Shown here one piece after another: positions 1-64,000 of a stretch of DNA of 64,000 nt. The stretch comes from Bdellovibrionales bacterium. Its GTDB lineage: Bacteria; Bdellovibrionota; Bdellovibrionia; Bdellovibrionales; JAUICD01. The translations under genes and the position numbers were made by a program. The DNA lies in the NCBI GenBank assembly GCA_965262715.1, contig OZ253553.1:896001-960000 (forward strand), given 5' to 3'. The notes under the pieces are model-generated. The model was not told where the DNA came from, ran no database searches, and was given only the letters and a program-made list of their open reading frames with translations. Positions within the stretch are counted from its first letter, which is position 1. Each line of letters opens with the position of its first letter.

Positions 1-215
1 AAGCTAACAAATCAAGCTCCACTTGTCACAAAGGTCATGTCTTTCACCTCCATAAATAAGAGCTTCTTAGGTGTTTGTCTACATAGTCAGCAATATTCTA
101 AACTTTAGTCACCTATTAAGACATATTTCACTGTGAACTCTAAAATAACCATATTTAACACATTTGGTCCCTATATTGCTTCTCTAAATAATATAAGCAA
201 AAAAGGGGTTTTAAA

Positions 216-1535
216 ATGTGGACAACTTGTAGTGAAAAAATACATATCATTATATTTTTATTTTTTATTTTTATATTTGAAATATACCATTTACATTCTT
301 CATCAAGACCTTTAGAAAGTGATTTAAAGGCTCATCAAAAAAATCAGATTGTTAATTTTACACAAAATCGTGATCTACAAAACAAAACGTCTAAAGAAAC
401 CTCAGTTCTTATGAACGATTCTGCTATACAGAAGAATTGGGGACTCATGGGTACAAATGGGAAATCAGATATTAGAGCTGCACGTGCTTGGGAGATTTCC
501 AAAGGGAGTCGAGATGTAGTTGTGGCTATTATTGATACTGGTATTGACCTAAATCATGAAGACTTACGTAGTAACCTCTGGAAAAATAAAGGAGAAACAG
601 GGTTAGATAAGCAAGGAAGATCCAAAGAAACAAATAAAATTGATGATGACGGAAATGGATTCATAGATGATGTTCATGGCTGGAATTTTGTATCCAATAA
701 CAACAGTGTAAAGGATTATCATGGCCATGGAACACATGTTTCTGGAATCATAGGTGCTGAGGGTGGTAATAGTAAAGGTATTAGTGGTGTTTCACCTAAA
801 GTAAATCTCATGATATTAAAGTACTATGATCCTCGTTTTTCAAATACAGATAACCTTCAAAACACTATCAAAGCTATTCGATATGCAACAAAAATGGGCG
901 CAAAAATTATTAATTATTCAGGAGGAGGCACTCAGTATTCTCAATTAGAATTTGACGCTATCAAACAAGCAAGAAACAAAGGTATTCTTTTTGTTGCAGC
1001 TGCTGGTAATGAGAGCTCAAATTCCAATAAGTTTAACTATTACCCAGCAAATTATTCTTCAAAATTAAATAATATTATTTCTGTAACAGCTATCAATCGT
1101 TCAACAAAGATTTTGTCTTCTAGTAATTGGGGTCATTTGACAGTTCATATTGCAGCACCTGGAGAAAATATTTTTTCCACACTACCTCATAATAAATATG
1201 GACACATGACAGGAACATCACAGGCTACCGCTTTTGTTTCAGGAGTGGCTTCCTTATTGTATGCACAAAACAAGGAGTTTGATTATGTTGCTGTTAAAAA
1301 CCAAATTCTATCAACAGCTGATGAGAAAAAAAGCCTAAAATCTAAGACAATAACATCTGGAAAACTTAATGCATGGGCAGCACTAGCCATGCAATCATCT
1401 ATACCTGTCACAGGTGTTAAAGATGATTCAGGAACTCACAGTCTACCTCAATTTGAACAGCAGGTTGCTCAACGTGGTTTATTCCAATTAAAAAGCACTA
1501 TGAAGGATATTCTTAAACAAGCAGATAGAAAATAG
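216..1535 (+). CDS. Secreted subtilisin-family (S8) serine protease
   Basis: Catalytic motifs IIDTG, HGHGTHVSG, AAGN and GTSQA; hydrophobic N-terminus. Confidence 0.93.
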   Translation: MWTTCSEKIHIIIFLFFIFIFEIYHLHSSSRPLESDLKAHQKNQIVNFTQNRDLQNKTSKETSVLMNDSAIQKNWGLMGTNGKSDIRAARAWEISKGSRDVVVAIIDTGIDLNHEDLRSNLWKNKGETGLDKQGRSKETNKIDDDGNGFIDDVHGWNFVSNNNSVKDYHGHGTHVSGIIGAEGGNSKGISGVSPKVNLMILKYYDPRFSNTDNLQNTIKAIRYATKMGAKIINYSGGGTQYSQLEFDAIKQARNKGILFVAAAGNESSNSNKFNYYPANYSSKLNNIISVTAINRSTKILSSSNWGHLTVHIAAPGENIFSTLPHNKYGHMTGTSQATAFVSGVASLLYAQNKEFDYVAVKNQILSTADEKKSLKSKTITSGKLNAWAALAMQSSIPVTGVKDDSGTHSLPQFEQQVAQRGLFQLKSTMKDILKQADRK

Positions 1536-1721
1536 TTATTTGCTTTAAGGAACTGTTGCCATTTCAAGATAGAATATTGAAATTACAATATAAATTGTTT
1601 CTTATTAAGTCTTATTTATTTTAGAACCTGGCAATCTTGGCAATCCGTATCCGGCAACAAAATCTGTTTTGAATTTACTCATAATTTTTATCCCCCAAGT
1701 CCTTACAGGCTTTATAGCAAA

Positions 1722-4496
1722 TTAAAAAGCTCCAATAGAAAAGTGTAGACGTCCTAAACTTTCTTCTTCTCGGCGTTGCAATTTAAGACCATATTCTATA
1801 CTAACAGGGCCTACGGGTGTAGAGATGCGAAGGCCTAATCCCACAGAGCTTCTGTATTCATCTTTTTCATGCCTTTGAGCAATGTTTACAGCACCTCCAT
1901 CGTGAAATAAAACTCCTCTTAGTGCCTTAAAAATAGGAAATCTTAATTCTGATTTCAAAAGATAGTAATAACTGTAAGTTAAAATTGTTAAAGGATCTCT
2001 ATCACTTACCAAGTCAGCTCTGTTAGGAATAGATTTTAAAGGATAACCTCTGATAGAAGATTGTCCGCCTAACAAGACAACCCTAGATTCTGGAATCTCT
2101 GAGGTGTCTCTATTGAGGTTTGTGATGTAACCTCCTGTGATAGAGTTTGCTAAAACAAATTTAGAAAGTAAAGGGGTGTAAAGATTAAATTTTCCTAAAA
2201 GACTTAGGAAACGAATAGATTGTCTAGAACCTAATAGAGGATCTGCAAAATCTAAATTGAATGTCGAATAAGTTCCTTTTGTTGTATTAAATGGGTTATT
2301 TCTATAATCTAACTCTATTCCAGGTCCAATTGACCCAATAATACTTAGTGGGCCTATATTTTCTGATTGATCATTATATTGTCTTGCGATATCTAATTTC
2401 CATAGACTGTAAAATAGAGTTATCTTTTTATTCATTTCACGCTCTAGTAAAAAATGAATAGAAGTTTGATTTCTTATAAAACGTTCATTGTTTGAGAGTT
2501 GGGTATATGAGACATCCTTCAAGTGGTCAAAGTGAATTCGACCTCTAGTTCTAGAACCAAAGATAAAAGGTTCATAATAGCTAACACCAATATCATATTG
2601 CAAAAAGTCAAAGTCAGTGTATTTTAGTTCTAAATTTGTGTTGAAGCCACGAGCTGTTCCTCCTAAATTACGATAACCAAGGCCAACAATACCTCTTAGA
2701 GTTAAATAAGACTCACTATTAACACCAAGGACAAAACGCAAAAGACCAGGGTTTCGGTCTGTAACACGTACTAAAACAGTTCTTTCTTCCAATAAAGAGC
2801 CTGCTTCAGGTAAAGTGATGTCTATACTAGAAAAGAGTCCGGTTTGTTGTAAGCGGTAACGACTTTCTCTTATCAAGCCCTGTGTTAATATATCACCAGA
2901 TTGAAAAGCTAGCTCCCTCAAAATTACTTGTGACTTAGTGATTTGATTACCTTGAATTAAAATATTGGCAACCTTCACTTCAGGACCTTCATGAAGCTCA
3001 AATAAAATATCAGCTTGTGTGTCATTGTTATAATATTTGATCACATTGTTTGGATTATTGATCTTTATATCTAAGAAGCCTTTTTGTAAATAATAATCTT
3101 CAATAACATCAAACCCTTCTTCCAAAAGTGAAAGATTTAAAGGTTCTCCTGGGCTTAACTTTAAAACTTCAAGCAACTCTTTATCTGTTACTTGATCATT
3201 GCCTCTAAAATCTATATTCCTTATTTTTGTAAGCGGACCTTCATTGATGAAAATCTGAACTGTGACCTGGTTATTTTCGCTGTCAAATTTTTCAACTACA
3301 GACTGTACATTCACTTTTAAGTAACCTTGATTCTGTAGAGTAGTGATCAATTTTCTGATATTTTTAAGCATATTATCTTTGACATAAACTTCTGCTATTT
3401 TTGAAAAAAAAGAACGATCAGACCTTAAGATATCAACATATTTTTGATTATTTTGCCTGTTTGCGTCTATAACTTGAATTTCTTGTAAATAGAACAAATG
3501 TCCAGGCTTAATATTAAAGAAAATATGATGTTCAAGCTTACCTTGTAATATTTTTTCAGAGACATTTACTTGCACCTTAGGGTAACCCTCACTTTCATAA
3601 AACTTCTTAATCCTCTGAGAAAATGTCATAAGTGATCCAAAGCTCTCAGGTGTTTTTAAAGAGAGACTTTCTATCACATCTGCTCTACTAGGCGGTGCTT
3701 TTTTGTAAGGAATAGAAGGTATTTTTTCTTGATCTTCAACTTTAACATGAATGAAAAAATGATAAGCATTCTCAATTTTATAAACGATATTAACTTCTGT
3801 TTTATCATTATTAAATTGTAATTGAGATTCTAATAATCTGGCTCTAAAATATTGTTTTTTGAATAGAAAATCTTGTAGGTCATTTTTAATTTTTATAAAG
3901 TGGTCTTTTGTATAAGAATCTTTTCTATAAGATTTAGCTTTTTTGAAGAGAAGGTTCCTTATTTTTTGAGAAGCGATGAAATCTATAGATTTAATTTTAC
4001 AAATAAACCCTTCTACAATATCAATTTTAACATTTACTCCTTGATTTGTAGTGTTCTCAATATCTATATCTATTTTAATATTAAAATAACCTTTATCCCT
4101 GTATTGGTTTTTAATTTGTTCTAAAGCTGTAGTCAGTTGTTGTTTTGTGAAAATACTGCCAACAGATATGTTAAGTAGATTCAATATTTCGTCTTGAGAA
4201 AAAATTTGATGACCAGTGATTGAAATATCTTTGAGAGTTCTATTTTGTGAAGCCTTTATTTCCCAGTATATCTGGCCGTTTTTTTGAGTTTTTAATAGAT
4301 CGACAGTTTCATATTGTCCTAGTTTAAAAATTTCTTTGAGTAATCTATTAGCTTCTGATAAAGAAAGATTTTTCTTTAATAGGCCTTTCTTAGAAAGAGC
4401 TTGTTTGTCTTTTTGAGTTAACCCTACATAAGATGTAGGTGCGGAGATAACTTGAGGAGTGTATATAAGTATAAAAAGGAAAACCAATTGTCTCAT
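1722..4496 (-). CDS. Omp85 (BamA/TamA) family outer-membrane assembly protein with multiple POTRA domains
   Basis: Signal peptide; repeated POTRA-like segments (YxxxGY, I-x-EGP); IRGY motif; C-terminal Phe; adjacent to tamB-like gene. Confidence 0.9.
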   Translation of the reverse strand: MRQLVFLFILIYTPQVISAPTSYVGLTQKDKQALSKKGLLKKNLSLSEANRLLKEIFKLGQYETVDLLKTQKNGQIYWEIKASQNRTLKDISITGHQIFSQDEILNLLNISVGSIFTKQQLTTALEQIKNQYRDKGYFNIKIDIDIENTTNQGVNVKIDIVEGFICKIKSIDFIASQKIRNLLFKKAKSYRKDSYTKDHFIKIKNDLQDFLFKKQYFRARLLESQLQFNNDKTEVNIVYKIENAYHFFIHVKVEDQEKIPSIPYKKAPPSRADVIESLSLKTPESFGSLMTFSQRIKKFYESEGYPKVQVNVSEKILQGKLEHHIFFNIKPGHLFYLQEIQVIDANRQNNQKYVDILRSDRSFFSKIAEVYVKDNMLKNIRKLITTLQNQGYLKVNVQSVVEKFDSENNQVTVQIFINEGPLTKIRNIDFRGNDQVTDKELLEVLKLSPGEPLNLSLLEEGFDVIEDYYLQKGFLDIKINNPNNVIKYYNNDTQADILFELHEGPEVKVANILIQGNQITKSQVILRELAFQSGDILTQGLIRESRYRLQQTGLFSSIDITLPEAGSLLEERTVLVRVTDRNPGLLRFVLGVNSESYLTLRGIVGLGYRNLGGTARGFNTNLELKYTDFDFLQYDIGVSYYEPFIFGSRTRGRIHFDHLKDVSYTQLSNNERFIRNQTSIHFLLEREMNKKITLFYSLWKLDIARQYNDQSENIGPLSIIGSIGPGIELDYRNNPFNTTKGTYSTFNLDFADPLLGSRQSIRFLSLLGKFNLYTPLLSKFVLANSITGGYITNLNRDTSEIPESRVVLLGGQSSIRGYPLKSIPNRADLVSDRDPLTILTYSYYYLLKSELRFPIFKALRGVLFHDGGAVNIAQRHEKDEYRSSVGLGLRISTPVGPVSIEYGLKLQRREEESLGRLHFSIGAF

Positions 4497-7400
4497 TTAA
4501 ATTCTATTTCATACTTTAGATCTAGTCCTAAAACATTCTCAGTTTCAATATCAACATCTGAGCTGTCAGCTTGACTTCCTGATTTAGTGGAATGTCTCTC
4601 TCTATTTTCCCACATGCCTAAAACAGAAAGATTATCATCTAATTGGTATTCTATTTTTACATCTGATGTAGGAGACTCTCTAACTGGGTCTAAATTACTA
4701 GGATCAGAATCTGCATTTGACCCCAAACGACGACTTATGCTTGTACTTAATTGGGAACCCCATTGCTTTCTCACAGTAACTTTAGGCCTATCTTCAAAAT
4801 CTTCTGATGCATCTCTTGTGGATGAAAAGTTCATTTCAAGTCCCGTTTTATCTTTTAAGACTTTTCCTATGCCTATATAATTAAGAGCCTGCTGTCCTAC
4901 CTGTTCTTCGGAAGATAAATCCTCTTGCTCTTCACTGGTAAAACCTAAAGCAATAAGGTTAATGATATCTCTTTCTGGTAGAGCTGGATTGCTTTCAAAA
5001 TGCATCATATGATCCTTACTTGTTCCTTGTATTGATATATTTACATCATATTCTTTGACTTGCGCGCTTGCAACCAAAGAGATGATAGGATCAATTTCCT
5101 GTCTATTTGGAAAGCGTAAACTAGCCTTTGTGATTCTAAATGGTGTATCCCTGAATTTTAAAATGCTATCTTTTTTGAAATGAATTTCTCCTAAGAAGTA
5201 AGGGTTATTAATTGGTCCAAGCAGTCTTAGATCACCAAAAAAGTTTCCTTCAATAAATGAATTCGAAACATAAGCATTTGATCTAAAGAATGTGAGAATA
5301 TCCCATTCAATACTAGAAAACCTTTTTTTCAATAAAGATTCCGGCAAAAGATTGGAATAACGGATTGAAGAATTATTCTCTTCATCTTCAAGCTCTTTCT
5401 CAACTCGAGCTGTGTCAATAGTATAATTTCCTTTAAAAAGGAAAGGAAACCAAGACCTAGTTATTTCTATTTGTCCATTCCCCCTAGTCACCACATTATC
5501 AGGAATATGTAGCTGTATATCTCTTGCTTTTGCTGAAATTTTTGTTGGAAAGTTTTTCCAGCCTTCAATAGTCACTCGACCATTAGCTGTGACATTTCCT
5601 GTAGTTAAATCAGTGTAAAAATCAGTCAAAATAATATCCTTTTCAGAAAATAATACCTCTATCTTGAGGTTTTCAAAAGGATGAGGGAATTCCTTCATTT
5701 TTGCATAACCATCTCTGATGTAAGCGGAACCCATCATTTGAAGCCTATTAGTGGATCCTCTAAGGTCATAGTTGAGTTCTAATGCCCCTCTTAATTCCTC
5801 CAAAAAAGGGGTTAAAAAAGCCATCATATAAGTGTCAATTTTTCCATTAAATGATAAATTAAGATTGTTTTTTTGGGAGTCTTTAGCCTCTATTTTGAAT
5901 TGTGTATTATTACCAGTAAGAATGAGATCACTTATATTCATCTTGCCATTTTCAAATTGAATAGAAGAAGGTTTTCTTAAGTATAGGTCACTTTGCCCTC
6001 TTTGTAAGATAAACTCATCAAGTTGAATGAATCCATCTGCTTGCCAAATCCAATCTGATAGAGAAGATATGTCTATTTTACCGGATATGGATGTTTCATA
6101 CTCTTCTATCAAATCTTCTTGCTTAAAAAGAGCAAAAGCAGGAGAAAAGTCCCACTTATTCATGCTTAGCTTAATAAATAAAGGAGATCTTGAGTTTAAT
6201 GGAATTAATGTTTCTAATGAGAGTGTTTGGTTTTCTAGGACAGTATTTACATAAACACCTTCAGAGGACCATTCGATATCATAACGAGGCATTGAGATAG
6301 GAACATCTGAAATACGAAAACCTTCTATTTGTCCTGTTAATTTAATTTCTGGTGTAAAAATATGGCCTTGCAAAGATATATTAAAGTTATTTTGTCCAAG
6401 AATATTGTAACCAAAGTTTCTTAAAAACTCGCTATCTACTAAGTAAAAGCGAGATCCTTTAACTTGAATATCTATTTGGCCATTGGGATGCCCTACGCCC
6501 GATGAGACAAAAGCTCGACCTAGACCTTTATGGACTTCAACTTGTTTTGTTTCAAATTCACCGTCACGTGATCTAATATGAAAAATTAATTTATCAAAGG
6601 ATTCTTTAGAAATAGTTCCTCTTTGTGTATCAATATTCATATCATAACTAAGACGATTGAATTTTAGAGGTCCCCAAACCTTCAGATCAACCTTTCCTAG
6701 AGCTTGTACTTCTAATGGAAAAAAATACTTTCTTTTTATAAGCTGCCTCAAATCAGAAAGTTCTAAATGATCTGAATTCAACTGGGCATTGATTTTAGAT
6801 GATGAAAGATCAATATCTAGCTTCCCTTGATATTCTGTGTTGCCAAAAATTCCACTCGTCTTTTTAAAAGATAAAATACTTTTTTTATATTCTAGAAGAG
6901 ATTCAAAATGTCCTACTCCATAGTTTTCAAACCAGATATCCTTGGCTTTTAAATTCATTGATATGGTCGCAAATTGAGATGTTCCTTTTGTTGAACCTTC
7001 TAGAGCTGTGCTGCCTTCTATTTTTAATTCCGATAGGGATTCAATATCTAGAAAATTAAATTGTGGAGTGGAAAAGTTAAATAAAAATCCTGATTTGTAA
7101 TTCACATGTCCATTAACAACACCTTTAGTTTTACCAATTGTGAGGTTTGAATTAATTGTCACCTGGTATTTATCTATACTCATCTCTCCTTCGATTTTAC
7201 CACTTTGAAAAGCAACAATTCTTTTTTCACTTTTAGGTTTATGAATGACAAAATCACTAAGCTCTATATTTTCAGACTGACAATGGATTTGCACTTCAGG
7301 TAGGAAATGGCCTTCGCAAGGTAACTTTCCTCTAACATTTAATTTAAGATAAGGAACTTTTACTTGAAAATTTGCTAAAAGCTTATCTAGTTCTAGAGAG

Positions 7401-8506
7401 TCAATATCTAGTGATGTTTGAAAAAAGAGGTCCTCATCGAAGTGAATCACTGTTTGTTCAAAATCTATACGATTCGCTTGATTTATTACTGCAAGTTTTT
7501 TAGATACAAATTGGTCATTCTGAAGGGAGCCTTCTAGTTCAACTTTTCCAAAATAAAATCGTTTAAACCGAAGTCTTTGAGCAGCTGTTTTAAGTTTGAC
7601 ATTTAAGTTTCTGTTTTTCTTCTTTATAAAATGAGCTGAAACATCTAAGGTTCCATTTATTTGTTTTAATTGCTCATTTGGATAGAAAGGTAATATCCAG
7701 TTTTGCGCTGTTTTTAAATTAAAATGAGAACGCCAATGGAATTGGTATTCTCTCTGACAATCATTCAATCTTTTTTGAAATGAACAATGTCCGCTAAAAA
7801 AGTGTAAGTAGTCAGAATGCTTTGCCATATACAAGCTAGAAACAAATAAATCATCTCTACTGATTTGTAAATTTGTTTTGAATTCCCAGTTAGACTCCAT
7901 TTTAGACATATCTTCTGTTTGGTAAGCAAAATTTGGGCTTTTAATAAATAAAGACCATTTTTCATTATCATAACTTAGTCTTAAAAAAAGATCTTTCCAC
8001 TGAATAAATCTTTTTAGATGGTGTATCTTGAGCTGTGTTTTTTCAATGACAATGGAAGAAATTGGTAAGTCTAAATATTTAAAGAAAGTTTCTTTATCTA
8101 AATCTAAAGACATAGAGCCAGATTTACTTTTGTTACTAAATATCTTAGAAGCTTGATGATGTCCAACATCAAATGTAAGACTTGTTTCTTGAACTCTTAA
8201 CTCTTTTATTAAAAAATAACCCGAAAAAAAAGCAGGAATATTTAAGGAAACATTTAACTTTTTAACTTTAAAGTCAGGTAGATGACGTTTCAGTTCCTTT
8301 TGAGTCTTAATTTCAATGTTATATAAACTGATACTTAAAGGGAAAATATTGAAATCAATATCTTGGGGTATAATATGTAATTTTTGATTTTTGGTTTCTG
8401 TGATGATTTGATGCTTTAACCAATCTTTAACATTTTTTTGATGGTAAGATATAACAAACCCCAAAAGCCCAAAAAATATCAATAAAAGAAAGTAAAAATA
8501 TTTCAA
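4493..8506 (-). CDS. tamB: TamB/AsmA-like translocation and assembly module protein
   Basis: 1337 aa, N-terminal TM anchor, beta-rich, DUF490-like C-terminus (SNPALPERDIINLI); 4-nt overlap with the Omp85 gene. Confidence 0.8.
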   Translation of the reverse strand: MKYFYFLLLIFFGLLGFVISYHQKNVKDWLKHQIITETKNQKLHIIPQDIDFNIFPLSISLYNIEIKTQKELKRHLPDFKVKKLNVSLNIPAFFSGYFLIKELRVQETSLTFDVGHHQASKIFSNKSKSGSMSLDLDKETFFKYLDLPISSIVIEKTQLKIHHLKRFIQWKDLFLRLSYDNEKWSLFIKSPNFAYQTEDMSKMESNWEFKTNLQISRDDLFVSSLYMAKHSDYLHFFSGHCSFQKRLNDCQREYQFHWRSHFNLKTAQNWILPFYPNEQLKQINGTLDVSAHFIKKKNRNLNVKLKTAAQRLRFKRFYFGKVELEGSLQNDQFVSKKLAVINQANRIDFEQTVIHFDEDLFFQTSLDIDSLELDKLLANFQVKVPYLKLNVRGKLPCEGHFLPEVQIHCQSENIELSDFVIHKPKSEKRIVAFQSGKIEGEMSIDKYQVTINSNLTIGKTKGVVNGHVNYKSGFLFNFSTPQFNFLDIESLSELKIEGSTALEGSTKGTSQFATISMNLKAKDIWFENYGVGHFESLLEYKKSILSFKKTSGIFGNTEYQGKLDIDLSSSKINAQLNSDHLELSDLRQLIKRKYFFPLEVQALGKVDLKVWGPLKFNRLSYDMNIDTQRGTISKESFDKLIFHIRSRDGEFETKQVEVHKGLGRAFVSSGVGHPNGQIDIQVKGSRFYLVDSEFLRNFGYNILGQNNFNISLQGHIFTPEIKLTGQIEGFRISDVPISMPRYDIEWSSEGVYVNTVLENQTLSLETLIPLNSRSPLFIKLSMNKWDFSPAFALFKQEDLIEEYETSISGKIDISSLSDWIWQADGFIQLDEFILQRGQSDLYLRKPSSIQFENGKMNISDLILTGNNTQFKIEAKDSQKNNLNLSFNGKIDTYMMAFLTPFLEELRGALELNYDLRGSTNRLQMMGSAYIRDGYAKMKEFPHPFENLKIEVLFSEKDIILTDFYTDLTTGNVTANGRVTIEGWKNFPTKISAKARDIQLHIPDNVVTRGNGQIEITRSWFPFLFKGNYTIDTARVEKELEDEENNSSIRYSNLLPESLLKKRFSSIEWDILTFFRSNAYVSNSFIEGNFFGDLRLLGPINNPYFLGEIHFKKDSILKFRDTPFRITKASLRFPNRQEIDPIISLVASAQVKEYDVNISIQGTSKDHMMHFESNPALPERDIINLIALGFTSEEQEDLSSEEQVGQQALNYIGIGKVLKDKTGLEMNFSSTRDASEDFEDRPKVTVRKQWGSQLSTSISRRLGSNADSDPSNLDPVRESPTSDVKIEYQLDDNLSVLGMWENRERHSTKSGSQADSSDVDIETENVLGLDLKYEIEFK

Positions 8507-9732
8507 TTTTTAATAAGCTCCTTCCATTTTGATAATATCAAATCAGCGCAGCGAAAGTGAGGTTTTTGTTTTACAATTTCAGACATAAGTTCAATAGCTT
8601 CATGGTTTTTGTTCAGTCCCCATAAAGCTTTTGCTTTAAAGTAGATAAGGGATAAGATAATATCTGGATCTTCATTCATGTATTGTTTCAGCATTTTATC
8701 TACATGTTCTAAGAGTTCTAAGTAATATTTATGAGCAGAGTAAAGTTCTAGTTTTAAGGAGTCAGAATATTTATTATTTGAATTTTTTCTGGAAGACTTT
8801 GAGGATATGAAGTATTTATCATATTGCTCTAAAGATTGAAGTGTTTCTTCATAAACTCCCATCATAAAAAGGCTCACAGCTAAATCATAAGCATAGTAAG
8901 GTTGTGTTCTAGCTTGTACAAGAAATGAAGGTAAAACTTCCTTTTTTGCTTTTTTTAACACACTTTGAAATTCATCTTCTACTTGTTGGAAGATGCGATG
9001 GATTAAAAATTCTTCCTTAAGTCGAAGTCCTAACTCTATCTGAGTCTTATTTTGAGATATATTTTTTACTTTCTCATTCTCATCTATTTCTTCATCTTCA
9101 TACTTTTCATTAGTTGTGACTTGGGCACCCATTTGAGTGTCTTGTAACTCTTCTTGTACATTATTTATAGTTTTTATATCAGTGATTTGGTTGGTTTTGT
9201 CATAGGCTTGGTCGTTATAATACGTGTCAGTTATATTTACCTGTAAGGTTTTTGCTTGAGAGATTTGAGAGGCTGTCATCTCTGAGGCAACCTTTTTTCT
9301 AGATATACCACCCCAAAGTTCTGTTAGATGAGATTGGACATCCTTCAATTGGTCAGTCCAATTGTTTTCAATATGAGCATCTAAAAGGCTCTCATTATGA
9401 CACATAAAGGATAAAAGTTGTAATTGGCGTATTTCTTCTAATCCAAAAAAAAATAAATCTACAACTTCTTGATCTATGTAGCTATCAAATTTTTTTAACA
9501 CGTAACCAATATCTTGCCATGGAATTTCTTGATATTTTAGTAAACGTTGAGCTACATGGTCACATAGGCTTGCATAAAATCTGCACTGAATAAGAAATTG
9601 AGCGATTGCATGAGCATTGCTATCATTATGCTGGATAGAAGACCAGCGTCGGATAAGAGTATCGGCAATAAATGTTTCTTCCGTCTCAGAAAGCAACATA
9701 TCTTGAATTTCAATCTCTATTTGATTATCCAC
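8503..9732 (-). CDS. Hypothetical protein with TPR-like C-terminus
   Basis: 409-aa ORF coupled to tamB; helical C-terminus YFKAKALWGL. Confidence 0.6.
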   Translation of the reverse strand: MDNQIEIEIQDMLLSETEETFIADTLIRRWSSIQHNDSNAHAIAQFLIQCRFYASLCDHVAQRLLKYQEIPWQDIGYVLKKFDSYIDQEVVDLFFFGLEEIRQLQLLSFMCHNESLLDAHIENNWTDQLKDVQSHLTELWGGISRKKVASEMTASQISQAKTLQVNITDTYYNDQAYDKTNQITDIKTINNVQEELQDTQMGAQVTTNEKYEDEEIDENEKVKNISQNKTQIELGLRLKEEFLIHRIFQQVEDEFQSVLKKAKKEVLPSFLVQARTQPYYAYDLAVSLFMMGVYEETLQSLEQYDKYFISSKSSRKNSNNKYSDSLKLELYSAHKYYLELLEHVDKMLKQYMNEDPDIILSLIYFKAKALWGLNKNHEAIELMSEIVKQKPHFRCADLILSKWKELIKN

Positions 9733-10052
9733 AATCTCTCCAATCTAATAAAAATGCTAAATATTCATGATATTAAAAAAGTTGTAAAGTACTCCAAATT
9801 GCCTTATTTATAGTAAATAGAAAGTATTTTTAATATCGTCTTTAAACATAAGCCTCTATACTTTATTTTAACCAAGTAATACCCAAAAGTGAACCAATAG
9901 TTATTACAAGGTGCAAAATATCTATTTAAATCTAAAGTAGTATTTTCTCATTCTTTGATTTAATCCTGTTACCACTCTATACTTGACTTATTCTAAAAAC
10001 TAGATCACCTATAACAGTTCATAAAAAAAATGAAACAACCGATTTATTAAGT

Positions 10053-11000
10053 ATGGGGTATTTTAAAAAAAGAAAATCATTTTTTTTCTATTTATCTTTG
10101 TCATTGTTTTTTCATGGGTTTTTTGTTTATTTGATTTACTTAACTCCACAATATAAAACTCCAAAACCAGATAGATCCCCTGCATCCTTGATTGCAGTGA
10201 CTATTATGGACAATAAAAACAAGGATCCTCTTAAAGAGAATGCTGCAAAGCAAATTGTAGAGCAAAACCCAGATCTAAGCTATATTCAAAAGTCACCTAA
10301 CAAAAATGCAAAATTTTTAAGTAAGTATCATCAAAAAGTACTTAAAGAAACCGCCTCTAAAAATCCCATCTCTGTAAATAAAGACTCCTCTTTAAAAAAC
10401 ATCCCCAGAAGTGAATTAACACAAAAAGCATCAAAACAAGAGACAGCTATCAATTCTCAAAAAGAAGGTTTATTGCCAAACCTATCTGTGGCCGATCTTA
10501 TACCAAAAACAGACTGGAATCAATATATGAATGTCAAAAAAACAGACACTCAGAAAAAATTATCAGAAAATACTATTAACTTTGAGGATCAAGTCAGTTT
10601 AGGGTTTCAATCCAACGATTATTTGAAGGATATAGAGGAAGGACAGCAAACCTTATTAAATACTAGAGCTTTTAAATTTTATACTTATTATAGTCGGATC
10701 AAACAGCAAGTACAGGCATCATGGAAGTTAATGATAAAAAAAGAAGTAAGAAAACTCTTACTTCAGCAAAGGGAAAGTATTTTAGGAGCTGAACAGAAAA
10801 CAAGTCTGCTTATTACTCTTGATCGTTTTGGAGCTTTAGTGAGTGTTCAAGTCTTAAAAAAATCACATCTTGCTACTTTAGATCATATCGCTGTAAAAAG
10901 CTTCCAACTTACAGCTCCTTTTCCGCATCCTCCAAAAAGCCTTATAGGGGAAAAAGAATTCCTTCAAATTCGTTGGGATTTTATTTTGGAAAATGTATAA
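10053..11000 (+). CDS. TonB C-terminal domain protein (energy transducer TonB family)
   Basis: N-terminal TM with SxxxH; C-terminal TonB-C motif (G.L..V...KKS...LD..A......APFPHPP). Confidence 0.8.
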   Translation: MGYFKKRKSFFFYLSLSLFFHGFFVYLIYLTPQYKTPKPDRSPASLIAVTIMDNKNKDPLKENAAKQIVEQNPDLSYIQKSPNKNAKFLSKYHQKVLKETASKNPISVNKDSSLKNIPRSELTQKASKQETAINSQKEGLLPNLSVADLIPKTDWNQYMNVKKTDTQKKLSENTINFEDQVSLGFQSNDYLKDIEEGQQTLLNTRAFKFYTYYSRIKQQVQASWKLMIKKEVRKLLLQQRESILGAEQKTSLLITLDRFGALVSVQVLKKSHLATLDHIAVKSFQLTAPFPHPPKSLIGEKEFLQIRWDFILENV

Positions 11001-11021
11001 AGAATGCTTTTTCTTGAAGTA

Positions 11022-11711
11022 TCAATAGGCTCCGGATTGAATCAGGAGAAACTTTTTATATAAGATCACTGCCGCCCAAACAAATGAAAGACAAATAAAA
11101 AAAATTCCTAAATAACCTACAAAAAAGGCTATTTTATCATGGTACTGCATGCTATCAAACTTTGTTAAAAGATAGTGCCAATCATGAACATCTGGATTTT
11201 CCTGTCCTATTATTCCTCCAAGTAGAGGCAGTTTTTTATCCCATGCATCATAAATGTAAGGGGCAACGTCTAAAAAGTTGTACCCAATCCACCACAAGCC
11301 AACTGAAGCTCCAAAATTATCTCTCTGCCTCAAAAACTGAATCATGACAGCCGAGGGCATAAGGCATTGCATAAGACTTCCTCCAAAGGCATGCATGGTA
11401 TTTCCTAGAGGTCTAAAAATCCAATGTCCTGCTTCATGGAAGATCAAATTGACATTATGGAGGAAGTAGTCCGTCATGGAATTATTATAAGGGTCTTTAT
11501 TAAAATCTATCTCGTCAAAAAAGCTAGTACCTATAAAAAACAAGGCGATGTAGAGTAAACAGTGAAAAGAAAAAGCAAGAGAACCAACTTCTCTCTCTTC
11601 TACAAAGAATACCCAATTAAAAAAGCTTTGAATAAAGCTCTCTTGTTTTTTAAAAACCTCTTGTTTCTTAAGAGCAGGTGTTATTTTGTATATTCTTCGT
11701 CTTAATGCCAC
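11022..11711 (-). CDS. Membrane protein with HExxH zinc-metalloprotease-like motif (duplicate copy 1)
   Basis: LIFHEAGH and HDW motifs, several TM segments; identical to 14605..15294. Confidence 0.7.
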   Translation of the reverse strand: MALRRRIYKITPALKKQEVFKKQESFIQSFFNWVFFVEEREVGSLAFSFHCLLYIALFFIGTSFFDEIDFNKDPYNNSMTDYFLHNVNLIFHEAGHWIFRPLGNTMHAFGGSLMQCLMPSAVMIQFLRQRDNFGASVGLWWIGYNFLDVAPYIYDAWDKKLPLLGGIIGQENPDVHDWHYLLTKFDSMQYHDKIAFFVGYLGIFFICLSFVWAAVILYKKFLLIQSGAY

Positions 11712-12237
11712 GGTTGTATGGGGCCATGTGTTACTATAACTTCAGGTTGACTAAATAATTTTTGTGATAAATCCAAAATTTGTTGAGTTGTCACTTCATT
11801 GATATGATCGGCATAACTAAAGACTTCTTTATAAGAAATATTATAGATTTCACGGAAGAAAATAGCTGAGCTTAAGGAAGAGTTTTTTTGAAGTGCTATA
11901 TTATAGTGACCTATAAGGTATTTCTTAGCTCTCTCTAATTCTTCTTCTGAGACGAGATGGGTACAAAGTTTTTGAATTTCTATTTTCATCATATCAATTG
12001 CTAATTTTCCTTTATCTGGCTGGCAAGCAATGTAAATAGCAAAAAAACCTGCTTCCTTCCCCATTAGAGAAAAAGGGGTAACCGTGTAAGCTAAAGATGC
12101 CTTATCTCTTAATTCTAAGAACAATCGGCCTGATTGACCTGAAAGAATAGCCTCTAGGACTTCAAGCGCAAATCGGTTTTTATCTCTAAAAGTTAAGCCT
12201 CTATAACCTAATACGATAGATGATTGAGCTTTATCCT
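11702..12237 (-). pseudogene. Duplicated 3' fragment of the M16 peptidase gene
   Basis: Identical to the 3' end of 15285..17999; cut off at the IS boundary. Confidence 0.9.
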
Positions 12238-14157
12238 CCTGACTTCGACGGTTTAAACTTATAAGTTACTGGGATCATTGGATGATACATTACATCATAG
12301 GCACTACAATTGATTTTTAGTTATGTATTAAGTGTATTTTTATTCAATAAGATAAGGTGTTGTAGAGTGCTTAAGTCCCATAATCTGATAGATTTTCAGA
12401 GCTTCCTTACTTATATTTGAAGGTATAGAGTACTTTCTGTTATTGGTTTGATCTACTAATAAACTATGCTGTACATGGATTAAAGCATTTCGTATAACTT
12501 CCGGTGAACAGGATTGGTATTGTATCTTAATTCTGTAAGCTAAGTGTCTTATACAGACTAAACAGATAAAAGCAATGGCTATGTGTGCTTTGATCCGATC
12601 TGATGTCCAGTGAAATATAGGACGTATTTTTAAATCATGCTTAGCTATCCGGAATGTTTCTTCGACTTGCCATAACCCCTTATATTGGCTAATAATGTCT
12701 AAATCATCCATATCTTTGAGGTTTGTTATGACTCCAAACAAACCATCCCACTTTTGATCTTCTTTGACTCGATTTTCATTGACTGAAAGCTTTTGTTTCT
12801 TGCCTGTGACTTTTAAATACTTCTTATAACCGTAATTGTTTAATAAAGTCTTCACATCTTGAGCCTTTGAGAGTTTCTTAACTAAACTATCTATAGTTTG
12901 TTGACGATCATGTCGATCTTTCTCCGCTCTCTTATAAGAATAACAAACTATCACTTTCCTCTTATTATCTTTATCTTCTAATGATTGAATCTTGAAACCT
13001 TCTTGTTTACTGACAATTTTGTACTTTGACTTATCTAATACAAGCTCTTGTTTTACTTTTGGTAATTTCTTAAGCTTAGCTCCTACAATATAATGAAGAT
13101 TCTCATCTTCTAGTGCTTTTAAATTATCTTCACTTAACATTCCTCTATCAGCGACATAAATAGCTTGTTCTAAGTTATATTTAGACTTCATCTCTTTTAT
13201 CACTGGATTTAAGGTATGACCCTCGAAGATAGCACCCGGGAAAGTCTCGTAACTGACAGGAAAACCTTCTTTGGTCACAACGACTGCTAAACACACTTGA
13301 GATTCTTTAAACTTAGCATCTTTACTGTAACCTCTTTGTCTTAAATCATCTTCAATAATTGATTCAAAATACAGTGTCGTACAATCAAAAAACAAAACTT
13401 TCAAAGGCTCTTTAAAAACCTTTTGTGCCACTTGACCTGCCAGTCTCTTTATCTTATCTATCCTTTTGCTATCTAAACGATCCATCATGCGATAAATCTT
13501 CTCTAACGAAATATGAACTCCAAAATCCTCTTCTAAAAATCGACTGCTCTCTCTTTTACTTTGAGGATTAGCTATCCGAGCCATCACTGTATGAAATAAA
13601 ACCCAATGTGATGAATGATAACGACTCACTGGTAAAATGCGATCTAAACCTAATTCCTTGTACATAGCTCCATAAACCTCATGAATACCTACAATGACTC
13701 TTTGATCTTCCCTTAGTTTCTTAAGATCTACTTTTAAGGGTTTATTGCAATGACGAAACTTGGACTCAATCACTTGTTTAGAAATCTCTTCCGGAGCAAA
13801 AAAAGATAATTGATTTTCATTTGTTAGTTTAGCTTTGATGAATTCTCCAAGCTCTTGAAGACGAAATAGCTCATCCTCATCTTGAGCCACTCCGACATGA
13901 CGGATGATCTTTTGGCGAACTTTATTGCCATAACGGATAGAATCAACGATCTGAACTGACTGCCTTGGACTGTTTGGTGTGCTTTTGATTCTTACAAACA
14001 TAAAAATAATTTAATGCTTATTAAAAAAAAAGTCAAAATAAAAATAAAAATAATCTGACTTGGTGTGTTACTAGGCACTACATCGAAAACTTACTCCAAA
14101 ATCCTATAACCATCAATGTTACAAAATCAATACCGAACATAAACCGTCGAAGTCAGG
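12238..14157 (-). mobile_element. IS1634-family insertion sequence, copy 1 (1920 bp)
   Basis: 18-bp perfect TIR CCTGACTTCGACGGTTTA; DDE transposase; second copy at 28107..30026. Confidence 0.93.
12340..14001 (-). CDS. IS1634-family DDE transposase
   Basis: Motifs FFDCTTLYFE, GYSKD, VADRGM, WQVEETFR, RPIFHW. Confidence 0.93.
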   Translation of the reverse strand: MFVRIKSTPNSPRQSVQIVDSIRYGNKVRQKIIRHVGVAQDEDELFRLQELGEFIKAKLTNENQLSFFAPEEISKQVIESKFRHCNKPLKVDLKKLREDQRVIVGIHEVYGAMYKELGLDRILPVSRYHSSHWVLFHTVMARIANPQSKRESSRFLEEDFGVHISLEKIYRMMDRLDSKRIDKIKRLAGQVAQKVFKEPLKVLFFDCTTLYFESIIEDDLRQRGYSKDAKFKESQVCLAVVVTKEGFPVSYETFPGAIFEGHTLNPVIKEMKSKYNLEQAIYVADRGMLSEDNLKALEDENLHYIVGAKLKKLPKVKQELVLDKSKYKIVSKQEGFKIQSLEDKDNKRKVIVCYSYKRAEKDRHDRQQTIDSLVKKLSKAQDVKTLLNNYGYKKYLKVTGKKQKLSVNENRVKEDQKWDGLFGVITNLKDMDDLDIISQYKGLWQVEETFRIAKHDLKIRPIFHWTSDRIKAHIAIAFICLVCIRHLAYRIKIQYQSCSPEVIRNALIHVQHSLLVDQTNNRKYSIPSNISKEALKIYQIMGLKHSTTPYLIE

Positions 14158-14583
14158 ATTAACTTTGAGGATCAAGTCAGTTTAGGGTTTCAATCCAACG
14201 ATTATTTGAAGGATATAGAGGAAGGACAGCAAACCTTATTAAATACTAGAGCTTTTAAATTTTATACTTATTATAGTCGGATCAAACAGCAAGTACAGGC
14301 ATCATGGAAGTTAATGATAAAAAAAGAAGTAAGAAAACTCTTACTTCAGCAAAGGGAAAGTATTTTAGGAGCTGAACAGAAAACAAGTCTGCTTATTACT
14401 CTTGATCGTTTTGGAGCTTTAGTGAGTGTTCAAGTCTTAAAAAAATCACATCTTGCTACTTTAGATCATATCGCTGTAAAAAGCTTCCAACTTACAGCTC
14501 CTTTTCCGCATCCTCCAAAAAGCCTTATAGGGGAAAAAGAATTCCTTCAAATTCGTTGGGATTTTATTTTGGAAAATGTATAA
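14158..14583 (+). pseudogene. Duplicated 3' fragment of the TonB-family gene
   Basis: Identical to the C-terminal part of 10053..11000; lacks the TM anchor. Confidence 0.88.
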
Positions 14584-14604
14584 AGAATGCTTTTTCTTGA
14601 AGTA

Positions 14605-15294
14605 TCAATAGGCTCCGGATTGAATCAGGAGAAACTTTTTATATAAGATCACTGCCGCCCAAACAAATGAAAGACAAATAAAAAAAATTCCTAAATAACC
14701 TACAAAAAAGGCTATTTTATCATGGTACTGCATGCTATCAAACTTTGTTAAAAGATAGTGCCAATCATGAACATCTGGATTTTCCTGTCCTATTATTCCT
14801 CCAAGTAGAGGCAGTTTTTTATCCCATGCATCATAAATGTAAGGGGCAACGTCTAAAAAGTTGTACCCAATCCACCACAAGCCAACTGAAGCTCCAAAAT
14901 TATCTCTCTGCCTCAAAAACTGAATCATGACAGCCGAGGGCATAAGGCATTGCATAAGACTTCCTCCAAAGGCATGCATGGTATTTCCTAGAGGTCTAAA
15001 AATCCAATGTCCTGCTTCATGGAAGATCAAATTGACATTATGGAGGAAGTAGTCCGTCATGGAATTATTATAAGGGTCTTTATTAAAATCTATCTCGTCA
15101 AAAAAGCTAGTACCTATAAAAAACAAGGCGATGTAGAGTAAACAGTGAAAAGAAAAAGCAAGAGAACCAACTTCTCTCTCTTCTACAAAGAATACCCAAT
15201 TAAAAAAGCTTTGAATAAAGCTCTCTTGTTTTTTAAAAACCTCTTGTTTCTTAAGAGCAGGTGTTATTTTGTATATTCTTCGTCTTAATGCCAC
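14605..15294 (-). CDS. Membrane HExxH protein (duplicate copy 2)
   Basis: Identical translation to 11022..11711. Confidence 0.7.
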   Translation of the reverse strand: MALRRRIYKITPALKKQEVFKKQESFIQSFFNWVFFVEEREVGSLAFSFHCLLYIALFFIGTSFFDEIDFNKDPYNNSMTDYFLHNVNLIFHEAGHWIFRPLGNTMHAFGGSLMQCLMPSAVMIQFLRQRDNFGASVGLWWIGYNFLDVAPYIYDAWDKKLPLLGGIIGQENPDVHDWHYLLTKFDSMQYHDKIAFFVGYLGIFFICLSFVWAAVILYKKFLLIQSGAY

Positions 15295-17999
15295 GGTTGT
15301 ATGGGGCCATGTGTTACTATAACTTCAGGTTGACTAAATAATTTTTGTGATAAATCCAAAATTTGTTGAGTTGTCACTTCATTGATATGATCGGCATAAC
15401 TAAAGACTTCTTTATAAGAAATATTATAGATTTCACGGAAGAAAATAGCTGAGCTTAAGGAAGAGTTTTTTTGAAGTGCTATATTATAGTGACCTATAAG
15501 GTATTTCTTAGCTCTCTCTAATTCTTCTTCTGAGACGAGATGGGTACAAAGTTTTTGAATTTCTATTTTCATCATATCAATTGCTAATTTTCCTTTATCT
15601 GGCTGGCAAGCAATGTAAATAGCAAAAAAACCTGCTTCCTTCCCCATTAGAGAAAAAGGGGTAACCGTGTAAGCTAAAGATGCCTTATCTCTTAATTCTA
15701 AGAACAATCGGCCTGATTGACCTGAAAGAATAGCCTCTAGGACTTCAAGCGCAAATCGGTTTTTATCTCTAAAAGTTAAGCCTCTATAACCTAATACGAT
15801 AGATGATTGAGCTTTATCCTTCATCTCATAGAAATAAGTTATTCCCTGAGTCAGTGGTTTTAATAAAGGATAAGGTGTATCTGAGAATTTGCTAAAAGAA
15901 AAGGACTCTATCAGATTTGTAAAAGTTTCTTGTATTTGCTCAAAATCGCAATCTCCAACAATAGATATGACCATTCTTTGAGGGTTCATTACCTTTTTCC
16001 AATAAGAAAGCAAGTCTTCTTGATGGACAATATCCAATGAATCGTTTGTGCCAAGCGGGTCTTTTGCATAAGGATGCCCTTTAAACAATATCTCTTTAAA
16101 AGATCTTATGGTCATCTTTAGAGGAGAGTCTTTGCGTTGAGCCAGCTTTTCTTTCATGGCCATTTTCTCCCTTTCTATAATTTCTTTTAAGAAGAGAGGT
16201 GACTTCAATACACTTTTTAAAAGAATTAAGCTTTGATCTAAAGAAGATGAAAGAGTTGTTAAACTCAAACCCAATGTATGTCTTCCTGAAAAAGCACTTA
16301 AAAAAGAGGCTAATTCATCAAGTTTTTGTTTTAGAAGACCTTCTGGATATTCAGAGGTGCCACAGGACCAAGACCTTCTAGTTAACTCAGAAATACCAAT
16401 AAATGCATCTGGCTCCACAATAGCTCCACCACCTTCAAAGCCTAAATCCAAACTCACAGTAGGTGTTTGAGTGGATTTGTAAACATACATTCTAGCACCT
16501 AATGGCAATTTTATTTCTTTTATCTCTGGCAAGGGTTTTTGTGAGACTTTTGGTGTGACTTTCTTCAAGTCATCATTATGGGCTTTATGATTTAGTGATG
16601 AAAAAAATTCTTTTTCATAGTGTTCAGCCCAATTTTCTAACTTAGTTTTAAGACTTTCTTGAGGGGTATTTTTGGTCATTACACAAAGTGACATATTTTC
16701 AGGAGATAAATATTTTTTAGTAACGTCAATAATATCTTTAATTTTTAACTGGTCAAGCTGGTTAAGGTGCTTTTTCCAACAATCAGGATCGTTCCATAGA
16801 GTTTCATAAAAGCCATATTTTTCTGAAAGGCCATCAACTGTTTCCATGTCATAATATTGATCGCTTTTTATCATGGTGATAGCTTTTTGAAGTTCCTTTA
16901 AAGGTGGATTTTTGGTAAAAAAAGATAACAATTCTTTTGCGAGGCTCTCAAGAGTGATATCGATCTTATCTTCAGAAAGCTGGCAAGAGATAATAAAAAC
17001 TCCACTATCTCTAAGGACATAGGTGTAAGAGCTTACAGAATTGACATAAAGGTTTTGCATTCTTAGTTCTTTATATAATCGAGAACTGTGACCTTGTCCC
17101 ATTATCACAGAAAGGGCTTCCAAAGCTGGTAAGTCATTCCGAAATGAAGATAATCTCCATGCTAAATGGATATGTGCTTCTTCAAATGAGGTTTTTTGAA
17201 CACCAATATTTTTTACTTTTTGAAAGTGAGTAACTTTTTTTTGTAAAGATGTGTGTTTTTTTAAAGCATTAAAGTAATGGTGAATGGAAGATTTAATTTG
17301 AGAAGCTTGAAAGTCACCTGAAATAACAAGAGTCATATTTTGAGGATAATAGTGATCTTGATAGTATTTTTTAATTTGCTCTGGAGTAAAATTTTTAATA
17401 TTCTCCTCATAACCTAAAATAGGATGTCCATAAGGATGTTTAGGATAAATTTTAGAGAAAAGGAGATCAGCTGATTGGCTGTGGGGGTTGTCTTTTGCTC
17501 TTTTTATCTCTTCAATAACAACCTGTCTCTCATCATCAATACTTTTTGCATTAAATTTAGGAAAAATAATCATTTGGCTTAAAGCATCGAAGGCTATTTG
17601 AGTGTAATGACTTGCAATTGTGATATAAAAAACAGTGTGGTCAAAGGAGGTGTAGGCATTAAGCCCTCCTCCTGCTGCTTCAATGAGATTTGCAACTTCT
17701 CCTACCTGGAACTTATCTGTTTCTTTAAAGAGAAGATGCTCAATAAAATGAGTTATACCCTCCTGTCCTCTTTGCTCATCTACGCTACCTGTTTTGACCC
17801 AAATTTGAGCAGATATAACAGGCGATTTGTGGCTCTCAATTAAAAGCACATTTAGGTTATTTGAGAGTTGATATTTTTCATGAGTTAAATTATAAGGATT
17901 TATGCCATCTTCTTTAAAATTTTCTAGCAACGGTGAAGCTGAATATCTTGATAGTTCACCTTCTTTACCTCTTGCAAATGATTGTTTTGGCTTATACAT
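15285..17999 (-). CDS. M16 family (pitrilysin/PqqL-like) zinc peptidase; true start may be a TTG near 17930
   Basis: HFIEH (HxxEH) motif, LNAYTSFDHTVF, two-module architecture. Confidence 0.92.
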   Translation of the reverse strand: MYKPKQSFARGKEGELSRYSASPLLENFKEDGINPYNLTHEKYQLSNNLNVLLIESHKSPVISAQIWVKTGSVDEQRGQEGITHFIEHLLFKETDKFQVGEVANLIEAAGGGLNAYTSFDHTVFYITIASHYTQIAFDALSQMIIFPKFNAKSIDDERQVVIEEIKRAKDNPHSQSADLLFSKIYPKHPYGHPILGYEENIKNFTPEQIKKYYQDHYYPQNMTLVISGDFQASQIKSSIHHYFNALKKHTSLQKKVTHFQKVKNIGVQKTSFEEAHIHLAWRLSSFRNDLPALEALSVIMGQGHSSRLYKELRMQNLYVNSVSSYTYVLRDSGVFIISCQLSEDKIDITLESLAKELLSFFTKNPPLKELQKAITMIKSDQYYDMETVDGLSEKYGFYETLWNDPDCWKKHLNQLDQLKIKDIIDVTKKYLSPENMSLCVMTKNTPQESLKTKLENWAEHYEKEFFSSLNHKAHNDDLKKVTPKVSQKPLPEIKEIKLPLGARMYVYKSTQTPTVSLDLGFEGGGAIVEPDAFIGISELTRRSWSCGTSEYPEGLLKQKLDELASFLSAFSGRHTLGLSLTTLSSSLDQSLILLKSVLKSPLFLKEIIEREKMAMKEKLAQRKDSPLKMTIRSFKEILFKGHPYAKDPLGTNDSLDIVHQEDLLSYWKKVMNPQRMVISIVGDCDFEQIQETFTNLIESFSFSKFSDTPYPLLKPLTQGITYFYEMKDKAQSSIVLGYRGLTFRDKNRFALEVLEAILSGQSGRLFLELRDKASLAYTVTPFSLMGKEAGFFAIYIACQPDKGKLAIDMMKIEIQKLCTHLVSEEELERAKKYLIGHYNIALQKNSSLSSAIFFREIYNISYKEVFSYADHINEVTTQQILDLSQKLFSQPEVIVTHGPIQPWH

Positions 18000-19188
18000 T
18001 CACATCCCCTTTTGTATTCAACTCTGTCCCTACTGCTCTTTTGCAAAATATAAGATTGGAACCACTCTTTCTAAAAAAGATTATCTGACTCTTTTAAAAA
18101 AAGAAATCCAATATATAGCTTATCATTTCAACAAAAAAAAACCTACATCTATTTACTTTGGTGGAGGAACTCCTAGTATTCTAAAAGCTAAAGAGATTGT
18201 AGGTCTCATCTTAGAATTAAAGAAGGCAGGGTTTGACCTCAACCAGGTCAAAGAAATCACCGTAGAGGTAGACCCTAAAACAATGGATGATATAGAAGGT
18301 TTATCTATTCTAAAGGCAGGAGGAGTCAATCGTATCAGTTTAGGAGTGCAAAGTTGTAATGATAAATTTTTGGCCCAAATAGGGCGTATTCATAGATCTA
18401 TTGATATTCAAAAAACTATAGATGCTTTGCACAAACATCACCTCTCTTTTTCCATGGACTTACTCTTTGGGTTGCCAAATCAAACACTTCATGATTTAAA
18501 AAAAGACCTCAAAGACTTCATGGAATATTCACCTTGTCATATCAGTGCTTACCTTTTAGAAGTACCAACTCATAATAAACTCTATCTTAAACAACCTAGT
18601 GAGGGGAAACAAGTGGAAATGTTTGAATTTATTGAAGAAATTCTAACAATAAACAGCTTTAACCGCTATGAAATTTCAAACTATGCTAAGGTTAAACATG
18701 AAAGCCAACATAATTTGCTTTATTGGAATGACTGTTCTTACTTGGGCTTAGGACTTGGAGCTCATTCTTATTTAAAGTTTCCTGATGCGATTTTCAAATG
18801 GGGAATGCGATTTTGGAACCCAAGAGTTATGTCTAGATATAAAACTTGGGTTGAAGGTTTAAATTTTAAGACAAACTTCTATAAAACTAGGCAAGATAAA
18901 GAAAAGGAAGAACTAAGAATATATCAGTCTTTAACTGACTTTTGTCACACTCAATTGAGAAAGACAAAAGGATTAAGTTATCAAAGCCTTTTGGATAAAT
19001 ATAATAAAAAAGTAGGACAAATAGTTCTAAAAAGATCCAGGTTATTAGAGCAAAGAGGTCTTCTTTCTGTTTATAAATTGAAACATGACCTTATCTTGGT
19101 CTTATCTAAAAAAGGAAGGATATTATCAAACCTTGTATTCCAAGAACTCACTTTTCTAAAAGAAGAATGTCTAGATATAGAAGAATAA
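17902..19188 (+). CDS. hemW: Radical SAM heme chaperone HemW
   Basis: YIHIPFC..LCPYCSF, YFGGGTPS, YEISNY, HNLLYW; lies upstream of grpE. Confidence 0.88.
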   Translation: MPSSLKFSSNGEAEYLDSSPSLPLANDCFGLYIHIPFCIQLCPYCSFAKYKIGTTLSKKDYLTLLKKEIQYIAYHFNKKKPTSIYFGGGTPSILKAKEIVGLILELKKAGFDLNQVKEITVEVDPKTMDDIEGLSILKAGGVNRISLGVQSCNDKFLAQIGRIHRSIDIQKTIDALHKHHLSFSMDLLFGLPNQTLHDLKKDLKDFMEYSPCHISAYLLEVPTHNKLYLKQPSEGKQVEMFEFIEEILTINSFNRYEISNYAKVKHESQHNLLYWNDCSYLGLGLGAHSYLKFPDAIFKWGMRFWNPRVMSRYKTWVEGLNFKTNFYKTRQDKEKEELRIYQSLTDFCHTQLRKTKGLSYQSLLDKYNKKVGQIVLKRSRLLEQRGLLSVYKLKHDLILVLSKKGRILSNLVFQELTFLKEECLDIEE

Positions 19189-19306
19189 ATATTGACTCAT
19201 AGTTTAGCACTTATATATTAAATTTGAGTTAGATTTTGAATATGTTGTACAAATAATGTATTATAGATACTATAGGTCATTATATGCAATTATCTAGTGA
19301 GAAAGG

Positions 19307-20047
19307 TTGATGGATATGTCTTATCAGGCAAAAGGTGCAACGCAACAAGATGCTCCAAAACCTAAGACCAAAAATACAAGTTCTCGATCAACAGTTGATC
19401 AGGAATCACAGTCTTATGCTATAAAAAGACATGCAAAATCAAAAACAAAATCACCTACCCATAAGCCTCAGAAAAAATTGCACCAAAAAATACAAGAAAA
19501 ACTAGCGCATAAACTAGTATCAAAAGCAAAACAGAAAAGACAGCCATCAGTTCATTTAGTTGAAATTGAAAAATATAAAAAAGAATTAGAACAGTACAAA
19601 AAAGATTTTTTATATTTAAAGGCAGAATTTGACAATTATAAGAAAAGAACATTGTATGAACGATCCGAGTTGCAAAAGTATGCTTCAGAGTTTTTAGCTA
19701 TAGAAATATTAGAGGTGGTTGATATATTTGAGAGGGCACTGTCTTTTAAGATAGACTCTCAAAATATTCAAAGTTTTGCTGATGGGATAAAGATGGTCTA
19801 TTCATCTTTTTTAAATGCTCTTGAAAAACAAGGAATAGAAGAAATATCTATTTTAGGTAAAGCTTTTGATCCAAATTTATGTAATGCTTTAAGCAAAGAG
19901 TCAACTAACAGTGTTCCTCCTGAGCACATCAGCCAGGTGATTAAAAAATGTTATAAACTGCATGATAAAATTATTCGTTTTGGACAAGTTATTGTAGCTC
20001 AGAAACCCTTGGAGGATTCATCTCAACAAAAAGGATCTTCTTGCTAA
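19307..20047 (+). CDS. grpE: Nucleotide exchange factor GrpE
   Basis: AEFDNYKKR, FDPN, and YKLHDKIIR motifs. Confidence 0.9.
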   Translation: MMDMSYQAKGATQQDAPKPKTKNTSSRSTVDQESQSYAIKRHAKSKTKSPTHKPQKKLHQKIQEKLAHKLVSKAKQKRQPSVHLVEIEKYKKELEQYKKDFLYLKAEFDNYKKRTLYERSELQKYASEFLAIEILEVVDIFERALSFKIDSQNIQSFADGIKMVYSSFLNALEKQGIEEISILGKAFDPNLCNALSKESTNSVPPEHISQVIKKCYKLHDKIIRFGQVIVAQKPLEDSSQQKGSSC

Positions 20048-20069
20048 ATAAATATGGTGACATCTTGAA

Positions 20070-21065
20070 ATGAAAGACCATTATAAGACTTTAAATATCC
20101 CCTCTGACTCTAATATAACAGAGATTAAAAAAGCTTATCGTAAATTAGCTCATAAATATCATCCTGATAAAAACGCAACTCACAATAAAAAGGTAGCAGA
20201 AAATCTCTTTTTGCAAATCACTGAAGCATACAAAACACTTCTTAACCCTTTATTAAAGCGTGAATATGATGAGACATACCGCAAACATCAAAAAAAGACT
20301 CAAACAAACTCATCTCAAGTAAAATCTAAAGTATCAAACAAACAGACAACAAAGGTTAAAAAAGAAAAAGAGGGTAAGGAAAACTCTTCTCTACAAGACT
20401 TGATCAAGAATGTTTTTGTTAACAATGTAGAAGAAGAAACTATAACACAAACTCAACAGACGGAAACAAAGGTAACTAAAAAATTTGAACGTGGTCGCCA
20501 TCTCAAATATCAGTTAAATTTAACTTACGAAGATATATGTGATGGTTGTGAGAAAACAATTACTTTTATCAGAAAACGTAAGTCAAAAAATGAATCTGCC
20601 AAATTAAAAATCAAAGTACCTCCTGGAATAACAAAAGGAAAGCAGTTAAGATTAAAAAAAGAAGGTGATGAGGGAGAGAAGGGTTATGGAGACTTACTGG
20701 TTGTAGTCAATGTACTTCAACACCAGCTTTTTAGAAAAGAAAACCTTAATGCTCATTTGGATTTATCTATCACCTATCAGCAAGCTGTGATGGGAGATAA
20801 AATTATCATCCCTACTCTTAGAGGAGTTCATTATTTGACTATTCCTTCTGGCACAACATCTGATACTGTTTTACCTATAAATAAAGAAGGTTTTAAGTCA
20901 TCAGATAGTTCAATTGGAAACCTTCTTGTTAATATCCAGATTGATGTTCCTAAAAATCTTTCTCCTATCTCCAAACAAAAATTAAAAGAATTTAATGAAA
21001 CTATTATGCACAAATTACCTATTTCATTTCAAAAAGTTTTAGCAGAACGCATGAAAAAACAATAG
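20070..21065 (+). CDS. DnaJ/CbpA-like co-chaperone without zinc finger
   Basis: N-terminal J domain with HPD; DnaJ C-terminal domain (GDLLV, IPSGT). Confidence 0.88.
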   Translation: MKDHYKTLNIPSDSNITEIKKAYRKLAHKYHPDKNATHNKKVAENLFLQITEAYKTLLNPLLKREYDETYRKHQKKTQTNSSQVKSKVSNKQTTKVKKEKEGKENSSLQDLIKNVFVNNVEEETITQTQQTETKVTKKFERGRHLKYQLNLTYEDICDGCEKTITFIRKRKSKNESAKLKIKVPPGITKGKQLRLKKEGDEGEKGYGDLLVVVNVLQHQLFRKENLNAHLDLSITYQQAVMGDKIIIPTLRGVHYLTIPSGTTSDTVLPINKEGFKSSDSSIGNLLVNIQIDVPKNLSPISKQKLKEFNETIMHKLPISFQKVLAERMKKQ

Positions 21066-21225
21066 TGTTTTTAGAAGCTATCTCAAAAATACATGATAGC
21101 AGTAAATAATACGAAATTGTAAAATACAAAACATAACTAAAATGGACAGACTTGACGGATAATGGCTTGAGGTATGTTTGAGGTGGCTTTTAACAATATA
21201 AGGATAAAATATCAAAGGATGTTTT

Positions 21226-21765
21226 ATGTTTGAATTAGTTTTTTATAGGACATTTGAAGCTGGTCACAGACTTATTGAAGGAGAAAATAGAAAAACATTT
21301 TGTACTCAGCCCCATGGGCACACTTGGAGTGTCAAAGTTTATTTATCTTGCTTGGAAAAGAAAACCTTGGACAATAAAGAAAATACCTTGGTTGTTTTTG
21401 CAAATATCAAAACAAAGTGGCACACATGGCTGGATAATCACATTGATCACTCTTTTATTTTCAATGGTAGAGATCCTCTCCTTCAGTTTATGATTGAAGA
21501 TCATCCTGGTGGACGACATGTTGTTGTTCCTGGTGATCCTACAACAGAAATGTTGGCAGTTGTATTCAAGGCAAAATTAGACACGTTTTTAAAAAACTCA
21601 TCTTTTAATGAGCTGCATTTTATTTGTCACCGTCTTATACTGAATGAAACAAAAACCAATGGCATTATTTTTTCAGGACATCCTCAAGATCACCTTCCTC
21701 TTCAAAAGAATGAAAAAAAAGACTGGTGGTTTAGAAATGATTTTAGTACAAATAATCTTTCCTAA
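21226..21765 (+). CDS. queD: 6-carboxytetrahydropterin/6-pyruvoyltetrahydropterin synthase (QueD/PTPS family)
   Basis: FEAGHRL, CxxxHGH, DH, PTTE and ET motifs. Confidence 0.8.
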   Translation: MFELVFYRTFEAGHRLIEGENRKTFCTQPHGHTWSVKVYLSCLEKKTLDNKENTLVVFANIKTKWHTWLDNHIDHSFIFNGRDPLLQFMIEDHPGGRHVVVPGDPTTEMLAVVFKAKLDTFLKNSSFNELHFICHRLILNETKTNGIIFSGHPQDHLPLQKNEKKDWWFRNDFSTNNLS

Positions 21766-21829
21766 TCTATCCCTTATTTATATATTTTTTCTTTTGTATG
21801 GTATATTATAATGTAAGAAGGGGTCTTAT

Positions 21830-23644
21830 TTGATGGATGATGTTAGAGCAGGTCTACCAATTCATCTTAGAAAATATATTGTAGATCAAAATTATAATAA
21901 ATACACACCAAAGGACCATGCTGTCTGGCGATGCACTTTGAGGCAATTAAGACATTCTTTGTCAGAGAACGCTCATAAATGTTATGAGAATGGATTAGAT
22001 AAAACAGGAATTTCTACAGAAAGTATTCCAAAAATTTCAGATATTTCTTTTAAATTACAAAAGTGCGGCTGGAAGGCACTACCTGTTAGTGGATTTATAC
22101 CACCTGCTGCCTTTATGGAACTTCAAGCACTAGGCTTTTTACCTATTGCATCTGATATCAGAACTTTAGAACAAATCACGTATACACCAGCACCTGATAT
22201 TGTGCATGAAGCTGCCGGACATGCTCCTATTTTAATTGATTCTGACTTCACTAAATACCTGGGAAGCTATGCTCAAGTTGCCTATAAGGCTATCATTAAC
22301 AAAGAAGATTTGGATTTATATCGAGCTATACGTATCTTATCTGATATCAAAGAATCTAGCAATTCATCTGATGATGAGATAAGACAAGCTGGAAATAATT
22401 TAAAAAAAGCAACTGAAAAAATGGAGGACCCTTCTGAAGCAGCACTACTTGCTCGAATGAACTGGTGGACAGCAGAATATGGTCTTATCGGCGACATCAG
22501 ATCTCCAAAGATTTATGGAGCAGGACTTTTATCTTCTATTGCTGAAAGTTCTGATGCTCTTACCTCTAAGGTTAAAAAAATTCCTTTTAGTTTAAAGTGC
22601 CTTGAATATTCTTATGATATAACAAAACCTCAGCCTCAACTTTTTGTCGTAGATTCTTTTGAGACATTGACCAAGGCATTAAAAGATATAGAAAAGACAA
22701 TGGCCTTTTACCGTGGTGGCACCTATGGCTTAAAAATAGCTAAAAAGTCACAAACAGTAAATACTGTTGAGTGCAATTCTGGGTTACAAATATGTGGAAT
22801 TTTAACTAACTACAAAGAAAAGCAATCAGAGCCTATTTTTATTCAAATGCAAGGTCCTACACAGCTCTGCTATAAAGGGCAGATGATACATGGACATGAT
22901 AAGAGGCGGCATCTTCAAGGATTTAGCTGCCCTATTGGGAAGCTTAAAGGATACGATCAGTGCCTTTCAAAATGGAATAATTTAGAATCATTAGACTTAA
23001 AAAAAGAAAATGCACTATATGAAATAACAACAGAAAAACAATTAGATGCTCTACAAATGAAATGTTATTCATTAAAACCAAATAAAATTCAAATGCACTT
23101 TCAATCTGGTATAAAGGTTAGCGGAATACCTATTTGTCTACAAGAGACACCAGATGAAACCCCTCTAATTATAACTTTTAAAGATTGTAAGGTCACTTAT
23201 TACGATGAAGTTTTATTTGATCCTTCTTGGGGAGAATTCGACATGGCTGTAGGTTCTTCTATCCATTCTGTTTTTAGTGGTCCTTCAGATCGAGAAGCCT
23301 ATGGTAAAACAGACACATTTATAAACAAAAAAAAGACTTCTATAAAACCACAAACACAGAAAGAAAAACAGCTGTGTGAGCTTTATGCTAAAGTACGAAA
23401 AATAAGATTGCAATTTAACACTTATAAAAACTTACCTTTTGAACTTAAAGAGAGTTTAGAAGTACTAGAGCAAGATTTTGCCGAAGATTGGTTATTACCA
23501 TTAGAAATTCTTGAATTATCTTATCGAATCACTCCAACTCCACACTGGCAAAAACCTTTAAAGAAAAGACTCCTTGACCTCTCCTTAAGTCATAAACAAC
23601 ACGCTCAAATAATCCATACAGGTATTAAGATGCTGTGTCCCTAA
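21830..23644 (+). CDS. phhA: Aromatic amino acid (phenylalanine 4-) hydroxylase with C-terminal extension
   Basis: YTPAPDIVHEAAGH, WWTAEYG, IYGAGLLSS, YDITKPQPQLF. Confidence 0.88.
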   Translation: MMDDVRAGLPIHLRKYIVDQNYNKYTPKDHAVWRCTLRQLRHSLSENAHKCYENGLDKTGISTESIPKISDISFKLQKCGWKALPVSGFIPPAAFMELQALGFLPIASDIRTLEQITYTPAPDIVHEAAGHAPILIDSDFTKYLGSYAQVAYKAIINKEDLDLYRAIRILSDIKESSNSSDDEIRQAGNNLKKATEKMEDPSEAALLARMNWWTAEYGLIGDIRSPKIYGAGLLSSIAESSDALTSKVKKIPFSLKCLEYSYDITKPQPQLFVVDSFETLTKALKDIEKTMAFYRGGTYGLKIAKKSQTVNTVECNSGLQICGILTNYKEKQSEPIFIQMQGPTQLCYKGQMIHGHDKRRHLQGFSCPIGKLKGYDQCLSKWNNLESLDLKKENALYEITTEKQLDALQMKCYSLKPNKIQMHFQSGIKVSGIPICLQETPDETPLIITFKDCKVTYYDEVLFDPSWGEFDMAVGSSIHSVFSGPSDREAYGKTDTFINKKKTSIKPQTQKEKQLCELYAKVRKIRLQFNTYKNLPFELKESLEVLEQDFAEDWLLPLEILELSYRITPTPHWQKPLKKRLLDLSLSHKQHAQIIHTGIKMLCP

Positions 23645-23825
23645 AAATAGTCTCGCCTCTGGCGACTTTCTGGCATTGCCCCCAGACGGACTTACACCGT
23701 CTGGCAAATAGGGCAATGCCTAGAAAGTATGACTATTTTTAGGAAAGAGACTCTCCTCATCTTTTTACATCATGTTAAGGAAAATCTTTCTTTACCATCT
23801 CCTATATAAAAAGTTATGTCTATAC
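23628..23825 (+). repeat. Unit 1 of a ~212-bp tandem duplication containing hairpin element A (23640..23743); interrupted near its end by the IS903-like element
   Basis: agatgctgtgtccctaaaaatagtc... recurs at 25165; nested inverted repeats. Confidence 0.9.
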
Positions 23826-25141
23826 GGCTTTGTTGCACAAAGATTTAAGGAAGTATATAAAAGATTAGAGAATTAAGTCAGGCATCTTCCATAGGCTCTA
23901 GGCAACCCCCGCGCCTTGTATTGCTATTATTTTAAGATTTTATTATAGAATAAAATAGTTTAAGAGATATTTACCCTAAGCCGCTAGCCTAGTCCTATTT
24001 CAGAAGTCTTTCACAAATCTCATTCTTAAATTTTTATGCAATAAGATCTTTTATGAGTTTGATATATCTATTACTTTGATTTTTTGTTTTTAATGATTAT
24101 AAAATTTACCCATCCCCAACTTTCACAATCACTAAATCAGAAGGAGCTAGAGATGGGTAAAAATAAAAAAATAAACTGGAGTCTTTATAATAAGTCTCTA
24201 GTCAATAGAGGTCAAATCACTTTTTGGTTTTCAGCAAATATCGTCAAATCTTGGTATGCAAAATGTTCTTCAAAGCAAGGGGGTCAACAAGTTTACTCTG
24301 ATAAAGCTATTGAAACTCTTAATATATTAAGATTCATATTTGGTTTAAAATTGCGATCTACAGAAGGTTTTGCTAAATCCCTAGTTGAACTTATGGGTCT
24401 TGATATAGAAATACCTAATTATACAACTCTTTGCAGAAGATTACAGAAGTTATCAGTAAAACTAGAAAGAAAGCTATCTTCTCACAAGAATCCTCATATT
24501 GTCATTGATTCCACAGGTCTTAAAGTTTATGGGGAGGGAGAGTGGAAAGTCCGTCAGCATGGGTATTCTAAGAGAAGGACATGGAAGAAGCTACATTTAG
24601 CGGTAGATGAGTCAAATTCCCAGATTAAGGCATCTGTTTTAAGTGATAATTCTGTAAAGGATAATGAGGTTTTTGAAGAGTTATTGACAGGATATGAAGA
24701 TGAGATAGGCCAAGTTTCAGTTGATGGGGCTTATGACTGTAAGAATTGTTATCAGTTTACAAGTGATAGAAGTATAAAATTGGTTGCTCCACCTAGAAAG
24801 AATGCTGTGATTAAGAGGCATGGAAATTGTCGAGGATCGCCGCTTCTTAGAGATACTTATATTAGAGAAATCAAGAAGATGGGTAGAAAGAAGTGGAAAA
24901 AAAAACATAAATATCACAGGAGGTCTATATCAGAAACAGCTATGTATAGATTTAAAACTTTATTAGGTGATAAATTATCTTCTAGAGAATTTCATCGTCA
25001 AGCAAATGAAGTGTTTATTAAATGTAAAATCCTTAATCAGATGATTGTGCCTTCTTCTCTTTGATAAAAAAATATTAAATGACAATCTTACTTAAAAAAT
25101 AAATAAAATAAAAACTATTTAAATCTTTGTGCAACAAGGCC
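23826..25141 (+). mobile_element. IS5-family (IS903 group) insertion sequence, copy A (1316 bp)
   Basis: TIR GGC(T/C)TTGTTGCACAAAGATTTAA; 9-bp TSD TGTCTATAC at 23817..23825 and 25142..25150. Confidence 0.93.
24153..25064 (+). CDS. IS903-like DDE transposase (start taken after the AAGGAG RBS)
   Basis: NWSLYNKSLVNRG, IDSTGLK, DGAYD, YHRRSISETAMYRFK. Confidence 0.92.
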   Translation: MGKNKKINWSLYNKSLVNRGQITFWFSANIVKSWYAKCSSKQGGQQVYSDKAIETLNILRFIFGLKLRSTEGFAKSLVELMGLDIEIPNYTTLCRRLQKLSVKLERKLSSHKNPHIVIDSTGLKVYGEGEWKVRQHGYSKRRTWKKLHLAVDESNSQIKASVLSDNSVKDNEVFEELLTGYEDEIGQVSVDGAYDCKNCYQFTSDRSIKLVAPPRKNAVIKRHGNCRGSPLLRDTYIREIKKMGRKKWKKKHKYHRRSISETAMYRFKTLLGDKLSSREFHRQANEVFIKCKILNQMIVPSSL

Positions 25142-25164
25142 TGTCTATACTATAACTTATGCGT

Positions 25165-25352
25165 AGATGCTGTGTCCCTAAAAATAGTCTCGCCTCTGGC
25201 GACTTTCTGGCATTGCCCCCAGACGGACTTACACCGTCTGGCAAATAGGGCAATGCCTAGAAAGTATGACTATTTTTAAGAGGGAGACTCTCCTTATCTT
25301 TTTACATCACGTTAAGGAAAGTCTTTCTTTACCATCTCCTATATAAAAAGTT
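25165..25352 (+). repeat. Unit 2 of the tandem duplication, containing hairpin element B (25177..25280)
   Basis: Near-identical to the unit starting at 23628. Confidence 0.9.
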
Positions 25353-25532
25353 GTGCATATATATTAATATATAACTTTATGTAAATTTAACTTATCTGCT
25401 ACCGAAGTCTTTTGTAGTAGTAAAATAAATCTTTGAAAAGCAACCAGCCTTTAGTTAAGTCTTTTGTCTATTGAAGAAGAAATATTATAAAGAATTCTAC
25501 CTATTATTAAAGGTTTAGATTACACTTCTTTT

Positions 25533-26765
25533 ATGGCATCTGCAGTAATAAGTGTGGCATTGATATTTTTTTTGGGTCACGCCTTAAAATGGGTTTTTAT
25601 CTATACAAAAATTCCTGATCTTTTACTCTTAGTTCTTTTAGGGTTTCTGATAGGTCCTGTTTTTGGAATTATTGAGACTTCTGCTTTTGGTAAGGTAGGC
25701 CCTTTACTTTCAACTGTTGCTTTGATTGTTATTTTATATGAGGGAGGTATTACCTTACATGCTAAAGACCTACTCTCTTCAAGTCTACCTGCTATTGGAC
25801 TGTCTGTTATAGGGTTTATTCTTGTTGCTATTTCCGGAAGTGCTCTTGCGTGGTTGTTTACAATGGATATGGGTATTTCTATACTTTTTGGAGTCGGTAT
25901 TGGCAGCACTTCTTCAGCTATTGTTATTCCAACAGTTAAATATCTAAGTATTGATAATAGAACTAAGACTATCCTTTCATTAGAATCTGCATTCACAGAT
26001 GTTTTGGCAATTGTTATCTTCTTAGTGGTATTAGATGCTATTATTCAAGGTCAATTTAGCTTTACACAATTACTAATAGGTATTGGACCAAATACTGTAA
26101 AAGCTATATTAGTAGGGATTGCCTCTGGTATTTTTTGGTCTTTTTTAAGAAATCGTTTTACCTTTCTTCTAGACATCAAATTTTCAGGTGAGGCATGGGC
26201 TCTATTGTCTTATGGTGTATTAGAAATGATGCAACTAAATGGAGCTATTGGTGTCTTAGCATTAGGGTTTACACTTGCAAATTTAGATCTATTACCAGAT
26301 TTTGCAAAAAGTTTTTTAAGTAGAAAGCCTATGAATCGTATTGATTTAGAACTCTTAGGAGAAGTCACATTTCTTTTAAAAACAACATTTTTCATTTTTC
26401 TTGGAATGCAGATTAAGTTTTCAAACTTAAAAATTGTTATCTTTGCTATGATAATTACAGTTCTTATTTTTGTGTTGAGATATTTCACTATACTTTTTGT
26501 GCTGAATAGAAGAGATTATAACCCATTAGATGCCATGATCAGTACTGCTATGGGACCAAGAGGTCTGGCCTGTGCTGTTTTAGCTACACTTCCATTACAA
26601 AAAGGGATTGGAAATGGAGTTTGGCTGCAAGAAAGTATGTTTGCCCTCATACCTATGACAATCGTTGTAACAGCGCTTCTTATTTTTCTTTGTGAGAATA
26701 AAACAATCAGAAAACATCTAGGTCTCTTCTTTGAGAAATATGAAAAATACAATCTACCTATATAA
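25533..26765 (+). CDS. Cation:proton antiporter (CPA1/NhaP-like)
   Basis: About 12 TM segments; LESAFTD and GPRG motifs. Confidence 0.85.
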   Translation: MASAVISVALIFFLGHALKWVFIYTKIPDLLLLVLLGFLIGPVFGIIETSAFGKVGPLLSTVALIVILYEGGITLHAKDLLSSSLPAIGLSVIGFILVAISGSALAWLFTMDMGISILFGVGIGSTSSAIVIPTVKYLSIDNRTKTILSLESAFTDVLAIVIFLVVLDAIIQGQFSFTQLLIGIGPNTVKAILVGIASGIFWSFLRNRFTFLLDIKFSGEAWALLSYGVLEMMQLNGAIGVLALGFTLANLDLLPDFAKSFLSRKPMNRIDLELLGEVTFLLKTTFFIFLGMQIKFSNLKIVIFAMIITVLIFVLRYFTILFVLNRRDYNPLDAMISTAMGPRGLACAVLATLPLQKGIGNGVWLQESMFALIPMTIVVTALLIFLCENKTIRKHLGLFFEKYEKYNLPI

Positions 26766-26885
26766 TCAATAAGGTTCATGACAACTTAAACCCTCTTTAT
26801 TCCGGGATCCGGCAATCTGGCAAACAGTACCCGGAATCAAAATATCCGACACCTGTAATTTGAATTTTTGCACCTAATTCGTTTC

Positions 26886-26986
26886 ACTCAAAATAAACTG
26901 GCTTCCAGCCATTTTCTGGTGATGACCCTGACGGTTTACATCGTCAGTAAAATGGTCATCACCTAGAAAACTTGTTCATTTTGAGT
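26886..26986 (+). repeat. Hairpin element C
   Basis: Nested inverted repeats actcaaaat/attttgagt, ttttctggtgatgacc/ggtcatcacctagaaaa and ctgacg/cgtcag. Confidence 0.85.
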
Positions 26987-27193
26987 AGGGAGGGTCTTCT
27001 CATTACTTTATATGATGTTAGGGAAAATATTTTCGTTTCTTTGTTAAAAACTTATCATTACCATTCGCGTTCAATTTTTCTATTTGTAAGCTTTTTATAT
27101 TGAATGCTAAATCAGAAAAAAGCAATAAAAACCAATGATAAGAAGGGGAAAGAGCTGACTCAGGGCAATGATTTTTAAGTTAAAGAAATTAAG

Positions 27194-27637
27194 TTGAACT
27201 CAGCTCAATTAGCAATTAACTTCTATCATAACTCTAGGAATTTAAAGTTAAGGGAACCTCTGCAAAACCAGTTCCATAGGGATTCTCTAAGTATTGTACT
27301 TAACTTGGCTGAAGGCAGTGCTAAACCAACTGCTAAAGAACGCAGGAAATTCTATAGGATTAGTCTTGGATCACTAAGATATAACTTAAATAGTTTCCTT
27401 AACATGATGTAAAAAAATGAGGAATATCTTCTTACTCAAAATAAACAGACTTTCTAGGCAATAACCTATTTACTGAGGGCATTAGCCGTCAGGGTCATTG
27501 CCAGAAAGCAACCAGAGGTTGGTTTATTTTGAGTGAACCCAGTTCAAGCTATATTAGATATCATTGGTCATCAGAATTTCATAAAAGAAACTGATAAGCT
27601 AGGTGCTTATCTTTATAAGTTATGCCAGAACACTTGA
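27194..27637 (+). pseudogene. Four-helix-bundle (IVP/Avd-like) protein gene interrupted by hairpin element D
   Basis: QFHRDSLSIVLNLAEGS...RKFYRISLGSLR, resuming after ~27541 as VQAILDII...DKLGAYLYKL; 5' end degraded. Confidence 0.75.
27434..27534 (-). repeat. Hairpin element D (opposite orientation to A-C; conserved tail at 27394..27433)
   Basis: Same three-stem layout; caacc-AGA-ggttg side hairpin. Confidence 0.85.
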
Positions 27638-27760
27638 ACCCTTAATCTCTCTAAAACCCGCCTTAAGAAAACTGGGAACGGACAAAACACCTGCTTTTTA
27701 TAATTATAACAATCAGTTAACCCCTATAAAAATCAACTTAAGTTGTCATGAACCATCAAT

Positions 27761-27797
27761 AAAAAAACCAGAAAGACTTTTATCCTTCTGGCTTTTT
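27761..27797. terminator. Probable bidirectional intrinsic terminator
   Basis: Imperfect stem ccagaa/ttctgg with A-run and T-run flanks. Confidence 0.5.
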
Positions 27798-27816
27798 ATC
27801 TACGCATCTAAATGTT

Positions 27817-28106
27817 AATAAAGCTTATTATTGTGCTGTTGTCGTCGCTGCTGCTACTGATAATGGTCTCGCTTCTGAATAAGGGCCTACTATAATAGTA
27901 TCTGCATCAATAACTACACGAATGCGAACTCTCCAATAATAGGTTCCATCATTAAGCGTATTTGCAAGAGTGAAACTTTTTGATGGATTTGCTAAATCTG
28001 AAATATCTATAGTGCCTGTTGCTTCAATACTGCTAAACGCTTGATCAGAAGCAAGTTGAAATTCATATTGAATGCTATAGACGCTAATAAGAGTAGTGAG
28101 GATAGT
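27817..28106. repeat. Left copy of the 290-bp direct repeat flanking IS1634-like copy 2 (duplicated 3' end of the lipoprotein gene)
   Basis: aataaagctt...gaggatagt recurs at 30027..30316. Confidence 0.97.
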
Positions 28107-30026
28107 CCTGACTTCGACGGTTTATGTTCGGTATTGATTTTGTAACATTGATGGTTATAGGATTTTGGAGTAAGTTTTCGATGTAGTGCCTAGTAACACA
28201 CCAAGTCAGATTATTTTTATTTTTATTTTGACTTTTTTTTTAATAAGCATTAAATTATTTTTATGTTTGTAAGAATCAAAAGCACACCAAACAGTCCAAG
28301 GCAGTCAGTTCAGATCGTTGATTCTATCCGTTATGGCAATAAAGTTCGCCAAAAGATCATCCGTCATGTCGGAGTGGCTCAAGATGAGGATGAGCTATTT
28401 CGTCTTCAAGAGCTTGGAGAATTCATCAAAGCTAAACTAACAAATGAAAATCAATTATCTTTTTTTGCTCCGGAAGAGATTTCTAAACAAGTGATTGAGT
28501 CCAAGTTTCGTCATTGCAATAAACCCTTAAAAGTAGATCTTAAGAAACTAAGGGAAGATCAAAGAGTCATTGTAGGTATTCATGAGGTTTATGGAGCTAT
28601 GTACAAGGAATTAGGTTTAGATCGCATTTTACCAGTGAGTCGTTATCATTCATCACATTGGGTTTTATTTCATACAGTGATGGCTCGGATAGCTAATCCT
28701 CAAAGTAAAAGAGAGAGCAGTCGATTTTTAGAAGAGGATTTTGGAGTTCATATTTCGTTAGAGAAGATTTATCGCATGATGGATCGTTTAGATAGCAAAA
28801 GGATAGATAAGATAAAGAGACTGGCAGGTCAAGTGGCACAAAAGGTTTTTAAAGAGCCTTTGAAAGTTTTGTTTTTTGATTGTACGACACTGTATTTTGA
28901 ATCAATTATTGAAGATGATTTAAGACAAAGAGGTTACAGTAAAGATGCTAAGTTTAAAGAATCTCAAGTGTGTTTAGCAGTCGTTGTGACCAAAGAAGGT
29001 TTTCCTGTCAGTTACGAGACTTTCCCGGGTGCTATCTTCGAGGGTCATACCTTAAATCCAGTGATAAAAGAGATGAAGTCTAAATATAACTTAGAACAAG
29101 CTATTTATGTCGCTGATAGAGGAATGTTAAGTGAAGATAATTTAAAAGCACTAGAAGATGAGAATCTTCATTATATTGTAGGAGCTAAGCTTAAGAAATT
29201 ACCAAAAGTAAAACAAGAGCTTGTATTAGATAAGTCAAAGTACAAAATTGTCAGTAAACAAGAAGGTTTCAAGATTCAATCATTAGAAGATAAAGATAAT
29301 AAGAGGAAAGTGATAGTTTGTTATTCTTATAAGAGAGCGGAGAAAGATCGACATGATCGTCAACAAACTATAGATAGTTTAGTTAAGAAACTCTCAAAGG
29401 CTCAAGATGTGAAGACTTTATTAAACAATTACGGTTATAAGAAGTATTTAAAAGTCACAGGCAAGAAACAAAAGCTTTCAGTCAATGAAAATCGAGTCAA
29501 AGAAGATCAAAAGTGGGATGGTTTGTTTGGAGTCATAACAAACCTCAAAGATATGGATGATTTAGACATTATTAGCCAATATAAGGGGTTATGGCAAGTC
29601 GAAGAAACATTCCGGATAGCTAAGCATGATTTAAAAATACGTCCTATATTTCACTGGACATCAGATCGGATCAAAGCACACATAGCCATTGCTTTTATCT
29701 GTTTAGTCTGTATAAGACACTTAGCTTACAGAATTAAGATACAATACCAATCCTGTTCACCGGAAGTTATACGAAATGCTTTAATCCATGTACAGCATAG
29801 TTTATTAGTAGATCAAACCAATAACAGAAAGTACTCTATACCTTCAAATATAAGTAAGGAAGCTCTGAAAATCTATCAGATTATGGGACTTAAGCACTCT
29901 ACAACACCTTATCTTATTGAATAAAAATACACTTAATACATAACTAAAAATCAATTGTAGTGCCTATGATGTAATGTATCATCCAATGATCCCAGTAACT
30001 TATAAGTTTAAACCGTCGAAGTCAGG
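28107..30026 (+). mobile_element. IS1634-family insertion sequence, copy 2 (1920 bp)
   Basis: Same TIRs and length as copy 1, inverted orientation. Confidence 0.93.
28263..29924 (+). CDS. IS1634-family DDE transposase
   Basis: Identical translation to 12340..14001. Confidence 0.93.
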   Translation: MFVRIKSTPNSPRQSVQIVDSIRYGNKVRQKIIRHVGVAQDEDELFRLQELGEFIKAKLTNENQLSFFAPEEISKQVIESKFRHCNKPLKVDLKKLREDQRVIVGIHEVYGAMYKELGLDRILPVSRYHSSHWVLFHTVMARIANPQSKRESSRFLEEDFGVHISLEKIYRMMDRLDSKRIDKIKRLAGQVAQKVFKEPLKVLFFDCTTLYFESIIEDDLRQRGYSKDAKFKESQVCLAVVVTKEGFPVSYETFPGAIFEGHTLNPVIKEMKSKYNLEQAIYVADRGMLSEDNLKALEDENLHYIVGAKLKKLPKVKQELVLDKSKYKIVSKQEGFKIQSLEDKDNKRKVIVCYSYKRAEKDRHDRQQTIDSLVKKLSKAQDVKTLLNNYGYKKYLKVTGKKQKLSVNENRVKEDQKWDGLFGVITNLKDMDDLDIISQYKGLWQVEETFRIAKHDLKIRPIFHWTSDRIKAHIAIAFICLVCIRHLAYRIKIQYQSCSPEVIRNALIHVQHSLLVDQTNNRKYSIPSNISKEALKIYQIMGLKHSTTPYLIE

Positions 30027-30316
30027 AATAAAGCTTATTATTGTGCTGTTGTCGTCGCTGCTGCTACTGATAATGGTCTCGCTTCTGAATAAGGGCCTAC
30101 TATAATAGTATCTGCATCAATAACTACACGAATGCGAACTCTCCAATAATAGGTTCCATCATTAAGCGTATTTGCAAGAGTGAAACTTTTTGATGGATTT
30201 GCTAAATCTGAAATATCTATAGTGCCTGTTGCTTCAATACTGCTAAACGCTTGATCAGAAGCAAGTTGAAATTCATATTGAATGCTATAGACGCTAATAA
30301 GAGTAGTGAGGATAGT
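30027..30316. repeat. Right copy of the 290-bp direct repeat
   Basis: Matches 27817..28106. Confidence 0.97.
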
Positions 30317-30883
30317 GCTACAGTTTGCAATGTCTTCATTGACTGAGAAATTCAATAGCTGACTATCAAGTTCTGTTGTTTCAGGAACAGGTATGAAACA
30401 TGTCAGGTTTGGCGCATTAAATTCAGCAGCATCTGAATAGTCTCCAACAATATCTTCTTCTCCTTCTTTTCTTGCGACTCTACGGACTTTTATATAGTAG
30501 GTTTCACCATGGTTTAACTCTGGCCAAGCAACGTCATCAAAATTAGGAGTGTATATCGTTCCACTTGTTGTTGTCATTTCTTGAACACTCACATGTTGAT
30601 CATAAACAGTATCTGTAAACTCTTCATCAGAGCCAATCACTACTTGATACAATATTTCATAGCCATCTATCTCAACGTCACTATCTACAGAAAATAAAGA
30701 AAAACTACCTATTCCCACATTAGCACTATCTGGAATAATAATATTAGGAGCTGTTAATTGAGAAGCTATACTATCATCTCCAGAGTCATTGCCTTGACAG
30801 CCCGCCAGACTTAAAAATAGAAAACAAATTAATGACATTAATTTAAGACTTTTTGTTGAACTTGATTGATAAAACTTTTGCAT
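30038..30883 (-). CDS. Acidic lipoprotein with two FN3/Ig-like domains
   Basis: Lipobox LAGC; repeated motifs GETYYIKVR and DGTYYWRVR...GxYS. Confidence 0.7.
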   Translation of the reverse strand: MQKFYQSSSTKSLKLMSLICFLFLSLAGCQGNDSGDDSIASQLTAPNIIIPDSANVGIGSFSLFSVDSDVEIDGYEILYQVVIGSDEEFTDTVYDQHVSVQEMTTTSGTIYTPNFDDVAWPELNHGETYYIKVRRVARKEGEEDIVGDYSDAAEFNAPNLTCFIPVPETTELDSQLLNFSVNEDIANCSTILTTLISVYSIQYEFQLASDQAFSSIEATGTIDISDLANPSKSFTLANTLNDGTYYWRVRIRVVIDADTIIVGPYSEARPLSVAAATTTAQ

Positions 30884-31281
30884 GATGTGCCCCTTTTCTG
30901 TAAATAAAAAAACCCATATATATACGAAGCAATTTTGTTGCCATTTTTACAATTCTGATTGTTTTTTTAATCAAATGAACAAATTCCATTTAAGTATCAA
31001 TTAGTTATAACAAGTGCTTATTTTGAGGTAGGAGTTGATGTAAGTCATTTAGTGTATAAAGATTGTACAAGTGTATAAATTATTGACATAAAAAAGAAAT
31101 AATCTGAACTCTTTAAGTTATTAGACTTAAGTTCATGATATCAATTTTTATGATTCATAACTCTACTTAAGCTTTTTTTTTTCGATCTCCGGCACTCAAG
31201 TAATCTGGCACACTGTAATTGGATATGAGGCCTGCAAATCAGTGATTTTGTTTGCATCGTCATAAATAAAAACATTTTCCT

Positions 31282-31395
31282 CCTAAAAATGAACAGATTT
31301 TTGAGGCAATAAACACTTTATGAGAGCATTAGCCGTCATGATTATTGCCCAAAAACAACCAGAGGCTCACCTCGAGAGGTTGGTTCATTTTTAGG
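31282..31395 (-). repeat. Hairpin element E, with one extra 14-bp unit in the side arm
   Basis: cctaaaaatgaac/gttcatttttagg outer stem; the flank at 31400..31490 resembles the reverse complement of 26800..26885. Confidence 0.8.
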
Positions 31396-31527
31396 GAAAC
31401 AAATTAGATGCAAAAATCCAAATTACTGATGCTAGATTTTATGATTCCGGATACGGTATGCCGGTTGCCTCGATTGCTAGATACTGGAAAGCTGATGGTG
31501 AATCAAAAATATTTTTAACTGTAAAAA

Positions 31528-31752
31528 GGTTTTGTTGCACAAGCATGTGTAGGAGAATTATGGCAGGTTTCTGAAATAGGACTAGGCCAATGCCTTAGGG
31601 AATAAATATTTCTTAAAATATTTTATTCTATAATAAAATCTCAAAATAATAGCAACGTAAGGCACGGGGGTTGCCTAGTGCCTATGGAAAAAGCCTGCCA
31701 TAACTCTCTAACCTTTATATACATATTCTTTAAATCTTTTTGCAACAAACCC
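31528..31752. mobile_element. 225-bp MITE related to the IS903-like element
   Basis: TIRs ggttttgttgcacaa / ttgcaacaaaccc; 9-bp TSD CTGTAAAAA; interior homologous to the first ~200 bp of the IS. Confidence 0.88.
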
Positions 31753-31910
31753 CTGTAAAAATTAACATCTTAAAGTGTCATAAACCTAATTTTAATATCT
31801 TATCTTGAAATGGTAACAGCCCTAAGAGTATGGTTAACCTTTGACTTTGGTCTGGATTATAAAATAGAGTAGAGATCCACAAAAAATGCAGGGGAGAAAA
31901 GCTATCTTAT

Positions 31911-33212
31911 ATGAATATTTCAAAAAAATCCCCTCTTCTTATTATTTTTTTCACTATATGCATTGATCTTATTGGTTTTGGGATTATTATTCCACTAAGC
32001 CCCTATTTAGCAAGACATTTTGATGCAAGTGGTTTTGAGATAGGGCTACTTATGTTCACTTATGCTGGGGTGCAATTTTGCTTTTCTCCTATTTGGGGTT
32101 ATTTAAGTGATCTTTTTGGAAGACGGCCTGTTTTGCTTTTAAGTTTATTAGGTTCTGCTATTGCTCATCTATCAATGGCTTTTTCTTCAGCTTTATGGAT
32201 GCTGTTTTTTGCAAGAGCTCTAGCGGGATTCTTTGGTGCCAGTATTTCAGTGGCAACAGCTTATATTGCAGATGTCACACACTCAACTGATAGAGCTAAA
32301 AATATGGGAATTATTGGAGCTGCTTTTGGCTTAGGTTTTGTTTTAGGACCAGCTATTTCTGGAACTCTTTCTTATTTGAGCACAGACTGGGGTTTTAACC
32401 ATCCTTTTGCAATAGCCTTTCCTGCTTTAGGAGCTAGTTTCATTTGTTTTTCGAATTTAATTTTTGCATATTTTAAATTACCTGAAAGTAAAAAAGAAGT
32501 ACTTTCTCCTGATACATCTGATACAAACAAACAAATACAAAAATCTCAAAATCAATCAATAGGCAGTCAACAAAAAATAATTCACTTTTTTAAAAAACTT
32601 ATATCTTATAGCAAACATCCTATATTAGGCAGGCTGTTATTAGCAGAAATGCTTTTGACGATAGGTATGGGACAGATGGAGGCGACTCTTGCCTTGTTTT
32701 TGAAAGAAGTTTTTTCATGGTCTATTACAACCACTAGTTTTGCCTATGTTTATATTGGATTAATGATGGCATTTAGTTATGGATTTTTAATACGTAAACT
32801 TATGCCTCTTTATGGAGAAAAAAATCTTTTATTAACAGGTATCATTATGAGTGTATTTGCGATGTTGACAATGGGGCTTTCGTTTTTTATGTGGAGCTAT
32901 ATTGTTTTATTATTTGGTGTGACTCTTTTAGCTTTAGGCAATGGTATTTTTACACCTGCTCTTTTAGGGGCCATCAGTTTAACAAGTAAAGAGTCAGAAC
33001 AAGGTCGTGTGATGGGTATATACCAAAGTTATATGTCTATAGGCCGTATGATAGGAGCAGTGCTTGGAGGTTTTCTTTTTGATCGATTAGCTGCTTTGCC
33101 ATATTTCAGTGCCTCTTTTGTTATGTTGGTAGCCTTCATTCTTATTGTACCTATCTATTCTCAATTGCCAAACAATAAAGTAAACAAAAAAAAGGTAATA
33201 ACTAATGAATAG
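31911..33212 (+). CDS. MFS transporter, TetA/DHA1-like
   Basis: GYLSDLFGRRPVL motif A; AYIADVT; GFVLGPAIG-like motif C. Confidence 0.9.
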   Translation: MNISKKSPLLIIFFTICIDLIGFGIIIPLSPYLARHFDASGFEIGLLMFTYAGVQFCFSPIWGYLSDLFGRRPVLLLSLLGSAIAHLSMAFSSALWMLFFARALAGFFGASISVATAYIADVTHSTDRAKNMGIIGAAFGLGFVLGPAISGTLSYLSTDWGFNHPFAIAFPALGASFICFSNLIFAYFKLPESKKEVLSPDTSDTNKQIQKSQNQSIGSQQKIIHFFKKLISYSKHPILGRLLLAEMLLTIGMGQMEATLALFLKEVFSWSITTTSFAYVYIGLMMAFSYGFLIRKLMPLYGEKNLLLTGIIMSVFAMLTMGLSFFMWSYIVLLFGVTLLALGNGIFTPALLGAISLTSKESEQGRVMGIYQSYMSIGRMIGAVLGGFLFDRLAALPYFSASFVMLVAFILIVPIYSQLPNNKVNKKKVITNE

Positions 33213-35739
33213 CTTGTATCTTGTAGACGTCAGCTGTCTATATTTTCGCTCTTACTATGCTATTCGCTCATTAAATACATCTAAAGGATTTCCTACAAAT
33301 GCTCTTTATGGATTTCTTAAAACAACAGTTAAATTACTTACAGAGGTTAATCCGAAATTTTTAGCTTACTGTTTTGATCACAAAGGACCTAGTTTTCGCA
33401 AGCAAATATACGAACCTTATAAGGCAAATCGAAGTGAGATGCCAGAGGATCTTCAAATGCAAGTTCCTTATATTGAAAAAATTACAAAAGCTTTAGGTAT
33501 TAGCATCTTTGATAAAAAAGAATTTGAAGCTGATGATATTATCGGAACACTTTGCAAGTGGGGTGAGTCCAAAAACTTTCAGGTTGTTATTATCAGTAGT
33601 GATAAAGATTTTGCTCAGCTTGTCAATACAAATGTCACACTTTGGGATACATTTAAAAATATCAAATACGACCCTCAAAAAGTTTTCAAAAAGTGGGGAG
33701 TTCATCCTCATCAAATGATTGATTATTTGGCTCTTTGCGGAGATGCTTCAGATAATATTCCTGGTGTTTATGGTATAGGACCTAAGGCGGCTCAAAGTTT
33801 ACTTTCTAGTTACTCCTGTTTAGAGAATGTTTATCAAAACATAGACAAAATCAACAGTAAAAAACAAAAACAAAATTTGTTATCCTCTCAAAAAGAAGCT
33901 TTTTTATCTAAAGATTTAGTCACAATTCGAACAGATATCCCATTTGATCTCAGACTAGAAAGTCTTCATCTAAAAGATACTCATAAAAAAGAATTAGAAA
34001 AAATTTTAGAAGACTTAGAATTTAAATCCTTCCAAGATGCTTTATTACCATCATCTTCTAAAGTTATTGAGGATAAAGATTCTACATCAATAACAAAAGA
34101 CTCCATTGAACATTTAACATTAAATAAAGCAAAAAAATTACTAAATAAAAAAGATGTGCTTTGGGGTTTTATGGTAGAAGATAATATTTTATTAGGTATA
34201 GATTCTAATACTTTCCTGGTGAATCTAGAAGATAAAGATCTCATTTTACATTTAGAATCTTTAGATTTAAATTGGAAAGGTTTTGATCTTAAAGATTTTT
34301 GGAGAAAGTTAAAGCTTCAGAAAACACAAAATGCTAAATGGAGCAGTCTCTTAGCTGCTTATATCATTTTCTCTGAAAAAATTGTATCTTTAGAAGACCT
34401 TTATGAAAAACTAAGAGATAGTAAAGATATTGATTTGAATAAGCCTTTTTCTTCTGCTTCTTACCAAGATATTTATAAATTGCACTTAACCTTAGAATCT
34501 GTGCTTAAAAAGAAGCTAAAAGAGCTGGACCCATCTCATATTTATCAAAAAATAGAACTACCTCTTTTACCCATATTGTTTGATATGGAAAGATATGGTT
34601 TTCTAATTGATACAGAATATTTATTACATCAAAGCAAATATCTAAAAAAAGAGATCGATCAAATAGAAGCAAAAATTTACACTGAAGCTGATATGGACTT
34701 TAATATTGCAAGTCCTAAACAGTTAGCTCATGTTTTATTTGAAAAATTAAATCTACCTATTATTAAAAAAATTAAAACAGGCCCATCTACAGAATCTTCT
34801 GTATTAGAAGCACTAACTCACATTCACCCTATTGCAAAAGATATTATTGAATTTAGAAGGCTTGTGAAGTTAAAATCGACCTATATTGATGCTTTGCCAC
34901 AGCTTGTAGATCCTCAAACCCAGCGTATTCATACACATTTTAATCAAGCTACAGTCACGACAGGCAGGCTTTCAAGTTCTTCTCCTAACCTGCAAAATAT
35001 TCCTATTAAAACAAAAATGGTACGTCAGGCATTTATTGCCCCAAAAGAAAGCTATTTAGTTTCTTCAGATTATTCGCAAATAGAACTAAGAATCATGGCA
35101 CATCTAAGCAATGACCCAGGATTAAAAAAGGCTTTTGAAGATGATATGGATATACATGCTGCAACGGCAATGGAAATTTTTTCTGATACAGAAGATAAAA
35201 AAAATGCAAAAGAAAGAAGAATTATTGCAAAGGCTGTTAACTTTGGATTGGCTTATGGACAGACAGCTTTTGGACTTTCTAAAGTGTTACAAATCACTCA
35301 AGGCAAGGCAAAGGAAATTATTGAACGTTATTTTGAGAAATTTCCAAACGTCAAGACTTACACTCTAGAGATCATAGATTTTGCTAAAAAGCATGGTTAT
35401 GTTGAAACTTTATTTGGCAGAAGAAGGTATATTCCAGAGTTGCATTCTAAAAATGGCCTAAAACAAAAATCTGGAGAAAGAGCTGCCATAAATGCTCCTT
35501 TGCAAGGATCAGCAAGTGATATTGTGAAAAAGGCTATGATAAGTTTATTTAAAGAAGTAGAAAGCCCAATGATTCTACAAGTTCATGATGAGTTGGTCTT
35601 TGAAGTTCCATCAAATAAAGTTAAGAGTGAGATTTTGATCATTAAAGATATTATGGAAAATATTGTTAAATTAAATGTTCCTTTAAAGGTCAATATTAAG
35701 TCAGGTCATAATTGGAATGAGGAACTTGAACTTTTTTAA
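33205..35739 (+). CDS. polA: DNA polymerase I
   Basis: 5'-3' exonuclease motifs (EADD, DKD, GDASDN); TGRLSS, DYSQIELR, QVHDE. Confidence 0.97.
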   Translation: MNSLYLVDVSCLYFRSYYAIRSLNTSKGFPTNALYGFLKTTVKLLTEVNPKFLAYCFDHKGPSFRKQIYEPYKANRSEMPEDLQMQVPYIEKITKALGISIFDKKEFEADDIIGTLCKWGESKNFQVVIISSDKDFAQLVNTNVTLWDTFKNIKYDPQKVFKKWGVHPHQMIDYLALCGDASDNIPGVYGIGPKAAQSLLSSYSCLENVYQNIDKINSKKQKQNLLSSQKEAFLSKDLVTIRTDIPFDLRLESLHLKDTHKKELEKILEDLEFKSFQDALLPSSSKVIEDKDSTSITKDSIEHLTLNKAKKLLNKKDVLWGFMVEDNILLGIDSNTFLVNLEDKDLILHLESLDLNWKGFDLKDFWRKLKLQKTQNAKWSSLLAAYIIFSEKIVSLEDLYEKLRDSKDIDLNKPFSSASYQDIYKLHLTLESVLKKKLKELDPSHIYQKIELPLLPILFDMERYGFLIDTEYLLHQSKYLKKEIDQIEAKIYTEADMDFNIASPKQLAHVLFEKLNLPIIKKIKTGPSTESSVLEALTHIHPIAKDIIEFRRLVKLKSTYIDALPQLVDPQTQRIHTHFNQATVTTGRLSSSSPNLQNIPIKTKMVRQAFIAPKESYLVSSDYSQIELRIMAHLSNDPGLKKAFEDDMDIHAATAMEIFSDTEDKKNAKERRIIAKAVNFGLAYGQTAFGLSKVLQITQGKAKEIIERYFEKFPNVKTYTLEIIDFAKKHGYVETLFGRRRYIPELHSKNGLKQKSGERAAINAPLQGSASDIVKKAMISLFKEVESPMILQVHDELVFEVPSNKVKSEILIIKDIMENIVKLNVPLKVNIKSGHNWNEELELF

Positions 35740-35756
35740 AATGAAGAAACTTTGAG

Positions 35757-36731
35757 ATGATTTTTAATATCTTACTTGGAATCACAGTTAATTTTATTTG
35801 GGGACTTGCCTTTCTGATCCCATATATAACTAAATCTACAATCGACCCTATACTTCTAGCTACTGGACGTTATGGGGTATATGGTTTGCTTTCTATTATT
35901 TTAATGATGACCTTATATCGATCTGTGCTCCAAACGCTTTGTTATAAAGATTGGCTCTGGGCTATTGCTTTTGCTTTTACAGGAAACGTTGGCTATTATA
36001 TACTTCTCATCTTATCTATAAGGTTTAGTGATATAACTACAGCTGCCTTAATTCTTGGCCTAACACCAATTACTTTTATTATTTACGGAAATATCCTACA
36101 ACGTGAATTTTCTTTTCGACAATTATTTATCCCTCTTATATTGATATTTACAGGACTTATTTCACTTTATTGGAGTAAGTTATCTGCTGCTCAAGACATT
36201 AACGAGATGGAGAATATTTTTTTAGGTATCTTCTTTGCGCTGATTGCTCTTTTTTTATGGACATGGTATGGGGTTCAAAATGCTAAATATCTAAAACAAA
36301 AACAAGGTAGTCGGTCTTTGCTTAGAGATTCTGACTGGTCAGTAGCTATAGGTGTTTGCACTTTTGGAATAACAATTTTAATTTTATTTATTTTTTCTAT
36401 CACTGGAATTTGGGATCCTTTTGTTGTAATAAAAACTTTTAAAACAGTCCAATTAACTATGATCTATATAGGAGTAAGTCTTGTGTTAGGTATTCTTGTA
36501 TCTTATTATGCAACTGTTTTGTGGAATCGCCTCTCTCGAACACTTCCTGTCAGTCTTGTTGGACAGCTGCTTGTATTTGAAACTATATCAAGTATATTAT
36601 ATGGAGCAGCAGTGGATTGGACGCTTCCTCCAATAAATGAGCTCCTATCAATATGTATTATTTTACTAGGAGTTATATTTGGTATACGTATTATTTATCA
36701 ATCTTCTAGCAGGTGTATCGTAAAGCCTTAG
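35757..36731 (+). CDS. DMT/EamA-family transporter
   Basis: About 10 TM segments; WGLAF and GQLLVFET motifs. Confidence 0.8.
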   Translation: MIFNILLGITVNFIWGLAFLIPYITKSTIDPILLATGRYGVYGLLSIILMMTLYRSVLQTLCYKDWLWAIAFAFTGNVGYYILLILSIRFSDITTAALILGLTPITFIIYGNILQREFSFRQLFIPLILIFTGLISLYWSKLSAAQDINEMENIFLGIFFALIALFLWTWYGVQNAKYLKQKQGSRSLLRDSDWSVAIGVCTFGITILILFIFSITGIWDPFVVIKTFKTVQLTMIYIGVSLVLGILVSYYATVLWNRLSRTLPVSLVGQLLVFETISSILYGAAVDWTLPPINELLSICIILLGVIFGIRIIYQSSSRCIVKP

Positions 36732-36877
36732 TTAAAAAGACTCATAACTAGAACTAGTCTCAAAAATAAGTTTTGTATTTTACAATTCGAGTTAAAAGTT
36801 AAAATAACAAATCATCATTACTCCGGGATCTGGCATCATTACCATTCACTTCAATTCTTTTTTCGTCATGAATTAAG

Positions 36878-38416
36878 TTGGCAAGAAAGTTGCTACATTA
36901 CCTATACCTAATGCTAAAAGGAGGGATTATGTGGGTTTTATTTAAATATATTTACACAATGTCCGGATTATTCGGGTTTTTATTGATCCTATCTTCATGT
37001 AATGCATCGCACAACTCTGATTCAACCTCAAGTGTATGGTCATTAGATGATGCTACTGCCAACGCGGTATTTAAAGTTGAAAGAAGGATCAAATCTGATT
37101 TGTCATCTTTTTATTCTATAGAGGACCGTATTATGTTTGTAAGCCGTCAGAATAGAAATCAAGCTTATGATCAGATTCAATCTGTTCATGTTGATGGGGA
37201 GTGTTATGGTGAACTGGGTCGTTCCTTTAAAATCAATAAAGTTATGCTGTCAAATGTTTTTTCTTTTTATACATTCCTATCTTTAGAGCAATTACAAACT
37301 CATTCAAATAGGCGTATTTCTAGTTTAAAGAAAGATATAGATCAAGCTTATCAATGTCATTTTTCATTTATAGGAGCTACTGCGGATGGTTCTACAAAGT
37401 CTATTCAAAATATCAGGGTAGAAATTCCAAAAAGGCCAAGGGGTGGTATTACCATACATCATAGAGATGATCGAAATAGAGTTAGACCTAGTGAGAAGCT
37501 TGAATTTACAGAATTAGATTTAAAAAATTATCATGTCACAGTTCTCAGTTCTTCACCAAGCGCAAAGATGACTTTGAAGTGTTCAGATTTTCAAGAGAGT
37601 GTTCTATTTGATTTTAGAAATAACTCTAAGAGAAGTTTAGCTTCAATCTTTAATTTACAAAAACATTATTCTTTACTACTGGCCAATCCTTTACAACATT
37701 GTCATATCACTTATGGGAAGTTTGGAGATCCTTATTGGGCATGGTCAAAGTCTTTTAAACTTCTTTTCCAAGAAGCTTTTGAGGCTACATTTGATTTAAC
37801 GTTTAATCTAAAAAGAATAATTAGTCCATCTACTTCACAGGTAGATCAAAGAGAAAAAGCTTTTTGGATTCAATTAGGTATATTAGAGGTCAGTAATCCT
37901 TTTTCTGAGCCTATGATTATTTTTATGATCAAAGATCATAATAGTTATTTAAATGCTCATATTTACTATCTAGAAGATAAAAATAACTTAAGTTATAAAG
38001 CTGATGATGAGCTCATTAAAAAAGAAAGACATGATATATTTTTGCAATTTGCGCAAACAGGAAATCATCAAAGATCTCAAAATAGTGATAGATTAGATAT
38101 CTTTGGTGGACAAAACTATGCCTTTTATGTAGATTCTAAATCTTCTATAACAAAACGGATTGTTATAAAAACTTTAGATGAAAGCTATTATAGTAATGAT
38201 AAAGTATTAGGCGTTGAAGTTGTAAAATCAGAGAACCCAAATCATGATAGTTTTTTCAAACTTTATTTTCACAATAGTAGAGGAATTTCTATTTTACCTA
38301 TTTTTGATGAATTTAAGGATGAGGTTCTTGTATCAATATGCGCCTTTAGATTGTGCCATAGAGCTTTTGATGCTATGTTATACAACAACAGAATAAGAAC
38401 AGGCCAGATACTTTGA
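36878..38416 (+). CDS. Hypothetical lipoprotein (true start probably a downstream Met)
   Basis: LSSC lipobox-like sequence; long ORF. Confidence 0.6.
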   Translation: MARKLLHYLYLMLKGGIMWVLFKYIYTMSGLFGFLLILSSCNASHNSDSTSSVWSLDDATANAVFKVERRIKSDLSSFYSIEDRIMFVSRQNRNQAYDQIQSVHVDGECYGELGRSFKINKVMLSNVFSFYTFLSLEQLQTHSNRRISSLKKDIDQAYQCHFSFIGATADGSTKSIQNIRVEIPKRPRGGITIHHRDDRNRVRPSEKLEFTELDLKNYHVTVLSSSPSAKMTLKCSDFQESVLFDFRNNSKRSLASIFNLQKHYSLLLANPLQHCHITYGKFGDPYWAWSKSFKLLFQEAFEATFDLTFNLKRIISPSTSQVDQREKAFWIQLGILEVSNPFSEPMIIFMIKDHNSYLNAHIYYLEDKNNLSYKADDELIKKERHDIFLQFAQTGNHQRSQNSDRLDIFGGQNYAFYVDSKSSITKRIVIKTLDESYYSNDKVLGVEVVKSENPNHDSFFKLYFHNSRGISILPIFDEFKDEVLVSICAFRLCHRAFDAMLYNNRIRTGQIL

Positions 38417-38535
38417 GTGTATAAATAAGCTTAAATTATTTTAAATATTCATAATTCTTAGATTGGCTTTGATATTTATAAAAAGACCGAGTCATCTTCA
38501 TTAACATGTTGTAAAAAAACAAGAGGAGTCTTGCT

Positions 38536-38716
38536 CTTAAAAAGAGTTAGCCTTTCTAGGCAGTCAGCTTTTTACGACGACAAAAGTCGTCGAGCTTACT
38601 GCCAGAAAGTTGCTAGAGGCTCGCCTCGAGAGGTTCGCCTCGAGAGGTTCGCCTCAAGAGGTTTGCTTCGAGAAGCAAGAGGCATTTTACTGAAACAGAG
38701 GCTGGTTCATTTTAAG
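38536..38716 (-). repeat. Hairpin element F with tandem 14-bp GCCTCGAGAGGTTC-like units
   Basis: ctttctaggcagt/actgccagaaag stem; three to four tandem units at ~38620..38675. Confidence 0.8.
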
Positions 38717-38837
38717 TGAAGCAGACCTTTGACTTACAATATAATTGTGTGTGAAGATTTAGTTATGGAAATAAGTTACCAACATATAAATTTATGTCAT
38801 AAGATATAAAAAATGTATTAAGTTCCTATGTGAGAAA

Positions 38838-39914
38838 ATGTCAGCAGAACACAAATCATTTTTCAATGAACCTCTTATTTTTTCATCTAATATTTTATGG
38901 CTTGGTTTTATTCTTATTACTATTATTGTATTTTTTGTAGTAAGGCACCATCAAAAGAGTGAATTTAATTGGCAAGCAAGTTCTTTAAAAGAGTATTGCC
39001 AAGAGCAACAACAAAACCGACTTCAAAGATTAAGTCAGTTCAATGATGAATTAATGAACTACGCAATTGCAGCCAGAGACGATAGAGCATCTATTGTTTC
39101 AAAAGAATATTTATCTCATAGAAATATTTTACGATTTATTTTATTTAGCGGTAGCCAGTCTTATTCTATTGAGAAGCACTGGTATAGAGAAAATACATTA
39201 GAAAATCAGTCTATTACTAAATTTCATATAAAAGATCTAATATTTTGGTTAAGTAAAGAAGTGTATTCTTTGGATATCCAACATCCTATGTATTTTTTAG
39301 ATTCTCCTTTTAAAAACATGCTTGTTATTGTTCCTTTAACAATTCCATCTAAGACAAATGCCCATACCAACAAAGAAATTGCTATTTTTGAAATAGAAAA
39401 AGAAGCTCTTGCTATAGCAATGGGGGAATCTGAAATATGCTCTTATGCGATATTGAATCACAAAGGGCAAGCTTTGTTCAACAATGAACTTGATCGCCTT
39501 CCTTCTTTATTAGCTTTAGAGCCTTCTGCTAAAGGAGAAGTATGGGTTAAAGGCGATAAGGGGGAGGATCTTATTATATTTGAGCAACACTCTTCTTCTA
39601 TTTTAATAGCGCATAAAATTTTATTCCAAAATCTTTATCAAAGCCAGCAAGCATATTTAAAAAATGCTATTTTTATTTTAGGAGTTATTTATTTAATTTG
39701 GTGTCTTATTATTGTGCTGATATCTATTTCTATCAGTCGTCCTTTAGAAAGGTTTAGACAATCTCTTTCTCTGTTATCAAAAGGTGACTTTCGGTCTATA
39801 CCTCGACTACTACTTAAAGGAGAATTAGGTCAAATGGAAAAAACCATTGTTGAAATGAGTGAAACACTACAAAGGCAACAGAAAAAAAGATCCCCTCGTA
39901 ATAAAGGCCGGTGA
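38838..39914 (+). CDS. Two-TM sensor-like protein with HAMP domain and no output domain
   Basis: ISRPLERF...LSKGDF...GELGQM after the second TM. Confidence 0.65.
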   Translation: MSAEHKSFFNEPLIFSSNILWLGFILITIIVFFVVRHHQKSEFNWQASSLKEYCQEQQQNRLQRLSQFNDELMNYAIAARDDRASIVSKEYLSHRNILRFILFSGSQSYSIEKHWYRENTLENQSITKFHIKDLIFWLSKEVYSLDIQHPMYFLDSPFKNMLVIVPLTIPSKTNAHTNKEIAIFEIEKEALAIAMGESEICSYAILNHKGQALFNNELDRLPSLLALEPSAKGEVWVKGDKGEDLIIFEQHSSSILIAHKILFQNLYQSQQAYLKNAIFILGVIYLIWCLIIVLISISISRPLERFRQSLSLLSKGDFRSIPRLLLKGELGQMEKTIVEMSETLQRQQKKRSPRNKGR

Positions 39915-40090
39915 TACGCATTAAAAAAATAGACTTTTATATTGCAAGTTTTACAGCAAAAGGTACAGGGCAAGTAATATGAGTCAACAAGACTTATATA
40001 TAATGGTAAAATTTTTAATATTCTTAAAAAAAGATAAAACAACTAAGCTATTTCTCAGGATTTTTTGATATTTCTCAAAAAGGTTATTTT

Positions 40091-40606
40091 ATGAGCTTAA
40101 GGTATATTTCATTTGCATATCTTTTATTTTATATAGTAGTTTTTTTTTCTACAGATGTATTTGCCATGGTTAAAAAATTACAGTTAGAATCTCATCTTAC
40201 AAAGCAAATAGAGTCTATTTTAAACACTTCACAATTACTGCACCAAAGTCTTATAAGCGAGGAGAACATTCAAATCAAATTACATCTCTCTCACATTGCA
40301 AGTCTTATATCTTCAGCAAGTCAGACTTCTTACAGGAATACAAAGACACTTCACCTAAGACATATTTTACAAAATACTAAAAAAGCTGTAGAGCAAGCCA
40401 GTTTACATGGAAAAAGATCTCTCATAAGGCAAAATATTAAGAGTATGTTTGATGAGCTTGTCGTGCTTTCACAGGTCTACAAATTAAATTCCAGATATCC
40501 TATTTATTTCTGTGATAAAGATAAATCTGTTTGGCTTCAAAAAGCTGGCAGGATTAGAAATCCTATTCATTCACATTATTCTCTTTGCGGATATATGGTA
40601 AATTAA
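40091..40606 (+). CDS. Secreted hypothetical protein, DUF3347-like
   Basis: Signal peptide; YFC...WLQ...IRNP...CG. Confidence 0.55.
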   Translation: MSLRYISFAYLLFYIVVFFSTDVFAMVKKLQLESHLTKQIESILNTSQLLHQSLISEENIQIKLHLSHIASLISSASQTSYRNTKTLHLRHILQNTKKAVEQASLHGKRSLIRQNIKSMFDELVVLSQVYKLNSRYPIYFCDKDKSVWLQKAGRIRNPIHSHYSLCGYMVN

Positions 40607-40642
40607 AATGAGATCAACACATCTTTAAGGTTCATTATAAAT

Positions 40643-41227
40643 ATGTCTCAATCAACTTTGGTTTTTTTAGGACTTATTGGAGGTATACTTTTTATTTTTA
40701 TAACAAATCCTCCACACACTATTTGTCATTCACAGTTAAATGAATTGACGAGTCAGCACACTCCTTTTTTTATTTTAGACAAAACTTTAAAATTTCAAGA
40801 GAAAACTGACTACCAGAGGTCCTTTGAATCTTGCCAGGATAGTAACAGCCCAGGTGCTTGCTTAAACTTATTTAATAGTGTAAAAGATCTTGTTTCTACT
40901 TTAGAGGCTCTACCTGGAGATTGTTCAAATCTTTGTGGTCAAAAAGCATTTAATGAACCTTTATGGGAGACAATGGAGATTATGGTTCGTATTGGCTGGG
41001 GAGAGCAAGCGCCTGAAAACATCTATGAACGCAGTAAATGGTTGAGTTATTCTGACTTCTCACTTTTTTGCCGAATTAAAAGGCTCCTTACTTTGTGTCA
41101 TGGCGAGGAAGAATGGAAAACACGGCAGGAGGAGATACTATCCAGCTTACCTGGTGCTGATAACATGGAAAGAAAAAATGTATGGAAACTTGCTCTTTTT
41201 GCAACAAGTTGTCAAAGAGGTTTTTAA
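40643..41227 (+). CDS. Cys-rich membrane-anchored hypothetical protein
   Basis: N-terminal TM; eight or more Cys. Confidence 0.6.
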   Translation: MSQSTLVFLGLIGGILFIFITNPPHTICHSQLNELTSQHTPFFILDKTLKFQEKTDYQRSFESCQDSNSPGACLNLFNSVKDLVSTLEALPGDCSNLCGQKAFNEPLWETMEIMVRIGWGEQAPENIYERSKWLSYSDFSLFCRIKRLLTLCHGEEEWKTRQEEILSSLPGADNMERKNVWKLALFATSCQRGF

Positions 41228-41315
41228 AAGTATTGGAATATTTTCATAATAATTGATTGTTTTTATGTTCATCTAAAGACACTTATGGCATAGTTAAAAT
41301 ATAGGTATTATTTTG

Positions 41316-41392
<77 letters not shown>

Positions 41393-41508
41393 ATGAAGAA
41401 ACTTGGTAAAGGATAATGCAAATAAATGAATTAACCTGCGACCCGCATAGGCAAAATTTGCGGATAGCAAATTTTGGCTGAAAAAAAGGCTCATCGCAAG
41501 ATGAGGCA

Positions 41509-41539
41509 GTCGCAAGTTCAAATCCTGTCTCCCCGACCA
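41509..41539 (+). repeat. Copy of the tRNA-Pro 3' half (att-like)
   Basis: gtcgcaagttcaaatcctgtctccccgacca. Confidence 0.9.
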
Positions 41540-41579
41540 TTTCCTTAACATTGAGTGAATGCCGTATGATAACAAAATA

Positions 41580-41679
41580 CTCAAAATAAACTGAAACTTT
41601 TGAGACATCAGCCATTTAAGACCGTTCTAACGGTCGGGCTGATGCCCAAAAGCACACCAGAGGTGTGGTTTATTTTGAG
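41580..41679 (-). repeat. Hairpin element G
   Basis: Same fold; cacacc-AGA-ggtgtg side hairpin. Confidence 0.85.
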
Positions 41680-41686
41680 GAAAAGA

Positions 41687-41716
41687 TCGCAAGTTCAAAT
41701 CCTGTCTCCCCGACCA
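41687..41716 (+). repeat. Second copy of the tRNA-Pro 3' half (att-like)
   Basis: tcgcaagttcaaatcctgtctccccgacca. Confidence 0.9.
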
Positions 41717-41825
41717 TCTCTGATATTGGACGAACCTAAGACCATTAAATGTTCATTATGGCACAAGGCATAAGTTCCAAGTCCAGCAGCTTTTTTAATG
41801 TCTGAAAACCAATCTTTTTTATAGT

Positions 41826-42041
41826 TTGATTGAAAGTGTAAAGGAGGGTTATCTGATTAACCCTTATGTTATAGATGCCAAAACAGAGACCATCACACAA
41901 CTTTTATCTGAAAAAGGTTATAATGTAAAGGTTAAGAAGAAGAAGATGAACAGAGTTATTATTACAAAATTTTTGAAAAAAAAGTTTTTCCTTCAAAATT
42001 TTTTAAAACATACTCTTAGAGAGCCTTATCAGTTCAATTAA
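41826..42041 (+). pseudogene. Possible fragment of a type I restriction R subunit/helicase
   Basis: VKEGYLINPYVIDAKTE resembles an HsdR segment, by recall only. Confidence 0.35.
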
Positions 42042-42139
42042 AATAAGGTAGAGAGAAGTAAAATTAATTGTTATTTGTTATTTTCTATACCTAGCTAAGT
42101 GGGTTTTTAAAAGTATTGAGAGGATAAAAAAGGATACTT

Positions 42140-42342
42140 TTTGTAAAAAACACTCTTTTTTTACAAAATTCAGCCATCATTAATTTTACCTTTTTAAGAT
42201 ATAATTAATGATGTCGATATTTAATTTTGTAAAATGAGCTACTTGTACAGTCATTAAACCTATCAAAAAAATAGAGCACAATTTCTCTAAATTTCGCCTC
42301 TGAAACTTCCAAATGAGCGAAATACCTGTTTTTTATAATTAT
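42140..42342 (-). pseudogene. Degraded IS1595-family transposase 5' remnant
   Basis: Reverse strand reads IKNRYF..VSEAKFREIV..QVAHFTKLN, homologous to 60969 onward. Confidence 0.6.
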
Positions 42343-42898
42343 TATAATTATAACAATAAGTTAAACTATCCAAAGATCAACTTGATTAGTTATAAACATT
42401 AGTTTTTTATACTGAGTATTGTATATAAAAAAAATAATTGTGCAATTGTGATTAAGTAAGAGTGTACTCATTACTGTTTAAGACTTTTAATAAGTTATAC
42501 AAGGTAATTTACAAGCCCTAAAATTTATGAAACTTATTATAATTATTTTTTGTATTGTCACTTTGTCTTATTTATTTTCTCATAATTCAAATGATGTTTG
42601 TTGGTTCAACATCTTCCTTCTCTCTATTCCATTAGAAGTACTCAACTTGTCAGTGGGTCCAAGTGTTAGTTTATTATCTAAAAATGAATTTCAACATGTC
42701 CAAGCTTTAATTGGAAATCTAGAAAATGGCGAAAGTCTGAATTCATGAAGCATGAATTTGCAACCATTAAGGAAAACATAGAGAGTGTTTTTAGGGGAAC
42801 TAAGCTAGCGCGACGCATCAATTCTCGTAGTCGGCAGATTAATTTAAAGAGCTATTAATTAGTCTTGACTTTATGGGCATTCGTGTAACAATTCCCTC

Positions 42899-43102
42899 AT
42901 GGCACCAATTCTTCTAGTTGAACTCAATAATATTAACACTAAGATTCAAGAATTGCGAATTAAATTGGAGGCAGCAATGGATATAAATGACTTTCAGGAA
43001 ATTAGCATTATCGAGAAGGAGATAAGTACATTGAAGAAGCAAACTCTAGATCGGATGAAACAGCATCGTATCTATCAGTCTCCACTTCATATTGTTAATT
43101 AA
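42899..43102 (+). CDS. Small helical protein with UVR-like motif
   Basis: LEAAMDINDFQEISIIEKEI. Confidence 0.4.
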   Translation: MAPILLVELNNINTKIQELRIKLEAAMDINDFQEISIIEKEISTLKKQTLDRMKQHRIYQSPLHIVN

Positions 43103-43428
43103 TTACCTTTAGCACTTTTCTTCTCTTAGCCTTTTTCTTGGCAACCTTAGCTTTCGTTTCTAATTCTTCCATCTCTACAATTGCCTGATTAAGCTTGTTT
43201 ATTTGTGTTATAAGAAGGGTTAGTTTACTATTTTTACCTTTCTCGATCATCATATCTAGTTCTTCTAGGTCTGCTTTGGTCAAAGTATTGCTTGCAATAA
43301 CAGATTTTACCCAGCTCAATAGTTCTTGTGAGAAGACATATTCGGGGACATTCAATTTATAGACTTCATTTGGCTCAAATGAGTAACCGTGTGCTCTTAG
43401 ATTAATATTTGCACTATCAACTTGTAAC

Positions 43429-44744
43429 GGCCTTGTTGCACAAAGATTTAAATAGTTTTTATTTTATTTATTTTTTAAGTAAGATTGTCATTTAATATTT
43501 TTTTATCAAAGAGAAGAAGGCACAATCATCTGATTAAGGATTTTACATTTAATAAACACTTCATTTGCTTGACGATGAAATTCTCTAGAAGATAATTTAT
43601 CACCTAATAAAGTTTTAAATCTATACATAGCTGTTTCTGATATAGACCTCCTGTGATATTTATGTTTTTTTTTCCACTTCTTTCTACCCATCTTCTTGAT
43701 TTCTCTAATATAAGTATCTCTAAGAAGCGGCGATCCCCGACAATTTCCATGCCTCTTAATCACAGCATTCTTTCTAGGTGGAGCAACCAATTTTATACTT
43801 CTATCACTTGTAAACTGATAACAATTCTTACAGTCATAAGCCCCATCAACTGAAACTTGGCCTATCTCATCTTCATATCCTGTCAATAACTCTTCAAAAA
43901 CCTCATTATCCTTTACAGAATTATCACTTAAAACAGATGCCTTAATCTGGGAATTTGACTCATCTACCGCTAAATGTAGCTTCTTCCATGTCCTTCTCTT
44001 AGAATACCCATGCTGACGGACTTTCCACTCTCCCTCCCCATAAACTTTAAGACCTGTGGAATCAATGACAATATGAGGATTCTTGTGAGAAGATAGCTTT
44101 CTTTCTAGTTTTACTGATAACTTCTGTAATCTTCTGCAAAGAGTTGTATAATTAGGTATTTCTATATCAAGACCCATAAGTTCAACTAGGGATTTAGCAA
44201 AACCTTCTGTAGATCGCAATTTTAAACCAAATATGAATCTTAATATATTAAGAGTTTCAATAGCTTTATCAGAGTAAACTTGTTGACCCCCTTGCTTTGA
44301 AGAACATTTTGCATACCAAGATTTGACGATATCTGCTGAAAACCAAAAAGTGATTTGACCTCTATTGACTAGAGACTTATTATAAAGACTCCAGTTTATT
44401 TTTTTATTTTTACCCATCTCTAGCTCCTTCTGATTTAGTGATTGTGAAAGTTGGGGATGGGTAAATTTTATAATCATTAAAAACAAAAAATCAAAGTAAT
44501 AGATATATCAAACTCAGGAAAGATCTTATTGCATAAAAATTTAAGAATGAGATTTGTGAAAGACTTCTGAAATAGGACTAGGCTAGCGGCTTAGGGTAAA
44601 TATCTCTTAAACTATTTTATTCTATAATAAAATCTTAAAATAATAGCAATACAAGGCGCGGGGGTTGCCTAGAGCCTATGGAAGATGCCTGACTTAATTC
44701 TCTAATCTTTTATATACTTCCTTAAATCTTTGTGCAACAAAGCC
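43429..44744 (-). mobile_element. IS903-like insertion sequence, copy B (1316 bp)
   Basis: Same TIRs; 9-bp TSD ACTTGTAAC at 43420..43428 and 44745..44753. Confidence 0.93.
43506..44417 (-). CDS. IS903-like transposase
   Basis: One amino-acid difference from copy A (N/D). Confidence 0.92.
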   Translation of the reverse strand: MGKNKKINWSLYNKSLVNRGQITFWFSADIVKSWYAKCSSKQGGQQVYSDKAIETLNILRFIFGLKLRSTEGFAKSLVELMGLDIEIPNYTTLCRRLQKLSVKLERKLSSHKNPHIVIDSTGLKVYGEGEWKVRQHGYSKRRTWKKLHLAVDESNSQIKASVLSDNSVKDNEVFEELLTGYEDEIGQVSVDGAYDCKNCYQFTSDRSIKLVAPPRKNAVIKRHGNCRGSPLLRDTYIREIKKMGRKKWKKKHKYHRRSISETAMYRFKTLLGDKLSSREFHRQANEVFIKCKILNQMIVPSSL

Positions 44745-47128
44745 ACTTGTAACATGAATTGCTTAGAAGCCATCCATGCCCCTAAACAAAGAAATAAGTC
44801 GTCAGGCACTTCAGGTTTTTTGAGCCAAATTGAATGTCCGGAAGTCCCAATACCACTACTACAACCGTTCATGTCCAGTGAGAATTTTAACCTATCTTTG
44901 CTTGCAGGCTCTCTTGGCATAAAGTAACGAAGGTTTTTTAATTGTTCACCATATTTTTCAAGTTTTTCGCAACCTCTCCATGAGTAAGGAAAAGCTGCAG
45001 CGACTTGGCTTCTTGAAGCTAAAAGTTGTTCTTCCTCGATAGTCAATTTTACAATTGATTTTGGAAATGTTGTACCTCTGGGAACAAACATGATATCTTT
45101 ACTATCACTCTTATCCCACAATAAGGTGCGAAGGTTTCTTGCATTAGGATAAACTTTTTTAACCCACATTCTTTTATCACTTGTTTTTTTGATTCTTTTG
45201 GCCAATTCAATGTATACTCTCTTTTTAGAAGGTTCAAATCCCTTCGCAGAAATAATAAACTTTCCAATAGGTAATCCCGAATTGCTAGTATTAGAATGAG
45301 ATACTCCTAGAGGAGTTGTAATAAAATCTTTATTTTTAAGCATCTCTCCCCAAAAGCATTCAGCAACTAATGACGCTGGTGAATGAGGAAACCTTTTTAC
45401 AGATCGATGGTCAATGAATTTAAAATTTTCTTTCTTTGCCCATATTCGAAAATTTTCATGACTCTTGTTATGAAGAACTTGTTGTTTAATCAATAGCCCC
45501 ATTCTTGGGTTTTGTCCCCAATGAAAAATTCTTTCATCAAGCATGTGTCGGAGAACATAAATAGAAATATCAGAATCGTCAGAATAGATACTGCGGTAGG
45601 TATTTTGGAATAGGTCGCGATATTTATTAGCTCTAACACGATCCTTTGGTGCATCAATATTTCCCCAAGGAGGATTTCCGATGGCTAAAGTAACCTTTTT
45701 ATTCACAGTACAGTTAAAAAGGTTTTCATGATTCATTCCTTTTAACCTAGGAAGTCTCCAATTCGCTCCTAACTCACTTGGATCTGTATCCAAAATTTTC
45801 ACATAAGTACTTAATAGCATAGCCTTGCAACAACTAAGAGCATACTTGTCACAATCTATTGCAATTAGATTATTTGAAAAGAAGCTTTCTAGCTTTCTCT
45901 GGTCTATATTCTCCATACTCTCCCATGCGATCTCTGAAGCAACACACAAAAGTGTGCCTGATCCGGCTGCAGTGTCTATTATTACATCCTCAGTTGTCGG
46001 TTTTAACTTTCTAATCATCTCAATAGCTAAATCTTCAGGAGTATATATACTTGTACTACTTATCTCTTTGCCATAAATAATTTTTAAGACTGATTCATAT
46101 GCATATCCGAGGGTATCAGCGTGAAGAAGGTCAAGTCTCGTACAAAGCTTTTTTGTATGACCATATATCTCCCACATTAATCCATTCCATTCATTGTTTA
46201 GAGGAATAAAGTTTTCATTTAATAAACGATTAAGTTCTTTAGTTACACCTAAGATATTTCCATTTTTTTCTAAATCTTTCAATTTATCGTTAGGAATAAT
46301 TCCACAATCTCTTAATACAGCAATCAAAAAGAGTTGAACCCAATAGTCAAAAGCTAAAATATTTTCATCTACAACACTAATTATTTGTTTAAGAATATCT
46401 TGGAACTCCTTCTGAAGAGTTTTATCAAGAATACCTTCTGGTCTTGTATCTATATAAGGAGCACGTTGTAAAGAGTGAGCAAATTCACCATTGGAAACTT
46501 TGTCTAATATTTTAGTAAATTTTGAGAAACCACCCTCATCAGTGAGGTCAAAAACAATCTTTCCAGCTTTGGCCATTGGATACTCTATTGATCCATCGAA
46601 TATAATAGCTTTTTTCCCATTAGTAAGGATTCCTAAAGGATAAACTATCCTGCCATCCTTATAAAAGTTAAAGGAGAAAGCATATCGATGTGCCTGTTGA
46701 AATGCGTTTTCAAGTGGCTCTTCTTGACCTGGTCTTTTAAGCTCTATTGCTAGTTGACATCTTCCCTTCTTCATAATGCGAACATCAACTATTCCTTTTG
46801 GTCCTCTTCGTTCGTGTTGAAGTTCACCGATCGTGAGATCAAAATAGTCCGCAGCTAAAACAGTAAACCAGTTACTATGTAGTTCAGCTTCATTACCACA
46901 GTTTTTGACGACCTGTACGTGCCAATTGAAGTTCTTTTTACCCATAAACTTTATTATGAATAAACTTATTTGCGAAGTATATTTCCAGCTTATTCCTCTC
47001 TGAATTTAGGAATAAAGTTTAGGAGTTAACTTGGACAAACATCCTTCTGATTTTGAACCTAAGTTAAGAAACCTTAAATTGATTTTTTTGTGACCATTTA
47101 GTTAGATATGGTTATATAGAAGGAGCTC

Positions 47129-47326
47129 TTAGAAAAAACCAAAGTTTTTCATTTTATTGATAGATTTAAGTTTTGGGTCACTATCAATAGCCTTTCGAAT
47201 CATTCTAACAGCTCTTTCACACTTTTCTTTTTCAGTTTGTCCTGGATGTTTTGCCCACTGCCGTAATTGATCTTCCAATTTAGAATGTGTTTGATTTGAC
47301 GAATAAATAGACGAATATCCAAACAT
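47129..47326 (-). pseudogene. N-terminal fragment of a CD-NTase (CdnE-like) nucleotidyltransferase
   Basis: EDQLRQWAKHPGQTEKEKCERAVRMIRKAI resembles CD-NTase N-termini; ends before the catalytic GS motif. Confidence 0.6.
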
Positions 47327-47620
47327 TTAAAAATCCTATTGAATATAAAAGATTTATAATAATTGCTTTTTCAAATAAAGATCAATTTAATAAAGGAAAA
47401 GTCAATAGAATAAGCAATACCTTTGTGATTTTTTAGCAAACCCTTCTGATGATGAAAGTCCTTTCTTAATTCTTTTAGAAGTCGTTTCCTGAATATCGAG
47501 TAAAAGCTTCTTGGCACAATAACCTGACCCAAATATCTAAAACACTAAGTGTTTCTCTTGATAAGTTGATTAAACCTTGAAATGTGGTTTAAAATCTATT
47601 TAGTATGTTTAGGAAATGGT

Positions 47621-48547
47621 ATGACTAGTAAAGACTTTCCCACAATGTTCCAAGCAGCAGATAGCTGCGCAATAAGTTCACAAGCTATATATCTTCGTCT
47701 AATCAAAGCTGATATCGTACTTTTGATATTGGGACCATTGTTAGCAATTCTACCAGAACTGCTACCAAATTTTTCGATTTCTTGGTTAAAAAACATTGGA
47801 GTCCTCATGTCTATGAGCACTATTATTGTGACACTTCTAATATATTTATGGGGAAAAGACAAGGCATGGTATGGGTCAAGAGCAGTGGCCGAATCAATAA
47901 AAACATTAACTTGGCGCTATATCACTGGTGCTACTCCTTTTCCAATTGATATGGGTCAAAAAGATGCTGATAGACAATTTGGCAATACCTTACAGAAGTT
48001 AATGGAGCAAGAAAGTAAATTAAATTGGGTTTATAACTTAGATGCAAAGGTCGATCAAATAACTGAAGTGATGAGGACTCAACGAAATAAATCTATACGT
48101 GAACGAAAAAACTATTATATTAAATCAAGACTTGAAGAACAGTGTCAATGGTATGCAAGAAAAGCAAAATTTAATACCAGCAGGAAAAATCTATTTTTAT
48201 TTCTAATAATAATCATGCAGTTACTAATACCCGTTTTAATTTATAATGCTGTCCAAATTTTAACTATTGCAGTTGCAAGTGTATTTACTACTGTTGCAAC
48301 AGGTTTAATTCTTTGGGTTAATACTAAAAAATACCATGAATTATCTCAAGTATATGCCCTTACAGCACAAGAGCTTGGGGTTATAAAAACTAGTGCATAT
48401 CATATTAATTCTGACAAAGACTTATCAGACTTTGTAGCTGATACCGAAAGTGCATTCTCTAGAGAACACACTATGTGGATTGCAAGAAGAAATCATATAC
48501 CTATGATAAGGGAACATTCAAATGAGCAGGAAGTGGGTTTACAATAG
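47621..48547 (+). CDS. SLATT/DUF4231-type membrane effector with two 2-TM modules (ORF track starts at 47582)
   Basis: WYGSRAVAESIKTLTWRY, YIKSRLEEQCQWY and ESAFSREHTMW motifs; four TM segments. Confidence 0.8.
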   Translation: MTSKDFPTMFQAADSCAISSQAIYLRLIKADIVLLILGPLLAILPELLPNFSISWLKNIGVLMSMSTIIVTLLIYLWGKDKAWYGSRAVAESIKTLTWRYITGATPFPIDMGQKDADRQFGNTLQKLMEQESKLNWVYNLDAKVDQITEVMRTQRNKSIRERKNYYIKSRLEEQCQWYARKAKFNTSRKNLFLFLIIIMQLLIPVLIYNAVQILTIAVASVFTTVATGLILWVNTKKYHELSQVYALTAQELGVIKTSAYHINSDKDLSDFVADTESAFSREHTMWIARRNHIPMIREHSNEQEVGLQ

Positions 48548-49472
48548 TAAAGAGATACAGCTACCAGTTTATTTTTACTCTATATCTAGTGTCAAAACTC
48601 GGTTAAACACACTAGAGTATTTAAGAATCTTGATAAGATTGGAATGCAAAAACTTATTGGTTTCTGCCTATGATTTTAACAACTGTCATGATGTTGCAAT
48701 GATCCAAAGGGTTCTGAATAACAAACCAAATGGTACTATTATCCTAATGGATTGTGGAAATTATGAAAGTTATTGGATGAAGGATAAAAGTTGGTCTCAA
48801 AATGACTTTCACAATACTCATAAAAAATACAAGCCTGATTACTCATTTAGCTTTGATAATAACACACCTAGTAAAGATATAGAGGCATTCACTCCTGAAT
48901 TGATAGAATCTTACCAGTCCGATTGTAAAGCCATGGAAGGGTGTAATCTAATCCCAATCCTACATGGGGAATGTTCTGATATTTGCGAAAGGCTTGATGC
49001 ATTTCTGTCAAAATCAATGATAGAAATTATTGCAGTACCAGAGCGAATATTGGGAGGTGGAATATATGAGTGCTGTTTGTCTATTATCAAAATCCGAGAA
49101 GTTTTGAATTCTCACAATAATAATATTAAGCTTCATTTACTTGGAACTGGTAATCCTATTTCAATTCTTCTTTTTTCTTTGGCTGGAGCAGATAGCTTTG
49201 ATGGTTTAGAGTGGTGCCAAACTGTCGTAGATCATTTTTCTGGAAGACTTCACCACCTAAGCCATTGGGATTTTTTTAAAAATCAGACTGGGTGTTCGAA
49301 CTATCGTAATGTGCCGTTTGAGCAAAGCATCCTTGCACACAACATTATTTTTTACGAAAAATTTATGAAAGACTTACAAGATGCAATTAAGTCTGAATCT
49401 GTAGACTTAATGCTTCGTCATTTCTTACCTAATGGAGAATTTCTCAAAGTTAAAGAGTTACTAAGATTATGA
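48522..49472 (+). CDS. tRNA-guanine transglycosylase-like protein (Cap10/DpdA-like)
   Basis: ILMDCGNYE, FSFD, IPILHG, HLLGTG, GADSFDG, HN; no Zn-binding domain seen. Confidence 0.78.
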   Translation: MSRKWVYNSKEIQLPVYFYSISSVKTRLNTLEYLRILIRLECKNLLVSAYDFNNCHDVAMIQRVLNNKPNGTIILMDCGNYESYWMKDKSWSQNDFHNTHKKYKPDYSFSFDNNTPSKDIEAFTPELIESYQSDCKAMEGCNLIPILHGECSDICERLDAFLSKSMIEIIAVPERILGGGIYECCLSIIKIREVLNSHNNNIKLHLLGTGNPISILLFSLAGADSFDGLEWCQTVVDHFSGRLHHLSHWDFFKNQTGCSNYRNVPFEQSILAHNIIFYEKFMKDLQDAIKSESVDLMLRHFLPNGEFLKVKELLRL

Positions 49473-50107
49473 TAGCATTAAAGTCACCACCAATTGATCA
49501 ACTAACCAAAGCTGTTTTTTCTTTAGAGTCTAAACTTCCAGAATTTCAGCATAATCTTTGGAAAAAGCAAAGAGGTGATGAGCTTTTCAAAAAGTTGGCA
49601 ATAGCAATTACAAGCAGTCAGACACATTTTCAGCAAGCTTTAAATTTTATTGATGCAAACTATAGTATAATTATTGGCGAATCAAATGGCGAGTTTAAAA
49701 ATGGTATTCGATTTCAATCTAAAAAAATTGAATATATAAGGAGAACAAAAGAGGAAATTGATTCATTAGGAGGAATTATTAAATTTTTAAATAAAAGCCT
49801 TGATCCTATTGAAGCTAGAGAAAGACTGATACAGATGTCTGCAGGGATAGGCCCTAAGCAAGCAAGTTTCTTTTTGGTTAGTATTGGATGGACAAATCAA
49901 TTAGCTATTCTCGATAGACATATACTGAACTTTATGAGATTAATTAATCTTATAAAATGGAATACGTCTATTCAGAGACTATCTGAATATGTCAGAGTGG
50001 AGCAAAAATTTATTGAAATGTGTCGATCATTTAATAAATGTCCCTTTAAATTCGACCTAGCAATTTGGATAGTAATGCGTGAATGGAGAAAGCTAAATTG
50101 TCATTAG
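49469..50107 (+). CDS. OGG-like HhH N-glycosylase/DNA lyase (Cap11-like)
   Basis: GIGPKQASFFL...LAILDRH with catalytic Lys and Asp; DLAIW. Confidence 0.8.
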   Translation: MIALKSPPIDQLTKAVFSLESKLPEFQHNLWKKQRGDELFKKLAIAITSSQTHFQQALNFIDANYSIIIGESNGEFKNGIRFQSKKIEYIRRTKEEIDSLGGIIKFLNKSLDPIEARERLIQMSAGIGPKQASFFLVSIGWTNQLAILDRHILNFMRLINLIKWNTSIQRLSEYVRVEQKFIEMCRSFNKCPFKFDLAIWIVMREWRKLNCH

Positions 50108-50691
50108 TAACACTAGTATCCGGTGGAATGGATAGCACATTAATTGCCTCTCTATGCAAAGAAGAAGGGATACTTCAACACCCTATTTTTATTGATTATG
50201 GTCAATTGTCATCAAAATTAGAGTTCAGGGCAGCAATTAAAATCCACAAGAAACTGGAATTACCCGAACCCAAATATTTTGACTTAAGGAGTTATGGTTA
50301 CAATATCAGGTCAGGTTTGACAGACACCAAGTTGCGAGTTAACGAAGATGCCTTTCTCCCTGGAAGAAACATGCTATTTTTGACTATTGGAGCTTCATAC
50401 GCATATCAAGTTGGTGCTAAGGGCATCACTATTGGACTTTTAAATGAAGAAGCTAGTATTTTCCCAGATCAAACAAAGAAATTTGTAAATGAAGCCAACT
50501 CTTTAATCAATTTTATGATAGGCTATGAATTAAAAGTAGTGACTCCATTGATCAAAATGAGTAAGTTAGACGTAATTAAACTTTTAAGAGTGCGAGGTTT
50601 ACAGGACACGTACTCTTGTCATATTGGAAATAAAAATCCGTGCGGAAAATGTATTTCCTGTTTAGAAATAAATAACAGTATAGGAATATAA
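50083..50691 (+). CDS. QueC-like (Cap9-like) adenylating enzyme
   Basis: SGGMDS PP-loop, DYGQ, PGRN, FPD, SC...CGKCISC Zn site. Confidence 0.9.
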   Translation: MEKAKLSLVTLVSGGMDSTLIASLCKEEGILQHPIFIDYGQLSSKLEFRAAIKIHKKLELPEPKYFDLRSYGYNIRSGLTDTKLRVNEDAFLPGRNMLFLTIGASYAYQVGAKGITIGLLNEEASIFPDQTKKFVNEANSLINFMIGYELKVVTPLIKMSKLDVIKLLRVRGLQDTYSCHIGNKNPCGKCISCLEINNSIGI

Positions 50692-50692
50692 T

Positions 50693-51172
50693 ATGGGCGG
50701 TGGAGGTGGATATCAAAGGCTAAGTGAGGAAGGACTATCAAGCCTTGCTGAACAAGCAAAAAAGGAATTAAAGGGTTCTTCGAAAGGGCAACACAATGTA
50801 TTTATTAGCTTTGATACAGATGATTTGGCAGAGGTGAATCTCCTTAGAGGACAAGAAAAAAGTAAGAGCAATGAAGTTGAATTTAAAGATTGGTCTGTCA
50901 AAAAACCCTACGATAGTCAAAATGCAGAATATATTAAAAGAAAAATTAGAGAGCGTATCCGCCAATGTTCTACAACAGCTGTCTATATTTCTAAGAAAAC
51001 TCATAAAAGTAAATGGGTAGATTGGGAAATTAAAGAGAGTATTGAAATGGAAAAGAAGGTGGTCGGTTTTTATAAGGGTACCAACCCCCCGTCAAAGTTA
51101 CCAAAAATAATAACTGATAATAATATTAAATGTGTGCAGTGGACCCATGAAAACCTTAAAAACAAACTTTAA
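50693..51172 (+). CDS. ThsB/DUF1863-like TIR-domain protein with N-terminal poly-Gly extension
   Basis: NVFISF, DWSV, IRERI..CS, SKWVDWEI with catalytic Glu; starts MGGGGG. Confidence 0.85.
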   Translation: MGGGGGYQRLSEEGLSSLAEQAKKELKGSSKGQHNVFISFDTDDLAEVNLLRGQEKSKSNEVEFKDWSVKKPYDSQNAEYIKRKIRERIRQCSTTAVYISKKTHKSKWVDWEIKESIEMEKKVVGFYKGTNPPSKLPKIITDNNIKCVQWTHENLKNKL

Positions 51173-51281
51173 CACTTTTAGATTAGGGGTTTGGTAACAG
51201 ATATTTTGAGGTAACTCGCAGGTAATTCGATGGTTAATAATAAAAATGAGACAAATATAAAGTTTTTAATTAATAGGTTAT

Positions 51282-51602
51282 ATGAACCTTATATTATTTC
51301 GTCATGGTCCACCCATAGATTCTATTGAATGGCTACAACAAGGTGAAAAAGAAGGTGAGCGATTGCCCTCTTTAAAAAGATGTAATCGGATCCATTGGAT
51401 CAAAGAACTAATAGAAAAGAAGGATCATTCTAGTATTAGATGTTGGGAAGAAATCCGTAGGACAAAAAAAAGTGAATGTACGAGAGTTCATTTAGCTCTT
51501 AAAGATTTTAGTTATATGGTAGTACTTGAAGAAAGAGTCGATTATTGGTTACTCATTACAGCGTTTCCTATTGATAGAAAACATCAGAGAGAGAGAAAAT
51601 GA
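51282..51602 (+). pseudogene. Chimeric ORF: copy of the sixA 5' end fused to an unrelated island-protein C-terminus
   Basis: First 27 aa nearly match those encoded at 54951; the rest is unrelated (RCNRIHWIKELIE...YWLLITAFP). Confidence 0.65.
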
Positions 51603-51817
51603 AAAAAAATGGGAAGGTTTTATGTCTCTTAAAAAAACAGGGGGTGCCTTTTGAGAGCATCCCCAGGAACTCCTTCTACACATGGCAGATGAGCTATATA
51701 GATTAGCGGTAGCTTTTTAGAAAAAGTCAAGAGAAAAGAAATAGAGATGTTAATTTCCTTTTTTATTATAAAAGGAATAAAGCCTATTATATCTACAATG
51801 CCTTATCTCTTAAACAA

Positions 51818-51992
51818 TCAGAAAGATAACTTTGTGCTAGTGAGTTTTCTGGTAAGTTCTTCTGACGATGAAAATCCTTTTTTAATCCTCTTCGTGGTTA
51901 ATTTTTCAACATTGAATAAAATCTCTTTAGCGTGGGTAACCTGATCCTAATAGCAATGATATATTTGCAATAATTTTAATGATTGTTTCCAC
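51818..51992 (-). pseudogene. Frameshifted ~57-aa small-protein gene, member of a three-copy family
   Basis: GGAGG RBS, GTG start; GSGY...TTKRIKKGFSS; homologs at 47402..47540 (-) and 60666..60836 (+). Confidence 0.6.
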
Positions 51993-52049
51993 TTTTTCCT
52001 CCTTTTTTAAAAATAGGTGTATAAATACTTTTTTTGATTTTATGTTTTT

Positions 52050-52249
52050 TAAAAGCTTCTAAAATAGAGGTTTTTGACCATAAATATTGAGTGAGTTTCT
52101 CAATATTGCGAGTCGAAAGCTTAAAATCGACATAAAGTTTCCATAAAATTCCAGAATTTTCTGCTGGAATGTTAAGAAAATGTGTAATAAATATAGATAC
52201 ATAGTTGGAGTTATGGGTAGGTTTGTTTATTATCTCACCTCCCCGACCA
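52050..52249 (+). repeat. Island right-end segment ending in the att core; diverged copy at 54690..54893
   Basis: ctaaaatagaggtttttgaccataaa...gggtaggtttgttta...ctccccgacca in both copies. Confidence 0.85.
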
Positions 52250-52426
52250 TTTCCTTAACATTGAGTGAATGCCGTATGATAACAAAATACTCAAAATAAA
52301 CTGAAACTTTTGAGACATCAGCCATTTAAGACCGTTCTAACGGTCGGGCTGATGCCCAAAAGCACACCAGAGGTGTGGTTTATTTTGAGGAAAAGATCGC
52401 AGGTTCAAATCCTGTCTTTTCAACCA
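52239..52426 (+). repeat. Near-exact copy of 41529..41716 (att core, hairpin element H at 52290..52389, degenerate tRNA 3' half)
   Basis: Direct sequence match at offset 10710. Confidence 0.92.
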
Positions 52427-52521
52427 CTGAAAATAATATAAAAATTGTAATGAAAAAGTATTAAAAATAAATTAGGATTAATCAATTGAAAATAATATAA
52501 CCCCTTAAGGAGGTACAAGTT

Positions 52522-53214
52522 ATGTCAAGACTTAAAATACTAAGGGTTTTTATATTTGTTTGGCCGTTTTTCGCTTTTTCAAATTTACTAACTACTACTA
52601 CAGCCCATGCCAACTTTGAAGTGTCTCCTCACATTGGATTACACTCTAGAAATGCTGTATATATTAATGGAAATAAAAGGGCATCAAAGTTAACATTGAT
52701 CTTTGGCGGAGATGTTCAATATAATTTCTTATTACACAGAAGAACCTTCTATAACACCTATATGGGCTTAGGTTTAAGATATCAATACTACTTTTCTCAG
52801 TTTGAAAAGTCACCAGCATCAGGTCAGATAAGTGCTCAAAGAGTAGGACTTTTATTGTCCTCAAGATATCTTTTAAGAAAACGATTTATTATAGGTATTT
52901 TATATGGGCTTGACCTTTGAAAATCTATAAATATTGAACAAGGATCTGATAACTCTAAAGGCTCAGAGTGGATAGATTTTATAGGTCTGTTAGGTATAGA
53001 AGTCGGCTTTAAATTCACAGACTTCTTGCTGGCGAAAATAGAATTAGGTATTAGTAACCTTTATGTAGGAGACCTAGAATGTGAAGGTTGTACAGGTAAA
53101 GATAATATAAGTGCTCGTATAGCAAAACCTTATATTTTACTAGGAGTGAGTTGGCTCTTTGGCTCTAATAATAGCTCTGGTCATGATATAGAAAGAGATG
53201 AGGATGAAGAGTAA
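52522..53214 (+). pseudogene. Outer-membrane beta-barrel-like protein with a single in-frame TGA at 52918
   Basis: ORFs at 52522 and 53026 are in the same frame; AAGGAGG RBS; signal peptide; alternating beta-strand pattern. Confidence 0.7.
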
Positions 53215-53613
53215 AACTTTTTAATCTCAGTTTTTTCATATAGTGTGTACATACTGTCTGATGTCTAAAACTGGTATATTGTAAAAATATTAGGCAGTAT
53301 GTATCAAACTATATCGACTAATTATCCTCTAAATGAACTTTAGAGAGTCCTGATTGCACCTCCAAAAGAGTATGGTAGACATCATTGACATGATTTTGTT
53401 TTAGATTCTTTGCTGTATTCCCTTTATGCTCAACAGAGAAATTAAGAGTATTCTTAGCCCTTTCATTACTTTTTTTATTCTGATGAGTATTCCCTCTCAT
53501 TTTTGACTCTGTGCTTTAAGTACCGTTTGCAAGGCCTCAATTTGAGTGGTTATCTTTTTTCGCCAAAGGATTGTCATTTCTGATTGCCTATTGTCTTTGT
53601 TCATCAAATCCTC

Positions 53614-54322
53614 TTAGAGTGCTTTGAGTTGGTCTCTGAGATATTGCTTCTTGGTTGTGAGTATATGAATTTCACCTTTAAGCTTTTCAACTTGTACCAA
53701 ATACCACTTTTCCAAATCTGTTTTTTCCTGCTGTGCTGAGATAAGAAAATTTTTGAGTTCTGAGTGGCCTTGTTGCACAAATATGATTCTATTACATAAG
53801 ATTACCATTGGTGCCTTTTGACAGGCTTTTTCACTAGCAGGAGAGAGCCTCCGTGCCTTGCATTGCTGTTATTTTGTGATTTGATTATAGAATCAAATAT
53901 TTTAATAAAGACTTTGTCTTTTAAGGCACTGGATAAGAGCTGGTTCACAAGCCTGTCAAAAGACACTACTAAAACATACAAGTATTTGTGCAACAAAACC
54001 GCTCTGAGTTATTGTTTTGCATCTGCAAAAGTTGATTTTTAAGCTGTTGGTTTTCAGTCATGTACTGCTGACTCTGTTGCCTCTCCGGCTCAAGTTGGGC
54101 AAGTTGCTCTTTGAGCTGTCCTAAATCCGTCTGAAAAGCTTTCTCTTGAAGATCCAAAGATAATTTTTGAATATGCCCATAAGCTTCCTTAAGCTGTTTT
54201 TGAAAAAGAGAAAATTTTTCCTCCCTTTGCAGTTTGTCTTTTTGAGACTGAGCATTTTCCCATCTAAGTCTTTTAAGGTAAGGTTTTACCCGTTTGTGAA
54301 TTTGATATTTATATTTAGCCAA
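53614..54322 (-). pseudogene. Coiled-coil protein gene interrupted by a MITE
   Basis: Frame rejoins as QNNNSELKNFL when 53766..54000 and one TSD are removed. Confidence 0.6.
53766..54000. mobile_element. 235-bp MITE with IS903-like ends
   Basis: TIRs ggccttgttgcacaaata / tatttgtgcaacaaaacc; TSD GTTCTGAGT/GCTCTGAGT with one mismatch; internal inverted repeat ttttgacaggct/agcctgtcaaaa. Confidence 0.85.
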
Positions 54323-54689
54323 ACGAGATTTAAGTTTTTCATTTTCAGTTTAAAAGGAATTGTTACAAGATCATGTAAATAACCAAGCTGTATATAATCT
54401 GCGACCCTAGACAAAACTTGCGGATAGCAAATTTATCATCTTTGAAAGATACTCCACAATATGGACAAGTCATTGATGTTTTAGATCTACTCTTAGATAT
54501 TCTTCGTGACTCGAAAGGTACTCAGGTTATGTCATTTGACTCGGTTAGCGAAGATCAATTTCCGGAACCGACAAGTTTTCAATAGTTAAATCTGGCATTA
54601 TTGCGTCGCGATGGGGATTTCCGTTTGATGGGAATCCATACTTCTTGGTTGATGCAAAACTATTCCCAGGCTCATCAGGTAGTTATGCT

Positions 54690-54893
54690 TTTAAAAAGCC
54701 TCTAAAATAGAGGTTTTTGACCATAAAGATTGAGTAAGTTCCTCAATATTGCAAATTGAAAGCTTGAGATCGACATAGGGTTTTTTGTAAAATTCTAGGA
54801 TTTTTTGCTGGAATATTAAGAAAATATGTAATAAATATAGATACATAGTTGGAGTTATGGGTAGGTTTGTTTACTATCTCATCTCCCCGACCA
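54690..54893 (+). repeat. Second island right-end segment with att core TCTCCCCGACCA (54882..54893)
   Basis: Diverged copy of 52050..52249. Confidence 0.85.
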
Positions 54894-54950
54894 CTTATTT
54901 ATTATGATAAAAAAAATGACATATATAAAATTTTTAACGAGTATAATTAT

Positions 54951-55478
54951 ATGAATCTTATATTATTTCGTCATGGTCCACCTATTGATTCTGTTGAATG
55001 GCTACAGAAAGGTAAAAAAGAGTCTGAACGTCCTCTAACAGAAGAAGGTGTACAAGTCACAAAGAAAGCATCTGAAGGATTAAAGAAAAACTTAAGTTTA
55101 CATCCTCAAGAAGAAACATCAGGTTGCTTTATTTACTCTAGCCCCTACACACGTGCCCTACAAACTGCAAATATCTTAAAAGATACATTACAAATTAAAG
55201 AAGATGTAACTGTCTTAGAAGAACTTACACCTCACAGCCACCCCAAGCAGTTTTCTAATATTATATTTTCTCATACAAAATCTCTGTTGGTCGCAGTAGG
55301 TCATCAACCTCTTTTATCACGCTTAGCTGGGTATTTATTATTTAGAGAAGATATATCCTATTTATCTATTGAAAGAGCAGGAGCTTTAAGCCTTCAAATC
55401 AATAGAGGCGAAATTATAAACCAACTGCTTTGGTTAATGACTCCTGAGCAACTTATTTCTATGGATACAAATTTTTAA
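54951..55478 (+). CDS. sixA: SixA-like histidine phosphatase
   Basis: RHG, RPLT..G, SSPYTRALQTA, VGHQP. Confidence 0.85.
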   Translation: MNLILFRHGPPIDSVEWLQKGKKESERPLTEEGVQVTKKASEGLKKNLSLHPQEETSGCFIYSSPYTRALQTANILKDTLQIKEDVTVLEELTPHSHPKQFSNIIFSHTKSLLVAVGHQPLLSRLAGYLLFREDISYLSIERAGALSLQINRGEIINQLLWLMTPEQLISMDTNF

Positions 55479-55743
55479 GAATAAAGGATATTAAACTCTA
55501 TAAATTTTGTCTCATCAATACTTTGACCTGATAGCTGGGACTCAAAAGCTTGTTTTAGATCAGTACCTGCACAAAAATATCTGATTAGACTACTCAGATG
55601 GATTATAGTGAAGATGTGATTAGACTATTAGAAGAGTATGAAGAAACTATATATCTTTAAGTTTGACTCAAGGTAACTTTAATATTTTGTAAGTGTAATT
55701 CTATCTTAGTTTTGAAAGATTCAGAGATGAATCTTTTTTAATC

Positions 55744-57591
55744 TTATTGCATATAAAAGAATAATCTTCTTAGACATTCTCTAATATAAAGAGCAGGTAA
55801 CCCTTGGCTATAATTACGTTGTATGTGGCTAGGACCTCCTTGTACAGAAAGATAAGTGTAAGGTGGATTTTCAATTTTTTCCACTTCTGATAAAATATTA
55901 GGTATAGAAGATCTTTGAGCTCTTTTCAAATTGCGTTGACGGTCTAAAGAGAATAATGAAGCGAGTTGTTTATTTAAAATATCCGGACCAAAATCCTCTA
56001 AAGTAGAGAGGGATCTATTTCTTAGAGATTCTTCTGAATCATTAAAAACTCCTGAAGATGAAGAATATCTTGGTGTAAAATTTTGATAGAAGTTTTGAAT
56101 ATCTTCATAGTTGAGTGTATCATTAAGCAGAATCAAATCTATCAATTGTTTGAAGACATCAAAATGGCTAGTTAAAACTTGGATAGCAAGACGCATTGCT
56201 GACAAACTCCATGAGTTTGCTTCTGCAGTCCATAATTGCCTTTCATGTTCTGGTAATTTGCCAAGGAACTCTTCAAAACCGGTTAAATCGTTGAATGAAG
56301 GACAGTTGTCTTTGCCTGAAATGTTCATAGACATACCTGAACAAATACCATGAAACGCCAAAAGTTGAGCTTCTAAGATTTCACGATTGTAATTTCGGCC
56401 GGTCTGAAAAAATAGCTGATCAGCAATTAAAGCAGCTAATTTAATAGCCATTTCTTTTATATAATAATCTCTACTGTTCATTAACGTTTCTATGGACAGA
56501 TCAGCTGGGATGGCGACATAGGTATAACCATGAGAAAGTATCCACTGGTCAGATGAATAGAGCAATCCATTTCTCATCAAAATAGAATCTCTATAAATGC
56601 TATCGTTATACATATCGCTGAATAAAGCTCTTCTAACTACTGCATGAGCAATTTCATAAAATGGTGTAGTGATAGATTCCCAAATAACAGAATCTGTTAG
56701 TTTTAATTCTCCAATCGGAATGACCCAATCAATTTCTTTTAAAAATTCTCCCTGGCTATTTTCTACAACAATTCCTATGTTGATTCTTTCCACATCAACA
56801 AAAGTATAAACAGTTTCTGTTGTTTGAGATAAATCTTTCAAATAGAGTGTTAGCCTAGAATCTTGGGAAACTTCTTCCCTTATTAAAAGTTCTTCAAAAG
56901 ATTGAAATAATCCTCGAGCTGAATGACTCAATATTTGATTGTAAAGTAGATTATATCCAATTTCTCTTTTTTGCTCTTCACATTGATCATCACAAGAAAT
57001 AATATCTTCAGTTTGTTCCCATATGTAGTACATACCTTCTTGAACCTCTCTATTGCAATCATCATCACATTTAAAGGTGAGGTTTACTTTTTGATCATCA
57101 TCCATTCTTACTATAAAGACAAAATCACTAACAGTTTTGGTCTGGGGATTAAAGAAGAGGTTTTGAAGATATGTACCTATAATTTTTTTTCCTTTGAATT
57201 TTTCATCTGTTAAAAAATATTTTAGAAGCTGTGTTAAAGCATTAGGATTTGAGTTAGCCAGTGCGACCAATAAATGATCTCCATAACGCAACATCTCCCC
57301 TGTATTTATATCTAAGGCATGTACGATATTGCGATATTCGATGGCATCCCAAACACGAACACTCCAACCGGCATTTGAAGCATCTCTTAAAAAGAGGTCA
57401 AAACGAAATCTTGTAACTTCCTCTATAAGATTATATGAAAAAGGGGTAGAAGTAGGAAAACTAATCGTGGCAATCTGAGTAGCAATATCTTCAGATATGT
57501 CAGATGGTGTTGACTGTGCATGCAAAACCTGGCTAAAGATCACAATGATAATGGCAGGCAATCCTATTCTTTGCACAATACTTCCTCTCAT
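55744..57591 (-). CDS. Secreted protein with a degenerate M41 (FtsH-type) peptidase-like C-terminal domain
   Basis: Signal peptide; YEIAHA in place of HExxH; LAALIADQLFF; LILLNDTLNYEDI. Confidence 0.55.
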   Translation of the reverse strand: MRGSIVQRIGLPAIIIVIFSQVLHAQSTPSDISEDIATQIATISFPTSTPFSYNLIEEVTRFRFDLFLRDASNAGWSVRVWDAIEYRNIVHALDINTGEMLRYGDHLLVALANSNPNALTQLLKYFLTDEKFKGKKIIGTYLQNLFFNPQTKTVSDFVFIVRMDDDQKVNLTFKCDDDCNREVQEGMYYIWEQTEDIISCDDQCEEQKREIGYNLLYNQILSHSARGLFQSFEELLIREEVSQDSRLTLYLKDLSQTTETVYTFVDVERINIGIVVENSQGEFLKEIDWVIPIGELKLTDSVIWESITTPFYEIAHAVVRRALFSDMYNDSIYRDSILMRNGLLYSSDQWILSHGYTYVAIPADLSIETLMNSRDYYIKEMAIKLAALIADQLFFQTGRNYNREILEAQLLAFHGICSGMSMNISGKDNCPSFNDLTGFEEFLGKLPEHERQLWTAEANSWSLSAMRLAIQVLTSHFDVFKQLIDLILLNDTLNYEDIQNFYQNFTPRYSSSSGVFNDSEESLRNRSLSTLEDFGPDILNKQLASLFSLDRQRNLKRAQRSSIPNILSEVEKIENPPYTYLSVQGGPSHIQRNYSQGLPALYIRECLRRLFFYMQ

Positions 57592-57763
57592 ATATATTAT
57601 ATTCGCTTTATTTTATGTACTTGATCAAGTCAATAAATCTTTAAGTGACACAAGCTGTTTAATAGGTTCTCTTTGAAAAAACACCTGTATTGTTATAATC
57701 TTGAGCTTTACTGTTGTAAGAACGTCGTTATTAGATATCAGATAAAGTCTAATACCATAAAAC

Positions 57764-58690
57764 TTATTGTTCAAACATACTTAAAAGAACACCTTCCTTG
57801 ACGCCTACTTTAGGAATATAAACTTTTCTTTGATCTACAGCTTTACAAAATATTTGAGTTACAAAAAGAGCTGGTATAAGAATGTCTGCTCGATCTGGTA
57901 AGATATCAAAATGGTCGACTCTCTCTTGAAATGAGATATTAATAAGTTTTTTCAACAGTGAATTTATATCTTCAACATTCAGACTTTTGTTTTCAGAAGA
58001 GTGGTCATTTGTATGAGGAATAATTTTTTTATTATAAAAAGATGTTGTAAGGTCATAGAGATAGTCCATATTTCCTCCTATACCCACACAACATTGAAAG
58101 GGCTTTCCAGGAGATAAGAAATCTATAAGGGCTTGTTGATGTTGCTTTAGATAAGAAGCTAAATCTTTTTCGGATGAGACTTGAGAGAGGATTTTAACAG
58201 TACCTAAAGGAAAACTTGCTTTCTTCTGGATACCTTTCTTGTCACATTGGATCAGTTCTAAGCTGCCACCACCTATATCCATTATGGCATATCTTCCTTC
58301 TTGAAATTCCATAAAATATTGAACAGCCCTATACACATAATCAGCTTCTTGTTGGTATGAGATGACATGAATATCAAAGCCTGTTTTATCGTAAATCTCA
58401 CGGATGATATCTTTTGTATTAATAGCTTCTCTTAAAGCACTTGTGGCAACAACATGACAAGCTTGCACATTATGTTCTGTAAGATGCTTTTTATACTCAA
58501 AGCAAACCATTAAGAGTTTTTCTAAATTTTGATCTCCCACATAACCTGATGAAAAAACATCTGTTCCTAATCTGAGAGGGGTTTTAACTGAATATGAAAT
58601 AACAAAGTCAGATCCATTTTGCTGTCCTATAAGAAGACGGATAGAATTTGATCCTATATCAATAGCTGCTTTATTTACCATTATCTTCAC
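57764..58690 (-). CDS. ppx: Ppx/GppA exopolyphosphatase family
   Basis: IDIGSNSIRL, ATSALREA, DIGGGSLE, DRAD, GVKEG. Confidence 0.9.
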   Translation of the reverse strand: MKIMVNKAAIDIGSNSIRLLIGQQNGSDFVISYSVKTPLRLGTDVFSSGYVGDQNLEKLLMVCFEYKKHLTEHNVQACHVVATSALREAINTKDIIREIYDKTGFDIHVISYQQEADYVYRAVQYFMEFQEGRYAIMDIGGGSLELIQCDKKGIQKKASFPLGTVKILSQVSSEKDLASYLKQHQQALIDFLSPGKPFQCCVGIGGNMDYLYDLTTSFYNKKIIPHTNDHSSENKSLNVEDINSLLKKLINISFQERVDHFDILPDRADILIPALFVTQIFCKAVDQRKVYIPKVGVKEGVLLSMFEQ

Positions 58691-58843
58691 TTTTTAAAGA
58701 TTGATTGGTCGACTCAATTTTATAAATAATTATAAATAATTTTTGATTGACATAATATATAGGGTTTGATTTTTTAAGGCAAGTGCATTACAATTAACTT
58801 TAACTAATAACATCTATTATAAATAATTAGAGGGAAATAAAAC

Positions 58844-59452
<609 letters not shown>

Positions 59453-59545
59453 TTGCTCTAAAGTTTTTAGGCCTTTTATTAAATCAAATTATATTTGAAG
59501 AATTTGTTTACTATAATGAGCTGAGTTAGCAAATGGGTCATAAAA

Positions 59546-60541
59546 ATGAAAGTATTAGTTTTTGCAGAAACAGCTCTTTTAAAAAATAGAGATCAAACAA
59601 CTGCTGAATCAAAGCAGATATTTAAATCAAGTAGCTTAGAACTTTTTACTATCACCCAGGGTATTTCTCCTACAGTTGCTGTAATGACAAGCAATAACAG
59701 CAATCATAAAGAGATCACAGAAACTCTTAGTAGCTATGGCGCAAAAAATATTATTTTTTATAATGATGTAGAGCATTATAATCCTGAAGTTTTTTCAGCA
59801 GTGATGCAAAAAATAATTAAGGACAATGAAATTCAGCTTGTATTAGCATCGGGAACTTCTACAGCTAAAGACTTATTTCCAAGAGTCGCAGCGACAATGG
59901 ATGCTAGTTTTATAAGTGATTGCACAGAAATATCTATAGAAAACGAAGAAGCACATGTCAGAAAACCTCTTTATGCGGGTAAATGTTCTGCTAGGGTTGT
60001 TTTGAAGGGAAAGCAGATAAAGATAGTAGTTATGAGACCTAATCAGTTCCCTCTTCCCAAACCTGGCTCTCCATCAAATTTAGCTATAGCCGATCAGATG
60101 GCACCTCTTGATATACCATCTAAATATATTGTTAAGAACGTTATTAAATCTTCTTTAGAACGTCCTGATTTGACAGAAGCTCAAATCATTGTATCTGGTG
60201 GTCGGGGCCTGCAAAAAGCAGAAAACTTCCAATTATTAGAGGATTTAGCAGATGCTATAGGAGGAGCTGCTGTAGGAGCTTCAAGGGCTGTTGTGGATGA
60301 TAGATGGGTGGACCATTCAATGCAGGTAGGACAGACAGGTAAAACTGTTGCGCCTCATCTTTACATTGCTGTTGGCATTTCTGGAGCTATTCAGCATTTA
60401 GCAGGTATGAGCTCTAGCCGAGTGATTGTAGCTATCAATAAAAATCCAGAAGCTCCTATCTTTAAAAAAGCCACTTATGGCATTGTGGGCGATGCACTTG
60501 AAGTTGTACCTCAGCTCACAGAGGCTTTTAAGAAAGCTTAG
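59546..60541 (+). CDS. etfA: Electron transfer flavoprotein alpha subunit
   Basis: VSGGRG, QVGQTGK, GISGAIQH. Confidence 0.95.
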   Translation: MKVLVFAETALLKNRDQTTAESKQIFKSSSLELFTITQGISPTVAVMTSNNSNHKEITETLSSYGAKNIIFYNDVEHYNPEVFSAVMQKIIKDNEIQLVLASGTSTAKDLFPRVAATMDASFISDCTEISIENEEAHVRKPLYAGKCSARVVLKGKQIKIVVMRPNQFPLPKPGSPSNLAIADQMAPLDIPSKYIVKNVIKSSLERPDLTEAQIIVSGGRGLQKAENFQLLEDLADAIGGAAVGASRAVVDDRWVDHSMQVGQTGKTVAPHLYIAVGISGAIQHLAGMSSSRVIVAINKNPEAPIFKKATYGIVGDALEVVPQLTEAFKKA

Positions 60542-60968
60542 CCTTACCTCAATTTTTATTATTTAAAATCAGCATAAAAAAGACTGGCATCATCAAACAA
60601 TTATCAATCTTCTTAAAATAGAAAACCTTTATAAACAAGAAAAATCAATAGCTTAGGAGGAAATTATAGAAAAATTCATTAAAATTATTATAAACTTATC
60701 ATTGATATTTGGATCAGGTTATTGTGCCAAAAAGCTTTTATTTAATATCGAAAAAATGACCACAAAGAGGATTAAAAAGGGATTTTCATCAGAAGGGCTT
60801 GCCAGAAAGCTCACTGGCACAAAACTGCCTTTCTAAAGATTTAAAGGGTAATAAATTGTTTAAAGGGTCAATAAAAACTCCTTATTCCCTGTTATATGCC
60901 TTTAGTAATATAATAAAGTTAGGTTCATAACTACCTAAGTTGACTTTCAGAGGGTTTAACTTATTGTT

Positions 60969-61320
60969 ATGATTATAAAAAACAAGTATTTTATCCGTTC
61001 GAGAATTTCTGAGGCGAAATTCAGAGAAATTATCCGGTATTTTTCAGTAGATTTAACTGCTATACAAATAGCTCATCTTACAAAATTAAACATCAATACT
61101 ATTGATCGTATTTTAAAAAAATAAGATTAAGAATATCTGAGTTTTGTGAAAAAGAGAGTGTTTTTTCAAAAGGAGAAATTGAAATTGATAAAAGTTATTT
61201 TGGAACTAAAAAAGTCCGTGGTCTTCGTGGTAGAGGATCAAGCGGAAAAACCATTGTATTTGGATTGAAAAAAAGAAATGGCGTTGTATATACACAGGTT
61301 ATTAAAAATTGCTCTCATGC
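60969..61320 (+). pseudogene. Frameshifted, truncated IS1595-family transposase
   Basis: RSRISEAKFREIIRYF, frameshift in an A-run near 61120, then GEIEIDKSYFG..RGLRGRG..GKTIVFG. Confidence 0.8.
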
Positions 61321-61735
61321 CTCTCATACAGTAAAAAATATCCACAGGTATACCAGCAGAACTAATGCGAGTAGATTGATTTTTTATATCCTCTGATAAA
61401 GGAGGGCCTAAAATGGATAATAATATCCCTCTGATTTCTTTTGGAGTAGACTTATCTAAGTTTACTGAATGTATAACTTGACCACTTTTTAGATGTTCTG
61501 TTGTAGATGGTTTAGGAAAACTAGCATAATTTACAATTATCTTTGCAATTGATTTCTCCTTAAAAGATATAGCTCTATAAAATGTGTCTTTTTCTTTTTC
61601 CAAAACAGTTTTTAAATTATATTTGTTTATTAATTTCTCCATTGTTTCTAAAAATTTTAAGTCTTTACTAGAAATAAAAAATCGATCTATATATGATATG
61701 CGGTGGCAAAATAGATTCCATTGATGCCATGCCAT
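61238..61735 (-). CDS. Hypothetical protein, probably a gene remnant truncated by the IS1595 fragment
   Basis: ORF only; its 3' end runs into the antisense of the transposase remnant. Confidence 0.3.
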   Translation of the reverse strand: MAWHQWNLFCHRISYIDRFFISSKDLKFLETMEKLINKYNLKTVLEKEKDTFYRAISFKEKSIAKIIVNYASFPKPSTTEHLKSGQVIHSVNLDKSTPKEIRGILLSILGPPLSEDIKNQSTRISSAGIPVDIFYCMRGMRAIFNNLCIYNAISFFQSKYNGFSA

Positions 61736-61867
61736 TCTTTCATCTTTTTCTCCCTCACAATACCAATATTGTGACTTATTATTCAGATAAGCAATAATAT
61801 CTAGTAATAAAGGCTTTCCTATTGTTATCTTATAAAGAGGAGTTAAGTCTTCTGTGATTGTGTATCT

Positions 61868-62035
61868 TAAACGATCTGAGGATCATAAACAGCAGCAATT
61901 TTTAGATTTGGAAAGTCAAATCCTTCTCCAAACATATCCACACATATCATAACTCTACTGTTCCGAGAGTTAAGTCTTTCAATGAGTTTTTTTCTCTCTG
62001 TTTTTTTCGTTTTACTGGTTATAACGATATTGAAT
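61868..62035 (-). pseudogene. Fragment of an SF2 helicase C-terminal domain
   Basis: Reverse strand reads RVMICVDMFGEGFDFPNLKIAA (helicase motif V). Confidence 0.65.
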
Positions 62036-62071
62036 TTAATTTTAGATATTGAACAGGTTTAGAGATGTTTT

Positions 62072-62521
62072 ATGGAAAAAATTTTATTAAAAATAAAAGC
62101 ACTATCTCATTATTCTGGCACGCCACTTAAATATGAAAGTGACTTGGCAAGTGGATTTGATATACGTGCTCAATTAGACGGTGATATCATAATTACTCCA
62201 GGTCAAAGACTTTTGATTCCAATAGGTTTAACTTTCGAAGTGGCTCCTAATTATGAACTGCAAGTGCGCCCTAGAAATGGACTTGCCATAAAAAAAGGGG
62301 TTACTTTAGTGAATTCTCCTGGCAAAATTGATGCTGATTATAGAGGAGAGGTTAAAATTAGTATTATCAATCATGGCAATGAAGCTGTGACAATTTCTCC
62401 TCATGATCGTATTGCACAACTCGTACTTTGTCCTGTCGTACAAGCAGAGTTTCAATGGGTCTCTCATCTAGGCATAAGTAAAAGAGGGGAGGCTGGATTT
62501 GGCTCTACTGGAGTGAAATAA
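62072..62521 (+). CDS. dut: dUTP diphosphatase
   Basis: SGFD, IDADYRGE, DRIAQ, RGEAGFGSTG. Confidence 0.93.
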   Translation: MEKILLKIKALSHYSGTPLKYESDLASGFDIRAQLDGDIIITPGQRLLIPIGLTFEVAPNYELQVRPRNGLAIKKGVTLVNSPGKIDADYRGEVKISIINHGNEAVTISPHDRIAQLVLCPVVQAEFQWVSHLGISKRGEAGFGSTGVK

Positions 62522-62971
62522 ACAAACTCATCGTTTTCCTTCTATATATCTTACAGAAGACTTATGATCTGGTGCTTATGAATAAAGTTTGTAACAAAAA
62601 AAGTATTCTATAAGCATACCAATACCATACCTACAATCATAATTATCTACAGTTAGTAAAGATGTTCGTCACAATGAGAATATATTTTATATAAGATCAA
62701 TTATTAAATAGTGGGCAAATAGTATAGAACTCATCTCAAAATTACCTTTCCTGCTCGCATTTTCAAAACAACTTCTTAATTTGAGTCCCATATAAAACTA
62801 TGTAAAAATTACAGAGTTATCATATTGTTTTTGTAAATTTTATACATTAACCATCATCAGCATCATTTTCTCTTATGTAACCTTTTGAATTTATTTACTT
62901 TTTTTTATTTTTTTTACTGTTTCTGGCACTTATTATGCATTTGTACTTTATAGATTAACAAGGAGATATTT

Positions 62972-64000
62972 ATGAAAAGTCTATTTAAAGAAGTAATATG
63001 TATATACTTGACCTTATTAATGATGTTTTGTCCTTCTTTTGTTGTTATCCAAGCTCAAGAAGGTTTCACTACAGAAGAAATCACACAAGGTTTAGAAATT
63101 CTTGATATCATGACTGAACAGTTAGATACAGCTGAAAGTCAACAGGATGGAACCTACGTTTTAGATTTTGATCATGCTCCACTAGTTACTACTGCATCTT
63201 TATCTTTTTTTTCTCGTCAATTTCAAGTTCAGATAAATAATGAGAAGTTATCACCATACTTAGAAGAGCTAGATGCTTTATACGAAATGCACAGATCAAC
63301 TAATAGTCTACAAGCTTTTAAAGACGACCTATCTAAATACGCACATGGATCATATTATGGAAATTCTTCTAGAATACCTAATAAGTTTTTTGAGAGCTTG
63401 AATTACGCGGGGTATCGAACGTTTTTTGAAAATATAGAAAAGATATTCGGGTTACAAGAAAGAATAAATGAAAATATGAGCGCGTTGAGTAAAGAAATAG
63501 TTAACTCGATGGAAACTTTAAAAAACAAGTTTCCAGATAACAGTCAAGAGATGAGAAAAAATATGTATAGAGAAATAACTCAAAAAGTAAATAATGCAAT
63601 ATCAATTCTAGAACAACAACTCATTGAAGATACGCGAAAATATTTAGGATTGTTAGAAAATGCTCCGGGGACCCATTATCGGCTTTTAGGAGTTAACCCT
63701 CAAACAGAACCTTCAGAGATTAAATTAGCTTATAGAAAGTTAGCACCAATATATCACCCTGATACTACTGAACTTGACCCACAACAAGCTGAAGAACACT
63801 TTAAAAAACTCAACGAAGCTAACGAAATATTAAGTAATCCTGAAACCCGTGCTCAATACGATAAATCTATTGAAGCCCATCCTAATGTTCCTTCTCAGCA
63901 ACTTCATCACAGAGAAGTTATTATGAACCAGCGCATACAGACCCTAAGGCGTTTTCGCTCTAATTTTATAAACGCAGTAAAAAGCGCAGGTGTCATTGGA
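62972..64000 (+). CDS. Signal-peptide protein with an internal J domain (runs off the window end; absent from the ORF track)
   Basis: AAGGAG RBS; open frame from ATG 62972; HYRLLGV...IKLAYRKLAPIYHPD...FKKLNEANEILSNP..RAQYD. Confidence 0.85.
   Translation, partial: MKSLFKEVICIYLTLLMMFCPSFVVIQAQEGFTTEEITQGLEILDIMTEQLDTAESQQDGTYVLDFDHAPLVTTASLSFFSRQFQVQINNEKLSPYLEELDALYEMHRSTNSLQAFKDDLSKYAHGSYYGNSSRIPNKFFESLNYAGYRTFFENIEKIFGLQERINENMSALSKEIVNSMETLKNKFPDNSQEMRKNMYREITQKVNNAISILEQQLIEDTRKYLGLLENAPGTHYRLLGVNPQTEPSEIKLAYRKLAPIYHPDTTELDPQQAEEHFKKLNEANEILSNPETRAQYDKSIEAHPNVPSQQLHHREVIMNQRIQTLRRFRSNFINAVKSAGVIG

Follow-up and report, generated by a model that had tools for sequence, protein, structure and literature searches.

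We conclude that the 1,663-bp direct repeats flanking an IS1634-family insertion sequence, element A, are likely the target-site duplication (TSD) of a single insertion, and that a repeat of this size probably marks the extreme of an IS1634 habit already known, in which strands are cut far apart and genes are copied, not broken. The locus lies in a 64,000-nucleotide window, the whole stretch of DNA that was analysed. In the assembled sequence, the left and right copies match over exactly 1,663 bases, with zero mismatches and no further extension on either side (Table 1). The 1,920-bp spacer ends in 18-bp perfect inverted repeats that touch both copies (gap 0), exactly as the original prediction had claimed. 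It had also correctly described an intact tonB-like gene on the left (a whole 315-aa ORF), an intact M16 peptidase gene on the right (a whole 904-aa ORF) and full duplication of an HExxH membrane protein gene, whose two 229-aa ORFs are identical. The extra HExxH copy is on the same strand as the transposase and downstream of it. A Pfam search with the 229-aa protein to E=1 gave zero matches, and its gene is single-copy in 3 of 20 relatives, the only three possessing it. Among relatives no syntenic empty allele was found, and the three genes are far apart in a same-genus genome (G001). When the element and one of the repeat copies are excised in silico, the reading frames on either side stay as they are. 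The second, identical element A copy in the window is flanked by a 290-bp target duplication (27817-28106 = 30027-30316).

Table 1. Features of the element A locus, with coordinates in the window.
Feature	Position	Strand	Remarks
Left copy, 1,663-bp target duplication	10575..12237	+	Starts A, stops T
IS1634-family insertion sequence, element A, 1,920 bp	12238..14157	-	
IRR, 18-bp terminal inverted repeat, downstream of transposase	12238..12255	+	
IRL, 18-bp terminal inverted repeat, upstream of transposase	14140..14157	-	
Transposase, 553 aa	12340..14001	-	
Right copy, 1,663-bp target duplication	14158..15820	+	
tonB-like gene, 315 aa, PF13103, intact	10053..11000	+	3' part repeated at 14158-14583
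HExxH membrane protein gene, 229 aa, extra copy	11022..11711	-	
HExxH membrane protein gene, native-place copy behind M16 gene	14605..15294	-	
M16 peptidase gene, 904 aa, PF00675/PF05193, intact	15285..17999	-	3' end repeated at 11702-12237
Second, identical element A copy	28107..30026	+	

Assignment of element A to the IS1634 family

The element A transposase scores 381.8 bits against the NCBIfam NF033559 IS1634 profile (cut-off 100). The element is 1,920 bp long with a single 553-aa ORF, and its ends begin CCTGACTT, matching the pattern C-----YT; the table in PMC2266710 gives the family as 1,500-2,000 bp, with one ORF and ends C-----YT. Residues D206, D285 and E447 are invariant in alignment A1 and, judged by position, form the putative catalytic DDE triad. 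Y440-x2-L-x3-E447-x6-K454 replaces the YREK motif, with Leu443 at the Arg position, as is usual for IS1634 members, where YREK mostly lacks the Arg. The best structural match of the transposase model, and its closest fold, is the Tn5/IS50 transposase of the IS4 family (1muh, E 1.8e-7, TM 0.35), which differs in having a fixed 8-9 bp TSD and, in contrast to Leu443 of element A, a complete YREK (PMC2266710 table).

Typical IS1634 members make AT-rich TSDs of 5-6 bp, whereas those of element A measure 87-1,663 bp. The short-TSD members (ISPfe2, ISGka5, clade E, Mesorhizobium and Acidiphilium) share its NCBIfam family and a similar terminal motif, but have TSDs of 5-7 bp (PMC3281130, PMC8024623 and measurements made here). 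Short- and long-TSD sequences separate on trees (SH-aLRT 99, FastTree 0.94) built by quick methods only and with long branches meeting at that split. Element A groups with long-TSD Mycoplasmopsis and actinobacterial copies, away from the short-TSD ones, in alignments and a tree that took in neither IS1634 nor IS1549 themselves. Long-TSD transposases carry a helix and a linker behind the N-terminal sheet, both absent from clade E; as the long-TSD determinant this feature was rejected, since the 5-bp Mesorhizobium and Acidiphilium proteins share it. Domain swaps could draw on sister clades whose TSDs are 5-7 bp, one of which occurs in this very genome.

Flanking repeats in this and other genomes

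Element A is intact and has been recently active (two identical copies, one insertion into itself). Its nine insertions in the genome, with full copies 99.5-100% identical, all carry long flanking repeats, of 87, 233, 238, 244, 290, 294, 337, 345 and 1,663 bp. Measurement of the flanks at all copies had been proposed with the original prediction, with short TSDs at the other copies as the outcome against it; the duplications are long at 9/9. Among elements A-D, whose transposases are ~30-38% identical to that of A and every one above the NF033559 cut-off, 31 of the 34 two-ended insertions carry repeats of 38-1,666 bp, and five repeats exceed 1 kb (1,182, 1,340, 1,593, 1,663 and 1,666 bp), all exact; the four kilobase sites outside the window are at genome positions 132137, 1497382, 1701745 and 2331314. 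Empty alleles within the genome prove duplication for a nested 244-bp case and a 50-bp case. Controls in the same genome have short TSDs (IS256, 3-9 bp, n=9; IS30, 0-7 bp, n=19; IS3, 0-5 bp, n=8), as does clade E of the IS1634 family (7 bp); the long repeats are therefore a trait of the element, not of the host or the assembler.

Elsewhere (nine other genomes and five single loci), 68 long repeats were found in 106 two-ended loci, including five longer than 1 kb in three genomes. At 32 of the 106 the junctions lack a repeat, explained in part by 9 flank cross-matches between copies. The pooled long repeats (n=99) have a median of 237 bp; 10 are at least 1 kb, the longest ~3.35 kb. The ten kilobase repeats are spread over four assemblies and all but one measure 1.16-1.70 kb. 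Lengths run unbroken from 37 bp to 3.35 kb in one smooth distribution with a tail exponent of about -2.2 +/- 0.2. Log-normal was not rejected (p=0.20, in a run including one duplicate row, later dropped), and simple exponential was weakly rejected (p=0.026). Repeats below 400 bp have no significant helical periodicity (best p about 0.09). Cultured-isolate plasmids carry IS1634 repeats of 682, 513 and about 410 bp; none of the isolate loci that were examined goes beyond 1 kb (longest 682 bp), and the ten kilobase cases all come from genome assemblies. IS1634-family copies of Mycoplasmopsis gallopavonis have repeats of 43, 53 and 255 bp and a terminal motif in common with element D.

Long, variable TSDs have been known for IS1634/IS1549 since the late 1990s. 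Both resemble element A in an IS1634-family DDE transposase, a length of about 1.9 kb and long direct repeats that vary between copies and abut both ends. Their reported range is 8-514 bp, and according to a 2008 review they had at that time no mechanistic explanation (PMC2266710). The 1,663-bp repeat lies beyond that range, as do 21/99 of the pooled repeats, 10 of which exceed 1 kb, with whole genes doubled. Among the papers listed by literature searches of a collection with few subscription papers, none was dedicated to IS1634 TSDs of kilobase length or to how they form.

Junction signature and proposed mechanism

Element ends are joined 5' of an A at 55/60 half-sites in this genome (p about 3e-21), and half-sites of kilobase repeats carry the same signature (A at 17/20) as those of shorter repeats. 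No microhomology was detected between the two repeat ends (0.37 vs 0.83 random). Because the two joins share one base preference whatever the length, and lengths run smoothly to >3 kb, the options for mechanism are narrowed, and we regard a single, transposase-made event as quite probable.

Two routes that would place the element at the join of a duplication fare much worse. It is very improbable that two independent insertions lying near each other recombined, or that one-ended transposition took place into a sister chromatid. Two separate insertions would likewise leave A at each junction, element copies do recombine mutually (the 9 flank cross-matches), and IS1634-flanked repeats of 8-13 kb are reported from M. 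mycoides (PMC1798306). However, this route predicts an element at an outer boundary, or two same-orientation insertions <1.7 kb apart plus a double crossover. Both outer repeat boundaries are clean, lying within intact ORFs and without a terminal repeat, and a composite transposon or recombination-made duplication was rejected on the same ground. Long repeats are moreover the rule (31/34), in an unbroken range of lengths. Marginally less credible still is that the element was used to patch a DNA break where a host-made duplication is joined. This idea comes from Dup-IS-Dup in Pseudomonas fluorescens SBW25, where an IS481 element sits at the join of a 60-kb direct duplication and is readily lost cleanly, as the arrangement here is predicted to be (PMC11708052); for restriction-modification genes the same paper cites 'insertion with long target duplication'. 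The SBW25 case was a single event tied to REP repeats, whereas here one transposase clade makes such arrangements as a rule and leaves a base signature at the two joins. Host breaks would not yield A at 17 of 20 kilobase junctions, the repeat ends carry neither microhomology nor a repeat, and long repeats are confined to that clade, the 36 other IS of the genome having short TSDs.

The fixed stagger of one bent target cannot give 1.7 kb. We lean slightly towards a loop version, in which the two ends hit distant half-sites across a looped target. The ends would attack opposite strands 1,663 bp apart, each transposase active site presumably engaging a different segment of duplex, at a half-site with an initial A that it selects by itself. 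The spacer, 5-7 bp in short-TSD relatives, would be extruded as a loop; DNA synthesis starting at both 3' ends of the target, or a fork running through, would finish the duplication, with the stretch between unwound and copied by host replication or repair. Polymer contact statistics have an exponent of 1.5-2.2, and the matching tail exponent is weakly suggestive of a loop, because selection and recombinational loss alter the shape of the tail. For a duplex loop, repeat lengths of 33-50 bp are very tight, and so is the 8-bp minimum given in PMC2266710.

Such short repeats need no tight loop if the event is sequential or fork-coupled, that is, if, once one end has joined, a helicase, strand-displacing polymerase or replication fork moves on before the other end joins some variable distance away. 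The fixed polarity (31/34 own insertions are duplications) fits a directional process, and 9/10 kilobase cases fall at 1.16-1.70 kb, near the size of bacterial Okazaki fragments. We nevertheless consider this course rather unlikely. With origin and terminus taken from GC skew, there is no replichore orientation bias (17/31 insertions on the leading strand), and repeat length is linked neither to origin distance (rho 0.07, p=0.71) nor to orientation (p=0.37); the weak rejection of a simple exponential and the case of ~3.35 kb also count against it. The original inference of a kilobase-scale TSD holds in that the repeat behaves as a long-TSD IS1634 duplication, while its two proposed causes, widely staggered transfer and replication coupling, are not separated by the data.

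Returning to the looped half-sites, we tentatively extend them to a broad IS1634 clade, which may capture, on a single looped molecule, two A-starting half-sites independently of each other and separated by anything from tens to thousands of bases, such that length follows DNA contact statistics and genes are routinely duplicated in a precisely reversible way.

Other target preferences were not supported. Hairpin or cruciform capture was rejected, paired half-sites being no more alike than shuffled pairs and without inverted-repeat likeness. Promoter seeking was also rejected: a -10-like box lies near 19/60 half-sites vs 23.2 +/- 3.9 at random, 5' gene ends fall inside 8/30 TSDs vs 12.2 expected, and scanning the locus for promoter consensus matches did no better than chance.

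Representation in public contigs

It is improbable that the 1,663-bp repeat is an assembly artefact or reflects a mixed population, with two strains or alleles merged in the consensus, or with the element and one repeat copy already gone from many cells through recombination. Contigs of runs X2, X5 and X6 do pass from the repeat directly into downstream DNA, and record 17 of X5 reads like an allele without the insertion. In X2 the repeat-bearing contig has a mean depth of 13.5 vs 16.1 expected for a fixed two-copy state. The left junction is absent among the matches listed from public contigs, and an exact search for it in metagenome_contigs, from which this genome's own records may be excluded, gave 0 matches. 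Run X1 yielded just fragments of a roughly 90% identical relative, with no junction.

Against this, the right junction is present in two studies, at single-copy depth (13.6) in X2 and in X6 on one 6,981-bp contig that holds the element end, the entire right copy and downstream DNA. In X5, from the same sample as X2, even the right junction is missing. Five listed records at the element IRR end cover all depth in that bin; by our reading of loose letters, only about half of 10 IRR-end junctions are represented, so loss of junctions from contigs is common. Both junctions of the locus also follow the A rule, kilobase cases recur in four assemblies, and 36 control IS of the same assembly lack such repeats.

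Consequences for genes

Both flanking genes are intact here, but 'non-disruptive' was an overstatement for the family, as 6/31 IS1634 insertions lie wholly inside an ORF, a share equal to that of short-TSD control elements (7/36). An entire ORF is contained in just 5/30 long TSDs. The repeats are predicted to allow homologous recombination that excises the element precisely or amplifies the unit. If confirmed, the arrangement would duplicate genes directly and make insertion reversible, and IS annotation tools seeking only short TSDs would misread such sites as rearrangements; were the looped half-site reading true, the transposase would double as a one-step gene duplicator. A long TSD permits junctions within coding DNA, where 31/60 IS1634 half-sites fall, and lowers the number of the 31 insertions that would break a gene by chance from about 24 to about 16.

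Structure of the repeat and its target

The 1,663-bp direct repeat of the original prediction is exact: the two copies are identical over 1,663 bases of the assembled sequence, identity ends sharply on both sides, and the repeat is a real feature of the assembly. The intervening IS1634-family element (element A, 1,920 bp) has perfect 18-bp inverted ends and a single 553-aa transposase ORF (NF033559, 381.8 bits), whose predicted fold (mean pLDDT 73.5, modeled from a 5-sequence alignment) most closely matches Tn5 transposase. The target is a convergent region, with a tonB-like gene on the plus strand and an M16 peptidase gene followed by a HExxH membrane protein gene on the minus strand. As predicted, the tonB-like and M16 genes are whole and the HExxH gene is doubled, because each outer gene has its 3' end within the repeat and so remains intact on one side. 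The HExxH protein has no Pfam family, and of 20 relatives just three, which belong to the same family, were found to have its gene.

Coordinates of the repeat, element A and other features (window positions unless a contig or locus is given)
Feature	Position	Detail
Repeat, left copy	10575-12237	1,663 bp
Element A	12238-14157
Repeat, right copy	14158-15820	1,663 bp
HExxH membrane protein gene	11022-11711	minus strand
Another IS, two copies	23826-25141; 43429-44744	1,316 bp, short duplication
Element A inside its own copy	G000:C1:2903764-2907847	244-bp duplication, 7 mismatches
Element A flank off the A rule	G000:C1:2907848	sole such element A junction
D-group element	G000:C1:1340305-1342254	4-bp duplication; confirmed by empty paralogue 2 kb upstream
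Inverted paralogue, empty allele of 50-bp duplication at 294211	G000:C1:265027-269039; 296167-300179	4,013 bp
MITE-like non-coding clade E derivative	G000:C1:1368793-1369103	311 bp, 7-bp duplication
Corynebacterium plasmid composite transposon	L169:4658-11035	513-bp flanking duplication

The IS1634 family typically makes target-site duplications (TSDs) of 5-6 bp, with 8-514 bp given for IS1549 and IS1634, and the same review says that nobody had put forward a mechanistic model (PMC2266710). Other papers describe 6-bp repeats for other members (PMC3281130, PMC8024623) and, in M. mycoides, repeats of 8-13 kb associated with IS1634 (PMC1798306); term look-ups in PMC11004492, PMC3053259, PMC9296519 and PMC13548323 yielded nothing further. 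Our literature search, of partial coverage, found no paper on kilobase TSDs in this family. What this analysis adds is a kilobase range reached regularly, a base signature shared by the two joins and a short-TSD control within the same genome. The trait itself is known, and the 1,663-bp repeat most likely represents a true TSD in its upper tail.

Repeats in the source genome

The source genome, a single 2.94-Mb contig rich in IS256, IS30, IS3 and IS1634 copies, holds nine element A insertions, one nested in another copy. It had been proposed that short TSDs at the other copies would count against the reading; all nine repeats abutting the ends are long (87, 233, 238, 244, 290, 294, 337, 345 and 1,663 bp), and no flank is common to any two copies. 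In the nested duplication, six of the seven mismatches are clustered in a 34-bp stretch of the outer left part; the inner copy has variant ends.

Four more IS1634 types (B, C, D group and E) lie above the family cut-off. Among two-ended A-D insertions, several one-ended remnants being excluded, 31 of 34 have repeats of 38-1,666 bp; the others comprise a repeat split by a later IS256, one of 4 bp, and one unresolved within a tandem array. All five repeats above 1 kb are exact. Type E has a 7-bp TSD at both full copies, and IS256 (n=9), IS30 (n=19) and IS3 (n=8) have at most 9 bp in flanks searched to 5 kb. The trait is therefore a property of the transposase clade; neither the host nor the assembler accounts for it. 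Short TSDs are occasionally made by the long-TSD clade (D group, 4 bp; loci L103, 8 bp, and L150, 4 bp), and TSD lengths show a gap between 8 and about 33 bp.

Repeats in other genomes

From nine same-order genomes we took 120 loci, each about 19.5 kb long, at the top of match lists (217 matches counted), and added six with long flanks out of 22 from another match set. After removal of 19 without a recognizable end pair and one duplicate, 106 of the 126 were two-ended: 68 had repeats of at least 20 bp, six had 4-8 bp (four belonging to short-TSD clades), and 32 had none at the junctions, partly explained by nine flank cross-matches between copies and several interrupted repeats. Kilobase repeats occurred in three genomes (1,161, 1,370 and about 3,350 bp in G301; 1,406 bp in G338; 1,701 bp in G360), with detection possible up to about 8.7 kb. 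Pooled with our 31 cases (n=99), lengths run from 37 to about 3,350 bp (median 237); 21 exceed 514 bp, 10 exceed 1 kb, and 1,663 bp ranks 96th.

Among named isolates, repeats measured 682 bp on an Aliarcobacter plasmid, about 410 and 33 bp in Persicobacter, and 43, 53 and 255 bp in Mycoplasmopsis, together with two interrupted cases (5 of 13 copies measured). In the Corynebacterium composite, SMR transporter and TetR genes lie between two IS1634 copies, and the flanking duplication doubles a small ORF. Mesorhizobium and Acidiphilium copies had 5-bp TSDs in 5 of 6, nothing was found at Dietzia and Microbacterium loci, and no named-isolate locus examined had a repeat above 1 kb. Three copies in G299 (L134-L136) show cyclic flank exchange (matches of 26, 800 and 524 bp); long TSDs thus act as barcodes of past rearrangements.

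Base signature and mechanism

Read on the strand joined by each element end, the target begins with A at 55/60 half-sites of the source genome and 121/136 elsewhere, and at 17/20 kilobase half-sites. At the one exceptional element A junction, an 8-base stretch of the target is similar to the element's own terminus. The two ends of the duplicated sequence share no microhomology, and the half-sites of a pair show no inverted similarity. Given this A rule at all lengths, we infer that the ends resemble ordinary independent transposase strand transfers at any distance. An element patched into host breaks (PMC11708052) predicts neither the A rule nor the clade restriction and is scarcely credible. 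Two insertions recombining with each other, or a one-ended attack on a sister chromatid, would place an element at an outer boundary or require rare double events; the boundaries observed are clean, and these routes are very improbable.

Long repeats are the normal product, with polarity nearly always toward duplication, and their lengths are continuous and heavy-tailed (log-normal not rejected, exponent about -2.2). The somewhat likelier reading is that the spacer, 5-7 bp in short-TSD relatives, loops out and that the two active sites capture separate half-sites; host synthesis would then separate and copy the paired stretch. A sequential or fork-coupled version of this single event is possible, if rather unlikely; no replichore, origin-distance or helical-phase signal was found for either the loop or the fork-coupled version.

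Effect on genes

Insertion had been predicted to be non-disruptive, which holds for the tonB-like and M16 genes and not in general: 6 of 31 IS1634 insertions lie wholly inside an ORF (simple calls, at least 90 aa). Random placement would put 16.2 there with the repeat lengths unchanged, and 24.0 if the TSDs were short. Control ISs break ORFs in 7 of 36 cases, and selection therefore filters survivors equally. Long TSDs broaden the tolerated target space, coding DNA holding 31 of 60 half-sites, and a whole ORF is duplicated in 5 of 30 long TSDs.

Read evidence

Contigs from four public runs were aligned to 8000-14157. The right junction is present at single-copy depth in run X2, and one contig of X6, from another study, runs from the element end through the whole repeat into downstream DNA; X6 has no coverage upstream of the repeat. 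The left junction is in none of the records listed for the four runs, and a contig of X5, from the same sample as X2, reads straight through as if empty. This absence is weak evidence, since junctions of other copies are also missing and the right junction, present in X2, is absent from X5 despite the shared sample. The X2 repeat-bearing contig has a depth of 13.5, versus 13.0 upstream and 16.1 expected, a shortfall that could reflect a mixed population. Repeats of this kind are expected to be lost precisely through recombination, and PMC11708052 describes clean loss. Depth implies about 12 element copies for X2 and 8 for X5, two runs recorded under a single sample, versus 10 in the assembly; ongoing transposition or depth noise are possible reasons for the difference.

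Follow-up and report, generated by a model that had tools for sequence, protein, structure and literature searches.

A 64,000-nucleotide stretch of DNA from a Bdellovibrionales bacterium (hereafter the window) carries an operon of five same-strand genes, overlapping or abutting one another, that encode in order a SLATT protein, a Cap10-like TGT, a Cap11-like OGG, a Cap9-like QueC and, last, a ThsB TIR. The operon is likely an anti-phage system, and we consider it probable that it is a Thoeris-type defence in which Cap9 tags Gly2 of the TIR, Cap10 licenses the TIR and cADPR opens the SLATT protein. The first-pass annotation had covered two of the five genes, the QueC-like and the TIR gene. The features of the operon and of the DNA around it are as follows.

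41529..41716, no strand: left 188-nt direct repeat, the last part of which copies the 3′ end of tRNA-Pro
47621..48547, + strand: tandem SLATT_3 + SLATT_1 membrane effector, ThsH-like (Pfam SLATT_3 2e-35, SLATT_1 1.5e-29)
48522..49472, + strand: Cap10-like TGT-fold protein, 316 aa (PADLOC TGT 6.8e-19)
49469..50107, + strand: Cap11-like OGG helix-hairpin-helix glycosylase, 212 aa (Pfam Ogg-HhH 7e-24)
50083..50691, + strand: Cap9-like short QueC, 202 aa from ATG 50083 (Pfam QueC 6e-39; PADLOC QueC 3e-27)
50693..50719, + strand: Gly tail of the TIR, residues 1-9 (fits the CBASS motif M(G/S)G(G/S)GG; Gly2 in 78/78 intact relatives; pLDDT <50)
50726..50776, + strand: amphipathic helix of the TIR extension, residues 12-28 (helix in the model; L15, L18 and A22 conserved at 90% or more)
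50792..51172, + strand: ThsB-type TIR core (Pfam ThsB_TIR 1e-22; Glu112 in WVDWE; 8FZ9 the best fold match)
52239..52426, no strand: right copy of the 188-nt direct repeat (97% identity with the left copy)

The longest reading frame of the SLATT gene opens at 47582, its likely start being the ATG at 47621, while for the Cap9-like QueC relatives favour an alternative start, TTG 50098. A TIR and an effector thus occur in one operon (ThsB_TIR with SLATT_3/SLATT_1), which contains only one TIR, and the SLATT protein is 37% identical over 292 aa to that of a plain two-gene TIR-SLATT locus (L091). No CD-NTase domain was found among the operon genes with Pfam or PADLOC, and tblastn with two type IV cyclase queries, a search of limited sensitivity, detected none in the genome or in the TIR loci. 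A promoter/terminator scan stayed at chance level (24 versus 20.6 ± 4.7), and an Rfam scan returned tRNA only.

The first-pass annotation had placed the TIR start codon one base past the QueC-like stop, and this is indeed the arrangement: the stop codon TAA occupies 50689-50691, a single T follows at 50692, and the TIR ATG lies at 50693-50695, with an AGGA at 50682-50685, 7 nt 5′ of it. The reading frame (50693-51172, + strand) encodes 159 aa with the N-terminus MGGGGGYQRLSEEG, that is, MGGGGGY at its very start. A start further downstream, which the annotation had named as a possible flaw, is ruled out: there is no in-frame ATG, GTG or TTG before TTG45 and GTG48 (an ATT stands at 38), both of these lie in the TIR core, and later start codons would cut into or remove strand beta-A. 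A simple repeat or an assembly artefact is likewise ruled out, since the Gly codons are mixed (GGC GGT GGA GGT GGA) and the tail is conserved family-wide. Among 2222 reading frames of at least 100 aa in the same genome, each read from its first ATG, the window TIR is the only one to begin MGGG.

The TIR matches Pfam ThsB_TIR over residues 37-127 (E 1e-22), and its best structural match is a B. cereus TIR (8FZ9, E 2e-8). In the AlphaFold2 model, based on a 42-row alignment and having a mean pLDDT of 81, residues 1-9 fall below a pLDDT of 50, residues 12-28 form a helix, residues 27-31 a low-confidence linker, and the first strand spans 34-39. By this layout the extension, which the annotation had put at about 30 aa, measures about 33 aa and consists of a loose Gly tail followed by an amphipathic helix, whose hydrophobic moment was matched by 1% of 2000 shuffles. 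Glu112, which we take to occupy the position of the TIR catalytic Glu, is invariant in the 42 alignment rows, and WVxWE is present in 79 of 80 TIR loci, with WIDWE in the remaining one. Of the columns on which 85% or more of 41 relatives agree, 11 differ in the window TIR, whose C-terminus is a few residues short. Since several of these deviations are common to a 93%-identical relative (P0001), they look natural. A complex prediction for the TIR-linked Cap9 with TIR residues 2-159, Zn and ATP scored 0.78, against 0.73 for one unrelated control partner, and was given no weight either way.

Conservation of Gly2 and the tail in QueC-linked TIRs, compared with ordinary ThsB, had been proposed as a check, and the comparison came out in favour of the tail. 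Of 892 TIR homologs the best 120 were examined, one of them being the window's own cluster. Gly2 is present in 119 of these, the remaining one having an internal MGGGG, and M(G/S)G(G/S)GG is exact in 104. A metagenome scan, from which we took the best 80 loci of 341 confirmed TIR relatives, gave 78 with an intact N-terminus (64 distinct over the first 40 aa), two being cut inside the tail. All 78 begin with MG, 76 with MG(G/S) and 50 with the full CBASS motif; the exact motif is missed by 28, as in L062, which begins MGTKTSD.

The tail goes together with the helper genes. In 74 of the 80 loci blastp places the end of a Cap9-like gene at -11 to +33 nt relative to the start of the TIR, and in four further loci the C-terminal cysteine end of Cap9 is visible upstream of the TIR. 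Cap10, Cap11 and Cap9 are all present in 42 of the 43 loci with at least 2.4 kb of upstream DNA; L005 keeps the tail with only a 3′ fragment of Cap9 and without Cap10 or Cap11. Upstream DNA of 3.8 kb or more is available for 34 loci, and every one of these carries an effector, SLATT (30) and/or TPR-S/MAP3K_TRAF (5). Control ThsB proteins differ on both counts: 17 matches in 14 of 400 same-phylum genomes lack the tail and have no Cap9 within 1.5 kb. Two control proteins, L098 from the phylum genomes and L004 from a separate genome-contig scan that yielded four loci, begin with MG but pass straight into the TIR core. The nearest tail-less TIRs with genomic context (L091 and L114) adjoin SLATT without Cap9, and where a cassette locus was seen to have a second TIR, as in 14 of the 80, that TIR has no tail. 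No other Cap10 match was found in the 400 same-phylum genomes, so the system appears sporadic within that sample. Scans of viral sequences gave two TIR loci and 24 QueC loci.

In a FastTree phylogeny of the TIR core (100 rows, 128 columns), which took in 11 of 34 MG-tailed representatives, the others having failed length or motif filters, all tailed rows fall into one 40-row clade (support 97). The association between tail and cassette therefore reflects one origin, not many. Seven of the 40 rows have no MG start (P0123, P0129, P0135, P0139, P0143, P0167 and P0258). Although they branch within the tailed clade, P0123 and P0129 carry an N-terminal extension of another, basic kind, and their core has drifted; P0123 has an additional C-terminal domain of about 90 aa. 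Cassette loss is possible for these two.

Several relatives depart from the window's architecture. Cap10 carries an N-terminal TIR domain, giving fusions of 460-480 aa, at L068:4275-5684, L084:296-1744, L108:3277-4677, L110:3263-4666 and L117:927-2309, as judged by Pfam TIR_2 and TGT for L068 and L084 and by annotation or sequence for L108, L110 and L117. A PfkB kinase-family gene lies 5′ of the cassette on the Rhizobiaceae plasmids L108-L110 (at about 2030-3195) and at L117:11-853. At L171:3710-5494 a similar 390-aa gene stands before a divergent QueC-like gene and neither TIR nor Cap10 is present, an arrangement that resembles cluster 4 of PMC13082051. Many cassette operons contain an additional ThsB that has no tail and belongs to a distinct clade, placed between SLATT and Cap10 in L007, L010, L014, L018, L020 and L023 and after the tailed TIR in L029, L037 and L076; one effector may thus take both tag-dependent and tag-independent TIR input. 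On a viral contig (L121:1-926), a Cap11-like gene is accompanied by the opening ~80 codons of a Cap9-like gene, which is cut off beside phage-like genes.

We considered whether the helper enzymes retain their active sites. Against the PDB the Cap9-like QueC scores nearer to QueC (2PG3, 4e-18) than to Cap9 (9NTO, 1e-9), and it keeps the SGGxDS (SxGxDS) loop, RN, FPD and four Cys. The counterparts of Cap9 S18/D22/S23, R86, Y115 and D117 are S13/D17/S18, R95, F127 and D129, and those of the zinc-site cysteines are C179/187/190/193. TIR-linked Cap9 proteins have FPDQ where Cap9 and QueC have YxDC, with Gln in place of the Cys after the Asp. In a quick QueC tree of 18 TIR-linked rows, limited by its only two CBASS sequences and by long viral branches within the same loose group, the TIR-linked QueCs form a clade of their own (99), apart from the CBASS Cap9s. 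The sole PDB sequence match of the Cap10-like protein is Cap10 itself (9NTN, E 3e-6). Its H205 and D227 align directly to Cap10 H226 and D248, the latter being the nucleophile, and D77 is kept; S74 of Cap10 is replaced by Cys, in the window copy only. K154 of Cap10 is not clearly kept, its position appearing as His in the TIR-linked family, and D112 is a plausible counterpart of Cap10 D122, a mapping that is uncertain. The Tgt zinc motif was sought in the Cap10-like protein and is absent, as it is from Cap10 (bioRxiv 10.1101/2025.04.06.647259). Judged from alignment, Cap9, Cap10 and the TIR appear to have largely kept their key catalytic residues. The host genome encodes FolE and QueD-like and QueE-like proteins (the QueE-like gene scores 287.6 bits against TIGR04349, below the cut-off of 300), which makes a supply of 7-carboxy-7-deazaguanine (CDG) plausible, and it has a separate housekeeping QueC and Tgt.

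An N-terminal Met is removed when residue 2 is Gly, an established rule by which Met1 of the TIR would be lost, leaving Gly2 as the putative deazaguanine acceptor. Cap9 would adenylate host CDG, and the Gly2 amine would attack the product, adding 176 Da; the TIR helix 12-28, a putative docking helix like helix alpha1 of CdnD, would by that analogy be where Cap9 docks. By the same comparison with CBASS, Cap9 likely attaches 7-deazaguanine to Gly2 of the TIR. The guanine pocket of Cap10 would then hold the tagged tail and license the TIR during infection. Cap10 may also pass the tagged tail to a target via Asp227. The chances of this Cap10 step as a whole are in our view even, and Cap11 would likely reverse or limit it. 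Once activated, the TIR would cleave NAD+ using Glu112, most likely giving canonical cADPR, which would drive SLATT oligomerisation and abortive death.

Gating of SLATT by cADPR, as in type VII Thoeris, is in our estimate moderately likely, a reading taken from the effector type: with SLATT and/or TPR-S/MAP3K_TRAF in 34 of 34 long loci it is the likeliest output. The ThsH and ThsI effectors are reported to respond to canonical cADPR (bioRxiv 10.64898/2025.12.03.692087), and the TPR-S proteins of the relatives would be ThsI counterparts, SLATT and TPR-S being matched to ThsH and ThsI by domain. Counting against a cADPR output, a 2023 preprint describes BcTir, the nearest solved TIR, as having no NADase activity in the TIR itself (10.1101/2023.05.26.542521).

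That report also lends some weight to the idea that the tag is installed but the TIR is no cADPR synthase for SLATT, and instead produces a different ADPR isomer, depletes NAD+ by its own action or serves as a scaffold or sensor. The signal type is read here from the effectors and is untied to sequence, and the second, tail-less TIR of 14 of the 80 loci could be the synthase. Yet Glu112 is invariant, the window operon has a single TIR, and the SLATT or TPR-S effectors of all 34 long loci are both of kinds reported to be cADPR-gated; we regard a TIR with another function as quite unlikely. The tail could also enter the Cap9 and Cap10 pockets for a chemistry or role that differs from CBASS, with another base or an acyl group attached, with a tag of low occupancy as in QatB, or with binding without transfer that merely keeps the TIR inactive. 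The base-reading pocket is changed by the family-wide FPDQ of Cap9 and by the His that stands where Cap10 has K154, the separate clade of TIR-linked QueCs in the quick tree points the same way, and the QatB tag was missed by intact mass (PMC13639016). However, R95, D129 and the PP-loop, which in Cap9 hold NDG and ATP, are kept together with the His/Asp pair of Cap10, and the genes for making CDG are present in the host, so that such a departure from the CBASS scheme strikes us as unlikely.

We consider it very improbable that QueC, TGT and OGG act on nucleic acid, in a deazaguanine modification of DNA or tRNA, with the Gly tail as an unrelated linker. Glycosylases of the OGG type normally act on DNA, and the QueC has a better E-value against canonical QueC than against Cap9, both of which would fit such a role. 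Against it, the TGT has no Tgt zinc motif and matches Cap10 alone in the PDB, and the host owns a separate QueC and Tgt; moreover, a Gly run at the very terminus has nothing to link, and Gly2 is nevertheless present in 78 of 78 intact relatives and absent from cassette-less ThsB. Tagging of the TIR by Cap9 is thus the reading we prefer. It can be extended to a bolder scheme, possible although doubtful, in which the Gly tail and helix form a portable address tag, Cap10 staples the deazaguanine-charged TIR into phage nucleic acid, a row of tethered TIRs makes up a composite NADase site, Cap11 cuts off mis-stapled copies and the TIR-Cap10 fusions seed assembly. If this were true, TIR immunity would be switched on by covalent transfer of a protein to nucleic acid, and the Cap10 target, missed by work on CBASS, would come to light through a small TIR whose NAD+ read-out is easy.

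The operon lies inside a 10.7-kb island that adjoins tRNA-Pro and is flanked by the 188-nt direct repeats, and the GC content of the island (0.338) is similar to that of the window (0.329). The 3′ end of tRNA-Pro (gene at 41316-41392, 3′ end 41363-41422) recurs three times, at 41510-41569, 41687-41746 and 52397-52456, with spacings of 147, 177 and 10710 nt, and the last two copies end the 188-nt repeats; these copies look like stacked integration-site scars. A restriction-methyltransferase-like gene (HSDR_N + N6_Mtase, 44702-46945, - strand) is overlain at its 3′ end, and probably truncated, by an element at 43429-44744 that has 23-nt inverted repeats and contains a DDE transposase gene (43506-44486). 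Repeat ends related to those of the element recur at 53759-54007. Pieces of the locus at 54683-55030, an RHG-motif gene, presumably SixA-like, with its upstream DNA, are duplicated in the island at 51278-51602 and 52040-52257 with 87-91% identity. In a 106-aa reading frame at 51282-51602, likely a rearranged remnant, the first codons of the RHG-motif gene are fused to what PADLOC matches as the C-terminal half of PDC-M04B (E 3e-26).

Thoeris operons with cap9, cap10 and cap11 have already been reported (bioRxiv 10.64898/2025.12.03.692087, Fig. 6G, S10B). In that preprint AF3 placed ThsB on Cap10 with an ipTM of 0.79 and on Cap9 with 0.62, in a cyclase-like manner, and a ‘similar mechanism’ was suggested from prediction only. 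As far as the preprint's passages on these operons go, the window operon has the same parts and does not differ in kind. The first-pass annotation had proposed the TIR as the QueC substrate and as a third class of modified immune protein: the proposal itself is strengthened by Gly2 in 78 of 78 relatives, by the tail-less controls, by the Cap10- and Cap11-like genes and by the lack of any detected CD-NTase, whereas its newness falls away, the idea being in the same preprint (bioRxiv 10.64898/2025.12.03.692087). What we add is an apparently intact example, the count of Gly-tail conservation with tail-less controls, of which the preprint's passages on these operons contain none, and cultured sources of the system, namely Rhizobium etli CIAT 652 and Neorhizobium petrolearium OS53, which carry it on plasmids. 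The literature searched, largely without subscription journals, yielded no experiment on a tagged TIR. The window thus holds an apparently intact member of a predicted Thoeris subtype that is known here from its genes.

Confirmation of the tagging would mean that N-terminal deazaguanylation controls two unrelated signalling enzymes, the TIR being the second, and that Cap9/Cap10/Cap11 is a swappable activation module, as is Cap2/3, which activates both CD-NTases and TIRs (bioRxiv 10.64898/2025.12.03.692087). The 159-aa TIR would also give a simpler handle on the question of Cap10's transfer target in type IV CBASS (bioRxiv 10.1101/2025.04.06.647259).

With QatABCD the window system shares a QueC-family enzyme that engages an essential N-terminal Gly2 of its partner (PMC13376578, PMC13279940, PMC13639016). 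QatC, however, is an enzyme of about 400 aa with a remodelled site (PMC13082051), unlike the window QueC of about 200 aa; QatA, QatB and QatD are not among the window neighbours (SLATT, TGT, OGG and TIR), and QatABCD is without Cap10, TIR and SLATT. The annotation had treated deazaguanylation by defence QueCs as known, which is firm for CdnD, where the adduct has been shown (bioRxiv 10.1101/2025.04.06.647259), but divided for QatB: in one paper the adduct was seen by peptide LC-MS/MS and not by intact mass (PMC13639016), and in another the QatC reaction is called unresolved (PMC13279940).

Type IV CBASS shares with the window homologs of Cap9, Cap10 and Cap11 and, on the signalling enzyme, a tail of the form M(G/S)G(G/S)GG, the CBASS acceptor motif of Wassarman et al. 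(bioRxiv 10.1101/2025.04.06.647259), followed by a helix. The tailed enzyme is a CD-NTase in type IV CBASS and a ThsB TIR in the window operon, where no CD-NTase was found; Cap11 occurs in 42 of 43 long TIR loci but in about one third of type IV CBASS (bioRxiv 10.1101/2025.04.06.647259), and the window Cap9 and Cap10 are divergent from the solved CBASS chains (E 1e-9 and 3e-6). The cyclases of two type IV CBASS loci, L111:3625-6711 (Bacillus mycoides plasmid) and L112:3857-6930 (Pseudanabaena plasmid), begin MGGSGG and continue, in the same register, with a charged stretch. Neither of these CD-NTase stretches is significantly amphipathic, the TIR extension showed no local similarity beyond MGG to the one CD-NTase N-terminus compared (L112), and a TIR profile search of the PDB gave no CdnD chain among 12 matches up to E 10.

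Type VII Thoeris, which pairs ThsB with the SLATT effector ThsH and uses a cADPR signal, shares with the window a ThsB-family TIR and SLATT in one operon, a likeness drawn by domain, and differs in that the window has three extra helper genes and a 33-aa TIR extension. The window system is therefore type IV CBASS-like in its helper module, without being type IV CBASS, since no cyclase was detected, and type VII Thoeris-like in its effector.
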